From: Parachlamydiales bacterium
GTDB taxonomy: Bacteria; Chlamydiota; Chlamydiia; Chlamydiales; SM23-39
Assembly (NCBI GenBank): GCA_963800655.1
Contig: CAWDBT010000002.1
Location: 513,671-577,670, forward strand
Reading direction: 5' to 3'
DNA: 64,000 bases
Shown here: piece after piece, positions 1 to 64,000 of the stretch
How the letters are laid out: each line of letters begins with the position of its first letter
Position numbering within the stretch: the first letter of the stretch is position 1
Program-made: the position numbers and the translations under genes
Notes under the pieces: generated by a model
Told to the model about the DNA's origin: nothing
Databases searched by the model: none
Seen by the model: the letters and a program-made list of their open reading frames with translations, nothing else

Positions 1-1655
1 AAACAACGGCAGGACCATCGCATTTCTTTCTCTTAGAGATGGCGTCGTGCGCTACGACACTTCCATCTACGGGCTTCTTCCGACCCTCGCCCAGGCTCTC
101 AAGCGGAATCTCTCCAATATCCGCCAACTGCTCCAGCTCCATCAACATCTCAATGACGAAGAGCCCCGCATCGTCCGCGATAAAGAAATCCTGCTCGTCA
201 AGACAGCGCCTCTGCATATCCGCACCGTCTATGCCCGCGTCGTCGACTCGCTCCTGCCCCAAGGCTATCGACATACCAGCGCAAACGTCCTGGAACCGGA
301 CACCTATGCCTCCGGCGACATCTACGAGTTATACGGCTCCAGCAATCAAGTCCTCGACGACATTCCCCTCGAATTCTACACCCTCGAACCCCACCGCGAG
401 CACGTCTTCTTTTCCGATCGGGATCAACTCCAAACCTGTCTTGAAAACGCATCGTCCCTCTTCGAAGCATTCCGCACAGCTCCCGATCCCGGCCATCATC
501 TCGCCGCAGTCTTCGTCGTCAAAGGAACCCAACTCCAGCATCTCCAGCCATCCGATTGGATCGTCCGCGATCCTTACAAACACGAGTTCCCCGGCCTCGC
601 CAATCCCGCCCGCCAAGCGCTCATGGCGGAAAAATACATCGAGCACCAACCCTCGTATCCCTTTCTCAAAGCGATCCAAGACGGACTCATCACCTCCCAA
701 GGGATTCTTGCTCTGCCGCCATTTTCCCACACCCCTTCTCAAGCGGATGCTCCTCAACGATCAAGTCCTCCGATGCCTCAAACGGATCTATTTCCAGCAT
801 CCCTCCTGCTCCCACGACGACTTTTTCTCCCACGAAGATCGCTCCATGCTCCTCGATCTGGCCAAATTCGGCGTCCCCGTCTATTGGGTCGACGGCGGCA
901 TCGCAAAAAATCCTCCAATACGTCCTCAAGCCCGATAAGGATACCGGCCTTTTCGTTCCCCTTTCCCTCGTCGAAACATTTCGGAAAGCCACCGTGTTCG
1001 GCATCTACGGATCCAATCTCATCGAAGGCGGATTCGAACAGGAACTCAAAGCTTTCTTCGAAGGCGTCCTCGATCTGCGCGACCAGTCTCTCCCATCCGC
1101 TTCTCTCCCCCAACATCACCCCTCGCCCTTCTCACCGGAGGCGGACCCGGCGCCATGGCCATCGGCAATCGCGTCGCCAAATCCGTCGGCATTCTCTCCT
1201 GCGCCAATATCGTCGATTTCCGTCCCAAAGATAAAAGCGTCGTCAACGAACAAAAACAAAACGCCTATATCGACGCCAAAATGACCTACCGCCTCGATCG
1301 CCTCGTCGAAAGGCAAGCCGAGTTCTATCTCGACTTCCCCATCTTTCTCCCCGGCGGCATCGGAATGGATTTTGAATATACCCTCGAAGAAGTCCGCAGG
1401 AAAACCGGCTCTTCCCCCGCCAATCCCATTCTCCTCTTTGGAGAACCCGAGTATTGGAAGCGCAAAATCGCCTCCCGATTCCAACTCAACCGAGAAACCG
1501 GCACCATCAAAGGATCCGAGTGGGTCAGCAACTGCTTTTATTGCATCCGCAATGCCCGCCAGGGCATCTCCGTCATCCGACGCTTCTGTGAAAACACCCT
1601 TCCCATCGGCAAAAACGGCCCCATCTACGACGATGGTTTTTGCATCGTCGAATGA
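1..1655 (+). pseudogene. Large protein, 5'-truncated by the window edge, with a C-terminal LOG/TIGR00730-like (lysine-decarboxylase-like) nucleotide-binding domain; the sense reading switches frame at least 3 times
   Basis: Open from nt 2 with no upstream stop. Sense runs frame 2 (to about 720), then frame 3 (about 725-905, '...FGVPVYWVDGGI'), then frame 1 (about 905-1100, 'TVFGIYGSNLIEGGFEQELKAFFEGV'), then frame 3 (about 1105-1655, 'LLTGGGPGAMAIGNRVA ... FLPGGIGMDFEYTLEE'). GGGxGxM and PGGxG motifs are LOG-family hallmarks. Junctions lie at an A6 run (about 905) and a C5 run (about 1108). Confidence 0.6.
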
Positions 1656-1753
1656 GTCCAGCTTCACCCTATGGCCGAAAAAAATATTCCTAAATATTCA
1701 CAGACGAGTCCTGCCCCGATAAGAAGATCTTTCCCTCTCTTCCTCTCGGCTCT

Positions 1754-2956
1754 TTAAAACCCGTAATTGACGTTGAATTCGAAGTAATGCGTTCTTTCCT
1801 TCATGAACTGCCCTTCCAAAGAGTATCCATGGTGATAGCCCGCATACACTCTAAACTTTCGGCCGATCCCCGCCAGCTTGCTCAGCTCATAGCCTATCCG
1901 ATACGTTCCGTCGAAGTTCCAATCCAGAAACTGCATATTGCGGATATGCAATGCCAAAAACAACGAGCCGAATAATCGACTCGAGGGGAATTTGCTCCCT
2001 AGGAACCTCGCTTCCGTACCGTATTGAATGTACAGCGGCATCAGCTTAAACGTCGGATCGCTATGCACGATGACGCCCGGCCCCACGTACAAGCGAACTG
2101 CCTCCGTCGCTTGATAAGAAGTATAGAAATCGATCGCCTCGAAACTGGGATTGACCCTCTTTACATGCGGGTGGTGGACCATATATTCATCGCCCAAGTG
2201 GCTTGAAATATGATATCCCCTCAACCGGAAGGACCATTGGTTGATCGCATAAGTCACGGGAATCCCGCCGTAGAAGTCCGTATTGACCAGTTCCGCTTCC
2301 CATGAGCTCGTAGAAAAGTCGGGATCCATATTGAAAACCGACCAAATCCCGCCCTCGATCCCGATCTGCAAGTCTCCGTGCCATACATCCAGCCATCGAT
2401 AGATCGGAAAATCGTCTCCCAGCTCTACGTTGACCGACTTCGTCCCCATCACGTGGTCTCCGGCTCTCCACCCGAGCGTATAGCCGACCTGTCTTGGATC
2501 TGCGATGAGCGGCTGGAACAATTCGGTCATCTGGGGGAACCAGATCCCATTGATCTGAGGCCGCCGCACGTATTTCTCTCTCAGTTCTTCGTCTTCCGGC
2601 GGAACGCCGTTCAAGATGATGACCTCTTTGACTCCCGGGACGTCTTTGACAAAGGACTCGATACTATTCGCCGTCAGTTTATTTTTCGGCATATTGGCCA
2701 GCCAAACTTTTCGATCTTTGACCAATACGATGACGCGGTATTCCCCATAATGGGTATCGACCAAAGCCTGAATATATCCCTCGAAGTAGGGATCCGTGGC
2801 AGTTTCTGTAAAATCAGCTGGCAGGCTGTCCGACCGAGTCAAAACGATCGAGACTTCTTCTCTAGAACCTTGATCCTGAGGAAGTTCTTCCTGGGCGAAT
2901 AGAGCGTTCGCTGCGCATAGAATAGCCGAGAGGCGACCGGATTGTATTTTTCGCAT
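1754..2956 (-). CDS. Outer-membrane beta-barrel-like protein with N-terminal BON-like domain (possibly the chlamydial DUF1207 family)
   Basis: 400-aa ORF with signal-like N-terminus 'RLSAILCAANALFAQ'. BON-like segment 'VIVLVKDRKVWLANMP...VKDVPGVKEV'. Alternating amphipathic strands. Terminal aromatic 'NVNYGF', typical of OMP C-termini. The family name is from memory of size and taxon only. Confidence 0.6.
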   Translation of the reverse strand: MRKIQSGRLSAILCAANALFAQEELPQDQGSREEVSIVLTRSDSLPADFTETATDPYFEGYIQALVDTHYGEYRVIVLVKDRKVWLANMPKNKLTANSIESFVKDVPGVKEVIILNGVPPEDEELREKYVRRPQINGIWFPQMTELFQPLIADPRQVGYTLGWRAGDHVMGTKSVNVELGDDFPIYRWLDVWHGDLQIGIEGGIWSVFNMDPDFSTSSWEAELVNTDFYGGIPVTYAINQWSFRLRGYHISSHLGDEYMVHHPHVKRVNPSFEAIDFYTSYQATEAVRLYVGPGVIVHSDPTFKLMPLYIQYGTEARFLGSKFPSSRLFGSLFLALHIRNMQFLDWNFDGTYRIGYELSKLAGIGRKFRVYAGYHHGYSLEGQFMKERTHYFEFNVNYGF

Positions 2957-3166
2957 AGTAAACTCCTAAACTTTCTATATACAGCTCCTCTGATTGCATG
3001 CCAAGGTTTTCTTCGAACTTTTTATTTAATTCAAAACTATACGAGTCAATTTGAAAAAACTAACATTCATTTTAAGACAGATAAGATTAATCGAGCCTAC
3101 AACCCGAGCTTCGATCGATTCTTCTCATATTTCTGCGAAAAGAATCGACGAAGCCTTGTAAAACAT

Positions 3167-4123
3167 CTAGGCATCGATCTTTTGTTCGATCGGGGCGATA
3201 TAGACCCACTTCCCTTGAAAATCGATAATGACCCGATGCTCCATGAAAAACGGCATTCCTAGAATCGCATCAAAACGATGCGGTGTTTTTACAGGGAGAT
3301 GCTGGAAGATTTTTTTTCCAAGATTCAACCCTCCTATGCAGAAAGACTCAAATTCTGTTAAATTATCTGGGTTTGAAAAAATCTCTTCCGGAGATAGGTT
3401 TTCAGAATTCTCTACATTTAAAATATTTAAACTCGCTCCGGTATCGAGAAGACATTCTAATATCTTATCTTCAGTTTTCGCATAAATCTCGACAAATCCG
3501 TGATTGAGAAAAAGAGGTTCTTTTACAAATCCATCGATTGAACAACCCTGTTCGACCAGAGTTTGAAAGCTATCGCACACTACTATTTGAGAATTCGCTA
3601 AATCTAAAAAGAGACTCCCGGAAGAAAACAATCTCCAGCCGATAGATCCCATGTCTTCTGGAGGCTTTACAGTCTCGGTCTGTATAATGAGAGATTCTTT
3701 TCTTAAATCGTAAGATCTCTCCCAAAGGGTGACATTTCCAAACGTACCCTCTCCCATTTTTAGCTGAGGGATTCGATATACTTCGACAGGGTATCCGTTC
3801 CCCCTAAACCCGTATTTTATTTCAGAAGATACAAATGTTTTCGCCCGAACCCTTTCTATGGATTCTTTAAACAGAGATAAAGCTCCTTGGAATCCTAGAT
3901 CTAAAGCAACCAGGAAAGGTTTTCCCTCGATTTCGACTTCTACTTGAGGATGATTCGCCAGGGAAAATCCAGCGATCCGGATCGGGAAACAAAACCGATT
4001 CTGTTCTGATCGAAGGGAAGCTAGCTTCCCTTCGTCTTTATGCGATTTAGATTTAATAGCCCAAATACCACCCAAGATACAGAGGCCAAGAAAAAGCACG
4101 GAAAAATTCCGTTTTTTTTTCAT
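3167..4123 (-). CDS. Retropepsin-like (clan AA) aspartic protease, N-terminally membrane-anchored or secreted
   Basis: 'ILECLLDTGASLNILN' is a classic D-T-G-A active-site loop. An upstream degenerate lobe reads 'FLVALDLGFQGALSL'. Start chosen at 'MKKKRNFSVLFLGLCILGG' (nt 4123), directly after the stop of the upstream gene. AT-richer than the core. Confidence 0.65.
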   Translation of the reverse strand: MKKKRNFSVLFLGLCILGGIWAIKSKSHKDEGKLASLRSEQNRFCFPIRIAGFSLANHPQVEVEIEGKPFLVALDLGFQGALSLFKESIERVRAKTFVSSEIKYGFRGNGYPVEVYRIPQLKMGEGTFGNVTLWERSYDLRKESLIIQTETVKPPEDMGSIGWRLFSSGSLFLDLANSQIVVCDSFQTLVEQGCSIDGFVKEPLFLNHGFVEIYAKTEDKILECLLDTGASLNILNVENSENLSPEEIFSNPDNLTEFESFCIGGLNLGKKIFQHLPVKTPHRFDAILGMPFFMEHRVIIDFQGKWVYIAPIEQKIDA

Positions 4124-4127
4124 AAAT

Positions 4128-4577
4128 CTAGTCGCGTTCGATGTGATTATACTGTTTGTCCGGAGAGTCTCCAGCAGCGCCTGCGTCATGTCCCGAAGAT
4201 TTAGAACCCGTAGCAAAGCTCAGGGTACCCGTCCCGTCAGATTTACTGCTCATACTCCCTTTAATGTAGTTTCCTCTATCATCAAATCCTCGCATTTCTC
4301 CGGTGATCGTGACCTTAGCATCTTCAGATCCACCGAAAGTGACCTCTATCCTCCCCTCCACCTCAAACGATCCCCTTGCTTTTGAAAAGCTAATCCAGGT
4401 TTTTTCATTCGGCAGATGTTTGATTTCTCGATGACTCAAGCTTAGTTCATGCTGTTCATCGCTGATTTTCTCATGCAATGCCAGCTCTTTTGAATCTTTT
4501 TCCGAAGTTTCATTTTCGCTTGTCCAATCGCCGTAGATTTCCGTTGCTCCCGAGTCGGTATTCATTTCAATTGTCAT
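4128..4577 (-). CDS. Hypothetical acidic protein
   Basis: ORF 4128-4634. Start placed at ATG 4577 ('MTIEMNTDSG') because GGAGG lies 5 nt upstream. A near-consensus promoter sits just upstream. Confidence 0.5.
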   Translation of the reverse strand: MTIEMNTDSGATEIYGDWTSENETSEKDSKELALHEKISDEQHELSLSHREIKHLPNEKTWISFSKARGSFEVEGRIEVTFGGSEDAKVTITGEMRGFDDRGNYIKGSMSSKSDGTGTLSFATGSKSSGHDAGAAGDSPDKQYNHIERD

Positions 4578-4606
4578 AAGGTCCTCCGTTAAAATGACCG
4601 ACGGAA

Positions 4607-4634
4607 ATTCTAAATATTTCAATAATAAAGTCAA
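4607..4634 (-). promoter_or_regulatory. Sigma-70/66-type promoter (TTGACT - 16 nt - TAGAAT) for the 4128-4577 gene
   Basis: On the minus strand the -35 TTGACT is at 4634-4629 and the -10 TAGAAT at 4612-4607. The ATG is about 30 nt downstream with a GGAGG RBS. The same module recurs at 13882-13909. Confidence 0.55.
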
Positions 4635-4692
4635 CTATTTAGTCGTCTTTAAAAATATTCTGATATGAATTGAATTATTTAATTGAAACAAT

Positions 4693-6009
4693 CTACTCGG
4701 CTGTGAGCCAGCGACGAGCCACTGAAAGAACGCTTTGTTTTTCTCCGTATCGGAGCATTCCGATAGCTGACGCAAAACAAAGAACGACCGCAATCCCTAG
4801 AACCGGGATCGCTCCGCATCCCATGAGCATCCAGCCTCCGAGAGCAGGTCCCACGATCCCTCGCAAACCGACCATCGCCACATTTACGCCCGTATAGCGC
4901 GAGCTCTCTTCTTTCCCTGCGAAATGCGCTCCGGACATATTCCAAACCAAGTGGCTGCCTCCCTGAGCGATCCCGTACAAAAAGTAGGCCGCATAGAACC
5001 ACGACACTTCCCATTTTGCAAAGCCCAGCAGCAAGGGAAATAAAGCCATCGCTAAACACACAAAACACGTCATCCGGTGAATCGAATAGCGGCTCATCCC
5101 CCTTCCCCATAGAGGAGAAGACAGAGCGAAGCCGAGTCCCTTGGCAATCGAAATAGCTCCCGCCATGCCCATATAGGAAATGCCCAGCTCATCTACAATG
5201 AACGGAGGCAAAGCCGGCTGAATCAGCATCAACGCCAATCCGCACACCATAAATCCCCACTGGAACGCCGAGAAATCCCTTCTCGTCCGCATCAGGTGCC
5301 AACTATCTCGCCATGGGCGAATCGCCAGCTCCTTCCAGGAAACTCTCTCAATCGGCTCTTCCCTTTTGACGGGAACCCGAGCCTGCATGATCGTTCCCCC
5401 TAATCCCAATACAGCCGCTCCGGCATATAAGATCTTCCATAACTCCGGATGATGATCGAGCAAAGCCCCCGCTGCGATCGACAGCAAAATGCCTTCCGCA
5501 TATCCAATCGCCGAACTCCAAGAGAACGCCCGATCCCGATCTTCCGACTTGAGGTTTCTCTTTAAAATCTCCACCCAAGCAGGCGTTCCCGCTCGATAAA
5601 ACAGCATATAATTGACAGCAGCCGCAATCGCATACCAAGTCGAATCGACCCATGGGAAAAACAGAAATGGAAGCCTCATCAAGATCCCGGCTCCGAGCAC
5701 ATTGGCTCTGAGCCTTCCTTTCGATCCCGCGCTCCAATAGAAAGACAACAAAGCGACCGCAGGCCGTAGCATCGTAAGAACAGCGACCTGAAGCCCCGTC
5801 ATATGGAGCTCTTTGTACAGCACAAAAGCGGCCATACAGCTAGACAGAGTAGCTAAAGGCTCATTCAGAAAGCTGGACCAAAGCAATCCGCGTTTAGTCC
5901 TGCGCTGAATTAAAAGAGATTTTACCATTCTCCCCCGTTGAACAGGCACCCCTATGATACCCTTCTTGGCCCTTTTCGCGGAACCACAAATCATCTCCTT
6001 TAAAACCAA
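4693..6009 (-). CDS. MFS-type transporter
   Basis: 438-aa ORF with about 12 hydrophobic helices and MFS-like loop motifs. The start codon is uncertain. Confidence 0.75.
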   Translation of the reverse strand: MVLKEMICGSAKRAKKGIIGVPVQRGRMVKSLLIQRRTKRGLLWSSFLNEPLATLSSCMAAFVLYKELHMTGLQVAVLTMLRPAVALLSFYWSAGSKGRLRANVLGAGILMRLPFLFFPWVDSTWYAIAAAVNYMLFYRAGTPAWVEILKRNLKSEDRDRAFSWSSAIGYAEGILLSIAAGALLDHHPELWKILYAGAAVLGLGGTIMQARVPVKREEPIERVSWKELAIRPWRDSWHLMRTRRDFSAFQWGFMVCGLALMLIQPALPPFIVDELGISYMGMAGAISIAKGLGFALSSPLWGRGMSRYSIHRMTCFVCLAMALFPLLLGFAKWEVSWFYAAYFLYGIAQGGSHLVWNMSGAHFAGKEESSRYTGVNVAMVGLRGIVGPALGGWMLMGCGAIPVLGIAVVLCFASAIGMLRYGEKQSVLSVARRWLTAE

Positions 6010-6067
6010 CTACTTAAGAAAACCTTGCATTCTGATTTTTGCTCTTTTATCCTAGCAGCAACTTTAT

Positions 6068-6140
6068 GGGGCAATAGCTCAGTGGTTAGAGCAGCGGACT
6101 CATAACCCGTCGGTCCCTGGTTCAAGTCCAGGTTGCCCCA
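6068..6140 (+). tRNA. tRNA-Met (anticodon CAT); could instead be lysidine-modified tRNA-Ile2
   Basis: 73-nt cloverleaf folded by hand. Acceptor GGGGCAA/TTGCCCC, D arm GCTC-AGTGGTTA-GAGC, anticodon loop CTCATAA, T arm CCTGG-TTCAAGT-CCAGG, discriminator A, no encoded CCA. The G1-C72 pair argues against an initiator. Confidence 0.9.
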
Positions 6141-6142
6141 TT
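6114..6142 (+). repeat. att-like direct repeat, left copy (3' part of the tRNA)
   Basis: 'tccctggttcaagtccaggttgccccatt' is identical to 10301-10329. Confidence 0.85.
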
Positions 6143-6375
6143 TTACTTAAGCTGTTAGATAACAGTCATTTTCGTTCTGGCGTAATATTCTTTTCTCAAC
6201 AAGAAAGACATTATGTCAGAACTTTTGTCAGGATTCCACCCCTTTCGCGATATTTGCTATACACTCCTGTTTGACTCTGCTTGATTCCTGCTGAAATAGA
6301 GCGAAAAAGATCAAAGCTTCTGTTATAAGTTTTCTTAAATGTGAAAGGTTCCCACCCCCCTAAAACCGTTAAGCT

Positions 6376-7224
6376 ATGAATGTCACCACAGAAAAAGAAT
6401 TAGAAGAACTTCGTGAAAAGCTTCTAAATAAGATTGAAGAACATGTCTTGAAATTTCACGTCTCTTTGGGAAGTTACTTGGGCTCTTCAGAACTACCTCC
6501 GCCGATCGGTTCAGGCACTTTTGTCAAATTTAGCACTTTAGCACATGTGGTCTATGGCATCCTCACCGCGGCTCATGTTGTTAAAGATTTGAAATTTGGA
6601 TTGCTAGGTCAGCCAGCGTTCGTAGGATTGTCTAAGCTCCAAAATGGGGAGACTGTCGCTTGTTCAGTGTCATTCCCTTACATTTATGGCTGCGTTGAAA
6701 TTGAAGGCTTCCATTCTGATTCAGATAACGCTTACAGACCAGATATCGCTTTTATTGCTTTAGGTATCGATGGTCGCTTGCCAAATCATGAGCTGATCAC
6801 TGAATCACTCTTTTACGACCTAGACTCCAATAAAGAGTTTGTCATGTACGACCCTCAAATCGCCTCCGCGTTTTATAGAGGAGCAGCTCCTAAAAGACCA
6901 GACGGGCTCCTTGATACTGCTGTATGCATAGGCGGAGGAGAAAGATTGCGATCCGATGATAAAGCTCATCTCCAATACTGGGAAATACCAAACGACACCA
7001 ACAAATCCATTGCTGGTGGGTCAGGAGCTGGTTTTTGGCGATTCTATTGTGAAAAACAGCAAATAACCCCATCGCTCGAAGGCGTGATAATTTCGGAAGA
7101 ATGCTCCAACTATTCTTATTTTGAAGCTCTAGCTACCCCCTACCTTTACGAAGACTTTTTGCCCAAACTAAAAGAGTTTTGCGAAAAAAACCTCAGCTGT
7201 TTTGGGAGAGAAGCAAATGCCTAA
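6376..7224 (+). CDS. Trypsin-like (chymotrypsin-fold) serine protease, cytoplasmic
   Basis: Candidate triad motifs: 'ILTAAHVV' (His), 'PDIAFIAL' (Asp) and 'AGGSGAGFW' (GxSGx Ser). No signal peptide. N-terminal coiled-coil-like helix. Confidence 0.6.
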   Translation: MNVTTEKELEELREKLLNKIEEHVLKFHVSLGSYLGSSELPPPIGSGTFVKFSTLAHVVYGILTAAHVVKDLKFGLLGQPAFVGLSKLQNGETVACSVSFPYIYGCVEIEGFHSDSDNAYRPDIAFIALGIDGRLPNHELITESLFYDLDSNKEFVMYDPQIASAFYRGAAPKRPDGLLDTAVCIGGGERLRSDDKAHLQYWEIPNDTNKSIAGGSGAGFWRFYCEKQQITPSLEGVIISEECSNYSYFEALATPYLYEDFLPKLKEFCEKNLSCFGREANA

Positions 7225-7858
7225 TCATCCTACTGCCATCATCCAAACAGAGCGTTTAATCTTAAGGCAATGGTGCGATCAAGATATAGACCCATATAGA
7301 AAGCTGAATGCCGATCCGAGAGTAATGGAATTTTTTCCTGCCACTTGGACTCAAGAAGAAAGTGACACATCGTTACAATCCGCGCGGAACCATATTGAAA
7401 AGTACGGATGGGGAAAATGGGCAGTTTCTCTTCTAGAAACAGACGAGTTCATAGGTAGAATTGGTTTAGAAGAGGTAGATTTTCAAGCGTCTTTTTCGCC
7501 AAACATTGAACTCGGATATCGGATTGCTTACAAGGATTGGGGAAAGGGTTATGCATCAGAAGGTGCAAAGGCTGCCCTTGAATATGGATTCCTGTACCTT
7601 AATTTAAGGGAAATTATTGCCTTTACTCCGGTTCAAAACCTGCGTTCCCAAATTGTTATGCAACGCATCGGCATGCATCACAGTCCTAAAGATGATTTTG
7701 ATCATCCAAAGCTACCAAAAGAACATAGATTGAGCAGGCATGTCCTTTATCGGCTTGGGTTAGATGAATGGCAAAAAATGCAGAATACTGTGAACCATGA
7801 GGCAGATGTACGAACCCACGCATTAAGAAGTTTTTCTCATACTACAAGCCATATTTAG
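7217..7858 (+). CDS. GNAT family N-acetyltransferase (RimJ/RimL-like)
   Basis: 'TERLILRQW...DPRVMEFF...WGKGYASEGAKAALEYGF'. It is a clear paralogue of 27494-28111. Start taken at the ATG at 7217, downstream of GGGAGAG; it overlaps the protease stop. Confidence 0.8.
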   Translation: MPNHPTAIIQTERLILRQWCDQDIDPYRKLNADPRVMEFFPATWTQEESDTSLQSARNHIEKYGWGKWAVSLLETDEFIGRIGLEEVDFQASFSPNIELGYRIAYKDWGKGYASEGAKAALEYGFLYLNLREIIAFTPVQNLRSQIVMQRIGMHHSPKDDFDHPKLPKEHRLSRHVLYRLGLDEWQKMQNTVNHEADVRTHALRSFSHTTSHI

Positions 7859-7875
7859 GTCTATTTTATGCAGAT

Positions 7876-8148
7876 ATGGCATGTGCGGTCATTGTATCTG
7901 CAACTGTCCTCGCAATCCCTCTATGTATTAGATATATCACCAAGAATTTAGAAGCGTATTCCCCTGATGTACTTAACCAGATTTACATCATGGGCGGTGT
8001 TATGCTTGCTTTGGTAGCAGTTCATGCCATTGCCCGCGCTTTTGTGGACTATAAAGGCCATGTGATGGGTGCTTTAATGGAAAAAGACATGCTCAACCGC
8101 TGTTGGTTTGATGAATCCAAATGCTCTTCAGGTATATCAAAACCCTAG
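7876..8148 (+). pseudogene. Fragment resembling the N-terminal transmembrane domain of an ABC exporter
   Basis: The 90-aa ORF 'VSATVLAIPLCIRYITKNL...GGVMLALVAVHAIARAFVDYKGHVMGALMEKDM' resembles the first two helices of an MsbA-like TMD and then ends. No ATPase domain follows. Confidence 0.4.
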
Positions 8149-8333
8149 AATCCTACCGCCGCGAATGGAATGACAAACAAGGCTGCTGGTCAAGTCACCC
8201 TCTCCACAACAAATTCGCTCATGGAACGGACGCCTTTCGAACCCTAGCGACAGGGCTGACTTGCATCGAAGAGAAACCCAGCTCGCCCATCAAACGCCCT
8301 TTAGGCCCCAAAGATGCGTCGGCCTACACCTAG
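8121..8333 (+). pseudogene. Remnant of a phage terminase large-subunit C-terminus
   Basis: 'LESYRREWNDKQGCWSSHPLHNKFAHGTDAFRTLATGL' matches the typical terminase tail pattern (..Y..e.d...g.w...P.Hd.sH.aDAFRy.a.g). Only about 60 aa remain. Confidence 0.5.
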
Positions 8334-8473
8334 GGCATCCGCTTTATACGAACCCGTATTCTTGCAATCAGTCGCTATTGAAAAATCCTGTTTCCAATAA
8401 ATGTGGCAATGGCTGTAAGAATCTTACAGCCATATGCAAAATTCTCATCTAACCAAACATTTCTTAAGGACAC

Positions 8474-8833
8474 TCACCGCTGAATTATTTCTTTCAATTC
8501 CTTAAAAGAACCATGTTTATTTAGTTGAGAGTAAAAAAAGGATTTCTCATCTTTTTCCAACTCATCTATCTCCCAAATTGTTTTTTTGAAAGAGAATTGA
8601 CTTAAGTTTTCCAAAAATTGTGTCTGCATATCTGGCGAAGTTTCCACATACGCAAACGCCAATTGATAAAGAAAAGAAACATTTGGAATAAATGTATCTG
8701 GGTTGCGAAAATCATTATGATCTTGAATTGCATACAAAAAGTCTAACAATCGCGCCTCTTCAACCTCGTTCGGCATTCGATCTTCATATCTACCTGAAAA
8801 ATTCTCAAAAACAATAATCGCACACAATTTCAT
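8474..8833 (-). CDS. Hypothetical protein
   Basis: 119-aa AT-rich ORF inside the island. No recognisable motif. Confidence 0.4.
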   Translation of the reverse strand: MKLCAIIVFENFSGRYEDRMPNEVEEARLLDFLYAIQDHNDFRNPDTFIPNVSFLYQLAFAYVETSPDMQTQFLENLSQFSFKKTIWEIDELEKDEKSFFYSQLNKHGSFKELKEIIQR

Positions 8834-9115
8834 GAACGAAGATAAATCAAAATCGACTTCAACTTTCGACTTTGTTTGATGCGTTTGAACTTAAAAATGA
8901 AAAATGTCAACAAGACCCTTCAATGAAGGATGTTGGAAGAAAGACTTCATCCCAACTGAATAAAGAAGTATTTTTAGTTGGCATAATCGTCCTAAAATTC
9001 GATTAGCGACAAAACTGCTCCCAGTTAAAAAAACAGATTATTATTTTAATTTGACATCTTGACATTTTAACATTTCAAATGCATACTAACTCAAGTTTTT
9101 TAAGGAGAATTTTTA

Positions 9116-9985
9116 ATGTTTAAATCTATAGCAATTGCCTTACCTTTAATGGTGGGCTCACTATTAATTGCGAATGAAGATCAACTATCTAGCGCATCGG
9201 AACAGGAATTGATATCGTTAGATTGGCAAATTACTGGCACATACAAATTGCCATCTTCCCATTCCTCACTTTCAGTCCCATCTGAACATTTAGCTGTAAT
9301 TGGAAAAGATGCGGAAAAATTATCGAATCTTATTGGTAATGACCCTGATTCTTCTTTGGAAGCCATTACAATAGATGACTCATTCAATAATACAGTCTAT
9401 TTCTTTCATCATGATGCAGGGTACATATCACTGAGTGACTGGGAAGAAGTTGATCCAAACGAATTACTTTCAGCCATTAGAGAAAATACTGAAGAAAGCA
9501 ACAAAGAGAAAAGAAAAAAGGGACTTGATGAAATCCATATCATTGGTTGGATTGAAGAACCAACATTAGATAAGCATGCAAACACTGTATATTGGTCGAT
9601 TGAATCCCTAGATGGTGACTCTGAAAAAAAATCATTTAACTCAGTTGCTTTAAGGCTGGGACGTCATGGATTTGAAAGAGTTGTATGGGTTGGCGATGTT
9701 TCTGAATATAAGGCTTTTGGTGGTGAGTTAGCTCTTATGTTAAGATCACATACCTTTGACCCTGGGCATAGATATTCCGATCATGAGGCAGGAGATAAAG
9801 TAGCGAGCTATGGAATTGCGACTCTTGTTGCAGCTACCATCGGAGCTAAAGTTGCCAAGGCTGGCGGACTTGCTATTTTATTTAAAAAAGTGGGCGGTTT
9901 CATAGCGGCCGGTATTGCTGCTCTCTTTTACAAATTAAGAAAAATCTTCAAACGAAAACACACGGATGATGCAGCAAATGAGTGA
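9116..9985 (+). CDS. Membrane-anchored protein, DUF2167-like
   Basis: Signal peptide, then 'IIGWIEEPTLDKHANTVYWSIES', which resembles the GW..P.YD....L.W core of DUF2167. Gly/Ala-rich C-terminal TM helices. AGGAG RBS upstream. Confidence 0.55.
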   Translation: MFKSIAIALPLMVGSLLIANEDQLSSASEQELISLDWQITGTYKLPSSHSSLSVPSEHLAVIGKDAEKLSNLIGNDPDSSLEAITIDDSFNNTVYFFHHDAGYISLSDWEEVDPNELLSAIRENTEESNKEKRKKGLDEIHIIGWIEEPTLDKHANTVYWSIESLDGDSEKKSFNSVALRLGRHGFERVVWVGDVSEYKAFGGELALMLRSHTFDPGHRYSDHEAGDKVASYGIATLVAATIGAKVAKAGGLAILFKKVGGFIAAGIAALFYKLRKIFKRKHTDDAANE

Positions 9986-10118
9986 TCTTATACTTTGGTG
10001 TTGCATTATAGCTGCTCTTTTTGTTATTTGGCACATCATCAAACGCATGATTTATGCCTTATTTTACGTTGCTAAAAAGGCAATGGAAGATGCTAAGAAC
10101 AAGAATAGCGACGAGTAA
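9978..10118 (+). CDS. 46-aa single-pass membrane peptide (below the ORF-track cut-off)
   Basis: The ATG overlaps the stop of the upstream gene (aATGAgTGA). Sequence 'MSDLILWCCIIAALFVIWHIIKRMIYALFYVAKKAMEDAKNKNSDE'. Confidence 0.35.
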   Translation: MSDLILWCCIIAALFVIWHIIKRMIYALFYVAKKAMEDAKNKNSDE

Positions 10119-10300
10119 ATTCAGATAACAACAAGAATTGATTAATAGAATCAAAACGCCCCTCAAGAACAAAAAAAATATCATTAAATATAAGCATTTC
10201 AGCCATTATTAGTATTGATATGCAATGTTCTTGAAAAGCCAGAGCAAGAGCTTTCAGAGATTATAGACGCCTTTGTAAATCGAACACTGGGGGGCCTTCA

Positions 10301-10329
10301 TCCCTGGTTCAAGTCCAGGTTGCCCCATT
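10301..10329 (+). repeat. att-like direct repeat, right copy (orphan tRNA 3' end)
   Basis: Exact 29-nt copy of 6114-6142. Mismatches lie immediately outside on both sides. Confidence 0.85.
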
Positions 10330-10476
10330 GTCTAATAGTCATTATAGTTTCAAATCGAATTCAATATTAAATTAAAAAACACCACAACGTACATACAGAA
10401 TCAGTCGCGAAAAACAATCGCTTTTAATACAAAAGCGAGTATCATTTCTTTCCAAGAAAACAACCAGAAAGAAACT

Positions 10477-12073
10477 ATGGAAGAAATAAATACTTACCTC
10501 AATGATGTTTTAACTAAAAAAAACTCCTTCAAAATTTTCATTGCTCCTTGTTCTCGAGAAACCGCCTATAAGAATGCTCTGAGCACCATTGATAATGGTT
10601 TCGAATATTCACGTATAGAAAACACCCTTAGCAACGAAGGAAAACAAATATTAAGCACAAAAAATCAAATTTTTGCCTGGGGAACCAACCAAAAATCACT
10701 CTGGAACAATTTGAACATCAAAGATATTGTTCTTTTCTATCGAAAAAAAGAATTTATTTGCTACGGATCAATAATTTATAAACAAAACAGCTCAGACTTA
10801 TCATCATGTTTATGGCCACCAACAAAAGATCATCTTTGGGAGAATGTGTTTTTTTTCGACCAACTACACAAAATCAATATTCCTCTTTCAGAATTTATTG
10901 ACGCTGCAGGGTACAGCGAAGGCTTCGTACCACAAGGTTTTATGCGGATGAAGGATATTCATTCTCAAAATATACTAGCCAAACACCCATATCTCAACAC
11001 ATTACCCCCTCAAACATTGAAACTTTCTGAACCTGTCACCAATATGGAACCTACCAAAAAAAACTTCGAAAAATTTATTCCACCCAAGATCGAACCGATT
11101 GAAGATCTGATCGGGATTCCCGAATCGTTTTATAAACAATTAAATGCCATTCTTGCCTCTGGAAAAAAACATATCATTTTTTATGGTCCTCCAGGAACTG
11201 GCAAGACTACATTAGCTGAATATGTAGCCAAAAAGCTTTCGCCTAATTCAGCAGCAACTGACGATTCCTATATGATGTTAACCGCTTCATCTTCCTGGAA
11301 CAGTCAAGATTTAATAGGCGGATACCAACCTACCGGCCCAGGCAGGATTGAATTCATTCCAGGACCTATGTTACGCGCGTTCGACAGGCCTTTGGTTATC
11401 GACGAACTGAACAGATGTCCGATCGACAAGGTCATTGGGCCTCTCTTTTCCGTTTTGAGTGGTCAATCTACATACCTCCCCTATCGAACCGATGTAAAAA
11501 ACCCTAAAAGTAATTTTTACCGAATTTTAGTTAATCCCAACTTAAACACACATTCTCATGAATTTGCACCTGGCCCCCATTGGCGATTCATATGCACCCT
11601 GAATACCATAGATAAGGCTCAATTACGGCCAGATTAGTTACGCTCTGAGTAGACGTTTTGCCTGGATAAAAGTAGGCATACCAACAAATCTGGAAGAATT
11701 TGTCATTAAAATCGTTCAAAAAATTTCCTCGAACGCAGACAAACATGTCGGTGAAGAATCTCCAAATCGATCAAATCCAATCGCTAAAATGTGGGAACTC
11801 ATTAATGAAGTCCGCGAGATCGGGGGAGCTCCTATTATTGATTTGATCAAAACCATATTCGCAATTGATCCTTCCATTGATCTGTTGTCAGATCCAGACC
11901 CATCCTATCGAGACGTGCTGCTTGATGTTTTCAGGATGTTTTTCCTACCATTATTAGATGGACTTTATAAATCCGAGGTTGAGTCTCTTGCAGAAAAAAT
12001 TAAAGCCGCATGGCATTTAGATGAGACTCAGTACCAATCTCTTTTAATAGATTTGAGAGACATGTCGATATGA
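10477..12073 (+). pseudogene. McrB-like AAA+ GTPase subunit with an N-terminal PUA/EVE-like candidate DNA-reader domain; one frame break
   Basis: Walker A 'FYGPPGTGKTT', Walker B 'LVIDELNR' and the McrB-type 'LNTIDKA' (NTxD) motif. The frame breaks at about 11625-11640 ('...DKAQLRPD*'). Sense resumes in the next frame with the family motif 'ISYALSRRFAWIKVG' and runs to 12073. Confidence 0.7.
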
Positions 12074-13359
12074 CATGTCCAATGGAAACCAAGTTAAATG
12101 ATTTGTGCGTAAGAGTCTTACTTCGATGTTTCTGCAAAAACACAGATTCTCTTCATACCATTTCTCCAAAGCTCAAGACTAATGATCAACATTTTTTACG
12201 TGTTTGCTGGGCTCTTTCAGACTGGGTTGGAAAATTCGCAACCTATTTAAACGACCATCCTCGCGAAGTGTTGGAAGTATTTTCCGCCACAAAGGTTATA
12301 AATAGCGGAGAGAGTTTTGGTAGCCTGGATGCACGGGAAAGCCTTCTGATGCAAGAAAGGTTAGGCGATCCCACTCTTTTCGTTATTCACGATATAAATT
12401 CAACATTCTTTTCAACACCGAATCATCTTCTGGTATGGACTCTATGTCAAGCACGATCTTCCCTTGCGTATTGTAAAGACCACGCTGGCGCTGATTTTCA
12501 AGACATCTTAAATAAACGAATAGACCTCCTGGAAAAATCCATCTCTGTTTATCCATTACGTGAATTATCGAAGTCTTCACTGGCTATTCAGAGTCCAAAT
12601 AGAAATGCGTTGCGTGAAATCAGTAAAATCCGCTTTCACTTATATGCACTGGCTCTAGAGGCATTTTTGAGCCTTCAAGATATTTTACAATTGAAACAAG
12701 ATCGATTAAGATCATTGTTTGAGCAAAGTGTAATTGCTTCATATGATATCTGGAAACGATTTGAACTCGCGACTGGACTTTGTGCAGCTGAATCGATTGC
12801 AAGAAATCTCGACGAGCCTATCAAATTTGGTTTGTTTTATTCACTAGATAATCTAGCTCAAATCGGTCCATTCTCTATTAAGTGGCAATATTCTTTAGGC
12901 GTCAGAGATAATAACCAACTTGATATTTCGGAATTTCTAATAAAAAATCTTACATCAAGTCTTGGGATTGGTGAAAATTCCAAACGTGCAGATATTGCTA
13001 TCATGCTAAATATTCCCCAGCATAAAAAAGCACTTCCTTTGGCTTTTCTAGAATGTAAGTGGCATAAAAACGAATCTTCTCAAGATTCTGTAAAACAATC
13101 TTGTAGTCAATTGGTTCGATATGCTCGAGATGCTTACCCAAATTCAATAGAGAATACTGAGAAGACTCTTCAAAATAGCATCGTCGTATTAATGAATCGA
13201 AGAGAGATCCCGCAACGAATTGATTGTCTGGGTTCCGTTAATTGCATAGATTTTGATGGGCTCGCAGAAGGAATTCTTAATGACTGGGCTAATTCCCTAA
13301 TAAGAACAAGATTTATGGATGTTTCGATGAATGAGCCCGGCGAAGCTCAAAACTCCTGA
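12070..13359 (+). CDS. McrC-like PD-(D/E)xK nuclease subunit
   Basis: The start overlaps the upstream stop (ATGA). C-terminal 'RADIAIML...(18 aa)...LAFLECKWHK' fits a D...ExK nuclease core in the position seen in McrC. Confidence 0.6.
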   Translation: MTCPMETKLNDLCVRVLLRCFCKNTDSLHTISPKLKTNDQHFLRVCWALSDWVGKFATYLNDHPREVLEVFSATKVINSGESFGSLDARESLLMQERLGDPTLFVIHDINSTFFSTPNHLLVWTLCQARSSLAYCKDHAGADFQDILNKRIDLLEKSISVYPLRELSKSSLAIQSPNRNALREISKIRFHLYALALEAFLSLQDILQLKQDRLRSLFEQSVIASYDIWKRFELATGLCAAESIARNLDEPIKFGLFYSLDNLAQIGPFSIKWQYSLGVRDNNQLDISEFLIKNLTSSLGIGENSKRADIAIMLNIPQHKKALPLAFLECKWHKNESSQDSVKQSCSQLVRYARDAYPNSIENTEKTLQNSIVVLMNRREIPQRIDCLGSVNCIDFDGLAEGILNDWANSLIRTRFMDVSMNEPGEAQNS

Positions 13360-13537
13360 ACGCTTCTTGCGGAAATAGCGAAGTTTAGATTGATTTTAAC
13401 CAACTTCCATTGATTCAGTCAGCCGAAACGAGGGCCTAGCCTAGATAAAGACACCATTCCTATTCATCTTTAATGATTTACGAAAATCAATGTCTCCAAG
13501 AATTCCCAAAAGCTAGCCGAGTATTAGAAATCGAATC

Positions 13538-13750
13538 TTAGAACATACTTGGGAACGCTTTGTCGAGGCTCGATAGAACAAAATAAGCCGCTACTGCGAG
13601 ACAAACCAGCCACTTTTTTTTTCTATTGTTATTCCGCCATCCATCCTCTGCCCAGTCTGCTAACTTTAACAGAATAAACGCCCATATGACGATCGCTAGC
13701 GGTATAGATATTCCAAAGATCCCTATTTTCTGTTGCAGTGACCATTCCAT
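13538..13750 (-). CDS. Small two-helix membrane protein
   Basis: 70 aa with AGGAG 8 nt upstream of the ATG and two hydrophobic helices. Confidence 0.45.
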   Translation of the reverse strand: MEWSLQQKIGIFGISIPLAIVIWAFILLKLADWAEDGWRNNNRKKKWLVCLAVAAYFVLSSLDKAFPSMF

Positions 13751-13881
13751 ATTTAAACTCCTATTGATTTTTTGGCTGCGCTGATTTTGCTTCTCCGGCC
13801 ATCGAGATTCCCATTCCCGTCATTCCTGCTCCGATATTTCTAATAGTGACGGCAAGACCTAGATTAAAAATACGAACGGAA

Positions 13882-13909
13882 ATTCTAAACATTTCAGCTA
13901 TACGGTCAA
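13882..13909 (-). promoter_or_regulatory. Second copy of the promoter module (TTGACC - 16 nt - TAGAAT)
   Basis: On the minus strand the -35 is at 13909-13904 and the -10 at 13887-13882. It sits inside a roughly 60-bp stretch about 80% identical to 4593-4655. Confidence 0.45.
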
Positions 13910-14168
13910 CTATTTAATCGTTTAAAAAATAAATTGCAGAGACACTAAATTGTTTAATTTAAAATTTCAGAAATACTCTTACCGACAGGATCTCATGCCT
14001 TACCGAGAATCGCTTGCCTGTTTAACACACCAATGCAGATATAAAGAAATTAATTAAGCCTTTCTTGTTTTTCAACTAGAAAATATAATAAATCAAACAA
14101 ACTCAGACAAAGTTTTATTTTAACTCGAATCGACTTACAGACACATCTCCCAGAAACACTTATTTTCC

Positions 14169-14894
14169 ATGAATCCAATGACATCGCGACACTCTATACG
14201 CCAGAAAATGATTAAAGCCGAATCTTGCGGAAATACATTTTTGATTTACGAAATGCACCCCGAAGAATCTCTGAATGAGATCAAAGACGCGCTCAGATCC
14301 GTTTTGAAAAAACAAGGGCGAGATTCCGGACTCGTTCTTCAAAAAATTGAAGACGACGCTTGGAAAATGTTTGTCATAGAAAAAGACGATTCCCTGTCGG
14401 CTTTTTGCGGAAATGGCTCCAAGGCCGTTGCCCTCTATATATTTTCCAGATACGAGTTGTCGAAATTTTATATCCGAAATGATGAAACCAATCATTGCCT
14501 CGTCACCTATCGACCGGATTGCAATATCTCCTCGGTTGAAATCGGAAACGTGATGTTTCAGGATGGAATTTACTATGTATTGGGAGAACCCCACGCGATT
14601 TATCAATGCGGGCCGAACCAAATCGAGGAGCTGGCAAAACTGCACTCGAATGTCAACGTCTCGTGCATCGAACAAGTCGACGATTTGCACTGGAACATTC
14701 GAACCTGGGAAAGAGGTGTGAATGCAGTGACTAAATCTTGCGGCAGCGCTTGCGTCGCCGCAATGAGTTCGCTCGTTTCTCGCGCTAACGCTCGAGAAGA
14801 GAGTATCTTCATTTGCCCCGGAGGAGAAAATACAGTGACCTATCGACGCGGTAGATATGTGCTCGCCAGCTTTGCTTCATGTGATGGGATATAA
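14169..14894 (+). CDS. dapF: Diaminopimelate epimerase-like protein (short, divergent)
   Basis: 'AESCGNTFLIY' (GNDF box), 'FCGNGSKAVA' (first catalytic Cys), 'GEPHAIY' and 'WERGVNAVTKSCGSACVAA' (second catalytic Cys). An alternative start is the ATG at 14208 ('MIKAES'). Confidence 0.75.
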   Translation: MNPMTSRHSIRQKMIKAESCGNTFLIYEMHPEESLNEIKDALRSVLKKQGRDSGLVLQKIEDDAWKMFVIEKDDSLSAFCGNGSKAVALYIFSRYELSKFYIRNDETNHCLVTYRPDCNISSVEIGNVMFQDGIYYVLGEPHAIYQCGPNQIEELAKLHSNVNVSCIEQVDDLHWNIRTWERGVNAVTKSCGSACVAAMSSLVSRANAREESIFICPGGENTVTYRRGRYVLASFASCDGI

Positions 14895-15070
14895 CGGAAA
14901 GTTGTGTTTGAAAAACCCCATTCCGATGCTCGAGTGAGCAGGATGTTTTTATTCTTCCAAATCAGAAGCCGTCCAAGGGCTGATGAGAACACGCCTCTTG
15001 CGATTCTTCAAGATGTATTTAAAAATCGCTTCGAAGGTATGCGTTAGAAGTTCGGGTCTTTTGAATTTTC

Positions 15071-16495
15071 CTATTCAGTTCCGAATTCAGCCTCTGTTGG
15101 GATATGGCCGGGCTGCGCGATTTGCTCTAAGGCCTTTTGATTATTTATAAATTTACAAAAAATTAAGGCGATTGCCGGAATCGATCCGAGAACGATAAAA
15201 CAGGAGTGAAAAATATCGATCGAGTACTCCCCTCTTATCGCGATTCCAATCGATAAAACCATCGCAGAAAGAGCCACCCCAAAGCTGGCCGATATCTGCT
15301 TAAACAAAGAGTAGAGGGAGCTTCCAGGCCCTTTATATTTATTGGGCAGTCCGCTGAAAATTGAAGTGACGTTCGCTGTCTGGGCCATGGCAGAAGCTGC
15401 TCCGATGCAAAAAACTAACGCAGCGAGAACATATGTCGATGTTTGGGGAGTGGTAAGAGCAAATGCATATGTGCTAAGCGAAAGCACGATCAACCCGGGG
15501 ATGATAAACGGAAGGGGGCCGATTTTATTATAAAATTTTCCGACTACGGGTTGTATCATGATCATGCCAGGCGTGATGGCCGCCATGATCCACCCGGTCG
15601 ATACAAGGCCTAAACCCAGCCCCTTTTGTAAATACAGGGCGATTAAGAAATTGGCTCCTAAAAATATGGTGTTGGCGGCTGACTGGATGAGATTTCCGAA
15701 AGAAAAATGCCGGATTTTGAAGATCGGAAAAGGGATGAGAGGATTTGTAGATTTTTTTTCTATTCTGATGAACAGCAGACCCAATGAAAGAGATACGAAA
15801 GCTATCGCCCCAAGTAAACCCGCGTTGCGTTTCCCCACTTCAGAAAAAACCCATAAAATCCCCGAAAGACTCAGGCTTCCTAAAAGAAAACCACCCCAAT
15901 CGAACTTCGTCCGATCGCTTGCGATCTCTTTTTGAACCCAATAAAAACTAAATAGATAACAAATCCCAGACAATGGGAGTTTAAGAAAAAAAATCCAGCG
16001 CCATCCGAACAGACTGGTCACATATGCCCCGAAAATCGGGCCGAGAGCCGGAGCGATGAGGGTGACCATATTCATACAAGCACTGGTTTTTGCCCAATTG
16101 GATCGAGGCATTGCTTTCATCAGAGCCGACATTCCAAGGGGAATGGCCATTCCTCCGGCAAACCCCTGAAATATCCTGAAAAAAACGAGAAAAGGCAAAT
16201 CGACAGAAAAACCACAGCCGATTGAACTGCCTATGTAAATCAACTGCGATAAGAGGAAAACTCTCCTAGTGCCATAACGATCGCCCATCCAACTGCTGAT
16301 GCCGATGCCTATGGCCATAGACAAAAGAAATCCGAGAATCGCGAACTCAGCATCCGTGGGATCGATGCGAAAAGATTGAGCAATCGCCGGCAACGCCACA
16401 TTTAAAGTAGATGCATCGAGAAGATCGATGAACCAAACTAAAGAGTAGATAATCGCCAGGCGTATGCCATATCTATAACTTTTATTTTCAGTCAT
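15071..16495 (-). CDS. MFS drug/H+ antiporter, DHA2 (EmrB/QacA-like, 14-TMS) type
   Basis: 474 aa. 'LDASTLNVALPAI' and 'GDRYGTRRVF' motifs. About 14 predicted helices. Confidence 0.85.
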   Translation of the reverse strand: MTENKSYRYGIRLAIIYSLVWFIDLLDASTLNVALPAIAQSFRIDPTDAEFAILGFLLSMAIGIGISSWMGDRYGTRRVFLLSQLIYIGSSIGCGFSVDLPFLVFFRIFQGFAGGMAIPLGMSALMKAMPRSNWAKTSACMNMVTLIAPALGPIFGAYVTSLFGWRWIFFLKLPLSGICYLFSFYWVQKEIASDRTKFDWGGFLLGSLSLSGILWVFSEVGKRNAGLLGAIAFVSLSLGLLFIRIEKKSTNPLIPFPIFKIRHFSFGNLIQSAANTIFLGANFLIALYLQKGLGLGLVSTGWIMAAITPGMIMIQPVVGKFYNKIGPLPFIIPGLIVLSLSTYAFALTTPQTSTYVLAALVFCIGAASAMAQTANVTSIFSGLPNKYKGPGSSLYSLFKQISASFGVALSAMVLSIGIAIRGEYSIDIFHSCFIVLGSIPAIALIFCKFINNQKALEQIAQPGHIPTEAEFGTE

Positions 16496-16571
16496 CGCGC
16501 ATTCCTTTCTAGAAGAACTTCTTCAGAGCTTCGACAAACTGCTCGCATGAATTTGCCAGAGCGCGATCCTA

Positions 16572-16609
16572 AGAGGGTGTCTACCAAGAGCGGCTTTGTC
16601 GATTTTTGG
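16572..16609. repeat. Half copy of the 'AGAGGGTGTCTACAAAGAGCGGC' palindromic repeat family
   Basis: 'agagggtgtctaccaagagcggctttgtcgatttttgg' matches the left arm and loop of 35267-35315. The right arm is missing. Confidence 0.7.
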
Positions 16610-16755
16610 GATTATTTTGGCCTTTTTTCAATTCTTTTTATAGGGATTGTATACGAATGTTGATACTACCCCTGTAAAAAGAATCGAAAAAAGGCTCAAA
16701 AGAACGACGAAGCTTGGCTGTGGGGCAAAACCCTTGCAGGTTCTTCAAGATGGGC

Positions 16756-17073
16756 TTAGGCTTGTTTGCGTTGCTTGGCGCATCGATGGAGAAGCCCGCA
16801 AGCTGCGAAATAAAGCTCCGGATTGTAATAACCCTGCGTTCTGCGAGAGCGTTCCTCCATTAAATCAATGACATGGGCGACCTCGGGCGAAAGCTGCGAC
16901 GAATCGATCTTTTTTAATTGACCCACAATGGGCGCTAAAAAGAACTGATTATCCGCAGACCCATTGTTGATAATCCCAAAGGCATAATCGATCCAATCGA
17001 TGGCCTGTACATCCGCAGGAGAGAAGAGCGATGATGCTGAAGAAAGAAAAGCAGCTGAGGGAGGGATGCTCAT
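16756..17073 (-). CDS. Hypothetical protein
   Basis: 105-aa ORF with no motif. It overlaps competing ORFs, so the coding status is uncertain. Confidence 0.3.
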   Translation of the reverse strand: MSIPPSAAFLSSASSLFSPADVQAIDWIDYAFGIINNGSADNQFFLAPIVGQLKKIDSSQLSPEVAHVIDLMEERSRRTQGYYNPELYFAACGLLHRCAKQRKQA

Positions 17074-17267
17074 GGAAACCTTCTATTCGATGAAATTCAA
17101 ACCTCTTTGAGGAGAGATTTGACCATTCAAACGGCAATCTCTCGTTTCTCATAGATGAATCTACCGAAGAGATTAGCAACGCTCTCGTCTGTTGTCAAAA
17201 TAAAAACCGACGCGTTTGGAGATAGGAATGGATTCTTCTTAGGTCTATGAGAAAAAAGATTTGGAGT

Positions 17268-17309
17268 TGAGATCGTTCTCTAATTGCGCGCAATTAGAGA
17301 ACGATCTCA
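17268..17309. terminator. Perfect 42-bp palindrome (21+21, no loop); candidate terminator of the 17350-18501 gene
   Basis: 'tgagatcgttctctaattgcg|cgcaattagagaacgatctca' lies 41 nt downstream of the stop. The T-run on the minus strand comes only about 10 nt after the stem. Confidence 0.45.
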
Positions 17310-17349
17310 GAGTATCTTCGCTTCGATCGCGACTAGGAACAATCGAGCT

Positions 17350-18501
17350 TTATGAGTCCCAATATCCGCCCGCCGACGAGGACGATCTCCCTGACATCTC
17401 AGGGCTCTTGTGTTCTGTCGCTCTAAGCGTTTCTTGAATGATCGCAAATCGATCCTTCATAACGCGACATTGTTCCTCATCGATGCTCGTTAAGGACTCT
17501 AGCGCCTCGTCAATCGGAACTGTTTTCAGATAGGCGATTGCATCGCGGCACCCTGCTTTCAAATCTTCCGACCAAGTCTCAAACCCCGATGCGAGATATC
17601 CTTGTAATGAAGAAAGTAACTTTCTTTGCTCCCTCGGAACATCCTCTGGCCCTATGGATTGAAATCCTGCATTCATGCCTTTTGCCAACTTCTCACATAA
17701 TTGGTCGGGAGTTGTTAAGGCTCGGAAGAGAAATTCATTGTATTCTCGATTCTCCGCTGGGGAATTGCTTTGAAAAGCATTCAAGTCGATCCCATTGTCG
17801 ATCGCGTAAACGGATACAGTTCGTCCATCTTGTTCCTGGGCTACCATCGCATTTCCTACGTTGCTGGCAAAGAAGTCGAATTCGTCGAATTGATCAAATG
17901 GTTTGTCCGGCGGCCACATAAATTTTACTAAACGATCCAAATTCCCTATGGCAAAATCAAAAAAGATCAGAATCCCCAAATTCCTAAAAACACCCGAGTC
18001 CTTCAGGTAGCCCTCTAACCGATCTTGATTTCCTTGGAATTCGTTATATTTTTCGATGAGCCAGCCGCTTATGTTTTCACCTCGCACCTTTTCCATGAAT
18101 AGGATCAGATCCTCAGCTTTGGGTTGCATTTCCGGCTTAAACTTCTGAAAAAGCGCTGTCGCATGGGTTTTTAATGCCGTGGCGACCAATGGGGAAAGCG
18201 CCTCTTGGCGGCTTCCGAAACCACTCATATCCGGAACACGAAGTCCATGATTTCGCATGTTCTGAAATAAATAATTATACAATTTACCGTAAAATAATTC
18301 CCTTGGCTCGGTGCGTTTAAGTACAAATGCGAGCATCGGCTCTATAGAACGATGGATTAAAAGGGTGGGACCGCCTAAACCTTGTGAAGGCATTCGAATG
18401 CCTTCCAAATCTTCTTCCCCGCACTCGAAACCACCATCAATAATAAATTGAATAGAGCTTTCAAGCGATCGAGAAGTTAAAAAACTACTAGATAACGACA
18501 T
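17350..18501 (-). CDS. Atypical kinase-like protein resembling the actin-fragmin kinase catalytic domain
   Basis: Ordered motifs: 'LAFVLKR' (candidate beta3 Lys), 'LILFMEKVRGENI' (hinge-like), 'FFDFAIGNLDRL' (D..xGNxDR catalytic loop), 'NVGNAMV', and 'VYAIDNG' (DFG-equivalent). Confidence 0.5.
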   Translation of the reverse strand: MSLSSSFLTSRSLESSIQFIIDGGFECGEEDLEGIRMPSQGLGGPTLLIHRSIEPMLAFVLKRTEPRELFYGKLYNYLFQNMRNHGLRVPDMSGFGSRQEALSPLVATALKTHATALFQKFKPEMQPKAEDLILFMEKVRGENISGWLIEKYNEFQGNQDRLEGYLKDSGVFRNLGILIFFDFAIGNLDRLVKFMWPPDKPFDQFDEFDFFASNVGNAMVAQEQDGRTVSVYAIDNGIDLNAFQSNSPAENREYNEFLFRALTTPDQLCEKLAKGMNAGFQSIGPEDVPREQRKLLSSLQGYLASGFETWSEDLKAGCRDAIAYLKTVPIDEALESLTSIDEEQCRVMKDRFAIIQETLRATEHKSPEMSGRSSSSAGGYWDS

Positions 18502-18731
18502 TCTTTTACTCCTAGATTACTTTTTCAAAAACAATGCAATTTTAGATGATCTGGAATTATTAAAAAATACAAACAATTTTATAATCAACCTTTCAAACCC
18601 AGGACCAACGCATTTAATAAAAAAATTAATCGCAATCAAGAACGACATCCAAAAAACAAACGAAGCCCGAACCTTCACAAAATCTCTTTTGATGGACAAG
18701 AAATCGATGATTTCGGATTGGTGAATAGAGA

Positions 18732-19235
18732 TTGATGAACATACATGGGGGGACAATGGGCGCAAAAGGCAAACAACTGGTCGGATCGAATGTCAATAAA
18801 ATTCTGGTCTTATTAAACAAGGCATTTGCCGACGAATGGCTCGCCTATTACCAATATTGGATCGGTTCGAAAATCGCTCACGGCCAAATGCGCGATGCGA
18901 TTGCGGAAGAATTCAAGGAACATGCGTCAGAAGAGTTAAAACATGCCGGCATGCTGGCGGAAAGAATCATCCAATTGGGCGGAACCCCTATTTTAGAACC
19001 GAGCAAATGGTACAAAATGACGAACTGCGGGTATGAATCCCCGACCAATCCATCCGTGAAAGCCCTATTGAAACAAAACATCAAAAGCGAACGATGCGCG
19101 ATTGAAGTCTATCGACAACTGTCTGAAACGACAAAGGTCTCAGATATCATCACATATCAGCTGGTTCTCGAAATACTGAAAGATGAAATTAAACACGAAG
19201 AGGATCTGGAGGCATTCACAAAAGATCTGGCCTAG
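18732..19235 (+). CDS. Ferritin-like (bacterioferritin/Dps-like) di-iron protein
   Basis: 'ADEWLAYYQYW', 'EHASEELKHAGMLAERI', 'SERCAIEVY' and 'DEIKHEEDL' give the four-helix-bundle E/ExxH ligand pattern. The start is uncertain. Confidence 0.75.
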   Translation: MMNIHGGTMGAKGKQLVGSNVNKILVLLNKAFADEWLAYYQYWIGSKIAHGQMRDAIAEEFKEHASEELKHAGMLAERIIQLGGTPILEPSKWYKMTNCGYESPTNPSVKALLKQNIKSERCAIEVYRQLSETTKVSDIITYQLVLEILKDEIKHEEDLEAFTKDLA

Positions 19236-19247
19236 ACAACCACGATA

Positions 19248-19280
19248 AGAAACCGGGGGTGTCGATGTGCCCCGGTTTCT
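19248..19280. terminator. Hairpin between convergent genes (candidate bidirectional terminator)
   Basis: 'agaaaccgggg-gtgtcgatgtg-ccccggtttct' has an 11-bp GC-rich stem. The U-tracts are weak. Confidence 0.5.
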
Positions 19281-19297
19281 CAAATGATCCGCTGGAT

Positions 19298-20317
19298 TTA
19301 AGATAGAAACATTCGCAGAGCCTCTTCGGCCGAAGGACGGGACTCGGGGCGATACGACATCATCCGCGAAATCAACGCCTGGATTGAAGACAAAGGATTT
19401 GCCTCCACGGCGCTTCCCTCTCGACCGGCAAAAGATCCGATCGTTTCCAGAGTCCTTGCGATGCGCGTCATAGGATTGGAGAATCCACCGGATTGATTTG
19501 GCTTAGTGCAGTCAGGCGTAACTTGCAACCCATGTATCTCAGCTAAAACACGCCCTAAAGACCATATGTCATTTTTTTCGAGAATCGAAGGCGTGACGGG
19601 ATGGCCTAGCGCTACTTCCGGAGAAAGATAAGCTGGAGTACCGCCTCCCGCTGGTTTCAAATCCTCTTCCGAGCTAACAGCTTTGGCCCATGAGCGGTCG
19701 AAGTCGCATAATGCCGTCTTCCACCCGCTTTCAGTTTTGTCGACCAAAATATTCGCCGGCTTCAAATCGCAGTGGTACGCTCCCATTTCATGCATCGCCG
19801 CAACTGTCGTCAATAACTGACGGGTAATTTCATTTTTAGCGGCTTCGGACAGGGGTTCTCCCTTTTTTAAAAGCTCGTAAAGATCCATTTGGTACAGCGT
19901 TTGAAAGCTGACGATGTCCATTTTTCCCCTAAGCCCTGTAATACAAACCGTCGCAAATATGTTGACGATTCCCGGAACCTTAGCTTCTTTGAGAACATCC
20001 ATGACTCGACGGCTATTGATACAATGCACTACTGCTGGAGGTATTTGCCCGCCGAACATCGCTGGTATTTTCAATTTTAGACGCGCAACCGGACCGATCT
20101 CCTGCCCGTTCAATACTGCAATCGAAGCCTTACAAACCTTGTTTTCCCCCTCTTTAGGAGCAAATCCTTTAAATTTTTTAAACTCCCATTGTCCCTCGTC
20201 ATTCGTATGTTTAACCACTTTACCCTCGCAAACAGCGGTTGGGAGTCTTTGTCCGATAAAATCAGCGATAGTCATATTTACCTTGTTTTTATGTTTATTT
20301 ACACAATTATTATACAA
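19298..20317 (-). CDS. Eukaryotic-type Ser/Thr protein kinase
   Basis: 'HCDLKPANILV' (catalytic loop), 'LCDFDRS' (DFG variant) and 'GGTPAYLSPE' (APE). A possible later start is 'MTIADF'. Confidence 0.85.
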   Translation of the reverse strand: MYNNCVNKHKNKVNMTIADFIGQRLPTAVCEGKVVKHTNDEGQWEFKKFKGFAPKEGENKVCKASIAVLNGQEIGPVARLKLKIPAMFGGQIPPAVVHCINSRRVMDVLKEAKVPGIVNIFATVCITGLRGKMDIVSFQTLYQMDLYELLKKGEPLSEAAKNEITRQLLTTVAAMHEMGAYHCDLKPANILVDKTESGWKTALCDFDRSWAKAVSSEEDLKPAGGGTPAYLSPEVALGHPVTPSILEKNDIWSLGRVLAEIHGLQVTPDCTKPNQSGGFSNPMTRIARTLETIGSFAGREGSAVEANPLSSIQALISRMMSYRPESRPSAEEALRMFLS

Positions 20318-20498
20318 TAAAATGCATTTTAATTATACTTGTTTTGTTTAATTCAAACAACTAATAGTAAGCGGCTTAAAAGGATGGCTGGTAAAAAAAT
20401 AATTTAATCAAAAATTTAAATTGTCGAAGCGCTTAATATCGAGATCCTCCTGCGATAAGGGTATGCCTGTAAATTCAGTTTCAGAGTTCTTTTGAGCT

Positions 20499-20589
20499 GA
20501 GAGGGTGTCTATACCGAAACTACTTCAAGAATCGGGTTTGGACTGCTTTCGCGTTGCCCAAACCCGATTCTTGAAGTAGTTTCGGTATA
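20499..20589. repeat. Hairpin MITE-like element, copy 1, abutting a 13-nt piece of the AGAGGGTGTCTA repeat
   Basis: 'gagagggtgtcta' is at 20499-20511. A 32-nt left arm 'tataccgaaactacttcaagaatcgggtttgg' (20510-20541) follows, then a 16-nt loop, then a perfectly complementary right arm (20558-20589). Confidence 0.85.
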
Positions 20590-20658
20590 CATAAATTGTG
20601 CAAGACTCGTAAAAGATTTTGGAAAGAGCTATGGTAGGTTCAAAAATTTTGATAAGAC

Positions 20659-21321
20659 ATGCATCGCTTTTGGAAATATTTCCTTTTTTTTCACCTATTC
20701 GCGGGGTCGATTTGCGCCCATGAATGGTATTCGGAATATTGGCAGCGGATGCTTTGGAATGTATGGTCGAATCCCTGCCTTTCTTTTTCCCTTTATGGAG
20801 AAATAGAAACTGGAAATCATTTTAAAGACATTCGATATTACCATATCAGCGCGCAATTCACCCACCAGTTATCAAACAGAATCTCCTTGGGATTAAATTA
20901 CACCTATATCTATTCGAGACCCCTCATCGATGAAGATGGGCCCTGGAAATGGCATCAGCGTTTAGAATTCGACCTGAACCGAATCTTTCACGTCTGGGCA
21001 AGGAACTATATCAGCACGAGAAATCGCCTTGAGGTCCGAAAAATAGAAGGGAATCCCCAGATTGGATGTCGGCTGCGCCAACGGACGATGCTAGTCATTC
21101 CAATCAAGGGTCGAGGCTGGCTGAAAGAATACGATTGCTATAATGAGATTTTCTTCGATATCCCGAAACATCGAGTTGTCCGGGATCGAATTTGTCCGAT
21201 TGATCTGACTTTTGCTTTATCGAAAACAACTGAATTAGACGTTTTTACGCTCTTGGAACTCTTCGAAGAACAAGGCATTTGGTATAAAAGTTTTATCCTT
21301 GGAAGCCAGGTCACATTTTGA
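20659..21321 (+). CDS. Small beta-barrel outer-membrane protein (DUF2490-like)
   Basis: Signal peptide 'FLFFHLFAGSICA'. Alternating strands with R-rich turns. Terminal 'GSQVTF'. The family name is tentative. Confidence 0.5.
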   Translation: MHRFWKYFLFFHLFAGSICAHEWYSEYWQRMLWNVWSNPCLSFSLYGEIETGNHFKDIRYYHISAQFTHQLSNRISLGLNYTYIYSRPLIDEDGPWKWHQRLEFDLNRIFHVWARNYISTRNRLEVRKIEGNPQIGCRLRQRTMLVIPIKGRGWLKEYDCYNEIFFDIPKHRVVRDRICPIDLTFALSKTTELDVFTLLELFEEQGIWYKSFILGSQVTF

Positions 21322-21332
21322 ATGTTTTATGT

Positions 21333-21356
21333 GCCGCTCTTTGTAGACACCCTCTC
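21333..21356. repeat. Inverted arm of the AGAGGGTGTCTACAAAGAGCGGC repeat
   Basis: 'gccgctctttgtagacaccctctc' is the reverse complement of the family consensus. It faces the partial arm at 20499-20511 across the OMP gene. Confidence 0.75.
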
Positions 21357-21507
21357 ACTGCATGAAAAACCGACTGACGTTACGCTTAATTTGATAGATC
21401 TCCCATGATTCTACATCTATCTTTTGATTCATTTTTGATACACTCATCGCGATTCGAAAATCGGTTTTTGAACTTGAGCAAAAGCTCCTTGGGATCGATG
21501 ATCGCGA

Positions 21508-21603
21508 TATACCGAAACTACTTCAAGAATCGGTTTTGGGCAACGCGAAAGCTGGTTGGCTTTGGCGCAGTCCAAACCCGATTCTTGAAGTAGTTTCGGT
21601 ATA
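21508..21603. repeat. Hairpin MITE-like element, copy 2 (inverted relative to copy 1)
   Basis: Same 32-nt arms with one mismatch. The loop 'gcaacgcgaaagc[tggttggctttggcgc]agt' is the reverse complement of the copy-1 loop plus a 16-nt insertion. Confidence 0.85.
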
Positions 21604-21609
21604 GATGCA

Positions 21610-22050
21610 TTGGATGGGGTAGAAGATATGATCTCGATTAAAGCGACAATTTTTTTTGACAAACGCTTCTGGGTTGGCACATTTGAACGAACCGATAAGG
21701 AGGGCTACGCCGTCGCAAGACATGTATTCGGAGCCGAGCCCGCCGATCCGGAAGTCTACGAATTCGTCCTTCAGCACTACCAAGAGCTAAAATTCGGGGA
21801 GTCCAGAGAATTCACATTGGAAATCAAGCGGATGAATCCGAAGAGAGTGCAAAGAGAAATTCGCCGCGAAATGGAACTCTTGAAAGAGACGACTCGCCCA
21901 TCGACTTTTGCGCAGGACTATATGCGCGAAGAACAGGAAAAGAAAAAGGTGGAAAAAAAGACCCAAAGCCGCGCTGAAAAGCAGGCTTATAAAGAAAAGC
22001 AATTCGCTCTAAAACAGCAGAAGAAGAAGGAAAAGCAGCGCGGGCATTGA
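21610..22050 (+). CDS. YjdF/DUF2992-like protein with Lys/Glu-rich tail
   Basis: 'TIFFDKRFWVGTFERTDKEGYAVARHVFGAEPADPEVYEFVLQHY' fits the DUF2992 N-terminal pattern. The likely start is 'MISIKA' at 21628. Confidence 0.55.
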   Translation: MDGVEDMISIKATIFFDKRFWVGTFERTDKEGYAVARHVFGAEPADPEVYEFVLQHYQELKFGESREFTLEIKRMNPKRVQREIRREMELLKETTRPSTFAQDYMREEQEKKKVEKKTQSRAEKQAYKEKQFALKQQKKKEKQRGH

Positions 22051-22057
22051 GTTCGAT

Positions 22058-23989
22058 TCACCGGCTAAGAACTCGAAGCGAAACACTCGATGCTTTGATG
22101 GCGGCCGACTCTTGAGGGGACCTCGGAGCTGCGGCCAGCTTTGAAGAGGACATATGGAACACATTGTGAATCCAATGGGCGCCCGCTTCCTCGATTCTTT
22201 TAAATGTCGAAGCGATCGCCTGAAAATTTGAAATCACCGTCCGTTCGAAAAAGCGAACATCTTCCGCAATCACAAGACAGCGGCGCGCCAAATGAAGCGC
22301 GGCCATGGTCGCGCGAGTCTTAAAGTCCTTTCGCTGTTCCCTTTGTTTGTGGATTTCTTTTGAACGCTCGACGAGGGAGGAATCGATCGCGTCCAATTTC
22401 TTCTCGATCTCCGCCAGCTTTCCTTCTTCGCCCGCTTTCTTTTCTTCAAGACGAGCATATTCCACTTCCAGCGAGGCGGTCTCTTCGGGGGACAGATCTT
22501 CCTTATGCCGCAGTTTTTCTCGAATGCCGGCGAGTTCTCGATCGATGGACTTTTTGTCTGCGGCGATCGTTTGAAACTCTTCCACTAGGGCTTTTCTAGA
22601 TGCTTTCAACTCCCCAACATCCAAAAGCTGGGAATTCCTCAGTATGGTAAACGAAGGGTCGACTTCCCCGTCTTTGAAAAACGATTGGCAATGGGGATGT
22701 AGAATCCGATCCCAGAAATGCGAGAAACGATATCCCTTGGAATCGGCAAAGGTAAGATACGAGGATTGCAATCGAACGCCCTCGGGACATCCCTTGGATT
22801 TTTTTGGAGAGAACTCTTCGGGCACCCTTAAAATATCGTGCCCGGCCCGTGCGACATAATCGCTTTCATGTTGCGCAAAAAACAGGCGAATGCCAAGGGC
22901 ATCTCCGGCTGCAGACGATTCGGCAAGAACTCTTTGCCATTCGTCGCATGTCTTTCGATCCAGTTTGGGAGAGGCGTAAGCATATAGATCCACTCCTTTC
23001 AACCCGGGAAGCGCGCCGTGCTTATAGGCGTCCACGATCGAAACCATCGCCCTCTGCGCATCGGCTGCCCCGAGGGAATGGCCCGCGACCCAAAGCGTTT
23101 TGCCTGCGTCGGGATCTTCCGAAATCTCGCGCTTTATTTCAGCGATGATTTGATCGGACACTTCGTCGAATGTCGAATGCCCGATTCCCCTAGGGTCTAA
23201 ATCCCTCAAAGCGCTCTGATAGTCATTGGTTCCCCGAAAAAGCAAAATGGAGGGGGTTTCCGGAGGCTGGCCGGGCATCGGGCGCAGGAAATCGGCGTTC
23301 AGGCCGTTGTGTTTGATTTGCTTGGCGATCTCGCAAAAGACGATCTCGTTTTGACCGGGCAGATAGACCGGAACGACGCGGCCTGTCAGATCCTCGTTTG
23401 GATCCAGATAGGCGATATTTCGGGCCAATGCTTCGGGACCTACATAATCCTCATAAGAGCTGTTTTGGCGTGAAGAATTCGCGATCTTTTTGACTTCGTT
23501 ATAATAAAACGCGAATCCGGCGATGCTTTCCAGATGCAGCCCGGCTTTTTGGGATTCTTCTATTAAATTTAAGGATGGATCATGGCAAATGAACGGCAGC
23601 GGATTTTCTAAACGCTCGATTGCTTCCGCCTCGGAAATGCCTGGAAACATTGCCTGGCACGCTTTGACATCATTTACTTTAATTTCATTGGCCGCATAAA
23701 CCAAAATCTCTAAAATGGCATTTCGAGAAAGAGACCCATTGGGGCCTAAATCGGAAGCAGCGGTTCGGGCCGAACTTTTGCGGGCAATCGCTTGAAAGAC
23801 CTTATCTGCGATCTCTTTTCCATAAAGCTTCTCGAGGAAGTCTCGAACCGTTCTCGTGTCGCAATGCCCCTCGGCCAATCCCTTCGCCAAAGCTTCCCGA
23901 ATTTCTTCGAGAGTTTCAGGGCGATTTTCAAGAGATGGTTCATGCCTTTGGTTTTGAAAAAAGACATCTAACAGAGTTCGACCTAACAT
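22058..23989 (-). CDS. Class-3 lipase-like alpha/beta hydrolase with C-terminal coiled coil (candidate secreted effector)
   Basis: 'ILLFRGTNDYQSALRDLDP' and the nucleophile elbow 'LWVAGHSLGAADAQ'. Heptad-rich E/K region near the C-terminus. Confidence 0.7.
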   Translation of the reverse strand: MLGRTLLDVFFQNQRHEPSLENRPETLEEIREALAKGLAEGHCDTRTVRDFLEKLYGKEIADKVFQAIARKSSARTAASDLGPNGSLSRNAILEILVYAANEIKVNDVKACQAMFPGISEAEAIERLENPLPFICHDPSLNLIEESQKAGLHLESIAGFAFYYNEVKKIANSSRQNSSYEDYVGPEALARNIAYLDPNEDLTGRVVPVYLPGQNEIVFCEIAKQIKHNGLNADFLRPMPGQPPETPSILLFRGTNDYQSALRDLDPRGIGHSTFDEVSDQIIAEIKREISEDPDAGKTLWVAGHSLGAADAQRAMVSIVDAYKHGALPGLKGVDLYAYASPKLDRKTCDEWQRVLAESSAAGDALGIRLFFAQHESDYVARAGHDILRVPEEFSPKKSKGCPEGVRLQSSYLTFADSKGYRFSHFWDRILHPHCQSFFKDGEVDPSFTILRNSQLLDVGELKASRKALVEEFQTIAADKKSIDRELAGIREKLRHKEDLSPEETASLEVEYARLEEKKAGEEGKLAEIEKKLDAIDSSLVERSKEIHKQREQRKDFKTRATMAALHLARRCLVIAEDVRFFERTVISNFQAIASTFKRIEEAGAHWIHNVFHMSSSKLAAAPRSPQESAAIKASSVSLRVLSR

Positions 23990-24274
23990 CTCCCCTCCCT
24001 CAAAAAAGAAAGAACAAAAGCAAACATTATTGATATAAAATCACAATCAAAAACTCAAAGAACGCACCTCACCGCAATTTAATTATACCACAAATAGATT
24101 AACAATTAAACAGACCCGGAAAACAATTTAAAGAATCCATCCCATCGAGATAGACGAACTGGGAGACATTACCTCTAAGAGGCTTCTAATTAAAAACTTA
24201 AGGACTAAAGATATGTTTTAACGAATTGAAATTCGAAAAAAATCAAGAGAAGAGATCGGAGAAATCCCATGGCC

Positions 24275-25690
24275 CTAAATCAGCGATGCGCCAGCAAAAC
24301 TTCCGCCGCTCGATTCCCCTCGAGTTGGATTTAACCTTGCCTCGGAGGGTACTTTGGCCAATATATCATCGCCATCTATGGTTGTTTGATCGCCGGAAAT
24401 TGATTTTTCAATGCTATTGGAATCGATTTCTCCACGAGGATCGCCGAAAGAGTTTTTAATCGAGGCCAGCCTCTCGGCAAACCTCAGGCGTAATCTCTGA
24501 GTTGAATTCCGATGGGAACTCGGAGAGGCGCTGTTGACAGGAGCGGAAAAGCGCCTTTGTCCAGTGGGTTTCGGATTGTTGACAGGATCACCGTGTTTTT
24601 CTGGAACAACAAGAGAATTTTCGGGCGGATTTGAAAAGATGGGAACGGAAGAGCGCCTTTCAACAATGCTATTGCGATTGGAAACGATCGATGAGCTGTT
24701 CGCTAACGGGGACTTCCCCTTCCAATCTTCCATGCTGGGAAATGAGGATAATTCTCTTTCATCTGAAACTCGAGTTTTCTTTTTGTCAACCGATGAGGCG
24801 CTATGAAATGCCTCGATCGTGTTTTGAATCTCCCGACGAACCTCTTTATCGGAAAAACAAAACTTGGGCTCGCCTCTTTGTAAGCTTTCATTCAATGTCA
24901 TTTGCAAATCGATCCGCAATTTTTCGATGATGTTTTCGATTTCCAAATGTCGATTGACTTGCGCAATTTCCCGAACCCATGCCGCGATCAGCTCATCTGA
25001 GAGCTCTCTTAGAGATCCTTCTTCCGATTGGATATAAATCGCTTTCGAATCCACCAAGATCGTGTTTTTCAGATTCGCTTCATTGGTCGGCGAAGGTTTG
25101 TAATCGGCGTTTTTCGTCAACCACTCCAGCACTTTCTGTTTGACGATCTTTTCGCTGATTTCGGCAGGGCCCCCTATGGAATGAATTTCTCGAATACTCG
25201 ATTTGATCGCGCGGGCCATCTTGGCCAACTCTACGCGGTTTACTGTCGGCATTTTCGAGCTGAGCATATCGATCAACAACTCTTTGGAAATTTCTTGTTT
25301 CGAAGTCGTCGAAGAAGAAAGCATATATAATTTGTGAACGGTCTTTGACACCATCTCCGATTTCGATTCCTGAGGAGACGAAATCCCGCTGTAGACCGAA
25401 TCTATGAAGAAATGAAAATCCTTGGGGGCGAGGGGCTCGCGCGGCGCTTGATCATCGAATAATTCATTGATTACACTCAAAACTTCCGGCTTTCCATGAA
25501 ATCTGGCGAGCATGGTATTTTCAAATATCTTCCAAATCTTTCGGGCTTGTTCTTTCGAAGGCATCTCCTGCGAACAGACAAAGCTATTTTTCTCTTCGTC
25601 GAAATGTACGAATTTCGTTTGAGAACTCCGACAACACCACAAATTCCACAAAAAAGGCAAAGTTAATTTTGGGTAATTACAAACCGACAT
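24275..25690 (-). CDS. Hypothetical protein with Ser-rich disordered C-terminus
   Basis: 471-aa ORF. Its codon usage looks like that of neighbouring genes. No motif recognised. Confidence 0.5.
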   Translation of the reverse strand: MSVCNYPKLTLPFLWNLWCCRSSQTKFVHFDEEKNSFVCSQEMPSKEQARKIWKIFENTMLARFHGKPEVLSVINELFDDQAPREPLAPKDFHFFIDSVYSGISSPQESKSEMVSKTVHKLYMLSSSTTSKQEISKELLIDMLSSKMPTVNRVELAKMARAIKSSIREIHSIGGPAEISEKIVKQKVLEWLTKNADYKPSPTNEANLKNTILVDSKAIYIQSEEGSLRELSDELIAAWVREIAQVNRHLEIENIIEKLRIDLQMTLNESLQRGEPKFCFSDKEVRREIQNTIEAFHSASSVDKKKTRVSDERELSSFPSMEDWKGKSPLANSSSIVSNRNSIVERRSSVPIFSNPPENSLVVPEKHGDPVNNPKPTGQRRFSAPVNSASPSSHRNSTQRLRLRFAERLASIKNSFGDPRGEIDSNSIEKSISGDQTTIDGDDILAKVPSEARLNPTRGESSGGSFAGASLI

Positions 25691-25917
25691 ATTTGATGCT
25701 CCTTGTCTTTAGATCGAATTCCACGAACCTCTTTCGACATTTTTGCCGGTCGGATTTTTGGATTTTTTGCGCACTTTTAAGACCACCCCTCCATTTAAAA
25801 AGCTTTTATATACAAAATATAAAGATTTTTTTTAAAGAAAAAGAATCTTCGATTCACGAGGGCGAGGCGAATCCGCAGCAAGGTTTGAACGCAGGAAAAC
25901 GGAATCCAAAAAACCTT

Positions 25918-26796
25918 TCAGAACTTCTTTTTGGCCAGCATGCCCCGAGCTTCGATCTTAATCCAGTCATCGGGTCCTCCGATATCGTCTGTTCCCAACC
26001 ATGCCGCCGGTCTGACGACGATTTTATCCGGATTGCGGTTCAACCAGGCCGCCCACCAGCTAAAAGTCGAATTGGAGATGATATTATGCTTGCAGAGGCT
26101 TTGAATCAGAAAATCGATGTAGTAAAACTCGCCCTCGATAAACACGACATTTTTTCCTTCCGTTGGAATTTCCTGGCGAGCAAACGCTAAGTTATCGCTT
26201 GCGACGACGAATAAAGATGACTCGGGAAAAAGCGCCATGGCTTTTTCAAAATATTCGCGATCGTACTGAATGAAATAATCGCTATCGGGCACTTCCCGCT
26301 GATAATATCGAAGATGCACGCCTACCGTATAGGGATGCTCCAAAATCCATTGGTACTTCTTTTGGACATAGGCCAAATCATGGGGATGAGGGGCGAACAA
26401 TTTCAGCAATCGCTCCCGATGATGGGCAAAATATTTTTCATTTTGGAAAAAACCATGGATCTTCATGTTTTTCTGAAATTCAATCGGTCTGTATCCAAAC
26501 GCTTGTTTATCTTTCCATTTATGCTCTATCTTATGTTTAGGCCGTTTCGGATGGCATCGGAAAAACATATGCTGGTACTCGACGAGAAACTCATCTTTTG
26601 AAAGCGAAGGAAAACACGGCTCAGCCCCATGATCCCAAGCGAGAGCGGATACAGTCGCGATTTGGAACATGCGATTGCCTAATTGCCCAGCAAAAGCTCC
26701 GATTAAAAACGGCTTATCATCCTTGGATTTTTCCGTCGCTTGAACAGGATTTAAACTCCAGCACATCAAAAGAGCAAAAGAAATCAGCCGTTTCAC
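25918..26796 (-). CDS. Glycosyltransferase family 11 (alpha-1,2-fucosyltransferase-like) with N-terminal signal/anchor
   Basis: 'GQLGNRMFQIA', 'VGVHLRYYQ' and 'ISNSTFSWWAAWLN' are the three GT11 signature blocks. Confidence 0.8.
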   Translation of the reverse strand: MKRLISFALLMCWSLNPVQATEKSKDDKPFLIGAFAGQLGNRMFQIATVSALAWDHGAEPCFPSLSKDEFLVEYQHMFFRCHPKRPKHKIEHKWKDKQAFGYRPIEFQKNMKIHGFFQNEKYFAHHRERLLKLFAPHPHDLAYVQKKYQWILEHPYTVGVHLRYYQREVPDSDYFIQYDREYFEKAMALFPESSLFVVASDNLAFARQEIPTEGKNVVFIEGEFYYIDFLIQSLCKHNIISNSTFSWWAAWLNRNPDKIVVRPAAWLGTDDIGGPDDWIKIEARGMLAKKKF

Positions 26797-27038
26797 AACA
26801 CCTCTTTGAGTTCGAAAAAAGAGTGCCGATTATCGGATTCTGAATCGGGCGGTGTCAACATTTTTTCATGGGAATTCGCTGGCGCTTTACTATGTATGGC
26901 GTTAAACTAACGGATATTTCAGGAGTCCTTGCGAAAATTTGCAAAAACTGCGAAAAAGCGAACCGGATTGCGCTCGCAAGGCAAACCAGCTATCTTATTT
27001 GCCTGGAAAATCCATAAACCCCTTGAATCGCGGCCTCG

Positions 27039-27470
27039 ATGACTTCGCGCTACTCCCTTGAAATAGAAGAGTCCATCCGCCCGGACGACGAAGCTCTCCT
27101 ATTCAAAAAAATCAACGAAGAGGCGGCGCGATCCAAAGGGATGAATCCCATCCGCACCTTTTCCATCTTCATTAAGGATGCGGATCAGTCCGTTTGGGGC
27201 GGCGCAACCGGTTTCACCTACTACGGATGCCTCTATACGGATATGCTTTGGGTCGATGATGGTTTGAGAAACCAGGGATGGGGTTCTAAAATCATGAAAA
27301 AGGCGGAAACTATAGCTTTGCAAAGGGGCTGTTCGTTCGCATGCGTTCAGACGATGGATTGGGAAGCGTTGCCTTTTTATCAAAAGCTCGGATATCAGAT
27401 CGAATTCATCCGAGAAGGATATGAAAAAAATTCCAAACTGTTCATGTTGCGAAAAAGCCTTTCTCCCTGA
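27039..27470 (+). CDS. GNAT family acetyltransferase
   Basis: 143 aa. 'LWVDDGLRNQGWGSKIMKKAE' is a Q/RxxGxG/A acetyl-CoA loop. Confidence 0.75.
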   Translation: MTSRYSLEIEESIRPDDEALLFKKINEEAARSKGMNPIRTFSIFIKDADQSVWGGATGFTYYGCLYTDMLWVDDGLRNQGWGSKIMKKAETIALQRGCSFACVQTMDWEALPFYQKLGYQIEFIREGYEKNSKLFMLRKSLSP

Positions 27471-27493
27471 GCTTATCCGCAGAAGGATTTTCG

Positions 27494-28111
27494 ATGGATC
27501 TGGAAATCAAAACTCAAAGACTGATTCTCCGCTCTTGGCGCAAGGAAGATTATAAGCCTTTCTTCGCTCTTAATTCAGATCCGCGCGTCATGGAATATTT
27601 TCCCTCTCTTTTAACAGAAAAAGAAAGCGATGCCCTGGCTCAAAAAATAACGGACAAAATCGAGCAGCAGGGATGGGGGTTCTGGGCCGCATCGATTCCG
27701 GGAATCACGGATTTCATCGGATTTATCGGCCTCAACCCCATCGATGAAGCGACGTCCCTCCCTTTTGCTCCGGCCGTAGAAATCGGCTGGAGGCTTGCCT
27801 TCGAGTATTGGGGGCAAGGGTATGCGACCGAGGGAGCCGAAGCTTGCCTTGAATACGGATTTCTATGCCTCGACTTGCCGGAAATCGTTTCATTCACGGC
27901 GATTCAAAATCGACGCTCGCGAGCTGTGATGGAACGCCTTGGGATGAAACAGGACGGCGAATTCGATCATCCCGGCTTGCCCGAGGGCCATCCCCTAAAA
28001 CGCCACGTTCTCTATCGCCTCAGTCGAGAGGCTTGGGAATATTTGCGCAAAAAAAAACCGACTCCCCCAAAGGGAATCGGCTCGACTGCGAGGCGCTCTA
28101 GATCGCTCTAG
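27494..28111 (+). CDS. GNAT family N-acetyltransferase (RimJ/RimL-like); core paralogue of 7217-7858
   Basis: 'TQRLILRSW...DPRVMEYF...WGQGYATEGAEACLEYGF...RHVLYRL' is collinear with the island copy. Confidence 0.8.
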   Translation: MDLEIKTQRLILRSWRKEDYKPFFALNSDPRVMEYFPSLLTEKESDALAQKITDKIEQQGWGFWAASIPGITDFIGFIGLNPIDEATSLPFAPAVEIGWRLAFEYWGQGYATEGAEACLEYGFLCLDLPEIVSFTAIQNRRSRAVMERLGMKQDGEFDHPGLPEGHPLKRHVLYRLSREAWEYLRKKKPTPPKGIGSTARRSRSL

Positions 28112-28641
28112 AATCCCATCCCGTAGCTGATTGTGACGAGAGGAAACGGGAAAACCTTATATTGATGATGTCTGAGAAAACTGAGAGTCGGGATGCTCAC
28201 CTGAGCTTGGATAAATCGAAGATCGCCGCTTTGATTGCGGTACTGCTCTCCGAATACAAATTCAGGAGAAATTGAAAACACGGCTCTCTTACAACCAATA
28301 AACACCGCGCTAGGACCAACCCCACCTCCAAAATACAATTGGGACGAAGGATTTGGTTTCGGGTAATAGTGGAAGAGCATGTTCGCCTTGAGTGCATTCA
28401 CACAAATAATCGAGGTCAATTGAACCGACACGTCTGTTCCAAAATGATCGGACTGCGCCCGATAGCCCACGCCAAATGAAGGAAATGGGATCGGCATCGG
28501 TCCTGCCCCAAAGGAAAAATATCCCATGCTTTGATGGACGGGTTCTTTCGAATTTGCAATGAGTCGATTCTGATCTGCGGGTTCATTTGCGCATACAGCT
28601 CCAAAAACCGCGACGCATAGCGCTAGAATTTTCTTTTTCAT
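28108..28641 (-). CDS. Small beta-barrel outer-membrane protein
   Basis: Signal peptide 'MKKKILALCVAVFGAVCA'. Gly/aromatic-rich strands. Terminal 'SYGMGF'. Confidence 0.6.
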   Translation of the reverse strand: MKKKILALCVAVFGAVCANEPADQNRLIANSKEPVHQSMGYFSFGAGPMPIPFPSFGVGYRAQSDHFGTDVSVQLTSIICVNALKANMLFHYYPKPNPSSQLYFGGGVGPSAVFIGCKRAVFSISPEFVFGEQYRNQSGDLRFIQAQVSIPTLSFLRHHQYKVFPFPLVTISYGMGF

Positions 28642-29002
28642 TTACACTCTCCAATTTTTTAAAGAGAGCATCGATATTACGAAAAAAGAAAAGATAACCG
28701 AAACTAAAAAACAATGTTTGATATAAAAACAAAATTTTAATTAATCGCAATCTAACTCGAAAATACCGCTGGAATTGAGATCTCCTCAATTTAGAGAGCC
28801 TCTTACTTTGGGATAGGCCTGCGCGAAGTTGCATTTGCGATATTTTGCACAGCGAGGCAAAATGCCAACCCGCTGTTAAATACGAAACAAAGAGCGCGGG
28901 CTTGCGACCCGAGCGAGAAATTCATTCTTGAAAAAGAAAGATTTCAAGGCCGGATGTCTCCTATTTGACCAGCAGGTTAGGAACTTGAAAGAAGGGTGAT
29001 AC

Positions 29003-29764
29003 ATGTTGTTTTGGAAAAAAAAGCCGATCTCTTTGCCAACCGTCTCCTTTGCAACAGCCTGCTGGGAAAGAGACTGGCGCAAAATCTTGCTCACATCGGA
29101 TTACCTTTCAGAACTCATGATCGGCCATCATCAGTTTGGATTCGGCGAAAAACTCCTCGTCATCAATAATGTGAACAACCTAGATGAAGTTGCCGCAGCG
29201 GCCCAAAAAAAAATCGATGAAGGCGTCCTCACCCGCTATATCATAGCATCCGATGTCGCTGACCAAGCGTTTAAACAAATAGATCTTCGACCGGACGATC
29301 TGGTTTCCACCGATCCTTCGATTCCTTCCAGCTGGCTTTATTACAATGCGCTGGCTCCTCTGGCTGCAATTTTTGCAGCTCGAGGCGAATTCTTGCTCTA
29401 TCACACCGGAGACGTGTTTATGAAAAAACCGGTTTCCTGGATCGAGCAGGCTCTTTTATTGATGCAGGACAATCCCCTCTATAAAGTCGCGAATCTGACT
29501 TGGAACGATCGGCTCGATGAAGTCGCAAAAGAATCGATCGGATATCGCAAGAGATTTTACGTATCTGATTCAGGTTTTTCCGATCAGCAATTTCTGATCC
29601 GCCGAAGCGATTTTCTCTCTTCTATCTATCGAGAAATCCGCCCCGATGCCTCTCACTACCCTCGGGGAGACGTCTTTGAAAAAAGGATTTTCTGCGCGAT
29701 GAAAAACCGCGGATGGCTCAGGCTCACCTATGCCAAGGGCTCTTATACCCATGAGAACATTTGA
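29003..29764 (+). CDS. Hypothetical protein
   Basis: 253-aa ORF with no confident motif. Confidence 0.45.
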   Translation: MLFWKKKPISLPTVSFATACWERDWRKILLTSDYLSELMIGHHQFGFGEKLLVINNVNNLDEVAAAAQKKIDEGVLTRYIIASDVADQAFKQIDLRPDDLVSTDPSIPSSWLYYNALAPLAAIFAARGEFLLYHTGDVFMKKPVSWIEQALLLMQDNPLYKVANLTWNDRLDEVAKESIGYRKRFYVSDSGFSDQQFLIRRSDFLSSIYREIRPDASHYPRGDVFEKRIFCAMKNRGWLRLTYAKGSYTHENI

Positions 29765-29961
29765 GATCAGCTCGATGCCCCCTCCTCGATTCCATAGGCT
29801 AAAATAAATTCTATCTATTTACTTTTAAGAAACTTGCGATAAAAATCGTCTAGGAATCCGGGTTGATCGAAGCAAAAACCATCAAGAGATCGCTGTTGCC
29901 GTCTCTTCATGCTCGGCTTGCTCTGATTTCGTTATTTGTAACCCCCTGAACTGAACACGGT

Positions 29962-30675
29962 ATGAATAGAAACGCACTTTCAATTGTTCCTATTGCTACA
30001 ATCCTATGCTTGGTTAACCCCATGCAAACGCATGCAGCTCTTCAAGAGAAAGCCCTCTCTGTTACAGAAGATCTGCGCCTTCCTTGCAGCGAAGAACTGG
30101 CTTTGCTGTATCTGAGCTGCGGAAACGTGAATTTGCTATCGGAGGATGATTCATCTGCTCTTGACGCCTATCAAAAGGCCTCTGACTTACTGAATCAATC
30201 CAATGACTGCGGCTTAAAATTTTTGACGGCTTTTGGAAAAACGATCGTTTGTGATCGGCTCAACTTGACCACAGACTGTACTCAGTATCTTTCAGAACTC
30301 AGAGAACTCCTTCCAATTTCGAATGAGCAGCTCGATAGCTCGCTTTCCGAAGATTGCGATGAAACGACTCTCTATCTAAAAGATCTAGCTCATTTATCTC
30401 CGTCTCAAGAAATTCAACGCGAGCTTCTTTCATTTGTATCGAAAATTTCTTCTTTTAGCTCGAGTCATATACAGCATCTCGGAGAGTTAAATGCCCCTTC
30501 GTTCGAAGAAACCCTTTCAGCTCAAAAAGAAAAGACCCTTTGGAAACGGATGGAAAAATTATGCAGAAACATCAGAAAAGCCTGCATAAAAGTTCTGGAC
30601 ATTGTCGAAAGATGCTTAGACATCCGAGACAGACTCAAAACATCTTCTGAAAACAACAAAACTTCCACGGACTGA
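29962..30675 (+). CDS. Secreted helical hypothetical protein
   Basis: Signal peptide ending 'QTHAA'. Helical and Leu-rich. Confidence 0.5.
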   Translation: MNRNALSIVPIATILCLVNPMQTHAALQEKALSVTEDLRLPCSEELALLYLSCGNVNLLSEDDSSALDAYQKASDLLNQSNDCGLKFLTAFGKTIVCDRLNLTTDCTQYLSELRELLPISNEQLDSSLSEDCDETTLYLKDLAHLSPSQEIQRELLSFVSKISSFSSSHIQHLGELNAPSFEETLSAQKEKTLWKRMEKLCRNIRKACIKVLDIVERCLDIRDRLKTSSENNKTSTD

Positions 30676-30678
30676 CCT

Positions 30679-31428
30679 ATGAAAATTCGATCTTTCACAA
30701 CATCACTGACTTGTTTATTTCTAAGCGCGATCAACACTGCTTTTGGAGGCGAATCGCCTGGAGTAAAAGACCGTTTACTCGCTCGCCCGCATCAGATTTA
30801 TATTGGGCCTGAGTTTTTATCGATGCAGATCGATTCGCAGATCAAAGATGCGCATGTCGACGGGAAAAAATTCTTCTGGGGCCTGAAATTCGGATACGAA
30901 TATCTCAAGCCGCAATCTTTCTATGCAGCTGCCGAATTGTCAGCGATGAATACGAGCCGAAATTTCCCGGTGACCTATGGAGAAACCTCCTATAAAGGGA
31001 AAAAAGGCGAGGGATTTGGAAATATTCAAGCCCGATTCGGATATACGGCATCGCACGGACGATTTCTTGCGACGCCATTTTTAGGCCTTGGCGTCTACTC
31101 ATTGTCGAACCGCGGCAGCGAAGGATTCGAACAGTCGATGGGGTACGTTTCAGGTGGTCTGCGCACCCAATTCGATTGGACAACGGCATGCCAAATCGGA
31201 TTGAATGCAGAACTCTTTCGAATGCTCGGAGTGGAACAAAAAGCCAAGTGCGATGACAAACGTTTCAAAGCCGATGGCCAAGATTGGGGTTGCAAAATCG
31301 AAACCCCTCTGACGATCCGCCTCAGCGAAGGATGGGATGTGAAAGTGGCCCCTTATTATCTAAGGCAGCTACTCTCAGAGAAGCAAAATGCCTATGGTTC
31401 TTCTTTGCTGTTCGGCTATCGATTTTAA
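30679..31428 (+). CDS. Beta-barrel outer-membrane protein
   Basis: Signal peptide, alternating strands, terminal 'LLFGYRF'. The start lies 4 nt after the upstream stop. Confidence 0.6.
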   Translation: MKIRSFTTSLTCLFLSAINTAFGGESPGVKDRLLARPHQIYIGPEFLSMQIDSQIKDAHVDGKKFFWGLKFGYEYLKPQSFYAAAELSAMNTSRNFPVTYGETSYKGKKGEGFGNIQARFGYTASHGRFLATPFLGLGVYSLSNRGSEGFEQSMGYVSGGLRTQFDWTTACQIGLNAELFRMLGVEQKAKCDDKRFKADGQDWGCKIETPLTIRLSEGWDVKVAPYYLRQLLSEKQNAYGSSLLFGYRF

Positions 31429-31564
31429 GTTTTTCAAACGCACATCTCTAGCGCTCTTTTGCATCCGTTGCAAAAGGGCGCCTCTCCCTGCTTAGAAAAT
31501 GCTGGACGAGAAAACCTTCCGTTTGCAATAGACACAATTGAGGGCACATCTCAGGGAGACAGGC

Positions 31565-33238
31565 ATGGAAAAGGGCGTTTACACGGTCAGCCATTATTTA
31601 CTGGATCGGCTTCACGAACTCAGCGTCGACCATGTATTTGGCGTGCCTGGAGACTTCGTCTTGGGATTTTTCCACGTGCTGGAAGACCATAAGGTCAAAA
31701 GCATCTGCACCTGCAACGAGCTGAATGCCGCTTATGCCGCGGATGGATATGCGAGGATCCGGGGACTCGGAGCCGTCGCCACTACTTATGCGGTGGGAGA
31801 GCTGAGCGGGATCAATGGAGTCGCGGGATCTTATGCGGAACGAGTGCCTGTGATCGCCATCACGGGATGCCCTGCCACCCACCACTTTAAACAAGGCACG
31901 CTGCTCCACCACACTCTCGGCGACTACAACATCCCTTTTGAAATGTTTAAAAAGATCACGATCGCTTCGACTTTGATCGACCGCACGGCAAAAGCGGCTT
32001 CCGAAATCGACCGCGTTCTGAAAGAAGCCGTCTATCATCAGCTTCCGGGCTACATCGGACTTCCCTCCGATATCGCTCTCGCGCCGATTCAAAAACCGAC
32101 TGAAAAGCTCCAATTGATCCAGCGCCCGCCCAGCGATCCGAAAACCTTGATGGAAGCGGTGGAAGAAGCGGTCAAGATGATCGATGCGGCGAAAAAGCCG
32201 GTGATCGTCGTAGACGGAGAAGTGATTCGCTTCCACATGCAGAAACTCGCTTTAGGACTGATTGAAACTTCGGGCTTGCCGTTCGCCTCGATGATCATCG
32301 GAAAAACGGCGATCGACGAACACCACCCTCAATTCATCGGGCTTTATAAAGGAGAGCGGAGCCGGGAATATGTCCGCAAACGAGTCGAAGAAGCCGACTG
32401 CATCATTTTGCTCGGGCCTACCCTCACCGATTTCAATACGGGGGGATTTACCGCCTCGTTCGACCCGGGAAAAACGATCGCGATCAACGTAGACCGCTTG
32501 GGAATCCGCCACCACCAGTACACGCGGATCAACAGCTTTGAGTTTCTGGACCATTTGACCCGCAGAGTCAGGAAAAGAGATCCTCAAACGCTCGACATCC
32601 ATCGGGCGATCGACGGCTGCACGCACCGCGCCTCGATGGCTTACAAACCGCAAGAAGGCATCCGCTTGACTCACCAGAGATTCTTCGATCGGATCAGCCA
32701 TTTCCTCGACGGCGATTCGATCATGATGGCAGAGACGGGATCGGCTCTTTTCGCGGGCGTCGAAGTGCTCCAGCCGAAGGGATGTCGATTCATGTCTCAG
32801 AGCTTTTACGGTTCGATCGGCTACACGGTAGGAGCTACTTTGGGAGTCTCGATCGCCGCCCCGAAAAAACGGGTTTGCCTCTTTGTCGGAGACGGCTCTT
32901 TCCAAGTGACCTGCCAGGATATCTCGACGATGCTGCGCTATCATGCGCATCCGATCGTCTTTCTGCTGAATAACGACGGCTATCTCATCGAGAGGGTGAT
33001 TCTCGACGGAGGCTTCAACGATCTGCAACCGTGGCACTATGCGAAAATCCCCGAAGTGTTCAGCGGAGGCTGGGGCTGCAAAGTGAGAACGGAAGACGAA
33101 CTCGAAAAAGCGCTCGCCGAAGCACACAAAAGACCTCAGGAGCTGGTGTTCATCGAAGTGATCCTGGATCGATGGGACAGCCCCTTGGCTCTCACTCTGG
33201 CGGGCGCGGATATGGCGAAAAACAACAGCCTAGTTTGA
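31565..33238 (+). CDS. Thiamine-diphosphate-dependent alpha-keto-acid decarboxylase (pyruvate/indolepyruvate/phenylpyruvate decarboxylase family)
   Basis: 'YLLDRLHELSVDHVFGVPGDF' at the N-terminus. TPP-binding 'GDGSFQVTCQDIST...LLNNDGY'. About 557 aa from 'MEKGVYTV'. Confidence 0.85.
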   Translation: MEKGVYTVSHYLLDRLHELSVDHVFGVPGDFVLGFFHVLEDHKVKSICTCNELNAAYAADGYARIRGLGAVATTYAVGELSGINGVAGSYAERVPVIAITGCPATHHFKQGTLLHHTLGDYNIPFEMFKKITIASTLIDRTAKAASEIDRVLKEAVYHQLPGYIGLPSDIALAPIQKPTEKLQLIQRPPSDPKTLMEAVEEAVKMIDAAKKPVIVVDGEVIRFHMQKLALGLIETSGLPFASMIIGKTAIDEHHPQFIGLYKGERSREYVRKRVEEADCIILLGPTLTDFNTGGFTASFDPGKTIAINVDRLGIRHHQYTRINSFEFLDHLTRRVRKRDPQTLDIHRAIDGCTHRASMAYKPQEGIRLTHQRFFDRISHFLDGDSIMMAETGSALFAGVEVLQPKGCRFMSQSFYGSIGYTVGATLGVSIAAPKKRVCLFVGDGSFQVTCQDISTMLRYHAHPIVFLLNNDGYLIERVILDGGFNDLQPWHYAKIPEVFSGGWGCKVRTEDELEKALAEAHKRPQELVFIEVILDRWDSPLALTLAGADMAKNNSLV

Positions 33239-33901
33239 GACTTCGCCTTTCATCGCAAGCCATTCTTCCCATAAAAAAAGATGGGGCCAGGTCTTCCAGT
33301 TCGCGCGGTATTCCTCGCGCTGCGCTTCCGAGACCCGATGCAGCCTGCCGTCTTTTCCTACTCTCTCCGGGAATCGGATCCCTTCCAAATGGTCGATCTC
33401 GTGCTGGAAAATCCGCGCGGTAAACCCTTCGGCGAGAACCGTCACTGGAGCCCCTTCCCGATCGAGTGCTTCGACGACGACGCGTTTGGCGCGAGATACG
33501 ATGCCGACGAGTTGATCATCGACTGAAAAACATCCTTCGGGCCCCTCTTCTTCTTCCTGAGACCGATCGATGATCTTCGGATTGATAAATACCTCGAGAG
33601 TTCCGAATTTCCGGTCCTCGCGATTCACTCCGGTATCGACGAGGATCACCCTCTTGGAAACTCCCACCTGGGGAGCCGCGAGCCCGACCAGCCCTCTTTG
33701 GCTCTCTTCGCGATTTCCCTGAGCGATCTCAAACATCTGCGAGATCAGATCCCGGATCTCCGGAGCTTTTGGATCGGAAACCTCTTCCGCTCGTTGATTT
33801 AAAACGGGATTGGAAGGTTTTACGATCGAGAGTTGTTCGAATGGATTGGCAACTAAATGAGCCGACGCTAAAATCGCTGCGCAAATTGTTCTAATTTCCA
33901 T
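33230..33901 (-). CDS. def: Peptide deformylase
   Basis: 'GLAAPQVG', 'EGCFSV' and 'HEIDHLEG' are the three Def motifs. Confidence 0.95.
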   Translation of the reverse strand: MEIRTICAAILASAHLVANPFEQLSIVKPSNPVLNQRAEEVSDPKAPEIRDLISQMFEIAQGNREESQRGLVGLAAPQVGVSKRVILVDTGVNREDRKFGTLEVFINPKIIDRSQEEEEGPEGCFSVDDQLVGIVSRAKRVVVEALDREGAPVTVLAEGFTARIFQHEIDHLEGIRFPERVGKDGRLHRVSEAQREEYRANWKTWPHLFLWEEWLAMKGEVSN

Positions 33902-33923
33902 CTGTTCCTCTTAGGTGTGTCCT

Positions 33924-34847
33924 TTAATATTTTGCATGTGCGCCTTGGCGGGTGCCTCGGCGCGTAAATTCTTTTTTGATCCCTTCGATCACTGCCGTTT
34001 TCTGCTTCCATACCCATTCGGGAGCGATCGCATGCAATGGATGTCCATTGCCTCCGATCCGATAGATGATGCAGTCGGCAGGAATCCGCTCTAAAAAATC
34101 ACATGCCAAGGAAATCCCCTCGTCCATCGACAGGACTGAACAGGCTCCGGCGAGATAATCCTTTGCGAGCGCGGTGTGTTCCATGATGACTAAGAAATGA
34201 ATTTTGACGCCTTGGATTTTATAGCGCGCGATGAAATCCGCCGTCTGAAGAATTTCCTCTCTGCTCTCGCCGGGAAGCCCTAAAATCACATGGACGCAAT
34301 GGTCGATCCCCTCTTCTTGCGTCATCCGGATCGCCTGGACTAATTCGGCATGGGTTTCTTTCCGATTGATCTTCTCAAGGGTATGCTCGTGGACTGTTTG
34401 AAGGCCGTATTCAATGCTCACATGAGGCAACATCTTTTTATAAGAGGCGATCAGCTCCAGCTTGTCCCGATCGACGCAGTCGGCTCTCGTCGAAATGGCA
34501 AGGCCGATGATATCGGGATGGGCATAGATGGCCTGATCGTAGATCTCCTTCAAATGAGCAATCGGAGCATATGTATTGGTATACGACTGGAAATAGGCGA
34601 TGAACTTCTCGGCGCCGAACCGATTCTTCCGCACTTCGATGTTGCGCAGGATCTGCTTGACGATGGCATCGGTCGGACGATTCGTTCGAGAGGAAGATCC
34701 CCTTTCATCGCAAAACGTACAGCCGCCGACTCCCTTCTCGCCATCTCGATTCGGACAAGTAAACCCCGCATCGATCGAGACTTTATAGACCCGGCATCCA
34801 AATCTCTCTTGCAAACTGTCGTGATAGCTGCGGAAAAACGGTTCCAT
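33924..34847 (-). CDS. Radical SAM protein, TIGR01212-like family
   Basis: 'YKVSIDAGFTCPNRDGEKGVGGCTFCDERGS'. Confidence 0.8.
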   Translation of the reverse strand: MEPFFRSYHDSLQERFGCRVYKVSIDAGFTCPNRDGEKGVGGCTFCDERGSSSRTNRPTDAIVKQILRNIEVRKNRFGAEKFIAYFQSYTNTYAPIAHLKEIYDQAIYAHPDIIGLAISTRADCVDRDKLELIASYKKMLPHVSIEYGLQTVHEHTLEKINRKETHAELVQAIRMTQEEGIDHCVHVILGLPGESREEILQTADFIARYKIQGVKIHFLVIMEHTALAKDYLAGACSVLSMDEGISLACDFLERIPADCIIYRIGGNGHPLHAIAPEWVWKQKTAVIEGIKKEFTRRGTRQGAHAKY

Positions 34848-35138
34848 TTACATTCTGGGAACGGGCATTTGGATGATTAGTTCGAAATCAACGGGCCCGC
34901 AGCGCTCGCCGCTCGGGCGATAGACCACGTCGACTTGGACGGTATAATGAGTCGTCACCACTTGGTACCCGCTCTCGCAATGGCGGATTTCTTCTATATT
35001 TTCCGCGCTCCCCAAAAGTTCATAAAACTTCGGATCGACGAGAATGGCATCGATTTCCCGGATGGCCTCTGCAAGAGGAGGCAATGCTGCGAACATGGGC
35101 GTTGCGGCGAGCAAAAATAAAAGTGCGTATTTCTTCAT
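34848..35138 (-). CDS. Small secreted hypothetical protein
   Basis: Start taken at 'MKKYALLFLLAATPMFAA' (signal peptide). The stop abuts the radical-SAM start. Confidence 0.45.
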   Translation of the reverse strand: MKKYALLFLLAATPMFAALPPLAEAIREIDAILVDPKFYELLGSAENIEEIRHCESGYQVVTTHYTVQVDVVYRPSGERCGPVDFELIIQMPVPRM

Positions 35139-35266
35139 AAATACCTGGTAAAAAGGGTTCCAGCATAACCTGTTGCGGATTTCAAAGCAAAAGACGAATC
35201 CTTTTTTTACATCCGTCGGCGGCGATCCCAAGGGACTCGGACATCCCGCTCGAGACCGAAGGGCTT

Positions 35267-35315
35267 AGAGGGTGTCTACAAAGAGCGGCTTTGTCGATTT
35301 TTGTAGACACCCTCT
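35267..35315. repeat. Complete 49-bp palindromic REP/MITE-like element (family type copy)
   Basis: 'agagggtgtctacaaa-gagcggctttgtcgattt-tttgtagacaccctct' has perfect 16-nt inverted arms. It is intergenic, between divergent genes. Confidence 0.85.
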
Positions 35316-35445
35316 TAATTTCCCGAAGCAATTTACGGCCAACAGCATAAAGAGAGTTCTTAAAGCGGTTTCTATGTAAAATTTTTATTGAACCCAAAAC
35401 CATCGGATCTCTACATTAAGGATATCCAGAAAGAGGGAACCCGGC

Positions 35446-36459
35446 ATGTTCAAGCATATTCTCGCGCTGTCTGCTATCTCGGCGGCATCTCCGGCAGTTT
35501 ATTGCACCGAGCAAACCCAGCCGATTCCCTGCGATGCGGTTTATTCCACAGCGCCAACCCAGCCGCGGCGTTACGATGCGGATTTGTTCAGAAAAGACGA
35601 CGAAGTCGTCTTCGCTTCGGCTGAATTCCTCTATTGGACGGCGCAGGAGTCCTGCCTCGACTATGCGGTTCGGCCCTCCTCTGGAGGAGCCTATCTGACG
35701 GGCAACTCTCAAAACGCCTCGTTCGATCTGAGCCCCGGAATCCGCATCACGGGGGGGTACTTCAATGCGCCAAAATATTGGGAGGTCAAAGGCCAATATA
35801 CCTACCTCACCACCAGCGGGAAAAACCGCGCAAACGCCCCTCTCGTGGGGCTATGGCCGGCCGAACAACCGAACTCCCCTCTTACGCACGCCCATTCGAC
35901 GATCGATTTGAAGTACAATGTGTTCGACGTGGTGGTAGACCGCATGTTCATCCCGAACCCCCATTTGAAAGTCCGCATGCTCGCGGGGATCTCGACGGCC
36001 TGGCTCGAGCAAAATTGGCGCACGGAATATTTCAGCGGCGCTTTTAGCACGGTGATTCGCAACAATTGGCATTTTGTCGGAGGCGGTCTTCGCGCAGGGA
36101 TCACGAGCGATTGGTATTGGGGAAGAGACATCTACTTGACGGGGCTGGCAAGCGTGGCCGCGCTTTTGGGCAGCTACAATAGCCACTATAAGCAGACCAC
36201 ACCTGGGGGCCTTGCAAAAACCAGTTACTCCGACACAAGGCCTACGTCCTGCATTCAATTCATCGCGGGACCTTCTCTGCAAAAAAACTTCACCAATCAT
36301 CGGCTCGAAATATTTATCGGCTACGAATTGAATATCTGGAGCAACCTCCAGGAGATCCGAAAGCCGGGAAAAATCGCCCAGAACGAAGCGAGCATTTGGG
36401 TGGCCAACAGCCTGCTCGCCCTCCAAGGATTGACCACTCGGGTCTCTTTCGATTTTTAA
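35446..36459 (+). CDS. MOMP-like porin (chlamydial/Legionella major-OMP-type beta-barrel)
   Basis: Signal peptide, 'FASAEFLYWTAQESCLDYA' motif, beta-strand periodicity, terminal 'RVSFDF'. Confidence 0.6.
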   Translation: MFKHILALSAISAASPAVYCTEQTQPIPCDAVYSTAPTQPRRYDADLFRKDDEVVFASAEFLYWTAQESCLDYAVRPSSGGAYLTGNSQNASFDLSPGIRITGGYFNAPKYWEVKGQYTYLTTSGKNRANAPLVGLWPAEQPNSPLTHAHSTIDLKYNVFDVVVDRMFIPNPHLKVRMLAGISTAWLEQNWRTEYFSGAFSTVIRNNWHFVGGGLRAGITSDWYWGRDIYLTGLASVAALLGSYNSHYKQTTPGGLAKTSYSDTRPTSCIQFIAGPSLQKNFTNHRLEIFIGYELNIWSNLQEIRKPGKIAQNEASIWVANSLLALQGLTTRVSFDF

Positions 36460-36497
36460 CGTCGATCTACAAAGCGGGGCTTCGGTATATTTCGACT

Positions 36498-36540
36498 GAG
36501 AGGGTATCTACAAAGAGCGGCTTCTTTGTAGACGCCCTCT
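36498..36540. repeat. Palindromic REP/MITE-like element (diverged copy) next to scraps of both repeat families
   Basis: 'gagagggtatctacaaagagcggcttctttgtagacgccctct'. Fragments 'tctacaaagcggggc' and 'ttcggtata' precede it at 36466-36490. It lies between convergent genes. Confidence 0.8.
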
Positions 36541-36545
36541 GAACC

Positions 36546-38398
36546 TCAATTTGCAGACACGCTCTTAGATATTCTCTTAGGCTTTGCTGTAAACGCGACT
36601 CCGTACGGCAGCATCAATACGGCTTCCTCGACTTGTTGATTCAAGCCCATTTTAAATCGAATCGAAAGCCCCGTTTCCTTTTTTACACCGAACGCATTCT
36701 CCCCGTTCGGAATCAGTTCATAGGTGGGCTGCCCTGGAATCACCGCGAAGAGAGACTCTCCCTTAAGGGCGATATCGACGGTATAGCCATATACTTCATA
36801 TACGCCTACGAAACGGGACAAATAGGAAGCGAGCTCGCTTTTTTCTTCGGGCTTTCTCTTGAAAACGATGTCGGGAACTTTCGGCTCGAAAGGAATATGC
36901 ATCTCTTCGATCGTCCCGCGTTCCTTGCTTTGAAACGAGATCTTAATCCCCTCGACGGGAAGGATGAGATCCTCCGAAGCCGATTCGATGGAAAACACGT
37001 CGTAATGCCAATGTTCGAGGCGGTAATCGATCCGGTTGAATTTCATCTCCAGCGAATCGCCGACGGCTTTGATTTGCACTTCTCCATATCCGGGATGGAA
37101 ATACGCGCCTTCATATTCGGAGAGCTCATGGGACGGATGGGTTCCCGTTTTGCGGTTTTGATGCTCCTCCGCTTTCTTCTGCGATCGCTCAACGGCGTTT
37201 TTCTCTGCGACCTGTTTTCCCTCGTTCAAAATATCCATCTGCGGAATGCCGAGGAGAGCGTCGAACACATGCAGCGCGAGCACGCGCGGCAGAACGGTCA
37301 GGTTGCTATTGCACAATGCGACGACTCCAAACTTTTCCCCGGCATGAGGGCGATGTGGGAGGTAAACCCGTCTATTCCCCCATCGTGGCTGACGTGATAG
37401 CGGCCCCGATATGTCTGCACATGCCACCCCAAGCCATAGGTGCCCACCTGCGCTTCCTTGCTGTCGAGGCATCCCCCTGCGACGATCTGAGGGGAATAGA
37501 TTTCGCTGAGCGTCGCTTTGCGGATGAGCGATGCGCCTCCCCACTCCCCTTCGCGGGTATGGAGCTGCACCCAGCGGCATAAATCGGATAGGTTCGAAAT
37601 CATCGATCCCGCAGGGCCAATCACGGATATATCGCGAAACGCCATGCGCTTCAAACAGCCTTGCTTGTTCAGGTAAGGAACCGCGTGGTCGTTCGACGCT
37701 TGCATCGCCTGTATGGAAAAGTGGGTGTGGGCCATTTGCAAGGGATGCAAAATCCTGCTCTGGACGATCTCTTCCCAGCTGGTCTTTGCGATCTTTTCCA
37801 TCGCCATCCCGGCTGCTAAAAACAGCAGGTTATTGTAGCAAAATCTCTCTCGAATCGCACACATCGGAGAAAGATATCGAAGCTTATAGAGCAGTTCTTT
37901 TCGGGTGAAAGAAGAGTTGTACCACACGAGATCGTGGCGAGCCATGCCGGAGCGGTTCGCCGCCAAATCGCGCAGCGTCAGGTTCTGCGTCGCATATGGA
38001 TCCGACAGGCGGAATTCGGGCATGATATCGATCACGGGCTGATCCCAATCCAAAAGCCCTTCGTCGACCATGCAACCCATGGCGAATGTCGTGAATGCCT
38101 TGGTGCAAGATCCGATTGGGAACAAAGTCTCCTCGGTCACGGACTTTTTCCCTTCGAGATCCCGATAGCCGAACCCTTGCGCGAAAACCACCTGGCCGTC
38201 GACGACGACTCCAATAGCCGCCCCCGGAACCAGAAAACTTTCGAGCGCTAGGGAGACTGCAGAAGGCAACTGCTGAAGCGATTCTCTCGCCCGCTCCGCT
38301 TGGGGAGTAAATCGCTGCGACAAATCAAAGGCGCAAAGAGGAAGCATTGCGCCGAGCGCCGCGATGCAAAAAATCAACGGCATTTTGTTCCGAATCAT
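36546..38398 (-). pseudogene. Class-C beta-lactamase/PBP-like serine hydrolase with a C-terminal lipocalin-like extension; one frame break
   Basis: N-terminal ORF (38398-37298) has the 'SCTK' SxxK motif in 'FPIGSCTKAFT'. Sense continues in ORF 37580-36546 ('GEKFGVVALCNSN...'). The junction is 'atgccggggaaaagtttgg' (C4/T4 runs at 37333-37340 on the plus strand). Confidence 0.75.
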
Positions 38399-38556
38399 AA
38401 AAAGCTCTCTCGTTGAATTGGGAGAGCATCTTACTGGCTCAATTCAATAATTGACAACTTTTTCTGCGACAAAAGCAGCTCGATTTCGACGGCCGTCAAA
38501 AACGAAAAACGCCTTGGGCAGAGCCAAAGCGTTTCGAATCGTTAAAAGGAAGAGAT

Positions 38557-38586
38557 CCCGCCGCGATGCCGGGAAGATGCGGCGGG
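38557..38586 (-). terminator. Rho-independent terminator after the DUF3096 gene
   Basis: Stem 'cccgccgc'/'gcggcggg' with a 14-nt loop. A 'tctcttcctttt' tract follows on the minus strand. Confidence 0.6.
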
Positions 38587-38594
38587 ACATCGGC

Positions 38595-38738
38595 TCAGCG
38601 CATCGAATACATCATGAGCCCGGCAATCCCTTGGAGGATCAAATAGATCGCGACGATGTAATTGAGCATGCGAGGAAATACCAGGATTAAAATCCCGGCG
38701 ATGAGAGCTACAAACGGCGATAAACTCATATAAATCAT
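38595..38738 (-). CDS. DUF3096-like 47-aa membrane protein (below the ORF-track cut-off)
   Basis: 'MIYMSLSPFVALIAGILILVFPRMLNYIVAIYLILQGIAGLMMYSMR'. AAGGAG lies 7 nt upstream and a terminator lies downstream. Confidence 0.65.
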   Translation of the reverse strand: MIYMSLSPFVALIAGILILVFPRMLNYIVAIYLILQGIAGLMMYSMR

Positions 38739-39006
38739 ATTCGTTCTCCTTGATGGGTTGAGAGGTCACATCTCTTTCTTTAATATCGCCGGAAGTCGCA
38801 TCTCTGGCAAGGGATTTCCAATGGGAAAAAGAGAGGTTAAAGATGAACCCGGATCGGCAAAGCGGCCTCAAATCATCGCCGCCATTCCCCCAATCCTTGA
38901 TTTAAGCGGATTTTAATCGGTTGGAAACAACCTTTTGCCACTGAGCGACCTAATGTTTTAAGCCCTTTTTTCAACAGCGCAAAAAAAAGGAGGCGTTTCC
39001 CGGAAA

Positions 39007-39056
39007 ATACAACATGTTGTGTACCGAATAATAAAAAAATACCATATGTTGTAGTC
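39007..39056 (+). promoter_or_regulatory. Two tandem NrdR-box-like palindromes upstream of nrdD
   Basis: 'acaacatgttgt' (39009-39020, a perfect 12-bp palindrome) and 'accatatgttgt' (39041-39052) sit 32 bp apart. Each is embedded in a repeated 'aaaatac..atgttgt' unit directly upstream of the nrdD start. Confidence 0.5.
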
Positions 39057-39058
39057 GA

Positions 39059-48814: not shown

Positions 48815-49176
48815 TTCAAACCTAAATCAACAATGAACATCATAGAATGAAAAACACTTGCAGAAGGTTAAATGACTTTCTCTTTTTCGAAAAGACCTAT
48901 TCGTACAAACCTGGAAAAAGACACCTCAACCACCTGTTCCTCATCGAGTTGTAAAATAAACCCAACTTGCAAAAAAGAATCTGAAAAAGCCGCTCGATTC
49001 AGATCCTCTCTATTCTAAAATTATTTTTCCCATATCCCAGCTATGGTTTTTAAACATTCTTTGATTTTTTCGGTATACCGAAATTCGAGACCTGCTGCAA
49101 AATCTTCGGCTCAAAAGAACCTTCTATATGCGATATGCATGTCGCATAGAAACTATTTGCCTCTGGAGAAAAAACG

Positions 49177-49677
49177 ATGCCATCCGCCGTCAATGCCACC
49201 CCCATTCCCCCTATCGCCCCAACACTCCCCTATCGAAACATTTCAAAAATGGCTTGCAAAGTCCTTGGAACCGCAGCGATTGTAGCGGCGATTGCCGCAA
49301 AAGCGCTGGCGAGCCAATCGACCGCTCCGGCGGGACTGGGATCTGCGGCTCGCTTCTCTTTTTCGGCGATTTGTTCCTGTGGAATGCTGTGTCTTTCGGG
49401 GCTGGCGGCGCTGTTTTTTGCGCTCCGCTTCTTCTTTCCAAAATCGACATCTACAGGCGGCGAAAGAAGGGCGGCGCAGGACGATTCGAGAGCCTGCTCG
49501 GCGAGCCCGCAAGCCTCTCAATTTGCAACAGAGCGGACTCCCTTTGAATCGCCATTGGCTTCCCGGCCATCGCTGCCGAGATTTCCAACTTTTGAAGAAT
49601 TGCGCTCTCATTTTTTAAAAAAAGCCGAAGAGGAGTTCTCGGCAAGCGCAGTCGAGACGGGTTCAAAGAACGATTAG
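49177..49677 (+). CDS. Membrane protein with bilobed hydrophobic segment (Inc-like candidate)
   Basis: 'VLGTAAIVAAIAAKALA' and 'FSAICSCGMLCLSGLAALFFALRFFF', with GGAGA upstream. Several competing ORFs cover this locus. Confidence 0.4.
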   Translation: MPSAVNATPIPPIAPTLPYRNISKMACKVLGTAAIVAAIAAKALASQSTAPAGLGSAARFSFSAICSCGMLCLSGLAALFFALRFFFPKSTSTGGERRAAQDDSRACSASPQASQFATERTPFESPLASRPSLPRFPTFEELRSHFLKKAEEEFSASAVETGSKND

Positions 49678-50729
49678 GCGCCCCAAGGCCCGCCTTGCTC
49701 GAAATCCTGGAGGATGACTTCCTTAAGTCTGTCGCGGTCGAATTCCTCGATATTGAGCCAACGGAACAAGGGTTCTTTGCGAAACCAGGTGAACTGGCGC
49801 TTGGCATACTGGCGGCATGCCTTTTTGAATTTCGCCACAAAGAGTTCAAAATCGGCTTTGGTCTGGGGGCTTTCGAGATAGTCGAGGGCCTGTCGATAGC
49901 CAATGGCCTGGGATGCGGAAGGATTGCGGCAAAGACCTTCCTGTTCGAGCTTCTTGACCTCGTCCAAAAATCCGTCGCGAATCATTTGTTCGCAGCGCAA
50001 TTCGATGCGCGAATAGAGGCGCTCGCGGGGATAATAGATGAACCAGCACCTGAAATCGAATTCGCCTTCCTGGAGCTGGGAAGGCTTTGAAAACTCGCTG
50101 ACGCGCCTTTCGGATAAAGCCATGATTTCAAGCGCTCGAACGATCTTATGTCGATCGCGCTCGGAAATGGTGGCCGCATATTCGGGATCGAGCATCTGGA
50201 GTCTTTCGTAGAGGATCTCGGGGCCGAGCTCTCTCATTTGCCTTTCGAGCTGTTCGCGGACCTCGGGGACGGACGACGGGCCTGCAGGCGGGCCGTAGAG
50301 GAGCGAATGGATATAAAATCCCGATCCCCCGACGACGATGGGGACGTTGTCCCTAGCTGCAATGCCGTGGATCGCTTCTTTCGCATCGGCATGGAATTTG
50401 GCGACATTGCACAGCTCGCTCAAATCGCAGGTATCGATCAAATGATGGGCGATGAGAGCGCGTTCTTCGGCAGACGCTTTTGCGGTTCCGATGTCCATGC
50501 CTCGATATACCTGCATGGAATCGGCGGAGACGATTTCTCCTCCGATGGCTTGCGCGAGGAGAATCGAAAGGCTGGTTTTACCCGATGCGGTCGGGCCGGC
50601 GATGACAATGACGCGTTTTTTTTTCTGCCCGAGCACAATCGGCTGTCTTTGCGCAAGAAACTCCACCCGGGAGCCAGATTTGGACTCCTTGAGGGCTGTG
50701 CCCGAGGATCTGGGATTAAACTCCGTCAT
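49674..50729 (-). CDS. miaA: tRNA dimethylallyltransferase
   Basis: 'VIVIAGPTASGKTSLSILLA...GEIVSADSMQVYRGMDIGTAK'. Confidence 0.95.
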   Translation of the reverse strand: MTEFNPRSSGTALKESKSGSRVEFLAQRQPIVLGQKKKRVIVIAGPTASGKTSLSILLAQAIGGEIVSADSMQVYRGMDIGTAKASAEERALIAHHLIDTCDLSELCNVAKFHADAKEAIHGIAARDNVPIVVGGSGFYIHSLLYGPPAGPSSVPEVREQLERQMRELGPEILYERLQMLDPEYAATISERDRHKIVRALEIMALSERRVSEFSKPSQLQEGEFDFRCWFIYYPRERLYSRIELRCEQMIRDGFLDEVKKLEQEGLCRNPSASQAIGYRQALDYLESPQTKADFELFVAKFKKACRQYAKRQFTWFRKEPLFRWLNIEEFDRDRLKEVILQDFEQGGPWGA

Positions 50730-51066
50730 GCTGCAAGGCGTCTTGTTCTGTCTCGAAAATAAGCAAAATATGGTTCAAACCCGCCGCCTCGATGACTTTC
50801 TTTACATCTTGGGAAACGCCAAAAATAAGCAGCTTCCCGTTTTGCCTATGGAGTTTTGTCGAAATGGCGAGCAGGTTTCTTAAAACAGCGGCGTGCAATT
50901 CCTCGACTCCCGAAAAATCGAGCAACAAAGAACGGGCTCCTTCTTTAAGGCATGCGTCGATTTTTTGTTCGAGCAGAGGGACATGGGCTGAATCGAGCTG
51001 CCCTTTAAGGCGAAATACGAACCTTCGATCGACTTCTTCGACGGCGATGCTAAAAGTCGGGCGCAT
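50716..51066 (-). CDS. STAS-domain anti-sigma-factor antagonist-like protein (RsbV/SpoIIAA family)
   Basis: 116 aa. 'LKGQLDSAHVPLLEQKI...LLLDFSGVEELHAAVLRNLL...GKLLIFGVSQDVKKVIEAAGL'. Confidence 0.75.
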   Translation of the reverse strand: MRPTFSIAVEEVDRRFVFRLKGQLDSAHVPLLEQKIDACLKEGARSLLLDFSGVEELHAAVLRNLLAISTKLHRQNGKLLIFGVSQDVKKVIEAAGLNHILLIFETEQDALQHDGV

Positions 51067-51069
51067 CGA

Positions 51070-51327
51070 TCAAACCCCTTGGATTTGGGGAATTTCAGGC
51101 TGCATCACTTCGAGATGCACGCGCCGGCCCAACCGCGCGCCGATCGTCATGGCCAAAGTGCGCAAGGAACGGATGACATGCCCTTTGCGCCCGACGACTT
51201 TGCCGACATCTTCGGGAGCGACTCGGATCTCGATGAGGGTTCCCCCCTGGCCTTCGATCAACCGGACGTCGACCTGCTCGGGCAGATTCACCATGTTTTT
51301 TACTAGATACGCTATGAATTCATCCAT
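51070..51327 (-). CDS. KH-domain RNA-binding protein (UPF0109/YlqC-like)
   Basis: 'VRLIEGQGGTLIEIRVAPEDVGKVVGRKGHVIRSLRTL' contains the GxxG KH motif. Confidence 0.85.
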   Translation of the reverse strand: MDEFIAYLVKNMVNLPEQVDVRLIEGQGGTLIEIRVAPEDVGKVVGRKGHVIRSLRTLAMTIGARLGRRVHLEVMQPEIPQIQGV

Positions 51328-51378
51328 TCTTCACTCCTTCGAAAGACGCGAGATCCTTGTAAACTTTTTGTTTATTTA

Positions 51379-51417
51379 AGAGGGTGTCGACGAAGCCTTG
51401 CTTTGTACACATCCTCT
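51379..51417. repeat. Diverged copy of the palindromic REP/MITE-like family
   Basis: 'agagggtgtcgacgaagccttgctttgtacacatcctct'. Confidence 0.6.
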
Positions 51418-51485
51418 AAGAACTGTTTAAAAACAAAATGAACTATTTTATTTTTAGACAGCTAGAAGGCCAAAATCTGACCCCT

Positions 51486-51835
51486 TCACCTTTGAGGATA
51501 TTGGATCGAACCATTGAATGCAATTTCTTGGGTCATCCAATCGAGATAAGATTGGCTCGCCTGCTCGATGGGGGTTTGCAAGATTTCGGGAACTTCATAG
51601 CTTCCATTTTCGAGAATGCGCCGACAAATTTCGGAAAAATGGGATTTCTCCGTTTTGAAAATCACCTTGCATTCCCGTTCTTTTTTGAGTTTTCCCTTCC
51701 AATGGAAAAGGGATCGGATCCCGGGGATAGCCGATGACAGGCGACGAGTCGTTTTTCGAGCAATTGAGCGGAGATCTTTTCGGCTTCCTTGAAATTCCCG
51801 CAGGTCCACAAAACTAAAACGGGCTGGCAGGTCAT
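51486..51835 (-). pseudogene. cutA: CutA divalent-cation tolerance protein; one frame break
   Basis: 'MTCQPVLVLWTCGNFKEAEKISAQLLEKRLVACHRLS' switches frame at 'ctatccccgggatcc' (about 51715-51730) to 'IPGIRSLFHWKGKL...KTEKSHF...YEVPEIL...YLDWM'. The start overlaps the ftsQ stop (ATGA). Confidence 0.8.
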
Positions 51836-52758
51836 GGGGATTCTTTTGAATTTTGTACAAAAGCGAGCTGCGGAATCCGAAGGTCGATGATCCGGGGCGC
51901 GAACCGAACGGGACTCGTTTCGCATGAGAGGCGATGGATCTGCTTTTGATAATCTTCGAGCATGGCCTTGCGCAAGGAGAGGAAATTGCCGAGCTGTCGC
52001 GCATAATCTTTTTGGGGAAGCCGAAGGATCTTGGGGAACAGGCAAACGGTTTCTTTGTCTTGATCGCGAAAGACGGCTTCCTCTTCGGTGAACAGGACGA
52101 TTTCCCTTTGTCCATAGCTGCTGGAAAAGGCATTGGAGACGTCGATCCTCTTGATGCGAAGCCCTTCGCGCCAGGGGGCGTCTTTCAAAACCTGGAGGAT
52201 TTCAAAAGCGAGCCTGAGGTGTTTGTTCTGCACGGGGGTTTGCCAAGATCCTCCCTTGCGGCCCAGGCCATCGGCCTCGGCGCCGAAGGGAGGGAGGCCG
52301 AGATAGATCTCGGGCAAATGCTTGGGGGTAAAGAAAGGAGCGATGGGAAAGAGATAGCCGTCGCGGTCGAGGCCGATGTTTTCATAATCGACGAGCCAAG
52401 CGATGGGTTTGCGCACGGTGTAATCGACATAGATGGTAGCTGGAGGAACCCGGGCGACTTTGGCCTCGGAAATGAGCGGGCAGGCGAGGAGTTTGCGGCG
52501 GGCTTCTTTGAGATCGAATGCGTAAAGCATCGCGGGCTTGTCGGAGGAAAGACCGAGAAGTTCGGCGAGATAGGAGGTTTTGAGCGCCTCTTTTTCCGGC
52601 CCAGTCTGAACGATGGCCGCGATTTTATAGCGCTCGTCGGAAAGACGCCTCGAATGCCAGGCGATCCAAGCCATATAGACGGCAGCGGCGGCCAGAAGCG
52701 TTCCGCCGGTGATGCCGGCCAAACACATCCAAGCTTGCCGATACGTCCATCGGCCCAT
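51832..52758 (-). CDS. ftsQ: FtsQ-like cell-division protein (TM anchor + POTRA)
   Basis: TM 'MCLAGITGGTLLAAAAVYMAWIAW'. POTRA-like 'YKIAAIVQTGPEKEALKTSYLAELLGL...ARVPPATIYVDYTVRKPIAWL'. The start ATG overlaps the ddl stop by 1 nt. Confidence 0.75.
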   Translation of the reverse strand: MGRWTYRQAWMCLAGITGGTLLAAAAVYMAWIAWHSRRLSDERYKIAAIVQTGPEKEALKTSYLAELLGLSSDKPAMLYAFDLKEARRKLLACPLISEAKVARVPPATIYVDYTVRKPIAWLVDYENIGLDRDGYLFPIAPFFTPKHLPEIYLGLPPFGAEADGLGRKGGSWQTPVQNKHLRLAFEILQVLKDAPWREGLRIKRIDVSNAFSSSYGQREIVLFTEEEAVFRDQDKETVCLFPKILRLPQKDYARQLGNFLSLRKAMLEDYQKQIHRLSCETSPVRFAPRIIDLRIPQLAFVQNSKESP

Positions 52759-55149
52759 TATTTCCCCCGAATCTTCGCCAAGCACCTATGGCGGTGCAGG
52801 CTTAAGCAAATGAGTTCATGCCACAAATCGGTTTGAGATAATCCGGCAGCCTCCCACATTTTAGGATACAGGCTGATCTTTGTAAATCCGGGAAGCGGAT
52901 TGATCTCGTTGAGCCAGTAATGTCCTTTTCGATCGAGGAAGAAATCGACTCTGGCGAGTCCTTTGCAACAGCAGGCCGCATACATGCTGCAGGCGAGATC
53001 TTTGCCTATCTGGGCTTGTTGCTCGGTCAGATCGGCAGGAGTCTTCAGTCCCAAAGGACTGAGGCCCATATTTCCTTTCAAAATCGTAGAACTGGCCGTG
53101 ATTGAGGATTTCCCCGGGCGCTCCGACGCGGATTTCATCGTTGCCGAGAACGGCGAACTCGATCTGGCGGCCGTCGACTTCTTTTTCGATCAGGATTTGA
53201 TGGTCGTATTGGAAAGCCAGTTCGACGGCGTCGTCCAAAAATTCTTTCTTGAGAACGCGGCTCACCCCGATGCTCGATCCGAGATGAACGGGCTTGACCC
53301 AAAGGGGATAATCGAACTGGGACGAGGCGAACTCCTTAATGGACTCTTTCCTCTTTTCCAATCGGACCGAGGAGCATTCGACATAGGGCGCAGTCGGCAC
53401 GCCGTTCATGACCGCCACATGTTTCGTCCATGCTTTCTGCATGCAGATCGCGGCGGCGCGGTAATCGCAGCCGACATACGGAAGATCGAGCGCATCGAGA
53501 AGTCCTTGCACCATGCCGTCTTCGCCTTGAGGTCCATGCAAAACCGGAACGACGACATCGCATGAAAGCAGATTTTTCAAAATCTCTCCGGAGAGCTTGG
53601 CTGATCGCTGGGAATCCGTTTCGTGTTTTTCCAACCGCGCCAGGGCGTCATCCCCAAAGATCCAATGGCCGTCCTTGGTAAGCCGAACGCCTTCACATTG
53701 TAAATGTCTGGATCGAGAGAACGGAAAATATTGCGGGCGGACAAAAGTGAGATCGCGTGTTCGGCGGATGTTCCCCCAAAGAGAACGCCGATAGTGAGCT
53801 TCGGCAACAGCTCGGACAGTTTCGCCGGAATATTTCTGGCGGCGGCGGTGATATCGCCGGCTCCGAATGCGACTGCGACATCTCCGCATTCCAAAAATCG
53901 GCTGACCTTCTCTCGATCCTGTCATGGAAACCAATGGACATGCGCGCCGCGCCTTTCTGCAAGAGCTGATAGATTTTCTCGGTGGTCGCGCCTTCGATCG
54001 CTGTTTCTCCTGCTGCGTAAATATCGGTGAAGATGACTTCGTCGGCTTCCTGAAGCTACTGGCGAATTCCTCGATCAGATCTCTGATGCGCGAATAGCGA
54101 TGGGGTTGGACAATGGCGACCAATCTCTTTTCTCGGAACCGATCTCTCATGGCTTTGAAGCGTGGGGCGAATTTCCGTCGGGTGATGGCCATAATCGTCG
54201 AACACTTCGATATTCTGGACGACAGCCCACTTTTTCGAGCCTTCGCGCTCGCTCCGGCAAAAGAAAGAAAAGCTCTGCGAATCGCCGCTTCCTCGATCCC
54301 AGAGAGAGGGCGAGTCCGAATACGGCGGAGCCATTCAAGGCATTGTGGCGGCCGAAGAGAGCCAGTTCGATCGCCTTGTACGAGACTCCTCGATATCGAA
54401 GATCGAAGCGGACTCCTCGATCGTGCAGCATAGGATTGAATCGAGAGATCGGCCTCGTGGGAAAATCCGTAAGAGACGCCTTTGGGATTGATTCGGCGAG
54501 CATAGGATCGTCGAGGCACCAAAACAAGTGTTCGGGATACATCGGCTTGGTTGAAAAATGTCCGGAATCCCTCCTTGAGCCTTTCTTCGGTTTTCCAGTA
54601 ATTCATGTGTTCTTTTTCGAAGTTCGTCACAATGGCGCCGAAAGCCGGGGTCTTTAAAAAAGAGCCGTCGCTTTCATCGGCTTCCGACGCAAAATAGGGC
54701 CCTTTGCCGGAACGCCCGTTGGTATTGCAGGATCGGACGATGCCTCCGACGACAAAAGAAGGATCGGCTCCGGCTTCGAGCAGCACTGCAGCGAGCAGAG
54801 CGCTGGTGGTCGTCTTGCCATGCGTGCCGGTGACGAGCAGGGGCTTTTGAGAGCCGATAGAGAATGTGCAAGAGATCAGAGCGATGGAGCTGGCGCAAAG
54901 ATGTTTTTTCTGGCTTCCTGCAGTTCGACATTGTTTTCCCCGATGTCGGTACTGAAGACGACGACACTTGCCTGTTCGAGGGTTTCCTTGGCATGGCCGA
55001 TATGAACCCGGCGCTCCATCTTTCGCGAGATTCTGGAGCAAGGGGCTGTCTTTCATATCGCTTCCCTGTACCTTTGCCCCGCGCTCGAGCAAGATCCGGG
55101 CCAACGCGCTCATGCCGATTCCGCCCATGCCGATGAAATGATAGGTCAT
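52758..55149 (-). pseudogene. murC/ddl: MurC-Ddl fusion (UDP-MurNAc:L-Ala ligase + D-Ala:D-Ala ligase); sense is spread over all three frames (at least 15 switches)
   Basis: MurC blocks: '[17 protein letters not shown]', '[29 protein letters not shown]', '[16 protein letters not shown]', '[10 protein letters not shown]', '[11 protein letters not shown]' and '[12 protein letters not shown]'. Ddl blocks: '[19 protein letters not shown]', '[19 protein letters not shown]', '[16 protein letters not shown]' and '[27 protein letters not shown]'. These blocks alternate among ORFs 52861-55509, 54147-54542, 54056-54334, 53693-53962, 53577-53894 and 52758-53138. Confidence 0.8.
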
Positions 55150-56213
55150 TTCGTATTCCTTTAGATTGAGAATTTGTTGTCGCAATCGTTTGCCTTCCCC
55201 GCGCTTCCTCGAGAAAGCTCTGAAGTGATTTTTTAGCAAGGGCGCATCGTGGATGAGAGCCTGGAATCGCTTCGGAAAGCCTTTGGGATGAGCCCATTCC
55301 TCGAGGAGGATTTTTCCCCCTTTGATTTGCTTTGCGAGAAATTCGGCGTTGATGCGCTGATGGTCGTCGGCTGCAAACGGAAATGGGATCAGAAGCGCAG
55401 GAATGCAGTAGCGGATGAGCTCAGCGGTCGTGCCCGCTCCGGATCTGCAGATGGCGAAATCGGCTGCGGCATAGAGTCGGTGCATGGCGGGTTCAATCCC
55501 CTCACCCAAGCTTGCACTCCTGCTTTTTCATAGCGCTCTTTGACTTCGGCAGCGGATTCATCCTTGCCGGCGAGATGAATAGCCTGCGCATGGAGAGGAA
55601 GAACAGCTGGGATCGCCTCGTTGAGAAAGGATGCTCCCTGAGAGCCCCCGAATACCAAAAAGGTCGGCCGATCCGGATCGAGGCCCAGTTCCAGCCGCAT
55701 GCTCCGTCGCTCGGCTTGGCCGAGGGATTTCCACGGCAATAGCGGGAACGAGTTTCAAATGGCGCGGCGCTCCTTTAAAAGAAAATTGCGCAAAGACCGT
55801 TTTCGCGCTGTAAGAGAAAAGAGTCGGTTCACCTTGCCCATGAGGCAATTTGCTTCGAAGAGGGCGATATTTTGGCGCATAAGCCAAGCTGCCGCAAGAA
55901 CGGGAAAACTGTGAAAGCTCCCGAATCCGACGACGAGATCGGGGCGGAACTTGCGGATCGCCGAGATGCTCTGGCAGATTCCGCGGAGATTCATTTTGAA
56001 AAACATCCATAATCCCCTGAGCGAATATCGCAAAGGAGCCGCTGAAATCGATTGAAACGGAAATGCATCCTGTTTGAAAAAGGCGGATGTTTCCAGGCGA
56101 TGCCCCGCGAAGAAGATTTCGGCGTGGGACTGCAGTTCATGGGCGAGTTGCTGAGCGGGGAGCAGGTGGCCGCCGCTTCCGCCGACGGCGATCAAGATTT
56201 TGGTGCGGTTCAT
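55150..56213 (-). pseudogene. murG: MurG (UDP-GlcNAc:lipid I transferase); three frame switches and no stop before murC in the final frame
   Basis: 'ILIAVGGSGGHLLPA' is in ORF 55755-56213. Then 'KTVFAQFSFKGAPRHLKLVP' (ORF 55558-56010). Then 'LVFGGSQGASFLNEAIP' (ORF 55389-55739). Then '[23 protein letters not shown]' (ORF 52861-55509). Confidence 0.8.
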
Positions 56214-57307
56214 ACGAGGGCTCGTTTAGGGGATTTGGCGATATCGAGAAGTAGAAACAAGGCTATGATATTCATGATGAGAGAGCTTCCTCCCTGGGAA
56301 AAAAACGGGAGAGTCGTCCCTTTGCTAGGGAGCAATCCCGAGACGATCCCGAGATTTAAAAACGCCTGGAGCGCGATCAAAAACGTCAGGACGGAAGCCA
56401 GAAAAAACGCCCCTCGATCGGACGATTGGATCGCGACCGCAAATCCGGCGTAGGTAAACCCCATATACAAGGCGATCAGCCCCAGGATTCCGACGAACCC
56501 GAATTCCTCTGCGAAAATCGCCGCGATGTAATCGCTGCGCGCTTCGGGGAGGTAGTTGAGTTTTTGGAGGCTTTCTCCAAGCCCTCGTCCGAGGAGCTGC
56601 CCCGATCCCGCGGCGATTTTGGCCTGGTGCGGCTGATGCCCTTTTCCCCTGAGATCGAGTTCGGGATGCAAATAAATGCGGATGCGATCCGGCACATGCG
56701 GCATCTGCGAGGCCGCTCCAATGCCGAGGCAAACCATAGTCAAAAACGGCAGCGCCCAATACGTCCAGCGGATTTTCATCAGGATGAAAAGGGCGAAAAG
56801 ACACCCGAGGATGATCGCGGTCGTTCCATTGTCCGGTTCCAATAAGATGAGACCCATTGGACATGCGATCAAAGCCAACACTTTTAAAAACGGCTTTAAT
56901 TGGATCGGTTCCCTTTGTTGGAGGAACCAGCGGATGAAATACATGGGGATGAGAATTTTCGCACATTCGGAAGGCTGGAACGTAAATCCCCCGATGCCGA
57001 TCCAACGCCTCGCTCCATTGATCGTCTGACCAAAAGGCGGGATGAAAACGGCGATGAGCAGCACGGCGGCGATTGCAAGCAAGGGAAAGCTCCTCTCGAT
57101 CAGCGCGCGATACCCGCATCGCCTCACGGCAAAGCCGAGGGCGACGCCGGCTCCGCCATAGGCGATCTGCTTGAGCAAAGCCGCATGGGTATTGGCGTCG
57201 AGCGAGCGGTCGATGATCTCGGCCGCAGTCGTGTTGAACACCATTAAAAGCCCGAGCGCAAAGAGCAGCGCTACGCAAATGACGAGGCAAATAGAAGCTC
57301 TATTCAT
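56210..57307 (-). CDS. ftsW: SEDS-family lipid II flippase/glycosyltransferase FtsW/RodA
   Basis: Intact 365-aa ORF with 'RWIGIGGFTFQPSECAKI', 'SDYIAAIFAEEFGFVG' and 'GLLPSKGTTLPFFSQGGSS'. ATGA overlaps at both ends. Confidence 0.9.
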   Translation of the reverse strand: MNRASICLVICVALLFALGLLMVFNTTAAEIIDRSLDANTHAALLKQIAYGGAGVALGFAVRRCGYRALIERSFPLLAIAAVLLIAVFIPPFGQTINGARRWIGIGGFTFQPSECAKILIPMYFIRWFLQQREPIQLKPFLKVLALIACPMGLILLEPDNGTTAIILGCLFALFILMKIRWTYWALPFLTMVCLGIGAASQMPHVPDRIRIYLHPELDLRGKGHQPHQAKIAAGSGQLLGRGLGESLQKLNYLPEARSDYIAAIFAEEFGFVGILGLIALYMGFTYAGFAVAIQSSDRGAFFLASVLTFLIALQAFLNLGIVSGLLPSKGTTLPFFSQGGSSLIMNIIALFLLLDIAKSPKRALV

Positions 57308-58034
57308 CTGACGCGTAAACGGTCTCCTGGTTTTAGACGGCGGGCTTTTTCTTCGTTGAGTCCATTCAATTTAAGCAGTTCGTCTACTTTCATCCGATGC
57401 TTCATCGCGATCGTCCAAGGGTTGTCTCCGACTTTAACCGTATAATATTCGAGATCGCGCTGAGCGGTCTGTTTTTCAGAAGAAACGGATTTGGCTTTCG
57501 CCGTTTGGGAGAATGATTTTTCTCCGGGCAGCTTCAAAACCTGGCCGATCCTCAGAAAACTGTTCGGCAATTGGTTGAGGCGACGGAGTTCTTCGACTGT
57601 GGTGTGGTGGGCTTTGGCAATTTTCTCAAGCGTATCCCCTTTTTTGACCGACACCTCGGCTAAAGATGCGGCGACTGCGGGAATCGGAGGCGGAGCGAGG
57701 ACTAAAGGGGCGGATTCAGAGGGATGGCCGTATCCTGCTGGGCTAATGGAGGGAGCTGATGGACGATATCGGAAGACGCCGTTTGTGCAATCGGCGGAAG
57801 AACGTCTGGCCGGCGCCATCGAACGATATCGGCTGCTGCAGAGCAAGGCTTTCCTGGGGCGGCGATCCCTCGGGAATTTCATTGAACAGCGGCTTATGCA
57901 TCCGTTGGCATCGCCTGTGAAAAATCGACGCTTTTCGGCGACTGTTCTTCGCGATGAATCGCAGCTATGAAAAGCAGAGCCAACAGGCCTGCATTCATCA
58001 ATACGGCAATCAAGATCGTTTTTTTTCGATCCAT
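57304..58034 (-). pseudogene. Membrane-anchored double-LysM protein in the NlpD position of the chlamydial dcw cluster; the N-terminal half is frame-broken
   Basis: The anchor 'MDRKKTILIAVLMNAGLLALLFIAAI...' starts at the ATG at 58034 and hits a stop after 46 aa. The two LysM repeats, 'VSVKKGDTLEKIAKAHHTTVEELRRLNQL' and 'YYTVKVGDNPWTIAMKHRMKVDELLKLNGL', are in ORF 57304-58095. No M23 domain is visible. Confidence 0.65.

Positions 58035-64000: not shown

Follow-up and report, generated by a model that had tools for sequence, protein, structure and literature searches.

Frame breaks in murG and murC/ddl of a Parachlamydiales genome almost certainly reflect local consensus errors

The chlamydial dcw cluster, as known from murC/ddl of Chlamydia trachomatis, encodes a bifunctional MurC-Ddl fusion protein. 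We analyzed a 64,000-nt stretch of DNA from a Parachlamydiales bacterium (contig CAWDBT010000002.1; hereafter the window) that contains a cluster of this type. All of its dcw genes are on the minus strand, in the chlamydial order murF-mraY-murD-LysM-ftsW-murG-murC/ddl-ftsQ, with overlapping stop and start codons. The arrangement is collinear with that of two related loci from metagenome-assembled genomes (MAGs; L001 and L002) and with that of L161, a Logan contig of run ERR10755939. As expected, murC/ddl lies between murG and ftsQ, with stop/start overlaps of ATGA (murG/murC) and TAATG (ddl/ftsQ). The gene encodes the five Mur ligase and D-Ala-D-Ala ligase domains of the chlamydial fusion (Mur_ligase N, M and C; Dala_Dala_lig N and C). 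Unlike chlamydial MurC-Ddl, however, it forms one open reading frame (ORF) only after 26 bases are added or removed.

Gene calls in MAGs can be frameshifted by indels in the long-read consensus, a recognised problem (PMC9262707). The window resembles long-read or low-coverage MAGs with such errors in that 1-nt indels split conserved genes, in patches, on a very long contig. It is also similar in that several unrelated genes are affected and an independent assembly of the same strain lacks the lesions. It differs in that its indels are not concentrated in homopolymers and its main patch also shows real allelic divergence. With pseudogenes formed by reductive decay the window shares broken frames in conserved genes and a preserved operon layout. 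The window is unlike such pseudogenes in the sizes of its indels, the balance of insertions and deletions, the lack of stops and the excess of synonymous changes, and its lesions are not reproduced in independent data (L161).

Frame changes within and outside the dcw cluster

Frame changes were located by frameshift-aware protein-to-DNA alignment, using orthologues from the chlamydial MAG loci L001 and L002 as references. Those in murC/ddl are near 55011, 54908, 54859, 54543, 54499, 54423, 54298, 54249, 54224, 54157, 54050, 53964, 53680 and 53043, and an A>T change has created an in-frame TGA in one sense segment (Table 1). In murG, changes were found near 55810, 55746 and 55498 with L001 as the reference, and only the last of these was resolved with L002. 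Six references agreed on the changes in the LysM gene (near 57897, 57810-57867 and 57715-57730). There are no frame changes in murF, mraY, murD, ftsW or ftsQ. Comparison of the DNA with L161 reveals more lesions than the protein alignments do, since at some of them the frame is restored a few codons later.

Table 1. Coordinates of genes, error patches and a spurious ORF in the window
Feature	Position (nt)	Strand	Remarks
Patch A	1..1655	+	C-terminal ~550 codons of a ~705-aa chlamydial "Rossmann-fold nucleotide-binding" protein; four +1-nt frameshifts
ftsQ	51832..52758	-	Intact; one mismatch to L161, at 52,664
Patch B, main patch of errors and divergence	52664..55812	-	3' two thirds of murG, all of murC/ddl, first ftsQ codons; blastn of L161 against the window
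murC/ddl fusion gene	52758..55149	-	14 net frame changes, 26 indel bases (DNA comparison with L161), TGA at 53,924
Spurious 882-aa ORF (P0114)	52861..55509	-	One frame through MurG C-terminus, MurC and Ddl
murG	55146..56213	-	3 net frame changes, 9 indel bases (DNA comparison with L161), all downstream of 55,812
ftsW	56210..57307	-	Intact, between patches B and C; L161 covers only 56,210-56,540 and is identical there
LysM (NlpD-like) gene	57304..58034	-	True start 58,034; 3 frameshifts in N-terminal half; C-terminal LysM half intact
Patch C	57715..57900	-	Three 1-nt indels in LysM gene; flanking Logan contigs stop at 56,540 and 58,022
murD, mraY (59,341-60,549), murF	58010..61885	-	All intact; alignment and Logan contig L163

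A first-pass annotation, made from the sequence alone, had described much of this pattern. It proposed at least 15 frame changes in murC/ddl (we find 14 net changes and one TGA), three in murG (the number found with L001) and at least two in the N-terminal half of the LysM gene (we find three). Its junctions in murC/ddl and murG lie within 10-50 nt of ours, and the genes that it considered unbroken (ftsW, murD, mraY and murF) are so, as is ftsQ. The TGA at 53,924 contradicts its statement that the sense segments lack premature stops. Of the start/stop overlaps that it listed, ddl/ftsQ holds, but murD and the LysM gene overlap by ~25 nt and not by ATGA.

As deposited, the window does not encode the five MurC-Ddl domains in one polypeptide of ~800 aa, given the 14 frame changes. 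After repair of the frames, the sequence encodes a normal MurC-Ddl with ~90% identity to the intact 797-aa protein P0001. MurC/Ddl is a single ORF at 51 of the 52 related loci with full coverage.

The breaks had been described as confined to murC/ddl, murG and the LysM gene. This is correct within the dcw cluster, but lesions of the same type occur in functionally unrelated genes. The gene for the ~705-aa conserved protein has four +1 insertions (near 707, 900, 1081-1087 and 1109-1115), a beta-lactamase/DUF3471 gene has a single break at 37,338, and two bases present in L161 are deleted at 43,706 and 43,713. In addition, cutA has a frameshift near 51,735 that is common to both assemblies. Thus, artefact status is not demonstrable for every frameshift in the window. 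A 3-periodic Markov model of coding frame also flags frame switches at 1-1,700 and 52.7-58 kb. This model was trained on GC-rich genes and is unreliable in the low-GC region at 6-21 kb, so it was not used as an inventory.

Comparison with an independent assembly

In L161, murG (354 aa) and murC/ddl (797 aa) are each a single ORF with every expected Pfam domain, including all five of murC/ddl. This contig aligns to window positions 56,540-42,760 (blastn, with differences listed per site), with 113 mismatches and 37 indel bases in total. Inside 52,664-55,812 there are 110 mismatches and 35 indel bases, against 3 mismatches and 2 indel bases in the other 10.6 kb. The 5' 400 nt of murG are identical in the two sequences. 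Two further Logan contigs match 58,022-64,000 and 1,550-3,212 with 8 transitions and no indels (5 of the transitions in the former, L163). Across 18 kb of flanking sequence, identity between the Logan assembly and the window is 99.8-99.97% (~99.97% for L161). Divergence in these clean flanks is thus 0.03-0.2%, and 10 of the 11 differences are transitions. Indel density is ~1.1% inside 52,664-55,812 and ~0.01% in the 18.3 kb compared outside, a clustering far beyond chance. The Logan contigs break at 1,550, 56,540 and 58,022, positions that adjoin patches A and C.

The proteins that we looked up in the whole contig index are present only in run ERR10755939 and in the 719-kb source contig, which makes it very probable that the run and the MAG derive from one sample. 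However, the run could hold a sister strain rather than the population of the MAG itself. Exact-protein look-ups gave no match for FtsW, a 535-aa ORF, MurD, the 422-aa MraY ORF or P0114, and a match was found for MraY once its start was set at 60,549. Scans of genome and metagenome contig collections with FtsW yielded relatives at no more than 71% identity, which served as protein references but are unsuited to DNA comparison. With the repaired LysM protein as query, no near-identical copy from another source was retrieved. The frameshifts at 1-1,115 and those of patch C lie outside the Logan contigs, so the independent check applies to patch B. A literature text search found no paper that mentions ERR10755939.

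Given that murG and murC/ddl are intact in this independent assembly of essentially the same strain, comparison of the sequences indicates that their breaks are almost certainly local consensus errors rather than gene loss. The single open frames that, according to the first-pass annotation, would argue for an assembly artefact are restored for both genes in L161. This runs against its suggestion of gene-specific decay of the cytoplasmic lipid II steps. Its other suggestion, a locally poor assembly, agrees with the open frames of L161, the error-like indels and the involvement of unrelated genes.

Indels and substitutions in the main patch

Relative to L161, insertions in the window add up to 18 bases and deletions to 19. 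Every event is of a single nucleotide except for one GG deletion and one TA insertion at 55,811-55,812, and none is a deletion of 3 nt or more. Thirteen of the 19 deletions remove a non-repeated base, and 7 of the 18 insertions are beside the same base (7.5 expected), so there is no link to homopolymers. In this respect the indels would be atypical of the best-known nanopore consensus errors. The order of insertions and deletions (11 runs against 13.5 expected, worked by hand) is not significant. We also considered that insertions might arise where both alleles of a SNP were written into the consensus, but 10 of 18 are beside the transition partner, where 8.1 are expected, and there is no signal. 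In real bacterial pseudogenes, deletions average ~19 nt, and those of 1 nt account for only 131 of 396 (PMC6054270). The broad size range of such decay, with deletions that outweigh insertions in length, is not seen in the window, where events are 1-2 nt. The indel spectrum is error-like: single-nucleotide, about equal in insertions and deletions, and independent of context.

The substitutions have a different character. We found 66 of 106 at codon position 3, and 59 of 106 are synonymous, where 31.5 +/- 4.4 are expected from the same mutation spectrum (0 of 2000 simulations reached 59). At most ~45 changes are non-synonymous (overall dN/dS ~0.36), and substitutions created one stop where five are expected. 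Where amino acids differ, most outgroups side with L161 at 11 sites and with the window at 8, and at several conserved columns the outgroup residue is in the window and not in L161. Neutral substitution, as expected of a pseudogene, is thus not seen: synonymous changes are in excess and the differences are symmetric against the outgroups. Taken from L161 to the window, the substitutions favour GC-to-AT changes, 30 of them C>T. The synonymous bias and the outgroup symmetry indicate that patch B is a real divergent murC/ddl allele overlaid by poor consensus. The two alleles differ by 3.5% over the patch and by ~6% in its core. Because the differences have been filtered by purifying selection, a tract of homologous recombination at murC/ddl in an otherwise clonal background is a probable source.

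Weighing the explanations

We assign a probability of about 0.9 to a patchy consensus indel artefact over a functional dcw operon, with the main patch on a divergent allele. To judge by its length, the source contig (719 kb), from an uncultured environmental chlamydia, is probably the product of a long-read metagenome assembly. The dcw cluster, from murF to ftsQ, would be normal and functional in the organism, and single-base indels left uncorrected in the deposited consensus at three patches (1-1,115; 52,664-55,812; 57,715-57,900) would disrupt reading frames on paper only. The largest patch probably coincides with a segment where the population carries two murC/ddl alleles. There, the assembler may have built the consensus from minor-allele reads that were few or mixed, which could explain why polishing would have failed. 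The first-pass annotation found a uniform error model unsatisfying, and this was apt: the errors are patchy, the main patch is on a different allele, and two patches are beside k-mer assembly breaks. Recruitment of reads from a second chlamydial species into the consensus is less likely, as the more conserved mraY and ftsW are clean.

It is very unlikely that one strain or subpopulation has undergone real, very recent pseudogenisation of murC/ddl, murG and the LysM gene while a near-clonal sister strain has them intact. The lesions are present in the deposited sequence and disrupt frames relative to functional orthologues, patch B is an allele of its own and not a noisy copy of L161, the GC-to-AT bias would suit decay, and cutA has a genuine-looking frameshift nearby. 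However, chlamydial division requires synthesis of peptidoglycan precursors. Moreover, 35 indel bases stand against a single stop and no more than ~45 non-synonymous changes, the excess of synonymous changes leaves no sign of a neutral phase, and like lesions occur in unrelated genes. The small and balanced indels are unlike those of real pseudogenes (PMC6054270), at the edge of patch B (55,400-55,812) there are three indel events, of 4 bases in all, but no substitutions, and almost all relatives have a single MurC/Ddl ORF. L161, near-clonal in the flanks, does not reproduce the lesions in murG and murC/ddl. It is slightly less probable still that the indels are real on a minor haplotype, and that murC/ddl, murG and the LysM/NlpD-like gene have only just been lost from a subpopulation whose near-clonal siblings retain them. 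Were this so, we would be observing a chlamydia in the act of giving up lipid II synthesis in the cytoplasm. Loss of murC/ddl and murG, if real, would bear directly on the need for peptidoglycan precursors in chlamydial division, but the evidence indicates that the loss is not real.

Pure sequencing noise on the same allele, in a stretch of single-read quality where the substitutions are errors too, is improbable to a similar degree as pseudogenisation. Mismatches and indels do share one 3-kb stretch, and a dN/dS of ~0.36 leaves room for some substitution errors, including one that made a stop. Yet third-position and synonymous changes are strongly over-represented, and outgroup residues are found in the window where L161 lacks them. 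Thus, most substitutions are taken to be real. Decoding in vivo, by programmed ribosomal frameshifting, transcriptional slippage or RNA editing, has a negligible probability. It would account for off-frame stretches that lack stops and so give one 882-aa ORF, but more than 25 sites would be needed in one gene, the indel sites are mostly at unique bases and lack slippery or homopolymer context, and a plain intact gene is present in the same strain (L161).

The 882-aa ORF is deposited as P0114 from the source contig (719,272 nt). Off-frame stops are scarce throughout the genome (1 per 44-89 codons), and an ORF of this length is therefore a coincidence of roughly 1%. Because of this scarcity, we rejected the ORF as a sign of selection for an open frame. 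The deposited products of the broken frames are this spurious protein and a mis-started LysM protein (P0242), and automated calls of pseudogenes or pathway completeness on this MAG would wrongly score lipid II synthesis as lost. Clusters of frameshifts on long contigs can also flag strain-variable segments. Long off-frame ORFs also occur over intact genes, as ftsW has one of 321 aa.

Frame changes in the division and cell-wall cluster and beyond it

The window encodes a chlamydial division and cell-wall (dcw) cluster on the minus strand at 51.8-61.9 kb. Frame changes were located by a custom protein-to-DNA alignment that tolerates frame shifts, using orthologues from two complete collinear clusters of related chlamydial MAGs (L001 and L002) as references. 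These came from an FtsW search of GTDB with one genome for each species, which yielded no relative with more than 71% amino-acid identity. We identified 14 frame changes in murC/ddl, at positions concordant for both references (apparent sign +1 nt in nine cases, -1 nt in five), and a single in-frame TGA. Three were found in murG against L001 (the more distant L002 resolves one, near 55,495) and three in the LysM gene, the latter reproduced with six further references. This alignment to orthologues identified none in murF, mraY, murD, ftsW or ftsQ. The frame changes claimed for the three genes in the first-pass annotation are thus confirmed, and the junctions that it lists lie no more than a few tens of bases from our positions.

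When the frame is followed, the sense segments of murC/ddl encode a normal MurC-Ddl with all of the familiar motifs. A single-ORF MurC/Ddl is present in 51 of the 52 related loci with full coverage. The sole exception is L079 (JAJREF010000002.1, Rhabdochlamydiaceae LVE1205-5), in which MurC/Ddl is split over two frames; its contig has a name of the form 'contig_NNNN', which we take to be typical of a long-read assembler. Another related locus, L003 (JAZKAZ010000124.1), has ftsQ immediately after a 480-aa MurC, without a Ddl fusion at the locus.

Features of the window
Feature	Position	Strand	Remarks
First window gene	1-1,655	plus	C-terminal part of ~705-aa chlamydial protein; four +1 insertions
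Serine hydrolase gene	36,570-38,398	minus	Beta-lactamase (PF00144) + DUF3471; one break at ~37,338
cutA	51,486-51,835	minus	Cluster end, after ftsQ
ftsQ	51,832-52,758	minus	
murC/ddl	52,758-55,149	minus	
murG	55,146-56,213	minus	
ftsW	56,210-57,307	minus	
LysM/NlpD-like gene	57,304-58,034	minus	
murD	58,010-59,332	minus	
mraY	59,341-60,549	minus	
murF	60,530-61,885	minus	
UCH-domain gene	62,062-64,000	plus	663-aa protein, eukaryote-type ubiquitin C-terminal hydrolase domain (PF00443 UCH); runs off window end; L163 168-2,159

The proposed specificity for lipid II genes is not borne out, as frameshifts also occur in the first window gene, the serine hydrolase gene, a second hydrolase gene (43,706/43,713) and cutA. 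The ~705-aa protein is conserved across chlamydiae (70-74% identity; 'predicted Rossmann-fold nucleotide-binding'), with a weak Lysine_decarbox/LOG-like match at its C-terminus. The insertions in its gene are at ~707, 900, 1,081-1,087 and 1,109-1,115, and its sense segments share 73-85% identity with homologues. The break in the serine hydrolase gene lies in the context CCGGGGAAAAG and splits it into two overlapping ORFs; the homologues are single proteins of ~605-611 aa. Relative to L161, a contig of the independent assembly described below, the window is short of two single bases at 43,706 and 43,713, at the 3' end of the gene for a PAF-AH/PETase-like hydrolase. The stop is moved, so that the ORF extends to 43,597 in the window, compared to a gene end ~110 nt earlier in L161; either version may be the right one. 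In cutA, one G is missing between GCCTGT and CATCGG when the gene is set against CutA from related loci, which gives its sole shift (-1, at ~51,735). Because the same DNA is present in L161, with two ORFs (57 and 59 aa) called there, the lesion may represent a genuine small pseudogene or a shared systematic error.

An independent assembly and a second murC/ddl allele

A search of a 5.8-billion-protein collection with the frame-repaired MurC/Ddl returned two notable matches, the window's own ORF (P0114) and P0001, an intact 797-aa MurC-Ddl that is 90% identical to the query and derives from the Logan assembly of run ERR10755939. Each looked-up protein has exactly two carriers in the contig index, this run and a source contig of the 0.2-1 Mb class; thus, ERR10755939 is very probably from the same sample as the MAG. 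The 17 kb contig with P0001 (L161) is collinear with the window in all its genes: the end of ftsW, murG (intact, 354 aa), the intact murC/ddl, ftsQ, cutA and ten others. The first-pass annotation had taken restoration of single open frames by high-coverage reads or resequencing as the mark of an assembly artefact; the comparison with L161, in which murG and murC/ddl are open, is close to that test.

L161 aligns in one piece to window positions 56,540-42,760, with 113 mismatches and 37 indel bases. Within 52,664-55,812 (patch B, comprising murG and murC/ddl sequence) are 110 of the mismatches and 35 of the indel bases, leaving 3 mismatches and 2 deleted bases in the other 10.6 kb. Two further contigs of the run differ from the window by transitions and no indels (five in L163 over 58,022-64,000 and three in L162 over 1,550-3,212).

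Inside murC/ddl there are 106 mismatches (59 synonymous, 46 non-synonymous and one stop-creating), 66 of them at third codon positions. When the same twelve-type mutation spectrum was redistributed at random over murC/ddl in 2,000 simulations, the expectation was 5 stops and 31.5 +/- 4.4 synonymous changes; no simulation reached 59. Polarisation of the amino-acid differences against 59 homologues placed the majority residue in L161 at 11 sites, in the window at 8 and in neither at 24, with 2 versus 2 in conserved columns. Most of the murC/ddl substitutions are therefore real and, given the synonymous excess and the symmetric outgroup polarity, patch B of the window is a second, selection-filtered allele. 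The synonymous excess contradicts pure noise on the L161 allele.

The divergent allele spans ~52,664-55,390 (dN/dS near 0.36), with flanks that are 99.97% identical; its core (53.5-55.0 kb) is ~6% different, compared to 99.8-99.97% identity otherwise in the genome. Changes from L161 to the window show a GC-to-AT excess (30 are C>T). The patch suggests a homologous-recombination tract, a strain bubble or haplotypes that co-exist in this environmental chlamydia. The boundaries of allele divergence are ~400 nt off those of the indel zone on each side, and patch B is two overlapping phenomena, real allelic divergence and poor consensus.

Origin of the indels

The indel bases relative to L161 are made up of 18 inserted and 19 deleted ones. 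All events are of 1 nt except for a GG deletion and, at 55,811-55,812, a two-base insertion (TA). Because several indels mutually cancel within 15-50 nt, the protein alignment sees just 14 + 3 net shifts. A non-repeated base was removed in 13 of the 19 deletions, and 7 of the 18 insertions adjoin the same base (7.5 expected at random). The indels lack homopolymer association, which does not point to any one sequencing platform.

The indels of patch B look like errors, and we conclude that the feature is an assembly artefact atop a real but ordinary allelic difference. The first-pass annotation had offered a locally poor assembly as one of two readings, and this was right, given the error-like indels and the open murG and murC/ddl of L161. 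Its other reading, recent gene-specific decay of the cytoplasmic lipid II steps by real strain-specific pseudogenisation, is very improbable. Patches A (1-1,115) and C (57,715-57,900, in the LysM gene) are outside the coverage of the independent copy (L162 stops at 1,550, beyond the four insertions of the ~705-aa protein gene), which leaves some room for decay. However, the indel spectrum, the selection signature and the unrelated genes also affected all contradict it. In 151 curated bacterial pseudogenes, all genuine, 396 deletions remove 7,421 nt in total; 131 of the 396 are of 1 nt, with deletions of 2 nt and of 3 nt each at one third of that frequency (PMC6054270). By a rough, cross-taxon calculation, the probability that ~18 deletions are all of 2 nt or less under that spectrum is near 0.44^18. 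The upstream edge of patch B (55,400-55,812) has 4 indel bases (3 events) and no substitutions, which mutational decay does not produce. Recoding of the frame changes is contradicted by the contexts of the indel sites, as well as by a gene that is intact in the same strain.

Frameshifted gene calls are well known to arise from indels in long-read consensus sequences (PMC9262707). The source, a very long contig of an uncultured organism, is probably a long-read MAG. Local strain heterogeneity is indicated at the patches by the second allele in B and by breaks in the run's k-mer assembly near A (at 1,550) and on both sides of C (56,540 and 58,022). The reads behind the patch consensus may have been few or mixed and from a minor haplotype, and polishing would fail there as a result. 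A test of one such route, in which the two alleles of a SNP are both copied into the consensus and appear as insertions, gave no signal.

Deposited chimeric proteins and compositional features

The longest ORF in the cluster region (882 aa; 52,861-55,509) encodes recognisable MurG, MurC and Ddl stretches that alternate with arginine/serine-rich nonsense, the expected outcome of repeated frame changes. It is a coincidence (estimated chance of such an ORF ~1%), favoured by the low off-frame stop density of the genome. This ORF is on record in NCBI and ENA, from a 719,272-nt contig, as the deposited protein P0114; P0242, the mis-started LysM protein (253 aa), is deposited there too. With domain matches to Glyco_tran_28_C, Mur_ligase and Dala_Dala_lig, P0114 could be misread as a novel MurG-MurC-Ddl fusion. 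A warning on deposited chimeric proteins and a note of a strain-variable locus are useful outputs of this analysis.

Plus-strand GC skew is positive only in the 8-kb stretch at 50,000-58,000 and negative in the rest of the window. Among the co-oriented dcw genes, GC skew at third codon positions ranges between +0.21 in murF and -0.35 in ftsQ, a gradient without a match in the orthologous L001 cluster. Low-GC stretches (34-45%) occur at ~6,000-31,000 and 62,000-64,000 in a window of otherwise 50-56% GC, and much of 6-21 kb was scored non-coding by a coding model trained on GC-rich genes. These stretches could be a foreign island or a gene class of different codon usage. The UCH-domain gene lies upstream of murF and is divergent from it; its product is probably a deubiquitinase effector directed at the host.
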